From Candidatus Saccharimonadota bacterium (GTDB taxonomy: Bacteria > Patescibacteriota > Gracilibacteria > UBA4473): DNA of 32,000 nt. The stretch lies in NCBI GenBank assembly GCA_030429505.1, contig JAUIFI010000001.1:540001-572000 (forward strand). The letters are read 5' to 3'. A program made the position numbers and the translations under genes. Shown here piece by piece: positions 1-32,000 of this stretch (positions are counted from its first letter, which is position 1; the number at the start of each line of letters is the position of its first letter). A model generated the notes under the pieces. It worked only from the letters and a program-made list of their open reading frames with translations, was not told the origin of the DNA and ran no database searches.

Positions 1-1078
1 ACATCGGTTGATCTGGAGATACAGGAATAAAAGCATGATCACATAAAAGAGGACCATCGGTTGGACGACACATCAGAGTCACATCATTAACTCGTCCCCT
101 CTTCTCATAAACCTCTTGATCTTCTGTGAACTTAATCATAAAAGTATGCTTTGCATAAATTTTACCATCTTCAGGATTGCGCTTAGTTTCCGCCCCCACA
201 AGCAGTATAAATTCAATGATTTTTCCGTCTCCATCAGTCTTTTCAATCTCCTGACGAACTTCTCTCACGGCACCAAAACGTCCTGTCATAAACGTGCTAA
301 CAATAGCATATGCTCCCAAAATCAAAATAATTCCTCCCACAACCCCAATCATTGTTTTCTTGGCTGTCTCCATCCGACCTGAATCACCAAAAGAAGTAAT
401 CAATGTAAACCCTGCCCACACTCCAGCCACTACCCCTCCAGTCGCTGCTATCGTCAATAAAAACATTGTCCATCGCAAAGCTAAAAAAATCAAATCGCCT
501 TGCGTTATAATACCTTTTTCAATATTACACCGCACAAAACGAGCACTACGTCTTAGTCCTCCTCCATCATAAACAGGTCGTTCTGCTGTCGTCGGGAAAA
601 AAGCATCCAGTAAATCTCCCGTACCAACATTATTAATATCCGAAAAACCATTAATAACACTACCAACAGCCCCTACACCATCTCCCACAGCTCCCACAAT
701 ATCTCCAACTCCACGAACAGCTCCTCCCACGCCAGCCCCTAATGCCTCTCCAAAACCAAGCTCTCTAGGATCACCGCCAGAAAAACCTGCCGCTTCCTGA
801 ATACTTTCTCCCGCAGAATCAAGCCCTCCTGACAAAAAATTAAGCCCTCCTCCAACTAACTGAAAAGGATCTCCCAGCTGAATTCCAAAACGATCATTCA
901 AAAGATCAAGTAAACATTCACTATCTAAATCCCCTAGTTTCAGACCATCAAGTCGAGAAAGTGTTTGATCATCCAAAATTCTCGCAGAAGCATGATTACC
1001 AAAAAACAAAGCCAAAAAAATTCCTCCCACCAAAACGGCTTGTTTAAGGCAAGAACAAAATCTCATAAGAAAAGACAT
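1..1078 (-). CDS. TrbC/VirB2-like 'T4SS pilin'-domain membrane protein, paralog 1 (C-terminus runs off the left window edge)
   Basis: The minus-strand frame is open from the ATG at 1078 to position 2 with no in-frame stop. It is missing from the ORF track only because it leaves the window. The N-terminus MSFLMRFCSCLKQAVLVGGIFLALFFGNHASA looks like a signal peptide or anchor, followed by a Gly-rich GxxG tract. Then comes WTMFLLTIAATGGVVAGVWAGFTLITSFGDSGRMETAKKTMIGVVGGIILILGAYAIVSTF: two hydrophobic helices joined by a short polar loop, the pattern of TrbC/VirB2-type pilins and the CPR T4SS_pilin family. About 295-1160 is a nucleotide-level paralog of about 1655-2510. Confidence 0.7.
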   Translation of the reverse strand, partial: MSFLMRFCSCLKQAVLVGGIFLALFFGNHASARILDDQTLSRLDGLKLGDLDSECLLDLLNDRFGIQLGDPFQLVGGGLNFLSGGLDSAGESIQEAAGFSGGDPRELGFGEALGAGVGGAVRGVGDIVGAVGDGVGAVGSVINGFSDINNVGTGDLLDAFFPTTAERPVYDGGGLRRSARFVRCNIEKGIITQGDLIFLALRWTMFLLTIAATGGVVAGVWAGFTLITSFGDSGRMETAKKTMIGVVGGIILILGAYAIVSTFMTGRFGAVREVRQEIEKTDGDGKIIEFILLVGAETKRNPEDGKIYAKHTFMIKFTEDQEVYEKRGRVNDVTLMCRPTDGPLLCDHAFIPVSPDQPM

Positions 1079-1116
1079 TCAACGCTTCAAAAAGAAAGAA
1101 AAAATACACACCGCAC

Positions 1117-1146
1117 ATTGTCCCACGTTTCCACCAAAAGAGTCAA
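1117..1146 (-). promoter_or_regulatory. Candidate sigma70-type promoter of pilin-like paralog 1
   Basis: On the coding (minus) strand the sequence reads TTGACT (1146-1141), 18 nt, TGgGACAAT (-10 at 1122-1117), about 38 nt upstream of the ATG at 1078. The same arrangement is conserved upstream of paralog 2. Confidence 0.4.
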
Positions 1147-1162
1147 ACACCACAAAGAACAC

Positions 1163-2434
1163 TTAACGAGTTCGCTCAGTATACAGAGGCGTAATAGAAA
1201 CAGACTGTGACTCCATATGTCCAGAATCAGTACGAATATTCAGTCGCATTTGATGAGGCGCTTTAACAGTTATTTTTGAAACACCAAAAGCATACGTTAC
1301 TTTTCCTCCCGAAAAAGGCACTGCAACAGAATCTTCAAAATCACAAAGATTTACCGAACCGGAAGGCTCACAAAAAAGACGAGCCGATTCAACAGCCCCA
1401 TGCTCAGTATCATTAAAACTCACTTCGATATCATAATTCATTGTAGGAAAGCGCCTTCCTGGACCAGGAGGAGTATTATAAGGCCCTCCTACCACACGCA
1501 AAACGCCAATAACAGTATCCGAACTTTCATAACCATCATCATAACCACCATTTTCTGATTCATTATCACCTTTATTGTTAGGCTGTTCCTGATCTCCAGG
1601 AGGAGATGATAATGGAATCGATGCAATTGGACCGAATCTAGACTGAAGAAAAGTATTAACAATAGCATACGCACCTAAAATCAAAAGAACGCCAGCTATT
1701 ACTCCCAAAAGAGTTTTTTTAGCTGTCTCAATACGATCACTACCAAAAGCAGTAATCATGGAAAAACCTGCCCACACTCCAGCCACAACTCCAGCAATAG
1801 CCGCTATAGAAAGTAGAAGTTTCGTCCATCCCAAAATCAAAGAAATCAAATTTTCCTGAGTCGAAAGTCCTCTATCGAGATGACACCTCACAATACGAGC
1901 ACCACGCTTTGATCCGGGTCCATCAAAAACAGTATTTTGAGCGCTTCCCGGAAAAAAAATATCCAAAACATCTTTCGTCCGAATGTTATTAATATCAGGA
2001 ATCCCATTAATAGCTCCCCCCACAGCCCCTAAACCATCACCAACAGCACCAGTAATATCTCCAACTCCACGAACAGCTCCCCCCACACCAGCTCCTAGAG
2101 CTTGACCAAAGTCGAGTTCTCTCGGATCTCCTCCAGTAAAACCCGAAGCTTCCTGAATTCCTTGTCCAACAGAGTCCAACCCTCCAGACAAAGCATTAAG
2201 ACCCCCTCCAACCCAATTCAAGGGATCTCCCAATTGCAACCCAAACCTATCATTCAAAAGATCAAGCAAACATTCACTATCTACATCTCCAAGCTCCAAT
2301 TTATCAAGTCTGGAAAGTGTTTGATCATCCAAAATTCCCGCAGAAACATAGTTACCAAAAGACAAAATTAAAAACACTCCCCCCATTAGACCAACGTATT
2401 CAAAGACAGAGCAAAACCTCGAAAATAAAGACAT
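1163..2434 (-). CDS. TrbC/VirB2-like 'T4SS pilin'-domain membrane protein, paralog 2, with appended C-terminal domain
   Basis: The ORF track start at 2446 is a TTG. The ATG at 2434 (MSLFSRFCSV) aligns with the paralog 1 start MSFLMRFCSC. The architecture is a signal/anchor, a Gly-rich tract (GAGVGGAVRGVGDITGAVGDGLGAVGGAINGI), a two-helix pilin core (LLLSIAAIAGVVAGVWAGFSMITAFGSDRIETAKKTLLGVIAGVLLILGAYAIVNTFL), an acidic low-complexity linker (PPGDQEQPNNKGDNESENGGYDDGYESSD), and a roughly 110-aa C-terminal domain unrelated to paralog 1. Confidence 0.8.
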   Translation of the reverse strand: MSLFSRFCSVFEYVGLMGGVFLILSFGNYVSAGILDDQTLSRLDKLELGDVDSECLLDLLNDRFGLQLGDPLNWVGGGLNALSGGLDSVGQGIQEASGFTGGDPRELDFGQALGAGVGGAVRGVGDITGAVGDGLGAVGGAINGIPDINNIRTKDVLDIFFPGSAQNTVFDGPGSKRGARIVRCHLDRGLSTQENLISLILGWTKLLLSIAAIAGVVAGVWAGFSMITAFGSDRIETAKKTLLGVIAGVLLILGAYAIVNTFLQSRFGPIASIPLSSPPGDQEQPNNKGDNESENGGYDDGYESSDTVIGVLRVVGGPYNTPPGPGRRFPTMNYDIEVSFNDTEHGAVESARLFCEPSGSVNLCDFEDSVAVPFSGGKVTYAFGVSKITVKAPHQMRLNIRTDSGHMESQSVSITPLYTERTR

Positions 2435-2470
2435 TGAGAACTTCAAAAAAAGAAAAAATATTCACAATCC

Positions 2471-2500
2471 ATTGTTCCACTTTTTACCCTAAAGAGTCAA
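2471..2500 (-). promoter_or_regulatory. Candidate sigma70-type promoter of pilin-like paralog 2
   Basis: The minus strand reads TTGACT (2500-2495), 18 nt, TGgAACAAT (-10 at 2476-2471). Sequence and spacing are conserved with 1117-1146. Confidence 0.4.
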
Positions 2501-2585
2501 ACCCTCCTGACACCCCAAAAAAGCTACAGAAAGACTACCAAAAAACAATGATTTGTAGTATAATAAAAGGATATTTCGCAACAAA

Positions 2586-2930
2586 ATGATTGAAGAAAAA
2601 AAATCTACCATTCTCCAACTTCTCAATAAAAGCTTCATTATAAGCCCCGAAGTCAAAGAACAAGTTGAAACAAAAATACAATCAACCCCCCCTGAAAAAC
2701 TCGAACCAATACTCGATGCTCTCATTCCATTACTCAAAGAAGATCAAGAAAACGAAAATCGATTACTCGAAAAAATAATCGAAGTAAATCCTAATTTTCT
2801 CGCCGAAGTAAATCAAGTCGTCAATGAAAACATAAAAGAGCAAACCAAAGAAGCCGAAGTCGAAAATAACCAGAAAGAAGAAAAAGAAATAGCCAATATA
2901 GAAGAAGAAATGAACGACGCTTGGACCTAA
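2586..2930 (+). CDS. Hypothetical small acidic protein (114 aa)
   Basis: The ORF has an ATG start, and its stop lies 6 nt before the ATG of the next gene (2937), suggesting an operon. The protein is Glu/Lys/Asn-rich and I recognise no motif. It is transcribed divergently from the pilin-like genes. Confidence 0.55.
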   Translation: MIEEKKSTILQLLNKSFIISPEVKEQVETKIQSTPPEKLEPILDALIPLLKEDQENENRLLEKIIEVNPNFLAEVNQVVNENIKEQTKEAEVENNQKEEKEIANIEEEMNDAWT

Positions 2931-2936
2931 AGCATC

Positions 2937-5819
2937 ATGAAAAAAATACAAAACGGGCTCTTTCATCCATACTCATCACAGAAGTTTTCTGAAAAGATAC
3001 CTTTTTTTATTTTTCAAGAAAAATCAAATAATGACGTCATAACAGACGTAAAAAATTCCCTCAAACAAAACAGTGAACACAAAAACGAACAAACAACCGA
3101 AGAACGATACAAGCAACTGGAAGATCTTAGAAACAATCTGCATGAAAAATTCAAAGACAAAGTTTCCGATCCCAAAAAACTCATGGATCGGATCAACGAA
3201 CTCATTATAAATTCTGTTACTGGAAAAGGGAAAGAAGCTCCCAGACAAATAGACTTTCAGTTTACTGGCGCACTCATCGAAGGTCAAAAAGCAGGCTTAG
3301 GATCCAACGAATTTGGTATTTACAAACAAACCCTCGAAACCGCCATCACTAGCATCATATTAGATGAAAACATAGATCAACATGATCACCTACAAATCGC
3401 CAACATCAGACAAAAATTCGAATCTACTGGGGAAGGGTTGCAGGATCATGCCACTTTAGCCGGAACTGCCAAAATCAAAATCGATAAAAAAGCTGAATCA
3501 AACAGTATGGTTCAAGAGATCAGAGAAATTCGAAATAAAATCTACCAAGAACAGCTATCTCCCGCCCTCAAAAACAATCCAGAAGCAAGAACAAAACTAT
3601 GGAACAAAGTCAGCGAACTTCTCAATAACGCTATTCTGAACATAGAATCTCCTAACAGCGAATTCGTTCACTCAGGAGAAAAATTTGAATTTGATCTTGA
3701 TAAAGGACTTGATCGAGGAGAATTTGAAGCCTACAAAAAATACCTTGAAGGATCAATTCGAGCAATACTATTGCGGACAGATATTGAAAACAATCCCCAA
3801 TTAAAAACTCTCTCCGAACAAGAAAGAAAGCAAGCTCAACAAATTCTCACCTTCTGCCCAGAAGCCAAGGCACTCATTGAAACAGGACAAGTTCCATTGG
3901 AACAAATAAAAGCCCGCGCCACCATTTTCAACAAACTCAAAGAAGTCTCTGGACATCTCGGTGATATGACCACATCTCAAGAAACCATCGATCACACAAC
4001 AAATCTCGTCAAGAGAATCCAAAGTGACATAATGAAAAATGGATTCAATCCAAACTTAGAAATCAACACAAAATTTGAACAATGGGATGGAGCTCAAGAT
4101 GCTGAATATAGTTGGACATTCCAAAAAATATCACAATCAGAATTTCTTGCTCGAATTACTAACGACACCAGTCTCATAACCGAAGCCTTCCCAGGGAAAA
4201 TGGTAAAAGCCTCTCCCGTTCTCAGAAAATTCAAAGAAATATCTCCTGAGTCTGAAGAAGCGAAACAAGTAGATCGCCTCAAAACCCTTATTAAAAATTT
4301 CGAACAATGGGAAGGCAAAGGCAATGATCCTGAAGTCCAAAAAGCTCTCCTTAATGCTTCTCAATATCTCAACTCAGGAAAAGTCGAAGCCATTGAATCT
4401 GCAAAAGACCAACTCAAAACAATCATGAGCTACGACAAGAACTATATAGACGTAGACAAAATTTCGACAAGCGATCAAGACCTAGCCTTCGCTCTTCGAA
4501 AAATGGAAAAATACAGGGAATCAGGAAGCATCATGCTCAAAGAAGCATTCGGTCAAAAACAAGATGCAATTAATCAAGCCATTGATGAAGGTAAATCAGA
4601 CGAAGAAATACAAAAGGAATTATCAAAACCTTCAAAATACACCGAAAATCTAAACGAAGAAGGAAAAAAACAAGTCACAAATATACTCAATGAAGCCGGA
4701 AAATTAGAAGAATCTGGCGCTATCAAACAAAAAGCCGCTGAAAAATACGATCAGATCATGCGAGCACTTTCCGCGCAACCACTCAACGCCGACTTCCTCG
4801 ACAAACTTTCTGCCAACAAAGCCGATATAGTCGACGCCATCGGAACAGATTTAGCTCTCCGTCAATCCATCGCCACCAGTGTCCGTGAATTCGGAGACAA
4901 AAACCTCGGTGACACACTCAAAGCTTACAGCGACATGGAAGGACTTGGAAATTTTGATCTTTCTGACGCAAATGAAAAACTCGCTGGAGAAATCGCCATA
5001 GCCCTAGCAACCACAGTAGCCATCACCGTTGTTACCGCTGGGCTAGGCACAGCTGCTTCTGGAGCCGGATTTGTCGGAAGACTCGCCGCCAGAGGACCAA
5101 GATTCGCACGACTCGCACGTGGACTCAAAAGAGCAGCTCAAGTCGTACAAAAAGGAATTCACGTTCTCGAACACCCTCTCGGAAGCGTCGCTAAATTTAG
5201 CGAAAAATTTGGAAAACACGGTGCTAGCATTGCTCAAAAAATCAACCATCTTGCCCATCACTACAAGTATATCCATGAAGCTGAACACGTCCTCGGACAC
5301 ACACTCACATTCACAGCATTTCAAACAGGAGTTAGAACAGCCATGTCAGGAAACCTATCACTCAAATACATAGCAAAAGACTTCACCGGAAATCTTAAAT
5401 TTTATGCAACTATGGGATCAGCTGGAGCATTACTAAAAAGTTTCAAAAATCTAGAATCTATAGGGAAGCTTCTAGGAAATACAAAAACTCTTACAGGAGC
5501 AAAAGTTGAGACTAAAATTGACAGCTACGGCAAGCATCTTTTAAACACTGGAAAGCAAGTCACCGAAAGCGTTATAAAAAGCAATGAAGAAAAAAATAAA
5601 GAACAAGATCCTAAAAAAGCCTACGAAGCAGAATTCGAAGAATTCGAAGAAAATCTTTACGTCTTCGCTAATGAACTTGAAGGAAAACTCAGCCAAACCG
5701 ATCCCCTCCCAAAAGCAAGTCCTGATGATAAAATCGCTATGCTCATAAATCAAATAATCCAGCAAGATCCCACATCCTTTAAAAAAGATTTTCCAAACGT
5801 GTACAAATATATCAGTTAA
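2937..5819 (+). CDS. Large hypothetical protein (960 aa), Lys/Glu-rich helical, with one Ala/Gly/Thr-rich hydrophobic segment
   Basis: This is a long uninterrupted ORF with coding-like composition. It contains an apparent internal duplication of about 85-89 aa (3117-3372 vs 3519-3786). A hydrophobic stretch AGEIAIALATTVAITVVTAGLGTAASGAGFVG (about 4984-5080) is followed by a basic, His-rich region. I recognise no catalytic motif. Confidence 0.85.
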   Translation: MKKIQNGLFHPYSSQKFSEKIPFFIFQEKSNNDVITDVKNSLKQNSEHKNEQTTEERYKQLEDLRNNLHEKFKDKVSDPKKLMDRINELIINSVTGKGKEAPRQIDFQFTGALIEGQKAGLGSNEFGIYKQTLETAITSIILDENIDQHDHLQIANIRQKFESTGEGLQDHATLAGTAKIKIDKKAESNSMVQEIREIRNKIYQEQLSPALKNNPEARTKLWNKVSELLNNAILNIESPNSEFVHSGEKFEFDLDKGLDRGEFEAYKKYLEGSIRAILLRTDIENNPQLKTLSEQERKQAQQILTFCPEAKALIETGQVPLEQIKARATIFNKLKEVSGHLGDMTTSQETIDHTTNLVKRIQSDIMKNGFNPNLEINTKFEQWDGAQDAEYSWTFQKISQSEFLARITNDTSLITEAFPGKMVKASPVLRKFKEISPESEEAKQVDRLKTLIKNFEQWEGKGNDPEVQKALLNASQYLNSGKVEAIESAKDQLKTIMSYDKNYIDVDKISTSDQDLAFALRKMEKYRESGSIMLKEAFGQKQDAINQAIDEGKSDEEIQKELSKPSKYTENLNEEGKKQVTNILNEAGKLEESGAIKQKAAEKYDQIMRALSAQPLNADFLDKLSANKADIVDAIGTDLALRQSIATSVREFGDKNLGDTLKAYSDMEGLGNFDLSDANEKLAGEIAIALATTVAITVVTAGLGTAASGAGFVGRLAARGPRFARLARGLKRAAQVVQKGIHVLEHPLGSVAKFSEKFGKHGASIAQKINHLAHHYKYIHEAEHVLGHTLTFTAFQTGVRTAMSGNLSLKYIAKDFTGNLKFYATMGSAGALLKSFKNLESIGKLLGNTKTLTGAKVETKIDSYGKHLLNTGKQVTESVIKSNEEKNKEQDPKKAYEAEFEEFEENLYVFANELEGKLSQTDPLPKASPDDKIAMLINQIIQQDPTSFKKDFPNVYKYIS

Positions 5820-5898
5820 AAAAACAAAACCCCTGTAAAAATAAGCCCAAATCTAAACCAATAGACTTGATCAAAAATCATGCTACAATAATCAAGCT

Positions 5899-6957
5899 AT
5901 GCAAGACAAAGCAAATCAATTGATCAAAGAATTTGAACAACTCGAAAAAGAGTTGTCAGATCCTGATGTCTACAACGATCAAGCAAAAGCAGCGAAACTC
6001 TCACAAAAGAGAAAATCTCTGGAACACAAAGTTGAACTTGCACGAACCTACATCAAACTCCACAAAACAAAAATCGGCAACGAAGAGCTCCTCAAAACCG
6101 AAAAAGATCCTGAAATGATCGAGCTGGCAAAAGAAGAACTTGACCAAGTTAAAAAAGAAATTCCTGAAGTCGAAGAAGCACTCCGAGTCGCCCTCATCCC
6201 CACCGATCCAAATGATGAACGTAATGCCATTATCGAAATCAGGGCTGGAGTAGGAGGAGATGAGGCTAGTCTCTTTGCTGAAGAAATCGCCCGCATGATT
6301 ATGCGATTTAGTGAAAAATGCGAATTTCAAAACGAACTCATTTCTGAAAGCACCAATGAAAATGGCGGCATCAAAGAAACCATTTTCAAAGCGATTGGAT
6401 TTGGAGCCTATGGAAAACTCAAATTCGAAGCTGGTGTCCACCGTGTCCAACGCATCCCCGTTACCGAATCACAAGGTCGGGTACACACTTCTGCCATATC
6501 AGTCGTCGTCATGCCCGAAGTCGAGGAGTCTGTCATAGAGATAGATCTCAATGATGTACGAGTCGACGTCTTTCGCAGCTCCGGCTGTGGAGGGCAATCC
6601 GTCAATACGACCGATTCTGCAGTCCGATTAACACATATCCCATCGGGTATCGTCGTCACCTGTCAGGACGAAAAATCACAACTCAAAAATAAAAACAAAG
6701 CCTTTGGAGTCCTACGTGCACGACTCTTTGCACTCGAAGAAGAAAAACGACAAAAGGAATTAGGAGAAAAAAGACTCGCTCACATCGGATCAGGAGACCG
6801 GTCAGACAAGATCAGAACTTACAACTTCCCACAAGACAGAGTCACCGATCACAGAATTGGACAAAATTTTTCCAACCTTCCTTCGATCATGGACGGGAAT
6901 ATCGATAAGATTGTGGAGGCATTAGCGATTGAAGAACAGAAGAATTTTTTAGAATAA
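5899..6957 (+). CDS. prfA: Peptide chain release factor 1
   Basis: The protein carries the GGQ motif (SSGCGGQSVNTTDSAVRLTH) and the RF1-specific PxT tripeptide (RIPVTESQGRVHTSA). Its full length is typical at 352 aa. Confidence 0.97.
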   Translation: MQDKANQLIKEFEQLEKELSDPDVYNDQAKAAKLSQKRKSLEHKVELARTYIKLHKTKIGNEELLKTEKDPEMIELAKEELDQVKKEIPEVEEALRVALIPTDPNDERNAIIEIRAGVGGDEASLFAEEIARMIMRFSEKCEFQNELISESTNENGGIKETIFKAIGFGAYGKLKFEAGVHRVQRIPVTESQGRVHTSAISVVVMPEVEESVIEIDLNDVRVDVFRSSGCGGQSVNTTDSAVRLTHIPSGIVVTCQDEKSQLKNKNKAFGVLRARLFALEEEKRQKELGEKRLAHIGSGDRSDKIRTYNFPQDRVTDHRIGQNFSNLPSIMDGNIDKIVEALAIEEQKNFLE

Positions 6958-6974
6958 AAAAGTCATTCCAATTT

Positions 6975-7001
6975 GTCATTCTGAATTTATTTCAGAATCT
7001 C
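6975..7001. repeat. Palindromic REP-like element, copy 1 (GTCATTCTGAATTTATTTCAGAATCTC)
   Basis: The element has an 8-bp stem (attctgaa/ttcagaat) with a 4-nt loop, flanked by GTC...CTC. It sits immediately 3' of prfA. Confidence 0.6.
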
Positions 7002-7022
7002 TATTCTCTTATAACTACCTTT

Positions 7023-7049
7023 GAGATCCTGAATCAAGTTCAGGATGAC
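7023..7049. repeat. Palindromic REP-like element, copy 2, inverted orientation (reverse complement GTCATCCTGAACTTGATTCAGGATCTC)
   Basis: The reverse complement matches copy 1 at most positions, including the GTCAT and ATCTC ends. The stem is atcctgaa/ttcaggat. It overlaps the 3' end of the weak ORF 7040-7246. Confidence 0.6.
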
Positions 7050-7246
7050 AAAAGACACTTATCAATCCACAAAATAATAAAAGGAACTACAGTAGCCGCT
7101 CCCAAAGCCCACATAGCTACTGTATGAGCTCGTATAGAATTGTCATTTGCTTGTTTCGCAGTTTTTCTCGCTTCTTTGAGTTCTAAATAATCAATATACT
7201 TAAAAGCAGCGTCAAAAGACAAAATATAATAATATACATACGACAA
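7040..7246 (-). CDS. Hypothetical small protein with C-terminal hydrophobic helix (68 aa); weak call
   Basis: The start at 7246 is a TTG with no ATG alternative. It lies 9 nt after the stop of the upstream ORF. There is a single hydrophobic helix, VAMWALGAATVVPFIILWI. The 3' end overlaps a palindromic element. Confidence 0.3.
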   Translation of the reverse strand: MSYVYYYILSFDAAFKYIDYLELKEARKTAKQANDNSIRAHTVAMWALGAATVVPFIILWIDKCLLSS

Positions 7247-7255
7247 AAGAGTTTT

Positions 7256-7528
7256 TCAGTTTTTCTGCTCTTCAATAGTTTCTTCTTTCTTATAAAGAAA
7301 AATTGACTCAAGAGGAGCAAGTCCCGAATTTCTATTTCGATCAGCATGACCAAAATGAGCTATTACAAATTCTTTTTCCCAATCAGATAACACTAAATCT
7401 GCTAATACTTGTTCTTTTGTAAAACCTTCGCAATGATCTATACCATATTCCAATAATTTTAAGTAAATACTATTTCTAAAGTCACCTTTTTTCATTTTAA
7501 ATAAATACCAGTTGATTCTTCTCGACAT
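7256..7528 (-). CDS. Hypothetical small protein (90 aa, or 79 aa from the ATG at 7495)
   Basis: The ATG at 7528 overlaps the clpB 3' end by 32 nt and is preceded by AAGGTGA-like sequence. The alternative ATG at 7495 lies 1 nt after the clpB stop. No motif is recognised. Confidence 0.45.
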   Translation of the reverse strand: MSRRINWYLFKMKKGDFRNSIYLKLLEYGIDHCEGFTKEQVLADLVLSDWEKEFVIAHFGHADRNRNSGLAPLESIFLYKKEETIEEQKN

Positions 7529-10034
7529 CCGCCTTCACCTTCCCCTGCACCGTCCCTTCCAAAATCTGCAACGCCAGAGGATTCAAAAGCTCTCGCTCCA
7601 AAACCCTACGCAACGGTCTCGCTCCAAAAACCGGATCATAGCCCTCCTTCGTCAGCCACTCTTTGGCTTTTTCAGATAATTCCAAAGTAATCCCCTGCTC
7701 CGCTAAACGCTTCGCAATATCAGACAACTGTAACTCTAAAATTGCTCGCATCTGATTCTCTTTCAAAGACTCAAACCCTATCATATCATCTAAACGATTC
7801 AGAAGCTCCGGGCGAAAGAAACGAGATAGCTCTTTTCGTAACGTTTTATCATCCGGTACTTTTCCATCCGCAAATAAATCCGTCGCCAGATTTGACGTCA
7901 AAATCACAATCGTATTTTTGAAATTCACCTTTCGTCCCTTACTATCGGTCAAATGCCCTTCATCCAAAATTTGCAAAAAGAGATTAAACACATCCGGATG
8001 AGCCTTTTCCACCTCATCAAAGAGCAACACACAGTACGGACGCCGACGAACCTTATCCGTCAACTGTCCCCCTTCGTCATGACCGATATACCCCGGAGGA
8101 GCACCGATCAACTTTGCCACCGAATGAGATTCCATATATTCAGACATATCAAATCGCAAGAGAGCTTCTCGAGAATCAAAAAGCGTCAACGCCAAAGTCT
8201 TCGCCAACTCTGTCTTTCCCACCCCCGTCGGACCTAAGAATAAAAACGAACCAATTGGACGATCCATTGAAGACAAGCCCGCCCTCGAACGACGAATCGC
8301 ATTCGAAACAGACACAATCGCTCGCTCCTGCCCGATCACATGTTTATGAAGTTCTTGTTCCAATTTTGCCAACTTTTCAGACTCTTTCTCTGTCAACCTT
8401 TGGGCGGGAATTCCTGTCCAGCGAGCAATGATTTCCGCGATATCAGTTTCGGTGATTTCTTCGCGAAGAAGTGAATTTTTTCCAGTCGCCTTTTCCTGCA
8501 AATTTTTCAGCTTCTTTTGTAACTCCGGAATCTGACCATGCTCTATCTCCGCCAATTTTGCATAATCAGAATCTCTACGCGCATGATCCGCTTCGAGTCT
8601 CAAGTGATCAATCTGCTCCTTGAGAGAAGTAATATCTTCCACAGCCGATTTTTCTAACTGCCATTGAGCCTCCAAATTTTTCAACTGATCCTTTATTTCT
8701 GCAATTTGTTTTTCAATCTCACTCAAACGTTCTTTTTTCGTGCCCTCCTTTTTCAATGCCGCTCGCTCGATTTCCAAAGTCAAAAGTTGTTTCTTGAGAT
8801 CAGCAATACTCTCCGGTTCAGACTCGATCTCAAGCTTCAATTTACTCATAGACTCATCAATCAGATCGATAGCTTTGTCGGGTAATTTTCGATCAGGAAG
8901 ATAACGAATCGATAAATCCACCGCCGCAATCAAGGCATCATCCTTAATCCGAACCCCATGATGAAGTTCATATTTTTCCTTAATTCCCCGCAAGATCGCC
9001 AGAGCTTCCTCAAACGTCGGCTCTTCCACCGAAACCGGTTGAAAACGACGTTCCAACGCTGGATCTTTCTCGATATACTTACGATATTCACCCAAAGTCG
9101 TAGCTCCGACACAGTGTAAAGTTCCACGAGCAAGTGCAGGTTTCAGCAAATTCCCTGCATCCATAGAACCTTCCGCCGCACCAGCTCCGACAATCGTATG
9201 CAATTCGTCGATAAAAAGAATAATACGTCCTTCAGCCTTTTCGATGGCTTTAAGAACATTTTTCAACCGATCCTCAAACTCTCCCCGATACTTCGCTCCA
9301 GCCACAAGTGCCGCCATATCCAGCATCAAAACCCGCTTGTTTTTGAGCGACTCAGGCACTTCTTTTTTATAAATCTGAAACGCCAGACCTTCGGCGATCG
9401 CCGTCTTCCCCACCCCAGGATCTCCAACCAATACGGGATTATTCTTCGTACGACGAGACAAAATCTGGATCGTACGACGAATCTCTTCATCACGACCGAT
9501 AATCGGATCAATCTTCCCTTTCTCCGCCAGTTCAGTAAAGTCTACACAATATTTATCCAAAGCCTCCAACTTCTCATGTCCATCGGGAGAATCTATTTTT
9601 TCTCCTCCTCGCAAAACTTCTACCGCCTCTTGAACACTTTTTTTATTCAAGCCTAAGGACTCCAAATCAGACTTCGCTGTCGAGCTACCTTCGAAAATTG
9701 CCACCAGTAAATGCTCAATGGACAAATATTCATCCCCCATTTTTTTCTGCACTTTTTCGGCATTCACGATCATTTGTGAGAAATCACGACTGGGATTTCG
9801 CTGTCCTCCCTCAATCTTCGGAAAATTCGACACTTTCTCTCGGAAATGAGACTGAATTGTCGTAGGCAACAGACCTACCTTTTGAAAAATCTTATGAGCA
9901 AACGAATCTTTATCCGCCAAAAGTCCAAGCAAAAAATGATCAATCTCGATATTCACCGCCCGACACTCCTCCGCAACTTTTTGCGTTTCAGCAATCGCAT
10001 GACTCGCCGCCGTGGTCCATTTATCGAAGTTCAT
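7497..10034 (-). CDS. clpB: ATP-dependent chaperone/disaggregase ClpB
   Basis: The protein has a Clp N-domain and two AAA+ modules with Walker A motifs [10 protein letters not shown] and [11 protein letters not shown] long coiled-coil middle domain separates them, which distinguishes ClpB from ClpA/ClpC-short forms. Length is 845 aa. Confidence 0.97.
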
Positions 10035-10049
10035 GAAATAATAGATAAA

Positions 10050-10076
10050 TTAGCAGTCTGGATTATAGACTGCTAA
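10050..10076 (-). promoter_or_regulatory. CIRCE-like inverted repeat (putative HrcA operator): TTAGCAGTC-N9-GACTGCTAA
   Basis: This is a perfect 9-bp inverted repeat with a 9-nt spacer. It differs from the CIRCE consensus TTAGCACTC-N9-GAGTGCTAA by one symmetric substitution per arm. It lies 16-42 nt upstream of the clpB ATG. Confidence 0.6.
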
Positions 10077-10089
10077 CAAAAAAAAGCAA
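10062..10089 (-). promoter_or_regulatory. Candidate clpB promoter (-35 TTGCTT, 16-nt spacer, -10 TATAAT)
   Basis: The minus strand reads TTGCTT (10089-10084) and a perfect TATAAT (10067-10062). The -10 hexamer lies inside the spacer of the CIRCE-like repeat. Confidence 0.5.
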
Positions 10090-10092
10090 GGA

Positions 10093-10128
10093 AAAAACGC
10101 CGCCTTCAAAGAAGAAAAACGACGTTTT
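10093..10128 (-). terminator. Candidate Rho-independent terminator after the small membrane-protein ORF
   Basis: The minus-strand RNA reads AAAACGUCG...CGGCGUUUU, a stem with one G-U pair, followed by a U-rich run. It abuts the stop codon at 10127-10129. Confidence 0.45.
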
Positions 10129-10309
10129 AATCCGGAACTTGGGTTTTCTTACTCCACAACATCCAAATGATTACTCCAATCACAAGAACAAAAAAACTCC
10201 ATGGCCAATAAGCCCAAACAAGCATCCCAAAAAAGAGAATCCAAATCATGACTAGCCCAAATATTTGCCCACGATGAACATTATTTTTTTGCGCCATCAA
10301 TAGCTCCAT
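10127..10309 (-). CDS. Hypothetical small two-helix membrane protein
   Basis: I trimmed the ORF track entry 10127..10468 to the ATG at 10309 (MELLMAQ; another ATG is at 10297), because the longer form overlaps the upstream gene. There are two hydrophobic helices: IFGLVMIWILFFGMLVWAYW and FFVLVIGVIIWMLW. Confidence 0.45.
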   Translation of the reverse strand: MELLMAQKNNVHRGQIFGLVMIWILFFGMLVWAYWPWSFFVLVIGVIIWMLWSKKTQVPD

Positions 10310-10427
10310 ATATAAGAAGTGAAAAAAGACAATTCCGGAAAGAGCCGTTCTCAAAAACAATTTTTTTTTAGCAAAAAAAAGTCTAACAAGAGAACTTAAT
10401 TTTACATTAAAAATGAGGCAATATTTG

Positions 10428-11336
10428 TCAAGATTTCCAAGTAATATTCTCCATCCTTTCAGGAGCATGTTGAGATTTTTTTATTCGTAAAGCATAAAGT
10501 GAAGGTTTATCTTCTGATGAATGTCTATAAACAATCATGTCATTCACTATCCTTCGATCTTTCATTACATCCTGAAATTGTTCTAAAAACATCTGGTACC
10601 GTTCAAGCTCCATATTTAACTTAGGCATTTGCGTATATATTTCTCCTCCACGAGCCAATAAGCCATAAGATCTTTGAAGAAGTTTAAAGAAGACATACAA
10701 ATATTCTTGCGGATGACTATAAGCAAAGCTCTGTTGCTTTGATTGATCATAAGTAAGATTATCAAGGTCAAAAGGATGGCGAGGTCTGCATGTAATAATA
10801 TCAAAACCAGATATCCCATATTGATTCATATAGTCCCGTATCTTCTCCCAATCTGAAAAATCAAAAATATTACCTTCTATAACATGTTCAATTTGCTGAA
10901 GCACTTTGGGTATAGATTCTGCTATTGCATCAATCGGCTCTTGAGAGAAATGATAATGATTCCTCGGATCAACTAACTCAAATCCAACTCTTTGTACTGA
11001 TTCTCCTTTCTCAAATCCGGAAACTCCAGGACCCATCAAATCCAAGAAATAAACAGGTTCTTTTTTTCCTGATTCCAACTTCCTTTCTTTTTTCCTTTGA
11101 AGTTTATTTTCTACCAGATCAGAAAAAGTTACCTTCGTATCCTTTTTCTCCCCCAAAGCCTTCAAAAGAAGTTTTCGAAAATAGTGATCATAAGACCCTA
11201 AATCAGCAGCAGGTCTTCCATAAGTTTGCCAGTGAGCATCTCCCTCAGACAAAATTTTCTTATCCTCTCGAGTAACTTTCTTCCCTCGAGCAATTTCATT
11301 GTTTAAGATTTCACGAAGTTCTGAAAATTTTTCCAT
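10428..11336 (-). CDS. Hypothetical protein (302 aa), possibly a divergent Rossmann-fold methyltransferase
   Basis: The ORF is clean with an ATG start. Weak resemblance to class I SAM-MTase motifs is present: VYFLDLMGPGVSGF (motif I-like), GFELVD (acidic end of beta2) and FDIITCRP (motif IV-like). The function is not established. Confidence 0.7.
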   Translation of the reverse strand: MEKFSELREILNNEIARGKKVTREDKKILSEGDAHWQTYGRPAADLGSYDHYFRKLLLKALGEKKDTKVTFSDLVENKLQRKKERKLESGKKEPVYFLDLMGPGVSGFEKGESVQRVGFELVDPRNHYHFSQEPIDAIAESIPKVLQQIEHVIEGNIFDFSDWEKIRDYMNQYGISGFDIITCRPRHPFDLDNLTYDQSKQQSFAYSHPQEYLYVFFKLLQRSYGLLARGGEIYTQMPKLNMELERYQMFLEQFQDVMKDRRIVNDMIVYRHSSEDKPSLYALRIKKSQHAPERMENITWKS

Positions 11337-11609
11337 CCCACAAGAGAAACTATAAACTCATCCCTAAAAAACAAATAGTAAATAAAAAAGGAAAAAAGAA
11401 AAAAAACGAGTATATAGAGACATCATTGTCATGAAAAATGAAATATAAGTGAAAAAAGTATCAAAAAAGCATCGAAAAAATTATAAAAAAAGACTAGTCA
11501 AAGCATGTTCCGTAAGCAAACGGGATCCAAGATTTCCCCATTTCAAAAACGGACCATAAAGTCAGAGCTCTTTAGCAAATCGCCGTAAAACATTTCACAG
11601 GAGTCTATT

Positions 11610-12164
11610 ATGACCAGAAATGCTATCAATGAAGTAATAGTCTTCATCGGATTAGAAAAAATCATCAATTATTTATTGCCTCAAACAGGCAATACATTAT
11701 GTAAGTCACGAAAATCTGGTATAGCCTACAAAAAAATTCCCATAAATTATCAAAATAAAAAACACATCCTCGATGCTTTTCATTTAGTAACAGAAGGAAT
11801 TCTAACCACTCCAACACTTTATGTAGTTGTAATAACACCAGACGCTCCCACGATTTTATTGGAAAAAACCAATCACTTAGCCGAATACATCAGTAATGCA
11901 GATAAGGAATTTCCACAAGGAAAATTCATCCTTGTCTCTGAAGAAGATGTCCCCATATTCCTACCGATATCAGAAACAAACACCATAAAGAAAGCACAAA
12001 ACACATCTCCCGAAGACAAGGAAAAAGAATACAGAAGCCTCTTATTTCGCGGAATAAAATCATATGCCCTAGAAATGTCTTTAGCAAATCCACCCCAAGG
12101 AACCTGGTGTCGAAAAATCAACAAAATATCTCAATCAATACGGTATATATTCGGTTTTTCATAA
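11610..12164 (+). CDS. Hypothetical protein (184 aa)
   Basis: The ATG is preceded by AGGAG (11599-11603) with a 6-nt spacer, and a strong terminator follows at 12190-12228. I recognise no motif. Confidence 0.6.
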   Translation: MTRNAINEVIVFIGLEKIINYLLPQTGNTLCKSRKSGIAYKKIPINYQNKKHILDAFHLVTEGILTTPTLYVVVITPDAPTILLEKTNHLAEYISNADKEFPQGKFILVSEEDVPIFLPISETNTIKKAQNTSPEDKEKEYRSLLFRGIKSYALEMSLANPPQGTWCRKINKISQSIRYIFGFS

Positions 12165-12189
12165 TGACTCACATCTCCCCTCATACCCT

Positions 12190-12228
12190 AGCTCTCTTCC
12201 AAAAAACTTCGGAGGAGAGCTTTTTTTT
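12190..12228 (+). terminator. Rho-independent terminator
   Basis: An 11-bp stem (AGCTCTCTTCC / GGAGGAGAGCT, one G-U pair) with a 10-nt loop is followed by T8. Confidence 0.8.
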
Positions 12229-12276
12229 CAAATAGATTTGACAACAAATGAAAAATAAAAACAATGAGATCTGAAA

Positions 12277-12299
12277 GATGATTGATTCTCTCAATCATC
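12277..12299 (+). promoter_or_regulatory. Perfect 9-bp hairpin in the nusA leader (GATGATTGA-ttctc-TCAATCATC)
   Basis: This perfect inverted repeat lies 58 nt upstream of the nusA ATG and is followed by GGTCTTTTGGG. It could be a leader attenuator or an operator; the function is unproven. Confidence 0.35.
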
Positions 12300-12356
12300 G
12301 GTCTTTTGGGAGAGTTTTTTAATGTATATCTTCTACTTTCCCACATATCATTCCCC

Positions 12357-13649
12357 ATGCAAAGTCGACTCCAAGCCGCCATTAATCAACTCTGTGCCGA
12401 AAAGAATCTTGATGCTGATACCGTCATAGAAGCCATAGAAAACGCCATTGCCATTGCTTATAAAAAAGATTTTGGCACCCCCAACCAAAAAATAAAAGTT
12501 CACCTCGGAGATGACATCGCCGAAATGAAAATTTTTGAAATACGAGAAGTCGTAAAAAAAGTCGAAGATCATGAACTCGATATCAGTGAAAAAGACGCAA
12601 AAAAAATTCGCCCAGATGCCCAAATAGGAGAAACTGTTTTTGTCAACGTACCCCCTCATGAACAATTTGGACGTATCGCTGCTCAGACTGCAAAACATGT
12701 AATGAACCAGAAACTGCAGGAAGCTGAAAGAGAAATGCTTTTCAAGAAATTCAAAGATCGAGAAGGTCAACTCCTCAACGCTCAAGTCCAAAAAGTCGAT
12801 CGAGATGCAGTGCTTTTGGAAATAGATAGTGTGACTACCATGCTGTTCAATAGAGATCAAATCCCAAATGAAAAATACTTCACCGGACAACGTCTGAAAG
12901 TCTACCTCGATAAAGTAGAACTCACTCCCAGAGGCCCTCAACTCCGTATTACTCGCACGAATCACAACTTTATTAGAGCACTCTTTGAGCAAGAAATTCC
13001 AGAAATGAGAGAGGGGTTTGTCTATGTTGCAAAAATGGCTCGTGAGGCAGGAGTACGATGCAAAATAGCCGTAGCATCAGAAGATTCTTCTATCGATCCC
13101 GTAGGAGCATTCGTCGGACAAAGAGGTTCGCGAATCAATACCGTCATGGAAGAAGTCGGAGACGAAAGACTCGATATTATCCAGTACTACGAAGATCCGA
13201 AAAAAATGCTTATCGCCGCCCTCGCACCAGCCAAAGTCGCCAAAGTAGAATTCTTTCAAGGAGATAAAGGCGAAGATCGGGTAAAAATCTACGTTCGTGA
13301 AGAAGAGCGAGCCGTTACCATCGGTCGAGGAGGACAAAACGTCAGATTAGCCGGAAATCTTATCGATATGCAAGTAGATGTCATTACTTTTGACGGTCCA
13401 CTTGAAGAAGATGAATCCGCAGCTCCTGAAGTCGCCAAAGAAAAGGTCAAAAAAGAAGTATCAGAAAAAGTGACCATCAATGAACTGGAAGGAGTTGATG
13501 AAGAAGTGATAACTACGCTCACCGAACTCGGACTTTCACAAATCAAGCAATTTGAGGGCCTCAAGGCAGAAGAACTTGCCGAAATCGGCATCACAATCGA
13601 ACAAGCCGAATCAGTTCTCAAGGCGGTTGGGAAATACTTGAAAAAGTAA
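12357..13649 (+). CDS. nusA: Transcription termination/antitermination factor NusA
   Basis: The typical NusA N-terminus is present (LQAAINQLCAEKNLDADTVIEAIENAIAIAYKK), followed by S1-like and two KH-like regions (GSRINTVMEEVGDERLDII; IGRGGQNVRLAGNL) and a C-terminal HhH-like tail. The start was moved from 12282 to the ATG at 12357, because the 25-aa hydrophobic extension is not NusA-like. Confidence 0.93.
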   Translation: MQSRLQAAINQLCAEKNLDADTVIEAIENAIAIAYKKDFGTPNQKIKVHLGDDIAEMKIFEIREVVKKVEDHELDISEKDAKKIRPDAQIGETVFVNVPPHEQFGRIAAQTAKHVMNQKLQEAEREMLFKKFKDREGQLLNAQVQKVDRDAVLLEIDSVTTMLFNRDQIPNEKYFTGQRLKVYLDKVELTPRGPQLRITRTNHNFIRALFEQEIPEMREGFVYVAKMAREAGVRCKIAVASEDSSIDPVGAFVGQRGSRINTVMEEVGDERLDIIQYYEDPKKMLIAALAPAKVAKVEFFQGDKGEDRVKIYVREEERAVTIGRGGQNVRLAGNLIDMQVDVITFDGPLEEDESAAPEVAKEKVKKEVSEKVTINELEGVDEEVITTLTELGLSQIKQFEGLKAEELAEIGITIEQAESVLKAVGKYLKK

Positions 13650-13655
13650 AAAATA

Positions 13656-13685
13656 ACCGCTGTATAAAACAAGCGGCTATTTTTA
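13656..13685. terminator. Candidate bidirectional terminator between convergent nusA and the FG-GAP gene
   Basis: The stem CCGCTGT / ACA(A)GCGG (7 bp with one bulge) has a 5-nt loop and is followed by CTATTTTT on the plus strand. Confidence 0.5.
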
Positions 13686-13707
13686 GTGTGCCTGTTTTCA
13701 GTTATGA

Positions 13708-15456
13708 CTACGGTAACACCGGAGCACACATACCAGATTTACTACCAAAGTTTACCGTAGCACTATTTTTAAGTCTGCATTTACTCTGACTCGGAGCATC
13801 CCACGTGAAATTGTTGGTAACCGTAACCGTCACATTATGAGCTAGTTTGGTAATATCTCCTGCATCAATCGTCAAATCATCAGCTGTAACTGTGGAGCCA
13901 TTTCCCACAAAAGCATCTCCCTCTTCCGATAAAATACATGCCTCCGTCGCATCAATCGTATAATGATTACTATCGGCAACTCCCTTACGACCATCCAAAC
14001 TCACAAAATCCCCCACTAAATCAACACCATTCGCTACCGTAATCACCCCAGGAGACTCAATATCAAGTACCTCCCGAGACAAATTCGACATAATGCGCAA
14101 ATGTTTGTAATTGGCTCCGCCATCGCGACCAAAGTCAGTCGAAACATACGTATCTAAATCCTGCAGACTAAAAACTTTAAAGACCCCAGACACTCCAGCC
14201 TGCGTATCATAATCTGAACGAATCTGGCACGAAGAAGTACTTGCTGAAACCAAAGCCGGTAAATCAAATACATACGCCGATCCTCGACTCTCTTCGTGAG
14301 TCTTGGATCCAATCACAACCCTATCTGATGATAAAGTTACCCATTCACCAAATCTATCATTTTCTCCTCCATCATTCATAAACAAACGATACTCTTCACT
14401 CCAAGTCCCTTCAGAACGAACAAAGACATAAGCTGATCCAGAATTCGTTCCATTATCATCATCCAGCATTTCTCCGACCACCAAACGATCTCCCTCAATG
14501 TCAACTGATTGCCCAAATCGATCCTCACCGGTACCACTTACTGAAAACAATCGCGCTTGTTGAACCCAACTCCCCCCAGAACGATCAAAGACATACACAG
14601 ACCCTTCATTGTTATCATAATGAGATCCTACTGCCAACGAATCTCCATCAATACTTACTGAGAAACCAAATTCATCCAGAGCTGAAGCATCACTAGCAGT
14701 CAATTTAGCCTCCTGACTCCAACTCCCTCCAGAATACACAAAGACATATACCGATCCAGCGTTGTTAGCATCTCCAATAGCACTAGCCACAAACCGATCT
14801 CCATCTATCGCTACTTTTTCTCCAAACTGGTGAGCTATCACCGAGTCAGGTACCGTTAATTTTTGTGATTGGCTCCAAGTCGTCCCAGAACGATCAAAGA
14901 CATATACTGATCCAGAATCAATCTGATTATCATCATCAAATTTAGCCCCCACTACAGCACGATCCTCTTGCACCGCTACACCGACTCCAAACTTATCATT
15001 CGTCGCACCATCAGAAGCGGTTAACTTTGCTTGCTCAGACCAAGTCATCCCCGAACGCACAAAGACGTAAGCTGAACCCCGACCACCATCATCACCTTCT
15101 GCCCCAATGACCACTGTATCACCATCGATACTTACCGAAAAGCCAAAATGATCATTTTCTGCACCATCAGAAGCTATCAGTTTTGCCTGTTGACTCCAAC
15201 TCCCCCCAGAGTGAACAAAGACATAAACAGAACCCGATTCAAGTCCATTATCGTCATCAAACGGAGTTCCTACCACCACCGTATCACCATCTGCATCAAC
15301 AGAACTCGCAAAAAAATCCTGGACCGCTCGATCAGCAGCTTCCAAAACATTATCCTCAACTCGCGACGAAGCATGAGAAATTAAAGGCAATATTAAAACA
15401 GCAAAAAATAAAACCCAAACAAAACGAACACGATACCGATGTTTTCCAGAAAACAT
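13708..15456 (-). CDS. Secreted seven-blade FG-GAP-like beta-propeller protein with a C-terminal beta-rich domain
   Basis: A signal peptide is present (MFSGKHRYRVRFVWVLFFAVLILPLISHASS). Seven tandem repeats of about 51-55 aa follow the pattern D-x-FG-x-SV-x-IDGD-x-VVIG-x(6-10)-GS-(A/V)-YVF-x-RSG-x-W-x(3)-KL (nt 14260-15318). The C-terminal roughly 180 aa are unassigned. Confidence 0.85.
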   Translation of the reverse strand: MFSGKHRYRVRFVWVLFFAVLILPLISHASSRVEDNVLEAADRAVQDFFASSVDADGDTVVVGTPFDDDNGLESGSVYVFVHSGGSWSQQAKLIASDGAENDHFGFSVSIDGDTVVIGAEGDDGGRGSAYVFVRSGMTWSEQAKLTASDGATNDKFGVGVAVQEDRAVVGAKFDDDNQIDSGSVYVFDRSGTTWSQSQKLTVPDSVIAHQFGEKVAIDGDRFVASAIGDANNAGSVYVFVYSGGSWSQEAKLTASDASALDEFGFSVSIDGDSLAVGSHYDNNEGSVYVFDRSGGSWVQQARLFSVSGTGEDRFGQSVDIEGDRLVVGEMLDDDNGTNSGSAYVFVRSEGTWSEEYRLFMNDGGENDRFGEWVTLSSDRVVIGSKTHEESRGSAYVFDLPALVSASTSSCQIRSDYDTQAGVSGVFKVFSLQDLDTYVSTDFGRDGGANYKHLRIMSNLSREVLDIESPGVITVANGVDLVGDFVSLDGRKGVADSNHYTIDATEACILSEEGDAFVGNGSTVTADDLTIDAGDITKLAHNVTVTVTNNFTWDAPSQSKCRLKNSATVNFGSKSGMCAPVLP

Positions 15457-15565
15457 GTGTAAAAAAATAAAAAAGTACCTTTAGTCTATGGACCAAACCA
15501 ACATCAAGAAACTATAAAATTTAATGTAAAATTAACGTCATCCATTCACAAAAGCACGCTCGAAA

Positions 15566-16459
15566 CTATTCAGAATCAATGACCATTACTTCATCAACTT
15601 TCTGATCATGGTTTTCAATAGGAAGAATTTCCACATACGAAAACTTCGGAATGACAGCTATCTTATAAGCAGATACGTTTAACAAAAAACGATCATAAAA
15701 TCCTCCCCCTTTCCCCAAGCGATTTAATTGATAATCAATCGCCACCGCCGGAACAAACATCACATCCTCTTTCTTTGGTAAAACCTCATCAGCCTCCAGG
15801 GGCTCCAAAATACCATATTTTCCTAAAATTAAATCGTTCCAGGAAGCTCTGTAAAAATTCATTTCAGCACCTTCAATTTTAGGAAAAAAACATACTTTAT
15901 CAGGAAACTGTTTACACAAATTTTCCACAAAACCAATTTCATTATTCATTGGTGCATACAAAAAGATATTTTTAGCATGAAGAAAATTTCTATTTTGAAC
16001 AATTTTTTTGATCGAATGAGGAATCATTTTCTCTCTCTGTTTATCATTCAAATCATCCCATTTTAAAAAAACACTCTCCCTCAAAAAATATTTCCGCGCT
16101 TGAACGATATCTGACTCAATCTGGAAAAATAAATGATGAACATCGCTAAATTTTCTCACTTCACGCAATTTCTTCAAAACTTCTACCTCCAATTCCTGGT
16201 TATAGAGATCATCAGAAAAATCCAAAACATGAACCTCCACCGAAAACTCATCATCAAAAGTCTTCTTTCGACCAAAATGCATAACCCCCTTCATCCAAAA
16301 AAACTGATCTTGAGACTGCACTCTCACGCGAGTCACATATACCCCTTCATCTATATTGTTTCCTCCTTCAAACAAATCCAAATTAGCCGTCGACACTCCA
16401 AATCTGCTTCCAATCCCCTCACCCCTTACAACTCTACCAGACAAAAAACATTTATCCAT
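15566..16459 (-). CDS. Fusion protein: riboflavin kinase (N-terminal) + 5-formyltetrahydrofolate cyclo-ligase (C-terminal)
   Basis: Residues 1-126 match the RibF C-terminal flavokinase domain (GRVVRGEGIGSRFGVSTANL...EVHVLDFSDDLYNQELEVEVLKKLREVRKFSDVHHLFFQIESDIVQARKYF). Residues about 127-297 match MTHFS (YAPMNNEI...GILEP...VPAVAIDYQLNRLGKGGGFYDRFL). It is a single uninterrupted ORF with no FMN adenylyltransferase domain. Confidence 0.85.
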   Translation of the reverse strand: MDKCFLSGRVVRGEGIGSRFGVSTANLDLFEGGNNIDEGVYVTRVRVQSQDQFFWMKGVMHFGRKKTFDDEFSVEVHVLDFSDDLYNQELEVEVLKKLREVRKFSDVHHLFFQIESDIVQARKYFLRESVFLKWDDLNDKQREKMIPHSIKKIVQNRNFLHAKNIFLYAPMNNEIGFVENLCKQFPDKVCFFPKIEGAEMNFYRASWNDLILGKYGILEPLEADEVLPKKEDVMFVPAVAIDYQLNRLGKGGGFYDRFLLNVSAYKIAVIPKFSYVEILPIENHDQKVDEVMVIDSE

Positions 16460-16463
16460 TATA

Positions 16464-16856
16464 TCATTTCACAACCTGCAATACATTACTTTCACCCACA
16501 ACATCTTGAGTCTTAGGATGCAAAAATACAGCCTTAAAAAAATCTCCTTCTTGAATTTGACGATCTTCATCATAAGAAAATCTTTCCTCCAAAGCCCATA
16601 AAGGCACGTTCACTATGATACCAGAACCTTGCGACGAATCAAACACTCGAAAATCAATTTGAGGACAACCAAAAAGCAAAAGAAGACCTGGCATACGAGG
16701 ACACTCATCCTGCTCATTTAAAATACGATCACCGTCATAATCGATATCAGTTACAATTCCTGTAACTTGAGGAGCCACACGAGGCTGGGCATAAACCCAA
16801 GAAACAAAAAATCCCATAAACAAACCAGTAATCACGAAACTTCGTAGATAATTCAT
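16464..16856 (-). CDS. Small secreted protein with a thrombospondin type-3-like Ca-binding motif
   Basis: A signal peptide is present (MNYLRSFVITGLFMGFFVSWVYA). DIDYDGDRILNEQDECP fits the TSP3 pattern DxDxDGxxDxxDxCP. The stop lies 4 nt before the ATG of the downstream fusion gene. Confidence 0.65.
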   Translation of the reverse strand: MNYLRSFVITGLFMGFFVSWVYAQPRVAPQVTGIVTDIDYDGDRILNEQDECPRMPGLLLLFGCPQIDFRVFDSSQGSGIIVNVPLWALEERFSYDEDRQIQEGDFFKAVFLHPKTQDVVGESNVLQVVK

Positions 16857-16973
16857 AAATCAAAAAAGCAAATTCATCATATGCAAATAAATCTTTATCT
16901 CAAAGAAAAAAAAATTTTGCCTTCTCCCACTAACCGCCATACAATAAAGAAAATAAGCCTAAAATAAACACAC

Positions 16974-19250
16974 ATGAAAAAATGGTGGCTCTTCGGTCTC
17001 AGTCTCCTAGCTGTCGGAGGACTCGTTATCGCTAGCGATCCCCTACCTTTTCCCTTTACTCCAAATTTCCAAACTGGGGACTCATTTCCTATAGACGATG
17101 ACACCATTTATCCCAAAGCAGATTTTACTGGAGACCCTGAACAAGATAAAGAAGACATCACCCTGAAAAATCGAGTCACCGCAGCAGAATTCAACGAGCT
17201 CGTTAATACCATCAAAAACATCGTCACGACACTCGCAGACAATAGTGGCTACTGTCCAGATAATCAAGTAGTCGTTGGTATTGGACAAAACGGGCAAGTG
17301 TACTGTGGAAACGTTCCAGGCGGTGGAGGGGGAAGTAGTTTCAACTGTGGAGCAAACCTGACAGACTCTCGAGACTCACAGGTCTACGGCACAGTCTTGA
17401 TCGGTAGCCAATGTTGGATGAAAGAAAATCTCAATTACGATGCTAGTGGAAACAATGATTGGTGTTACAACAACAACAGCACCAACTGCGATACCTACGG
17501 TCGACTATACACTTGGAATACCGCTATGGACGGATCAAGTAGTAGTACATCCAACCCCAGCAATGTCCAAGGCATATGCCCTTCCGGTTGGCATCTTCCG
17601 AGTCAGAGCGAATGGGAACAACTCCAAACACATCTCAATACCAACAATATCAAAGGAGGAGCTCTTAAAGAAAGTGGTACCACACACTGGATGTCTCCCA
17701 ACCTCGGAGCTACCAATAGCACCGACTTCACCGGACTCGGTGGTGGAGCCTATACCGGTAGCATATTTAGCGGAATTACCGAAGTCGGAAATTTCTGGAG
17801 TGCTACTGAAATTCCACCATCCAACGCGCACGGACGATATCTCATGTATACTGCCGAAGAACTTCTTTTCGTCGAAGCCCCAACCAATAATGGCTTCTCT
17901 GTTCGTTGTATCCTTGATCCAGGAGGCAATAATACCAGTACCTCAACCACCAGCACCAGTACGACAACTTCAACCGGTACCGGAACTGCCACAGGTACTG
18001 GAACAGCCACCGGAACTGGTACTGGAGATAGCTCTGACTTCATGTGTAAACCTCCCACTGCCCCAGAAAACGATGGAGCAGGAAACAACATCCTCGTTCC
18101 ATCTCCACAAAAAACACCTTCTCAAGAAGACCAACCCTGGCAAACCACCGACCCTAGTGCCCCATGTTTCTTCTGCTGCACAGGATATGTGACAGATACG
18201 AATGGAAATGGACAAATAGATGACTATGACACCGTCGATAGCACAAAATGTAAAAATCAAGACATTATTGATCTCATGAAACTCATAGAAGACCTCATTG
18301 ATCATTTAGAGGGAAAAGACTGGCCCAGCGCTCAAAGTATCCGAGACGATCTCGTCACCGACCTCAAAGCTCTCCTCAAAAATTTACAAGATTCTCTCCA
18401 ACAAAATTCAAAATTCAAATTAACTCCAGCAAAGATTGAAATACTCAAAAATAAAATAAATGAAACTAAAACCACTATAAATAACAGTGGTAGTAATAAC
18501 AGTTATGAGACTATCGTTAAATTTATGGATATCTTCCGCGGTCCACTCTATCCAACGAGTATTCCTCCTATGCCACAAATAAAAGAATTCGACACTAAAA
18601 GTGAAGCTGAAGATCTTTTAGGAATAAATCCTGGAAAAGAAGAAAATACAGGAATATTTGAATTATTCGGCGGAAATCAAAGATTTTTATCACAAAATGA
18701 TGAGGGAAAATGGCAGATTACTCGTCTCCTTAATGGAGGAATACCCTCTCAATCTACAGTAGAAGGATTCTTTAAAACAGATTTACGAGACACGGAACTC
18801 TCCTACGATAGTCGCCCAGGAGTCAAACAATGTACCAGTTGCGCTAAAATTCCAAAAAGTCAATTAGGATCTCTAGATATACTAAATAAAAGCCGAGGTA
18901 CTCCTAATCAAGCCAATCAAGGCTGGCAAAGTAAAGATCCTAACGGACCATGCTATATTAGTTGCCTAGAGCCTGGAAAAGTATGGAATCCAGACACAAA
19001 TCAATGTGAGGATCCCGCCTGTGCATCACCGCAACCTTCTCTCTGCTTCCAAACAGGCTATATCTGTGAATACGGAAATCCAACCGATGCCAATCAACCT
19101 TGGAAACACATATCAGAAGTAGGAGTCCCCAGCTGTACTTATAAATGCGACGAAGCCGCCGGATACAACTGGATCCCTGATTCTAGTAATCCAGACGGAG
19201 GAACATGTGAACGCCCAGGAGGTGGTTCAGCCTTCGGTGGAGATATATAA
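16974..19250 (+). CDS. Secreted multidomain protein with a Fibrobacter succinogenes major paralogous (FISUMP) domain and a Cys-motif repeat tail
   Basis: A signal peptide is present. The FISUMP-type pattern spans about 17338-17915 (CGANLTDSRDSQVYGTVLIGSQCWMKENLNY...YGRLYTWNTAM...ICPSGWHLPSQSEWEQL...FWSATE...GFSVRCI). A Thr/Ser/Gly linker follows. Three copies of a (D/N)Q(P/G)W-x(5-8)-P-x(0-1)-C-x(3)-C...C motif lie at about 18124-18260, 18906-19015 and 19081-19218. Confidence 0.85.
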   Translation: MKKWWLFGLSLLAVGGLVIASDPLPFPFTPNFQTGDSFPIDDDTIYPKADFTGDPEQDKEDITLKNRVTAAEFNELVNTIKNIVTTLADNSGYCPDNQVVVGIGQNGQVYCGNVPGGGGGSSFNCGANLTDSRDSQVYGTVLIGSQCWMKENLNYDASGNNDWCYNNNSTNCDTYGRLYTWNTAMDGSSSSTSNPSNVQGICPSGWHLPSQSEWEQLQTHLNTNNIKGGALKESGTTHWMSPNLGATNSTDFTGLGGGAYTGSIFSGITEVGNFWSATEIPPSNAHGRYLMYTAEELLFVEAPTNNGFSVRCILDPGGNNTSTSTTSTSTTTSTGTGTATGTGTATGTGTGDSSDFMCKPPTAPENDGAGNNILVPSPQKTPSQEDQPWQTTDPSAPCFFCCTGYVTDTNGNGQIDDYDTVDSTKCKNQDIIDLMKLIEDLIDHLEGKDWPSAQSIRDDLVTDLKALLKNLQDSLQQNSKFKLTPAKIEILKNKINETKTTINNSGSNNSYETIVKFMDIFRGPLYPTSIPPMPQIKEFDTKSEAEDLLGINPGKEENTGIFELFGGNQRFLSQNDEGKWQITRLLNGGIPSQSTVEGFFKTDLRDTELSYDSRPGVKQCTSCAKIPKSQLGSLDILNKSRGTPNQANQGWQSKDPNGPCYISCLEPGKVWNPDTNQCEDPACASPQPSLCFQTGYICEYGNPTDANQPWKHISEVGVPSCTYKCDEAAGYNWIPDSSNPDGGTCERPGGGSAFGGDI
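17976..18029 (+). repeat. 3 x 18-nt in-frame tandem repeat encoding GTGTAT/GTGTAT/GTGTGD inside a Thr/Ser/Gly linker (17931-18026)
   Basis: The three units are ggtaccggaactgccaca, ggtactggaacagccacc and ggaactggtactggagat, read directly from the sequence. Confidence 0.7.
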
Positions 19251-19275
19251 AATCTAAAAAACATCATTTATCAAA

Positions 19276-19310
19276 GATCGGTCTTCAAAAATAAAAAGAC
19301 CGGTCTTTTC
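19276..19310 (+). terminator. Rho-independent terminator of the 758-aa gene
   Basis: A 10-bp stem (GATCGGTCTT / AAGACCGGTC, one G-U pair) with a 10-nt loop is followed by TTTTCTC. Confidence 0.7.
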
Positions 19311-19368
19311 TCTAGGAAGATCAGTGCTTGTATAAAAAGTTCTCTTCCAGAAAAGAATCTTATCGCTC

Positions 19369-19488
19369 AACCCCCTTCATCCCCCTTTCTAAGTGGGACA
19401 AATCAATACAAATAGCCATCACACAAGTTCTCCCCTTTGTAAGGGGAGTTAGAGGGGTTTACACAAAGCTCCTCCCTTACGAAGGAAA
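19369..19488 (+). repeat. Upstream block of three G/C-core hairpin motifs (A, B, C) flanking the DUF559 gene
   Basis: Motif A is 19369-19403 (aacccccttcatccccctttctaagtgggacaaa). Motif B is 19430-19461 (ctcccctttgtaaggggagttagaggggttta), with an 8-bp stem and a 3-nt loop. Motif C is 19472-19488 (ctcccttacgaaggaaa). Each has a counterpart downstream of the gene. Confidence 0.6.
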
Positions 19489-19570
19489 GCTGAGTAGTTT
19501 TTCCTTCTATATGAAAAAAACATGAATCCAACTCTCGCACCCCCACAAAACAAAAACTAAAATACCACAA

Positions 19571-19945
19571 ATGTTTATTTATTTCCGACCAGACTTAAAA
19601 AACAAAGCACAAAAAAATAGAAAACAAATAAGTACTCCAGAAAAAAAGATATGGTACGAAATACTCTCCAACAAAAAATTAGGCTACAAGTTTTTACGAC
19701 AAAAGCCAATAGAAATATATATCCTCGATTTTTATTGCTCCAAACTCAAGCTTGCCATCGAGATAGACGGAGACACACACTCCTTTCAAGAACAATACGA
19801 TAAAAACAGAACGCAAATACTTCAAAAAAAACACAACATCAAAGTCATTCGCTACACAAACCATGAAGTTATGAAAAACATCCAAGGCGTATATGAAGAT
19901 CTAGTAGAAAAAATTAAGCAGAGGGAAAAAGAAGTCAGTATTTAG
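19571..19945 (+). CDS. DUF559 (Vsr-like) endonuclease-domain protein
   Basis: The sequence STPEKKIWYEILSNKKLGYKFLRQKPIEIYILDFYCSKLKLAIEIDGDTHSF...KNRTQILQKKHNIKVIRYTNHEV fits the DUF559 pattern (E..lW..lr....g.kFrRQ..ig.yi.DF.c....l.iE.DG..H). Length is 124 aa. Confidence 0.8.
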   Translation: MFIYFRPDLKNKAQKNRKQISTPEKKIWYEILSNKKLGYKFLRQKPIEIYILDFYCSKLKLAIEIDGDTHSFQEQYDKNRTQILQKKHNIKVIRYTNHEVMKNIQGVYEDLVEKIKQREKEVSI

Positions 19946-19948
19946 TAA

Positions 19949-20086
19949 AACCCCCTCAATCCCCCTTTTCAAGGGGGACAAACACGAGATAATTCACAAA
20001 GAAGACAAAATCACCAGAAAATACTCCCCTTCGTAAGAGGAATCCTTGCTTTCGCTCCCCTTTGCAAGGGGAGTTAGAGGGGTTTA
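19949..20086 (+). repeat. Downstream block of the same hairpin motifs (order A, C, B)
   Basis: Motif A is 19949-19982 (aaccccctcaatcccccttttcaagggggacaaa). Motif C is 20024-20042 (ctccccttcgtaagaggaa). Motif B is 20055-20086 (ctcccctttgcaaggggagttagaggggttta), which matches 19430-19461 at 31 of 32 positions. Confidence 0.65.
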
Positions 20087-20103
20087 ATAGTAAAACACAT
20101 ACA

Positions 20104-20142
20104 CAAAAAAAGCCCCACTTGCCATAAAGACAAACAGGGCTT
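20104..20142 (-). terminator. Candidate Rho-independent terminator of the T9SS-CTD gene
   Basis: The minus-strand RNA forms a roughly 14-bp stem including four G-U pairs (AAGCCCUGUUUGUC / GGCAAGUGGGGCUU) with a 5-nt loop, followed by a U-run. Confidence 0.5.
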
Positions 20143-20167
20143 GATTAACATTCAATTAACACAACCA

Positions 20168-21661
20168 CTAGTGCTTCACAAACGGAGAAATCCATTGTTC
20201 AGCGCCAGCATTGATATACACTACATACAGACCTCGTACAAAGCCATCACAGTCGATAACAACTCGTCCACTCTCAATCTTTGTCTCTATGACAAAGACC
20301 TGACCCAACTGATTCACTACCCGCACTTCTATGAGTCCGAGGAAATGATCAGGTAAGTCAATCGTTAAGCGATCAATTACCGGATTCGGATAAACATTCA
20401 ACTGCGATTGAGAAATCTCTTCCCAAACACTCGTTACCGTTGTATCCTTGATTGTTGCTACAGTAAAGGGAATCGAATCAGCGACAGAATATCTGCCTGG
20501 CTCGACCTTGTAAATAGTAGCAACAAAGTCTCCATCCGACATAAAATCAACAACTTCAAAGTCACTGTCTATCCTGTAGCGAGGAATTTCCACTGTCCCG
20601 TCTTTACGAAAAATTTCAAAGTATTTTTCCACAACCCTCTGAGTCCTAAAATCAAACTCGAATGTCAAAGTTCTGTCGACCTCTGACTCAAAGAATTCTT
20701 GAGTAATCGGCGGAACCGAAGGGGCTTGACGTATAGAAATACGAGGAGGATTAATATACGTGATACCCGAAGCATCTCCTGCAATAAACATCCAGTCATA
20801 TCCCTCATGGGAGGGGTATGTAAATCCATGTTCGATATGAACAAGAAACTCTGGTTCTGCAGAAAATCCAATGTATCCCTTCATCGATTCCCAAGGAATC
20901 GATACCTGCCAGTCATTCAACGCCAAAACCCTTGCCGAAAAGATTCTCTTACCATTACTGTGTAAACGAACCCACTGATTATTCGAATCAAGACGCGGAT
21001 GGCTCCGAAAAGCCTCTTCCATTTCCGATTTAAGATCGATCAAAAATTCTGTTCCCTTAAGAACAAATGCTGGAGATGGAGATATCAACACCGGGTTGTC
21101 AAACGTCTCGTACAAAGTTATTTGTCCGAGACGATGCGTCACCGTCTCGTTGGCAAACACCCTGATGTGAGTTTCATACTCACCTGGAGGAACCGAGCTT
21201 CCAGGAAAACTTCTCATCCGCTCATAGTATCCGACGGTGTCACCATCTTCTATCACGATATTAACATCGTGATCATAAAAGTCGAACAAGAGAATCCTCG
21301 GAATAGCTCCACTCGACAGAAAAATCTCAAATCCCGTTCCATGAGACTTCATCCATCTCATAAAATCGGCGTTAAAAAAAAGACGAAACTCAACCTCAGT
21401 ATCCAATGCAATACTATCCTCCCATCCTGGAGAAAGCTGCGCTATGTCTAAACCAGATTGAATCTGATCACCAGCCTTCAACTTAAAAGGCAACGAAGCA
21501 TTCTCAACCAAGACACCTTTCCCTCCTTTTTCAGTGTATATAACACTCATTTTCTCTTGAAGGGAATCTGGAAGAACATCCTCCATTGACACATATGCAG
21601 CAAACAAGGGCGAGCAAAGCAACATCATAAAAGATGCCACTACCAAGAGTCGTAAATTCAT
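20168..21661 (-). CDS. Secreted protein with a T9SS type-A (Por_Secre_tail-like) C-terminal sorting domain
   Basis: A signal peptide is present (MNLRLLVVASFMMLLCSPLFAA). The last 77 aa (nt 20171-20401) are LNVYPNPVIDRLTIDLPDHFLGLIEVRVVNQLGQVFVIETKIESGRVVIDCDGFVRGLYVVYINAGAEQWISPFVKH. This fits the T9SS CTD pattern (YPNP...l.i......v.v.n.lGq.v......g...id...l..GlY.v.i........k.vK). The roughly 400-aa body is unassigned. Confidence 0.8.
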   Translation of the reverse strand: MNLRLLVVASFMMLLCSPLFAAYVSMEDVLPDSLQEKMSVIYTEKGGKGVLVENASLPFKLKAGDQIQSGLDIAQLSPGWEDSIALDTEVEFRLFFNADFMRWMKSHGTGFEIFLSSGAIPRILLFDFYDHDVNIVIEDGDTVGYYERMRSFPGSSVPPGEYETHIRVFANETVTHRLGQITLYETFDNPVLISPSPAFVLKGTEFLIDLKSEMEEAFRSHPRLDSNNQWVRLHSNGKRIFSARVLALNDWQVSIPWESMKGYIGFSAEPEFLVHIEHGFTYPSHEGYDWMFIAGDASGITYINPPRISIRQAPSVPPITQEFFESEVDRTLTFEFDFRTQRVVEKYFEIFRKDGTVEIPRYRIDSDFEVVDFMSDGDFVATIYKVEPGRYSVADSIPFTVATIKDTTVTSVWEEISQSQLNVYPNPVIDRLTIDLPDHFLGLIEVRVVNQLGQVFVIETKIESGRVVIDCDGFVRGLYVVYINAGAEQWISPFVKH

Positions 21662-22052
21662 ACTAGATCTCCGTATAGTTTATGTTGTTCTTGTTTCGGT
21701 TTTTACCGTACCTCTAACGATAATAAATATCATCACAGAAACGGCAAAAACCGTGTATATCTCATATATGCTAATCGAAATGTCAAAGAGCACACCTCAC
21801 TTTCGTGTTTTTTACAAAGATACCGAAATGAAGTCGTACATCTACTTCCTTTATAGCACAGATCTTTACAAAAATCAAATATATTATTAAATGATTTTAA
21901 TAAAAGTCAATGGGCGACATAAAAAATAAATAAACCACCCCCAAAGTGCTATCTAGGAGTTTCAAAGAACACTCTCTCATGCCCTAAAACAAAACCATAT
22001 CTCATACGCTTCCCCTCCGCCTCTATTCATAATAAAAGCCTCAAAAAAAAGC

Positions 22053-22092
22053 AAGAAAAAAAAGCCCTGTATTTTAAACAACCATACAAGGA
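22053..22092 (-). terminator. Candidate Rho-independent terminator of the DUF721-like gene
   Basis: The minus-strand RNA reads CCUUGUA-(13 nt)-UACAGGG followed by C and U8, starting 30 nt after the stop codon. Confidence 0.4.
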
Positions 22093-22121
22093 TCTTGATC
22101 TTCAACACAACTCTCTTACTC

Positions 22122-22433
22122 TTACCTTTGTATACCCCTTACAATCCGAATCTCATCTATACACACATTATCGGGCCAATCCATATTTCTCACTACCTCC
22201 AAAATCTCATACGTCTTCAAGAAAAGAGCTGAAGCCGCTGCTGAGTTTTGTACACGCACAAACAAAACACCATCTCTAAATTTATCAGGCAACCAAACTT
22301 CCGCAAATTCAGGAAATTCAGACACAAAAAAAGACCTCATCCTCTCACATACCAAGGATGCCTGAGCTTGATGTCCCAACTTATATTTCTGAGCCGCTAA
22401 AAACAAAAAATCACCCGCCTTCTCAAAACTCAT
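22122..22433 (-). CDS. DUF721 / DciA-like protein (103 aa)
   Basis: The pattern ...AEVWLPDKFRDGVLFVRVQNSAAASALFLKTYEILEVVRNM...IDEIRIV resembles the DUF721 core (p..f.dG.L.v.v.ssa.a.eL......il..ln......i..i.i). The assignment comes from motif memory only. Confidence 0.55.
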   Translation of the reverse strand: MSFEKAGDFLFLAAQKYKLGHQAQASLVCERMRSFFVSEFPEFAEVWLPDKFRDGVLFVRVQNSAAASALFLKTYEILEVVRNMDWPDNVCIDEIRIVRGIQR

Positions 22434-22505
22434 AAAAAAATATCAAATGCATCTCCTTTTTAACATTTTTAACCCTTTACGCCAAACATTCTCTTGATAC
22501 TCAAA

Positions 22506-22709
22506 TTACTCGTTTAAAAAAACAAATCTCTGTACCATCTTTCCATCCTTCTCCACCATTTCCATCCACATACGCTTGGGACGACGCCAGAGAGAATCAT
22601 CCCGAAGCTGCTTATAAACAATCAAATCTTCTAAAGTTTCCGAATGCCTTGCCTCAAATAAAACTTCATACATCCCACCTTTATAGTGCTGATAAAACCC
22701 TTTTTTCAT
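22506..22709 (-). CDS. DUF1653 family protein (67 aa)
   Basis: YQHYKGGMYEVLFEARHSETLEDLIVYKQL...WRRPKRMWMEMV...QRFVFL fits the DUF1653 signature (Y.HYKG..Y.v...a.hsEt.e..VvY......w.RP..mf...v....RF). Confidence 0.75.
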   Translation of the reverse strand: MKKGFYQHYKGGMYEVLFEARHSETLEDLIVYKQLRDDSLWRRPKRMWMEMVEKDGKMVQRFVFLNE

Positions 22710-22939
22710 AATCTAAATATAGCTACAACAGAAAGAAAAAGACAAACAAATACACATAAATCAAAGACGGGTGCCGCGAGCCAAAACTTTGACCAACGAC
22801 ACCCTCAGGAGCAAACACATCTTCGAATAACAAAAAGTTTTCTTACCGCAACCCTGCAGTAGAAGTGATCTCACTCGTTATGGAAAATATCATTCACTCT
22901 ACCCCCTTTATACAGAAAATAAAAAAAATGTCAATTTTC

Positions 22940-23734
22940 CTAACACCCCACACACACTAATAATCCTCCACCCAAAACAAAACAATACAGAGCAAACCAA
23001 ATCCAATTCTTTCTTACTAATGCCATCATCCACTTAATAGCCAATAAAGCGACTAGAAAAGAAACAAAATAAGCCAACCCCTTTTCAAAAGAAAAATCAA
23101 CCAACAGTCCATACTCACGAATCGCAAAAACCAATGCCCCCACAATCGTAGGAATTGCCAACAAAAAAGAAATTTCTGCTGATTTTTTTCGCTCAATCCC
23201 CCACCAGATCAAAAACGCAATCGTTAAGCCAGACCGAGATATACCAGGGATAACAGCAAATCCCTGTATCAATCCCAAAAGAAAGGCTACTTTCCATGTA
23301 AAATTCCTTTCTTTCTCAGGTCGAAATTTTTCCGCCCCCCAAATGAAAAATCCCGTCAAAAGAAGCATCATTCCTACGCTCTTCAATGTCAAAAAAAACT
23401 CAAATCGAGACTCAATCAACAAAGCTACCGGAACAGTAGCTACCGTTGCTAAAGCCAGATGCCAGCCAAATTTTCTATTTTCATTGGCATCTTGATCCAT
23501 AGAAACATTTCTGAAAAAACCAAAAAACATTTCTCTCAAAATCACCACTATCCGTTTCCAAAAAATCACCACTACTGCCAATAAACTCGCCCCATGCAAA
23601 CCAATTTCAAATGCCAAATCAGGCATCCCCCCCAAAAGATATTCCATCAAGAAAATATGCCCACTCGAAGAAATCGGCAAAAATTCTGTCGCCCCCTGCA
23701 TCACTCCAAAAACAAAATACTCTATAAATCCCAT
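22940..23734 (-). CDS. uppP: Undecaprenyl-diphosphate phosphatase (BacA/UppP)
   Basis: The N-terminal signature is GVMQGATEFLPISSSGHIFL and the second conserved motif is GFAVIPGISRSGLTI. The protein is polytopic, 264 aa. Confidence 0.92.
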   Translation of the reverse strand: MGFIEYFVFGVMQGATEFLPISSSGHIFLMEYLLGGMPDLAFEIGLHGASLLAVVVIFWKRIVVILREMFFGFFRNVSMDQDANENRKFGWHLALATVATVPVALLIESRFEFFLTLKSVGMMLLLTGFFIWGAEKFRPEKERNFTWKVAFLLGLIQGFAVIPGISRSGLTIAFLIWWGIERKKSAEISFLLAIPTIVGALVFAIREYGLLVDFSFEKGLAYFVSFLVALLAIKWMMALVRKNWIWFALYCFVLGGGLLVCVGC

Positions 23735-23837
23735 ACCTCCGAACTGTACCCGCTTTTTATTTATTTTTCAAAACAAGACAAAAATATATTAAAAAAATAT
23801 TATTTATAAAGACTCAATAAAAAGTATTCTATTTTGA

Positions 23838-23867
23838 TTGACGACACAATATTTAGTATTTTAGAAT
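23838..23867 (+). promoter_or_regulatory. Candidate nrdA promoter (-35 TTGACG, 18-nt spacer, -10 TAGAAT)
   Basis: TTGACG is at 23838-23843 and TAGAAT at 23862-23867. The spacer is occupied by NrdR box 1, and box 2 lies just downstream. Confidence 0.5.
23844..23859 (+). promoter_or_regulatory. NrdR box 1 (ACACAATATTTAGTAT)
   Basis: 14 of 16 positions match the NrdR-box consensus acaCwAtATaTwGtgt. It lies 32 bp (start to start) upstream of box 2. Confidence 0.6.
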
Positions 23868-23875
23868 AAAAACAC

Positions 23876-23891
23876 ACACAATATATTGTGT
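23876..23891 (+). promoter_or_regulatory. NrdR box 2 (ACACAATATATTGTGT)
   Basis: This is a perfect 16-bp palindrome that matches the NrdR-box consensus at 16 of 16 positions. It lies 113 nt upstream of the nrdA ATG. Confidence 0.8.
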
Positions 23892-24003
23892 TTCAAAAAA
23901 AGAGCCTTCTGTGGGTTTTTTCAGAGATAAGCCCTCTTTTTCTTCGACAACACTTTTTTTGATCTATTTTTTTGTTCAATATTTCTTTACCCCCTCTTCT
24001 ACC

Positions 24004-26766
24004 ATGTCACTCCTCAAAATTCGAAAACGAAACGGAAAAATCGTTGACTTTGATAAAAACCGCATAGAACTCGCTATCCAAAAAGCAACCAAAGCCACAG
24101 ATATAAAAGTAGAAGATTTCTTTTATGAAAGCATGACCAACGATATTTTGACAGATCTAGACAATGAGTTTGATGGTATCGAACACATCCCTTCTGTCGA
24201 AGAAATCCAAGACATTGTCGAAAGAAATTTAGTCGAATCAGGCAATTTCGAAGTCGCCAAACAATATATCCTCTACCGTGCTGAACGAGAAAAACTTCGA
24301 TCAGAAATGCGAATAGAACAACTCAAAAAATTAGAAAAACAACTTCTCAACGTCAAAAAAGCAAATGGAAAAACCGAGCCCTTCCGTATAAGCAAAGTAA
24401 AAAGAGTCATTAACAGAGTTGCTCGAAAATACCCAGCTGTAGACACTACTGCCATCATTGAGGATGTAAAACGCAATGTATTTGATGGCATAGAAACCAA
24501 AGATATCGCGAAAGCTTTAGTAATGTCTGCCAAAAGTTTTATCGAAAAAGATCCTCAATATTCATTTTTTGCTGCCGGACTCCTCCTTGAATCAACCTAC
24601 CGAGAAGTATTTCAAAAAAAATTTAGTGAGAAAAATCTCAAAAAACACTATATCGAAAGCTTTCAAACAAACTTGGAGCGAGGTGTAAAAGCTGAGCGCA
24701 TTAATCCAGAACTCCTCACTTTTGATTTCAATAAAATAAATGAGGCCTTTAAATTGGAAAATGATCATCTTTTTGCTTATCTAGGACTTCAAACCCTATA
24801 CGATCGGTACTTCATCCACATCAACGACATCCGTATCGAAGCGCCACAACATTTTTGGATGAGAGTCGCCATGGGACTAGCTCTAGGAGAAAAAACAAAT
24901 CGAGAAGAACGGGCTATTGAGTTTTACGAACTTCTTTCTTCCATGAGATTCGTCAATTCTACTCCCACACTTTTCAATTCAGGAACAACTCACTCCCAAC
25001 TTTCTTCATGCTACCTATCTACTGTCAAAGACAATCTTCATCATATCTTCAAAGTCATCGGCGACAATGCCCAACTTTCAAAGTGGGCCGGAGGTATTGG
25101 CAATGACTGGACTCACGTCAGAGCAACTGGAGCACGTATTAAGGGTACAAACGGACGATCTCAAGGAGTGATCCCTTTTCTAAAAATTGCTAACGATACG
25201 GCCGTCGCCGTCAATCAAGGCGGAAAAAGAAAAGGGGCTGTCGTTGCATATTTAGAAACCTGGCATTTTGACATAGAAGAGTTCTTGGAACTAAGACGAA
25301 ATACGGGGGATGAAAGACGACGAACCCATGATATGAACATCGCCAACTGGATCCCTGATCTTTTTATGAAACGAGTACAAGAAGGTGGTATGTGGTCGCT
25401 CTTTTCTCCAGAAGAAGTGCCAGAACTACATGAAACTTATGGAAGAGTTTTCGAAGAACATTACGAAAAATACGAAAAAATGGGACAAGAAGGCAAACTC
25501 GATATCTTCAAACAAGTACCAGCTCAGCAACTCTGGCGCAAAATGATTACCATGCTATACGAAACAGGACATCCATGGATTACTTTTAAAGACCCATGCA
25601 ATGTTCGCTCCCCTCAAGACCACGTCGGAGTCGTTCACAACTCAAACCTCTGCACAGAAATTACACTCAATAATAACCAAGAAGAAACCGCCGTCTGCAA
25701 TCTCGGATCTATTAACCTCGCCCGACACTTTAACACAAAAACAAAAACTCTCGACAAAGCCCAACTCACAACCACAGTTCAAACCGCAATGAGAATGCTC
25801 GATAATGTTATAGACATTAATCTCTATCCTACCCAAGAAACTAAAAATTCAAACAGTCTCCATCGTCCAATCGGACTAGGCATTATGGGACTACAAGATT
25901 TTTTCTACTTAGCAGGAGTTAATTTCGACTCTAACGAAGCTGTAGAACTCTCTGACGGAATCATGGAACATATCTCTTACAACGCTATTCTCAGTAGCTC
26001 CCAACTTGCAAAAGAACGAGGTAGCTACAAAAGTTTCAAAGGATCAAAGTGGGATAAAGGCATTTTACCTTTCGACACCATAGCACTTCTCGAAAAAGAA
26101 AGGGGACAAAAGATAGAAAGCTCTCAAGACAGCAAGCTCGACTGGACACCAGTACGAGAATCAATCAAACAACATGGTATGCGCAATTCAAATTGCATGG
26201 CGATAGCTCCCACTGCCACCATCGCCAATATATCCAACTGTATTCCCTGCACAGAACCAATCTACAAAAATCTTTACGTTAAATCCAATATGGGTGGAGA
26301 ATTCACAGTCATAAATAACCACTTAGTCGAAGAACTCAAAAAACATAATCTCTGGAATGAAGACATGATTAGACAACTCAAAACAAATGATGGCTCTATT
26401 CAGAACATATCCACCATTCCTCAAACACTCAAGGACAAATACAAAGAAGTTTTCGAAATCGACGCCAAATGGATTATTCGGCATTCAGCCGCTCGAGGAA
26501 AATGGATTGATCAAGCACAATCCACAAATATCTTCTACCGAGGTAGTAGTGGAAAAGAAATCTCTGAAATCTACGAATATGCTTGGAAAATGGGACTCAA
26601 AACCACCTACTATCTCCGTACCCTTGGTGCCACCCAAATCCAAAAATCTACCGTCGACCTCAAAGAACAAAAAATATCTCAACACCAAACCACAAAAGAT
26701 TACGTCACTGCGGAAAAAACCGTCTGTTCTATCCTCAATGGCGAAGAATGTGAAGCTTGTCAGTAA
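24004..26766 (+). CDS. nrdA: Ribonucleoside-diphosphate reductase, class Ia alpha subunit with tandem N-terminal ATP-cones
   Basis: The first ATP-cone begins LKIRKRNGKIVDFDKNRIELAI...VAKQYILYRA, and a second cone-like segment begins LNVKKANGKTEPFRISKVKRVI. Active-site motifs are LSSCYL and the class I-type SNLCTEI (not the class II NPCGE). A YY pair (GLKTTYYLRT) and a C-terminal Cys tail (CSILNGEECEACQ) are present. The start was moved from the GTG at 23911 to the ATG at 24004. Confidence 0.9.
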   Translation: MSLLKIRKRNGKIVDFDKNRIELAIQKATKATDIKVEDFFYESMTNDILTDLDNEFDGIEHIPSVEEIQDIVERNLVESGNFEVAKQYILYRAEREKLRSEMRIEQLKKLEKQLLNVKKANGKTEPFRISKVKRVINRVARKYPAVDTTAIIEDVKRNVFDGIETKDIAKALVMSAKSFIEKDPQYSFFAAGLLLESTYREVFQKKFSEKNLKKHYIESFQTNLERGVKAERINPELLTFDFNKINEAFKLENDHLFAYLGLQTLYDRYFIHINDIRIEAPQHFWMRVAMGLALGEKTNREERAIEFYELLSSMRFVNSTPTLFNSGTTHSQLSSCYLSTVKDNLHHIFKVIGDNAQLSKWAGGIGNDWTHVRATGARIKGTNGRSQGVIPFLKIANDTAVAVNQGGKRKGAVVAYLETWHFDIEEFLELRRNTGDERRRTHDMNIANWIPDLFMKRVQEGGMWSLFSPEEVPELHETYGRVFEEHYEKYEKMGQEGKLDIFKQVPAQQLWRKMITMLYETGHPWITFKDPCNVRSPQDHVGVVHNSNLCTEITLNNNQEETAVCNLGSINLARHFNTKTKTLDKAQLTTTVQTAMRMLDNVIDINLYPTQETKNSNSLHRPIGLGIMGLQDFFYLAGVNFDSNEAVELSDGIMEHISYNAILSSSQLAKERGSYKSFKGSKWDKGILPFDTIALLEKERGQKIESSQDSKLDWTPVRESIKQHGMRNSNCMAIAPTATIANISNCIPCTEPIYKNLYVKSNMGGEFTVINNHLVEELKKHNLWNEDMIRQLKTNDGSIQNISTIPQTLKDKYKEVFEIDAKWIIRHSAARGKWIDQAQSTNIFYRGSSGKEISEIYEYAWKMGLKTTYYLRTLGATQIQKSTVDLKEQKISQHQTTKDYVTAEKTVCSILNGEECEACQ

Positions 26767-26791
26767 AACACTCTCCACAGGTTACATGAGA

Positions 26792-26826
26792 AACTCGAAC
26801 ACTTATAATTAAAGTTCGAGTTTTTT
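26792..26826 (+). terminator. Rho-independent terminator of nrdA
   Basis: A perfect 9-bp stem (AACTCGAAC / GTTCGAGTT) with a 13-nt loop is followed by TTTTATTTATT. It overlaps the prfB stop codon on the other strand. Confidence 0.65.
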
Positions 26827-27898
26827 ATTTATTCCGCAAATAACTCTGCACAAAACCATCCAAATCACCATCAAAAACCTTATCAGGATTTGAATATTCA
26901 AAATCAGTCCTATGATCCTTCACCAATTTATACGGCTGCAATGTATAAGTCCGAATCTGAGAGCCAAATGCAGCCTCCATCAAGTCACCTCGTAACTCTT
27001 CCAATTTTTGTGCTTTCTGCTCCAATTGAAGCTTCAACAAACGAGACTTAAGAACTTTCATCGCCGATTGCTTATTCTGCAACTGAGATTTTTCATTTTG
27101 GCATGTTACGACAACATTGAGCGGAAGATAAGTAATTCGAACTGCAGAGTCAGTCGTATTTACTGACTGCCCTCCACTCCCTGAGCTACGAAATACATCC
27201 ACTCGTAAATCCTTTTCATCAATTTCCACCGAAGTCTCATCCTCAATCTCCGGCAATACTTCCACCCGAGCAAAAGAAGTTTGTCTCAAATTTTTAGCAT
27301 TAAAAGGTGATAATCGAATCAAACGATGAACTCCATGTTCCCCCTGAAGCATTCCATAGACCATCAAACCTTCAACCCGTACCATCACAGACTTCAAACC
27401 AGCATCTGAAGCAGACTCTTCCAAAACTGTTACTTTCCATCCCTTGCTTTCCGAAAATCTTAAATACATTCTCAAAAGCATCTGACAAAAATCCTCTGCA
27501 TCTTGACCACCATTTCCCACATGAAGAGACAAAATAGCATTCCCCTGATCATATTCCCCAGACAAAAGTAATTCCGTCTCAGCCTCTTCAAATTTATCTT
27601 TTAACTGCCGCGCCTCATCCTCCATATCCTTCATTTCTTCCGCATTCGCCATCTCAATCAAATCTGGCAAGTCAGATAAAGATGATGCAATATCATTCCA
27701 CTTTTGAAGAAAACTTCGAAGCCACGACATCTTTTGTGAAATTTTTTGAGCCTTTCCCTGATCATCCCAAAATCCAGACTGCTCCATCTGAGACTGCAAA
27801 GAAGCAATTTCATCTTGCTTTTGCCGCAAATGAAGAGAAGGCTGTACAGCTTCAAACTTCTTTCGTAAATCAGATATCATATCCAATAATTCCTTCAT
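26825..27898 (-). CDS. prfB: Peptide chain release factor 2 (uninterrupted, no programmed +1 frameshift)
   Basis: The RF2-specific SPF motif (RLSPFNAKNLRQTSFA) and the GGQ motif (SSGSGGQSVNTTDSAVRITY) are present. It is a single 357-aa ORF from its ATG. Confidence 0.95.
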   Translation of the reverse strand: MKELLDMISDLRKKFEAVQPSLHLRQKQDEIASLQSQMEQSGFWDDQGKAQKISQKMSWLRSFLQKWNDIASSLSDLPDLIEMANAEEMKDMEDEARQLKDKFEEAETELLLSGEYDQGNAILSLHVGNGGQDAEDFCQMLLRMYLRFSESKGWKVTVLEESASDAGLKSVMVRVEGLMVYGMLQGEHGVHRLIRLSPFNAKNLRQTSFARVEVLPEIEDETSVEIDEKDLRVDVFRSSGSGGQSVNTTDSAVRITYLPLNVVVTCQNEKSQLQNKQSAMKVLKSRLLKLQLEQKAQKLEELRGDLMEAAFGSQIRTYTLQPYKLVKDHRTDFEYSNPDKVFDGDLDGFVQSYLRNK

Positions 27899-28044
27899 CG
27901 ATCAGAGTATATCATATCTGACCATTCTAAGTTATCTACAAGCACAGAAAACATAAAGAAAACACCAATCTCTGTGAGACGTAATAAAGAACGAACATCC
28001 ACACTTCAATGAGGTTATCTGGAAGAAATGAGATTCTCCTAGAA

Positions 28045-29196
28045 CTACCGAAGCTTATTGCGCAAAAATGCTGGAGTTTCCAAATCAACTCCCCCTTCAG
28101 ATTTCCCTGAATCAGAGTTTAAACTAAATGCTTGACGCATGAGAGAAGCATGTCCAGGACTTTTTTTCGGCTCTTCTGAAAACCCAGTTGCTACAACCGT
28201 AACCTTCATTTCACCTTCGTAGTTTTCATTAATCACCGCCCCAAAGATAATATTTGCTTCCGGATCAGCCGCTTCGGTAATAACCTTCGCCGCCTCATCT
28301 ACTTCATACATAGACAAGTCATTTCCACCAGTAATATTAAATAAGATTCCTTTAGCTCCATGAACAGATTGATCTAGTAAAGGTGACTCGATAGCTGCTT
28401 TAGCAGCTTCTGCAGCTCGATTTTCTCCAGCTCCATATCCAATCCCCATCAAAGCAGTCCCAGCATCCCTCATGATTGAACGAATATCAGCAAAATCTAC
28501 ATTCACCAAACCATGAAGTGTAATCAAATCTGCCAATCCTTGAACACCTTGACGTAGTACTTCATCTACCACGGCAAAAGCATCATTCAAAGGTGTCTTA
28601 CGGTCAATAATAGATAAAATACGATCATTAGGAATCGTAATTAAAGTATCGACATTCTTCTTCAATTCTTCATATCCACTATCAGCTTTTTTCCCTCTTT
28701 GTTGACCCTCAAATGAAAATGGTTTTGTTACCACCCCCACAGTCAAGGCTCCCAATTCACGAGAAATCTGAGCTACCACCGGAGCAGCTCCGGTCCCAGT
28801 ACCACCCCCAAGTCCACAGGTAATAAAAACCATATCAGACCCCTTTAAAGCATTTTTAATATCCTCCAGAGACTCTTCTGCCGCCTGTTTTCCAACATCA
28901 GGATTTGCTCCAGCACCCAACCCACGAGTTGCATCATGACCAATATGAACCTTATTCTCTGCCTTATTATGATACAAAGCCTGCGCATCAGTGTTAATCG
29001 CTACAAATTCCACATTGGCAAAATCAGAGCTTACCATTCGATTCAAGGCATTTCCGCCCCCTCCACCAACACCAACAACCTTTATGTTCGCTACAGACAT
29101 CACATCAGGCGTTGTATCCTGTAAACGAGTCTGTGTATCATCACTTTTTTGTGTTTGTTTGGCTTGTATTGCCGATTGTAATAGGTCTTTTTTCAT
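28045..29196 (-). CDS. ftsZ: Cell division protein FtsZ
   Basis: The tubulin signature [13 protein letters not shown] and the motif [15 protein letters not shown] are present. The C-terminal tail ends [12 protein letters not shown], resembling the conserved C-terminal peptide. Confidence 0.97.
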
Positions 29197-29219
29197 ACGA
29201 AAAGGTATTAAAAATGTAA

Positions 29220-30449
29220 TTAAGGAATAAGTTTTCTAAAAAATCCGGAGACCGATCCGAACATTTTTTTCATATCAAATTCTAAAAAAGATCGTTGCGC
29301 TCCATACCGATGAGCAAAGTGAAGTAGTCCAATGCTACTTGAAAAACTTGGATCATCGATACGATCCACAATGCCTTCGATCGAGCGAGGAACCCCTATC
29401 TGAACAGGAAGCTGAAGTGTATTGCGAGCGAGATCAAGTGTTCCTGGCATCTTTATAGCCCCTCCAGCTAAAACTGCCCCCGCTGGCAACATGCCCTCTC
29501 GACCAATCCTACGAAGTTCATCTCGAGCCATCATAAAAATCTCATGATATCGAGCCTCAATAATTTTAGCTACCTGCTTTTTAGAAACAGAATGATTATC
29601 TGTCTTGGAAATTTCCGACAAATCAATTTCTTCCCGATCTTTAATATCATCCGGTAAACAAGTTCCATATTCAATCTTAATTTTTTCAGCCGTATCAATT
29701 GCTGATCGCAAACCAATCGCTAAATCATTAGTGACATGCTCTCCTCCTACTGGTAAAACAACCGAAGTAAGAATCGATCCTTCTTCAAATACAGCAATAT
29801 TAGTAGAACAAGCTCCTACTTCAATCAAAACCACTCCCAACTCTTTTTGTTTCTTATCCAAAATAGACTCTGAACACGCTAAACTCGAAGGCACCATATC
29901 CTCTATATCAACACCCGTCTCATTCAAACATTTCTCTAAATTCTTTACAGCCGCTGTTTTACCGGAAATAATATGAGCTTCTACCTCTAACCGAATTCCA
30001 GTCATGCCTACTGGATATTTGATACCATGCTGTGAGTCAATCGAAAAACTCTTGGGGATAATTCTCAAAATATCACGATTAGATGGCAAAGAAACTGCCC
30101 TCGCCGCATCTAAAACACGGTCTACATCATCTTCAGTAATTTCAGAATTAGCCGCATTAATAGCAATAACTCCTTTCGAATTATACGTCTCTACATGAGG
30201 TCCAGAAAAGCCCACAAAAGCCCTATGAATAGGTTCTCCACTCATACGCTCAGCATCCTCGAGACTCGCCGTAATATTAGAGATAGCCTCATCAATATCA
30301 GTTACCATTCCTTTTCGAACACCATTAGAAGGAGATATGCCAACCCCAATAATATTAATGATATTTCGCTTATCCTCTGCTACCCCCACCAACGTCCGAA
30401 TCTTGGAAGATCCGATGTCCAGAGCAACGAGTGTTTTTGGATGAGCCAT
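29220..30449 (-). CDS. ftsA: Cell division protein FtsA
   Basis: Actin-like ATPase motifs are present ([16 protein letters not shown]; [16 protein letters not shown]; [11 protein letters not shown]). The gene lies immediately upstream of ftsZ. The start was moved from the GTG at 30518 to the ATG at 30449 ([13 protein letters not shown]). Confidence 0.93.
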
Positions 30450-30766
30450 GTGTATTTTTATAAAAGCAAAATATTGTTTTTGCGTGCTAGTTGACAAAAT
30501 CTCTATCAACGAGCCCACGGTAGCAAAGCGTCACAATTTGTGCAAATGTTTTTTTCAATTAAGCCGCTTATGAACTGTTTTTGTGAACATTTTTACAAAG
30601 AGAGAAAGAGGGTTTATTTCACATTCAAAGAAAGAAAAAAAAGGTGAAAAAACAATTTTTGTATTCAAAAAACCCCCTATTCAAAAAAAAATTAATCTAG
30701 ACGAAAGCAAAATAGCTACATCACTACTTTCACAGAAAAGTTATTGTACAAAAAGATCCTCACATA

Positions 30767-31711
30767 TCATTCAAAAAGTGAAGCTTGAACAACTTCACAA
30801 GAATCATTCCCCTTTTTATGACTCCCTCCCACCACCTCATGAGTAATTTTATTGATCAACTTTTGATAACGTTGTTCCAAAGATCGAAACGCCATCTTTT
30901 GAAAAAAAGTAGATAAGTCATCCGATATAAAATCAAAAGCATTATCAAACGAAAATTCTACTGGAACATCTGTACGCAACCGAGCCAAGTCACGGCAATG
31001 AAATACATACTCCCTATGACTACGAAACTTCTCTTGAAGTGAAGATTTTAACTCCGTCAGGTGATCATAAATTCCCTCAATCGTACCATATTGCTGCAAA
31101 AGCTGTGAAGCCGTTTTTGGACCAATCCCTTCAATTCCTTTATAATTATCCGAAGAATCCCCCATCAAAGCCTTTAAGTCAATCATCTGCAAAGGTGTAA
31201 TACCATATCGAGCTTTTGTCTCCTTTGGACCATAGAGGACAGATTGTTCGACTTTTCCATTCAACTTCACCAAAACAATTTTTTCAGACACCAATTGTAA
31301 AAAATCCAAATCCCCACTCACGATCTTTACCTGACTACCTTTAGGAGACTGAAGTGCAATAGTTGCAATAATATCATCAGATTCATACCCAGGACAGGTC
31401 AAAACCGGTACATGAAAAGCTTCTAAAAATTCAAACACATAAGGAATTTGATCATAAAAATCATCCGGAGCCTTTTCTCGATGAGCTTTATAAGCATCAT
31501 CCATATCATGACGAAATGTCTTTTCCTTCGTATCAAAAGTAAAAAAAAGCCCATCAGGTCTAAAAAAATCAATAATATGAAGTATGGTCGAAGCAAATCC
31601 ATACACCATACCAATTGGCTTCCCGTCAAACAAAGGAATAAAGCCATTTCTTACTCCATGGTAAGATCGATACATCAGTGCATTTCCATCTATTAAAACA
31701 ATATTTTTCAT
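30767..31711 (-). CDS. Stand-alone 5'-3' exonuclease / flap endonuclease (Pol I N-terminal domain homolog)
   Basis: MKNIVLIDGNALMYRSYHG...TFRHDMDDAYKAHR...PGYESDDIIATIA...IVSGDLDFLQLV...LMGDSSDNYKGIEGIGPKTA is the classic 53EXO plus H3TH pattern. The protein ends at about 314 aa with no polymerase domain. The start was moved from the TTG at 31813 to the ATG at 31711. Confidence 0.88.
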   Translation of the reverse strand: MKNIVLIDGNALMYRSYHGVRNGFIPLFDGKPIGMVYGFASTILHIIDFFRPDGLFFTFDTKEKTFRHDMDDAYKAHREKAPDDFYDQIPYVFEFLEAFHVPVLTCPGYESDDIIATIALQSPKGSQVKIVSGDLDFLQLVSEKIVLVKLNGKVEQSVLYGPKETKARYGITPLQMIDLKALMGDSSDNYKGIEGIGPKTASQLLQQYGTIEGIYDHLTELKSSLQEKFRSHREYVFHCRDLARLRTDVPVEFSFDNAFDFISDDLSTFFQKMAFRSLEQRYQKLINKITHEVVGGSHKKGNDSCEVVQASLFE

Positions 31712-31790
31712 ATACAAAGCAAGATCATTTCTTGGACTAAAACCCCCTTTTAGGATACAATAAGAAGATTTGTTATTCAAAACAAAATAC

Positions 31791-32000
31791 ATGACATCAG
31801 TTATCAGTACCAAAAAACCAAAAACAACGAAATCAAAAACTTTTCACATCGGAATGATCGTTCCCCTCACTCCAAAGAAAAATGCTGATTTCTTCCTAAA
31901 AAGTATTGAGGCACTTTGTGAACTAGGATTTAAAGTCCACACCTTAGCTGAAGGAGATAGTGAGAGTCAAAGGATATGTTTCCAAGCCATGAAAAAATAT
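31791..32000 (+). CDS. Hypothetical protein, N-terminal fragment (continues past the right window edge)
   Basis: The frame is open from the ATG at 31791 to the window end (70 codons, MTSVISTKKPKTTKSKTFHIGMIVPLTPKK...). It is divergent from the exonuclease gene. I recognise no motif. Confidence 0.35.
   Translation, partial: MTSVISTKKPKTTKSKTFHIGMIVPLTPKKNADFFLKSIEALCELGFKVHTLAEGDSESQRICFQAMKKY

Follow-up and report, generated by a model that had tools for sequence, protein, structure and literature searches.

Tandem pilin-like paralogs with diverged C-terminal domains beside a PKD-repeat giant in a Gracilibacteria-type genome

Two adjacent genes on the minus strand, which we call gene A and gene B, lie at the left end of the 32,000-nt stretch of DNA analysed here (the window) and are recognisably the same from their upstream region to the end of a two-helix, pilin-like module, after which their similarity at the nucleotide level is lost abruptly. 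A reading made from the sequence alone had proposed that a constant membrane module displays unrelated, swappable C-terminal heads. The question raised by this locus is hence whether the heads were exchanged as cassettes or diverged in place after gene duplication, and what kind of surface structure such proteins might form.

Duplication of a promoter-plus-gene unit

Genes A and B are old tandem paralogs that originated by duplication of a promoter-plus-gene unit. Gene A (1163..2434, minus strand; paralog 2) was taken from the list of open reading frames and encodes 423 amino acids plus the stop; the ATG at 2434 was chosen as its start, rather than the TTG at 2446 or the deposited Met17, because the N-terminus then aligns from residue 1 with the paralog and with the relative P0003, and its product equals P0001 exactly across the 407 amino acids of the latter. 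In the case of gene B (1..1078, minus strand; paralog 1) the window holds the first 359 of 637 codons, the remainder lying to the left as had been supposed, and the whole gene (637 amino acids) corresponds to positions 5974-7887 of L001, whose overlap with the window is identical in sequence. A single BLASTN alignment paired two minus-strand regions, 1148..298 in gene B and 2502..1657 in gene A (74.5% identity, 858 columns, E = 6e-101), and these bounds are essentially identical to those proposed previously (295-1160 and 1655-2510). The repeat begins ~68 nt 5' of each ATG (2434 and 1078), contains a promoter-like site, the 5' leader, the signal peptide, the Gly-rich N-terminal region and the two-helix module (codons 1 to ~260 in gene A), and ends at about codon 268, in GAYAIV(N/S)TF..RFG. 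The 64 nt upstream of both genes are 78% identical and keep in position a promoter-like TTGACT-18-(A/G)ACAAT, which reads TTGACT-18-AACAAT in gene A, with a TG before the -10 (2471..2500, minus strand), and TTGACT-18-GACAAT in gene B (1117..1146, minus strand), within the 84-nt spacer between the two genes; both are candidate promoters by consensus match only, conserved in position between the paralogs.

The two proteins are 68% identical over residues 1-270 and ~20% thereafter, and 55% identical overall. Comparison of the N-modules (pS = 0.515, dS = 0.87, dN = 0.24, dN/dS ~0.27) and of the C-domains (pS = 0.598, against 0.594 for random pairing; dN = 0.98) indicates that the membrane module is under purifying selection and that the putatively exposed domain is evolving ~4 times faster. 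The sequence-only reading had named a recent whole-gene duplication with frameshift decay as an outcome that would refute it, and a dS of ~0.87 together with two intact ORFs and the dN/dS just given shows the pair to be neither recent nor decayed. That one copy is a pseudogene, its 3' part drifted or frameshifted, might seem to explain why the 3' ends and lengths (423 vs 637 amino acids) are so unlike, but we consider this most improbable: each gene has an intact ORF and its own conserved promoter-like site, the shared part has a low dN/dS, the 3' parts can be aligned without a break in frame, their Cys pairs being conserved, and gene B is translationally coupled to the next gene, a giant whose start is overlapped by the stop of gene B by 8 nt.

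The step in divergence could also be the product of partial gene conversion, in which case the duplication would be much older and its 5' ~860 nt, from promoter to helix 2, would have been homogenised. In accordance with this, pS has not reached saturation in the N-module but lies at the level of random pairing in the C-domain, conservation extends to the 64 non-coding nt upstream, and dS is lowest in the first 45 codons (0.48) and rises from 5' to 3' (0.93, 0.92, 0.63, 1.01 and 1.29 in the following portions). The dS of 0.87 is nevertheless still large, so that no such event can be recent; selection on the promoter and leader explains the upstream conservation, and at a dN/dS of 0.27 ordinary purifying selection can produce the step at the protein level. 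We hence regard gene conversion as an unlikely, although not negligible, cause of the step, and retain old duplication followed by unequal rates of change.

The two-helix module and its relatives

Gene A shows the pattern of a signal peptide, two hydrophobic helices and a short basic loop, as read from sequence and hydropathy (hydrophobic segments at residues 7-32, 199-228 and 241-262). A predicted Sec-type signal peptide occupies residues 1-33 (..VSA|G; 2336..2434, minus strand) and is followed by a putative N-terminal ectodomain (residues 34-194; 1853..2335, minus strand) with the conserved DSECLLDLLNDRFG motif (Cys55), a Gly-rich stretch and the conserved pre-helix VFDGPGxKRGARIVRC (Cys184), and by the two-helix VirB2/TrbC/T4SS_pilin-like module (residues 195-265, with the ETAKK loop; 1640..1852, minus strand), which is delimited by Pfam scores, identity to the giant, hydropathy and a low-confidence structural model placing helices at 193-228 and 235-267. 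In gene B the corresponding parts are a signal peptide (residues 1-32, ..ASA|R; 983..1078, minus strand) recognised by alignment and hydropathy, an N-terminal ectodomain (residues 33-194; 497..982, minus strand) defined by alignment to gene A, and the two-helix module (residues 195-266; 281..496, minus strand). The loop of gene A, SDRIETAKKT, has three K+R, and across 21 relatives the second of its AKK residues (K80) is invariant and the others (A79 and K81) nearly so. Acidic composition is found in the N-terminal region and in the linker and basic composition in the loop, and Cys pairs are confined to the parts predicted to lie outside. Cys184 occurs alongside an upstream C-[ILMV][ILMV]-D motif in 8 of the 12 relatives with that motif, against 0 of 117 without it.

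The assignment of these modules to a family does not come from direct Pfam scores. Gene A reached 21.0 bits against T4SS_pilin at full length and 25.1 bits with the core alone (gathering threshold 26.6), and 20.4 and 23.3 bits, respectively, against TrbC (threshold 27.9); gene B scored 18.3 bits against T4SS_pilin (PF18895), also below its threshold. The adjoining 1642-amino-acid protein, conversely, lies above both thresholds with 28.3 bits each, and its module is 41% identical to that of gene A (E = 2e-11). All 21 relatives of the core matched both T4SS_pilin (best E = 2.5e-12) and TrbC (best E = 3.9e-8), and a profile of the N-module gathered 5058 clusters at E <= 1e-3, whose common core corresponds to profile positions ~160-270. 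The earlier proposal of a VirB2/TrbC/T4SS_pilin-like core is thus sustained by the relatives and by the neighbour, while A and B themselves stay below threshold: membership of their modules in this superfamily holds by transitive homology. Neither the N-module nor the core, used as profiles against the PDB, gave a meaningful match, to a solved pilin or otherwise. Type IV pilins and T2SS pseudopilins were also considered and rejected, as the signals are of Sec type, the class III prepilin motif is absent and the hairpin is at residues 195-265.

Comparison with the relatives shows which parts are unusual. The ~190-residue N-terminal extension, previously taken to be atypical, is not, variable N-terminal extensions being the rule in this clade. 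The sequence past helix 2 is atypical indeed, measuring 155 amino acids in A and 367 in B, whereas 142 of the best 150 relatives end within 30 residues of that helix. C-terminal domains on the first (short) gene are rare (~3% of relatives), and syntenic orthologs at other loci have tails of 0-55 amino acids; a few relatives carry other tails (for example P0005 and the Cys-rich P0058), and some concatenate 2-8 modules in one protein.

The C-terminal heads of genes A and B

Past helix 2, gene A contains an acidic low-complexity linker (residues 266-303, 7 D+E vs 2 K+R; 1526..1639, minus strand), which gene B lacks at this place, and a predicted beta-rich domain (residues 304-423, Cys355/Cys364; 1166..1525, minus strand) whose strands come from the low-confidence model; linker and domain (~120 amino acids) agree with what had been read from the sequence. 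The window covers residues 285-359 of the homologous domain of gene B, C1 (about residues 285-398, Cys337/Cys346; 2..226, minus strand), recognised by comparison with the gene A head, and outside the window C1 is followed by an acidic linker of ~95 amino acids and a second beta-rich domain, C2.

The head of A and C1 of B are ~20% identical, are matched by BLASTP (E = 1e-4) and score well above shuffled sequences (z = 6.6; 0 of 2000 shuffles). MAFFT paired them independently, and both carry a C-[ER]-P-x5-L-C-D motif at +51 and +52 from the start of the domain. These comparisons identify the domains directly past helix 2 as diverged homologues along their whole length. The claim that paralog 1 continues into a different sequence beyond the breakpoint consequently stands for the DNA and falls for the protein, and that of unrelated, swappable heads fails for this pair, homology of the heads being an outcome that was to refute it.

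A cassette model, in which unrelated C-terminal domains are exchanged by recombination just past helix 2 to give a polymorphic filament or adhesin family, has in its favour the abrupt end of nucleotide similarity after codon ~268, the 38-residue linker found there in A only and the additional linker and second domain of B, this last having no detectable relation to the other heads (C2: z = 1.7, hhalign E = 0.11, so that homology is unsupported), as well as the few relatives with other tails (P0005, P0058). Against it stand the homology of the A and B domains over their whole length, the expectation that a near-neutral domain at dS ~0.9 reaches ~20% identity without any exchange, the single kind of tail, PKD, in 34 of 34 orthologous giants, and searches that found no close relatives bearing alternative heads. 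We accordingly give cassette exchange very little credence, and caution that exchange need not have occurred wherever nucleotide similarity between two paralogs breaks off abruptly.

For the heads Pfam returned no family even at E <= 10, the C-domain used as sole query retrieved no homolog and missed even its parent protein, and jackhmmer, run with the three heads on the full set of retrieved ORFs and proteins, recovered only the head-containing proteins themselves. Descent from PKD repeats was rejected at the sequence level, since hhalign comparison of the profile of the A and B heads with 13 PKD repeats from neighbouring proteins gave a probability of 0.4%. AlphaFold2 models from 3-row alignments (pLDDT 35.8 for gene A and 39.0 for full-length gene B) were too poor for comparing folds, and low-TM matches (0.2-0.3) of the low-confidence model to tandem beta-sandwiches, obtained with Foldseek against the PDB, are a hint only. 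Scans of genome and metagenome contigs with N-terminal motif patterns confirmed no locus; a separate scan of genome contigs, with the core profile, was productive. P0003 (273 amino acids, also adjoining prfA) is an ortholog without any C-domain, and the head was therefore acquired in the present lineage ahead of the duplication.

Gene neighbourhood and proposed architecture

A further pilin-module gene to the left of the window had been anticipated, and there is one: three module genes follow each other on the same strand (L001 4618-5889, 5974-7887 and 7880-12808), the third encoding the 1642-amino-acid PKD-repeat giant. The same succession, in which a pilin-like gene immediately precedes the gene of a pilin-module protein whose tail measures 297-2701 amino acids, was found at 33 related Gracilibacteria/Peribacteria-type loci, with PKD in 34 of 34 giant tails, so that pilin modules bearing large extracellular domains are a real and conserved theme of the lineage. 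The conserved order is pilin-like gene, pilin-PKD giant and TM-PKD protein, with an SLH cell-wall-binding protein next in relatives; TM-PKD and SLH proteins are usually near these 33 loci, and of 82 large neighbour ORFs at 18 loci, 20 contain PKD and 12 contain SLH. The VirB4 and VirB6 genes that might have been expected leftward did not appear, no T4SS assembly gene (VirB4, VirB3, VirB6 etc.) being present in the 32-kb window or the adjoining 10 kb on its left side, and no T4SS ATPase family was found in two or more of the 82 neighbour ORFs. The region lies among housekeeping genes (prfA, clpB, nusA, RNR, prfB, ftsZ/A); a mobile-element origin was considered and rejected in view of these surroundings, the prfA adjacency kept in L002 and an unremarkable GC content.

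Most likely, this gene cluster serves surface display or adhesion, with pilin-like modules as its building units. The explanation we judge best overall, and moderately probable, is that the promoter-plus-gene paralogs head an envelope cluster whose pilin-like hairpins present ectodomains outside the wall. It is grounded in the duplication, the module family, the homology of the heads, their difference in rate and the conserved neighbourhood; the topology, disulfide, polymerisation and adhesive role that we infer would be as follows. In each product the Sec signal peptide would be followed by an N-terminal ectodomain, acidic and rich in Gly, in which a disulfide probably links Cys55 to Cys184, then by a VirB2/TrbC/T4SS_pilin-type hairpin with its short lysine-rich loop toward the cytoplasm, or toward the lumen if assembled, and past helix 2 by an extracellular beta-rich domain unusual for the family, which A holds on an acidic spacer and to which B adds a second such domain beyond a longer acidic spacer. 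The hairpins would insert in the membrane and pack side by side with other pilin modules into a short VirB2-like fibre or else a platform in the membrane, in which the product of the short gene is the bulk subunit and the PKD giant the adhesive one, and the ectodomains would be presented outside the wall for contact with host or partner cells. After duplication, purifying selection would have held the module while the exposed C-domain diverged almost to saturation, which may have given two antigenically or functionally distinct, yet homologous, heads.

Comparison with known systems shows where this architecture departs from them. The locus resembles the VirB2-like pilin arrays of Patescibacteria (Wang et al. 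2023, PMC10633639; Quinonero-Coronel et al. 2025, PMC12102498) in having tandem, divergent TrbC/VirB2 or T4SS_pilin (PF04956/PF18895) genes in a CPR-type genome, and its three consecutive genes are within the 2-11 module genes, in tandem or one gene apart and divergent (identity mean 25%, maximum 54%), of which those arrays consist (PMC12102498). Published arrays are described as consisting of small pilins, often in or near the virB4 cluster (in 1135 of 1948 assemblies; PMC10633639, PMC12102498), whereas here no virB4 is present within ~40 kb, the products have 423, 637 and 1642 amino acids, the domains past helix 2 are predicted to be extracellular, and the neighbours that are conserved are PKD and SLH proteins; the publications consulted do not mention modules fused to other domains or joined in series. 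VirB2 of the T-pilus, TrbC of RP4 and TraA of F share with A and B the signal peptide, two hydrophobic helices, short basic loop and, as predicted for A and B, both ends outside, and the Pfam-level similarity spans the whole hairpin, polymerisation of A and B being putative. Mature classical conjugative pilins have ~70-130 amino acids and nothing past helix 2, and the machine that assembles them contains VirB4 and is encoded next to them; no VirB4 gene adjoins A and B in the window and the 10 kb to its left. Large domains are known from other pili, in type IV minor pilins and in chaperone-usher and sortase tip adhesins. By analogy, the pair of short gene and PKD giant would follow the same logic, a common polymerisation or anchor module, with a bulky adhesive domain borne by a minor subunit whose gene adjoins that of the major one, but the module is unrelated and the sequences of A and B lack the class III prepilin motif and chaperone-usher or sortase signals. 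The tip protein known in T4SS pili is VirB5, which is not a VirB2 paralog (PMC12857230). Vampirococcus lugosii, of a related episymbiotic CPR lineage, encodes very large membrane-localised PKD/Ig-repeat proteins with a proposed role in host recognition (PMC8080830); these giants resemble the one at this locus in size, repeats and predicted location, and that work reports neither a VirB2-like N-terminal module nor pairing with a short pilin-like gene.

Whether such proteins could polymerise must be weighed against their bulk, since a domain of 120-370 amino acids per subunit, or of 1500 on the giant, may be sterically hard to accommodate on a VirB2-type helical fibre. Alternatively, there might be no pilus at all: wall-spanning surface proteins, or proteins associated with the S-layer, might have recruited the VirB2-like hairpin simply to anchor them in the membrane by two helices, independently of T4SS machinery. 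The conserved PKD and SLH neighbours fit such an anchor, as do the lack of recurrent T4SS ATPase families among the neighbour ORFs, in the window and in the left flank, and the tails of up to 2701 amino acids and 2-8 concatenated modules, which resemble polytopic membrane proteins rather than fibre subunits. The weight of the missing machinery is small, however, because scattered, unclustered T4SS genes have been reported for Gracilibacteria (PMC12102498), and the strong conservation of the lysine-rich loop and module over 5058 clusters suggests more than a passive anchor. We consider the anchor possible, but doubtful. More speculative still, the module could be the building block of an undescribed surface appendage of Gracilibacteria/Peribacteria-type CPR encoded away from T4SS loci, with a body of short proteins, a co-assembled module paralog carrying a PKD adhesin of up to 2700 amino acids, 2-8 modules concatenated in some lineages, and SLH and TM-PKD proteins tying it to the wall; A and B would then be a lineage-specific elaboration with a fast-evolving head on the body subunit.

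VirB2-like pilin arrays are essential in the only patescibacterium amenable to genetics, and what role they play is still being asked (PMC10633639, PMC12857230). The present locus and the 33 loci syntenic with it show that in one large CPR lineage the VirB2-like module is routinely fused to big extracellular domains of adhesin type and partnered with cell-wall-binding proteins, far from virB4. They offer a testable alternative to the conjugative pilus, namely an adhesion or anchoring apparatus based on pilin modules, and the head-bearing, PKD-fused and concatenated proteins are natural constructs with which to ask whether VirB2-type modules can bear C-terminal cargo.

The repeated unit and its neighbourhood

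We find that the two tandem pilin-like genes on the minus strand, gene A (1163-2434, 423 amino acids from the ATG at 2434) and gene B (starting at 1078 and continuing past the left end of the window), arose by a tandem duplication, specific to this lineage, of the gene that opens a conserved surface cluster of pilin-module, PKD and SLH proteins, and that their predicted exposed heads, the domains following the second helix, are diverging fast. BLASTN returned a single alignment between the two regions (298-1148 versus 1657-2502; 74.5% identity over 858 columns, E = 6e-101), confirming almost to the base the repeat of about 860 nucleotides described in the sequence-only reading. The repeat begins about 68 nucleotides upstream of either start codon; identity is 78% across the 64 non-coding bases that align, and a promoter-like site, TTGACT-18-(A/G)ACAAT, lies at the equal relative position in both copies (2500..2471, minus strand, for gene A; 1146..1117, minus strand, within the 84-nucleotide spacer past the gene A stop, for gene B). 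Because the aligned upstream DNA carries this site in both copies, the repeated unit consists of promoter plus gene. At the protein level the identity is 68% over residues 1-270 and falls sharply beyond ..GAYAIV(N/S)TF..RFG.

Queried with gene A, the database yielded just three proteins, namely P0001 (gene A) and P0002 (gene B; 633 amino acids as deposited, 637 counted from an upstream Met), both on one NCBI contig of 1,023,206 bp, and P0003, a metagenomic relative of 273 amino acids. As deposited, gene A begins at Met17 (2386-2434, minus strand); starting instead from the ATG at 2434 brings the N-terminus into alignment with those of the paralog and P0003 (M1, R6 and F7 invariant) and improves the signal peptide.

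The left flank was read from the Logan contig L001, which carries P0001 and is identical to the window over the overlap. Leftward, gene B is followed by a 1642-aa protein (L001 7880-12808), the start of whose gene overlaps the gene B stop by 8 nucleotides, a multi-TM PKD protein of 734 amino acids (L001 12882-15086), a small ORF and a Na/Ca exchanger. In the 1642-aa protein a signal peptide and a short N-terminal region precede the two-helix module, which is followed by an acidic linker and a long tail of PKD repeats. The suspicion that further copies lay to the left was therefore right in the sense that this giant carries the same two-helix module.

The remaining window holds housekeeping genes (prfA, clpB, nusA, ribonucleotide reductase, prfB, ftsZ, ftsA and others), and the Pfam scan of the 32 kb detected no VirB4, VirB6 or TrbL. 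Between the pilin genes and prfA lies a divergently transcribed pair of 114 and 960 amino acids (2586-2930 and 2937-5819, both plus strand) with no Pfam match; by eye, the 114-aa protein is similar to a 144-aa ORF in a related locus (L002, 1023-1457, minus strand) whose position relative to prfA is different. Two other predicted surface proteins have 582 amino acids with seven FG-GAP repeats (13708-15456, minus strand) and 758 amino acids with a Fib_succ_major domain (16974-19250, plus strand). A 497-aa protein (20168-21661, minus strand) matches Por_Secre_tail, the T9SS C-terminal sorting domain, at 32.6 against a threshold of 27 bits, which is unexpected in a CPR-type genome. Strand asymmetry is very strong in every 2-kb bin of the window (1-32000): irrespective of gene orientation, GC skew lies between -0.07 and -0.44 and AT skew is positive in most bins, and G and T are enriched on the minus strand over the entire length. 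Both release factors are present as two PCRF/RF-1 proteins (5899-6957, plus strand, and 26825-27898, minus strand), the Pfam domains being found for the latter and for the 352-aa ORF adjoining the pilin genes. The presence of both release factors agrees better with the standard code than with the UGA recoding of many Gracilibacteria. The use of prfB, together with clean translation under code 11, fits a Peribacteria-like member.

The pilin-like core

Genes A and B score below threshold in T4SS_pilin (PF18895, threshold 26.6; 21.0 and 18.3 bits) and in TrbC (PF04956; 20.4 and 11.0 bits), and the same residues match weakly the NCBIfam Mbov_0395 family pilin-like conjugal transfer model (NF045849). 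Despite these scores the family context supports the module as pilin-like by transitive homology, because the 1642-aa neighbour, whose module is 41% identical to that of gene A (E = 2e-11), exceeds both Pfam thresholds with 28.3 bits each, and both families are matched by all 21 of the 21 relatives in the core alignment (best E = 2.5e-12 and 3.9e-8), in support of the earlier assignment. The profile of the N-module, the shared N-terminal part through the helices, recovered 5058 clusters at E ≤ 1e-3 among 1.84 billion representatives, the conserved core of the family being a pre-helix motif of about 35 residues (PVFDGPGxxxGA...) plus the hairpin. Profile searches with the N-module and the core matched no solved structure by sequence. 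Hydropathy, charge distribution and paired cysteines of A and B agree with a predicted topology of the classical kind: signal peptide, N- and C-termini outside, basic loop inside.

Gene A has Cys55 and, in the VRC motif, Cys184 (window ~2270-2272 and ~1883-1885), and gene B has cysteines at the equivalent residues. An upstream C-[ILMV][ILMV]-D motif occurs in 8 of the 12 relatives that have the VRC Cys and in none of the 117 without that Cys, suggesting a disulfide that may join the N-terminal helix to the pre-helix segment.

Divergence of the heads and age of the pair

After helix 2, gene B continues with a beta-rich domain of about 115 amino acids, C1 (first 75 residues at 2-226 of the window), an acidic linker of about 95 amino acids and a second beta-rich domain, C2; gene A has an acidic linker of 38 amino acids and a single domain. 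Although only about 20% identical, the gene A domain and C1 are homologous by sequence: their end-to-end Smith-Waterman score lay 6.6 SD above shuffled sequences and was equalled by 0 of 2000 shuffles, BLASTP of the two domains by themselves gave E = 1e-4, MAFFT paired them from full-protein input, and both contain C-[ER]-P-x5-L-C-D at an equal offset from the domain start. HMMER alone did not detect the relationship. The proposal of unrelated, swappable heads is hence refuted for this pair. Shuffle and profile comparison detected no relationship of C2 to the gene A domain or C1, and the heads of A and B matched neither PKD nor any other Pfam family. AlphaFold modelled gene A and full-length gene B with low confidence only (pLDDT 35.8 and 39.0), and the strand-rich character of the models with weak Foldseek matches to tandem beta-sandwich proteins may be taken only as a hint. 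Searched alone, the C-domain of gene A (1166-1549, minus strand) gave a blank in a word-indexed search, its own protein included, so that such blanks are uninformative for short orphan domains.

In the shared part, A and B differ with pS = 0.515, dS of about 0.87 and dN = 0.24 (dN/dS about 0.27). For the aligned heads, dN is about 0.98 and pS has reached 0.598, the level given by randomly paired codons (0.594). On these values the duplication is an old one. From the rates in the shared part and the heads we estimate that a near-neutral domain of that age would retain roughly 15-25% identity, and therefore the step in similarity needs no cassette exchange. Partial gene conversion of the 5' part between A and B would agree with the somewhat lower synonymous divergence there, with the gradient of low dS at the 5' end and with the conserved region upstream of the genes; we nevertheless hold it to be improbable. 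As to the order of events, P0003, which is without a head, shares 47% identity with A and 45% with B, less than the 68% between A and B, and thus the head was gained in the lineage and the duplication came afterwards.

The conserved cluster in relatives

The core-profile scan, covering one genome per species in a collection outside which the window's own genome lies, yielded 58 loci from Gracilibacteria, Peribacteria/Peregrinibacteria, Altimarinota and other Patescibacteria MAGs. At 33 of these the gene directly after the pilin-like one encodes a protein whose N-terminal pilin module carries a tail of 297-2701 amino acids, and PKD repeats occurred in all 34 of the 34 giant tails examined. The syntenic first gene at the other loci has 0-55 amino acids after helix 2, against 155 (A) and 367 (B) here, and 142 of the 150 best relatives end at most 30 residues past it. 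A C-terminal head on the first gene is therefore rare, which bears out the view that the appended domain is atypical; relatives generally have N-terminal extensions, and these differ widely in length.

Among 82 large neighbour ORFs at 18 loci the dominant classes were PKD (20/82) and SLH (12/82), and no T4SS ATPase family was recurrent. Downstream genes at L004-L031 gave the usual order as pilin-like protein, PKD giant, TM-PKD protein (~735 aa), the ortholog of the 734-aa gene of L001, and SLH protein (~820-860 aa); no SLH gene was seen within reach of the locus in the window's genome.

At least two profile matches per polypeptide were present in 30 of the 150 best relatives, many being 2-8 concatenated VirB2-like two-helix modules (P0006, P0009, P0019, P0041 and P0075 among the multi-module proteins; loci L033, L035-L037, L039, L041, L049 and L051), and several loci have the gene order [3-module][2-3-module][PKD giant]. 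Covalently linked pilin modules are not known from classical T4SS.

VirB2-like pilin genes in tandem arrays of 2-11 divergent members have been reported from 383 Patescibacteria assemblies; such arrays are essential to Southlakia epibionticum, and 1135 of 1948 assemblies carry a pilin gene close to virB4 (PMC12102498, PMC10633639, PMC12857230). Gracilibacteria T4SS genes were reported as dispersed (PMC12102498), and giant PKD membrane proteins were noted in Vampirococcus (PMC8080830). In a limited literature search, no account turned up of fusion between VirB2-like modules and C-terminal ectodomains or PKD arrays, nor of concatenation of such modules, and the pilin/PKD/SLH cluster was likewise absent. 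The best-supported mechanism would be display or adhesion at the cell surface by way of pilin-like membrane modules, and the broader pattern worth following is that pilin modules may carry giant adhesins at sites remote from T4SS loci.
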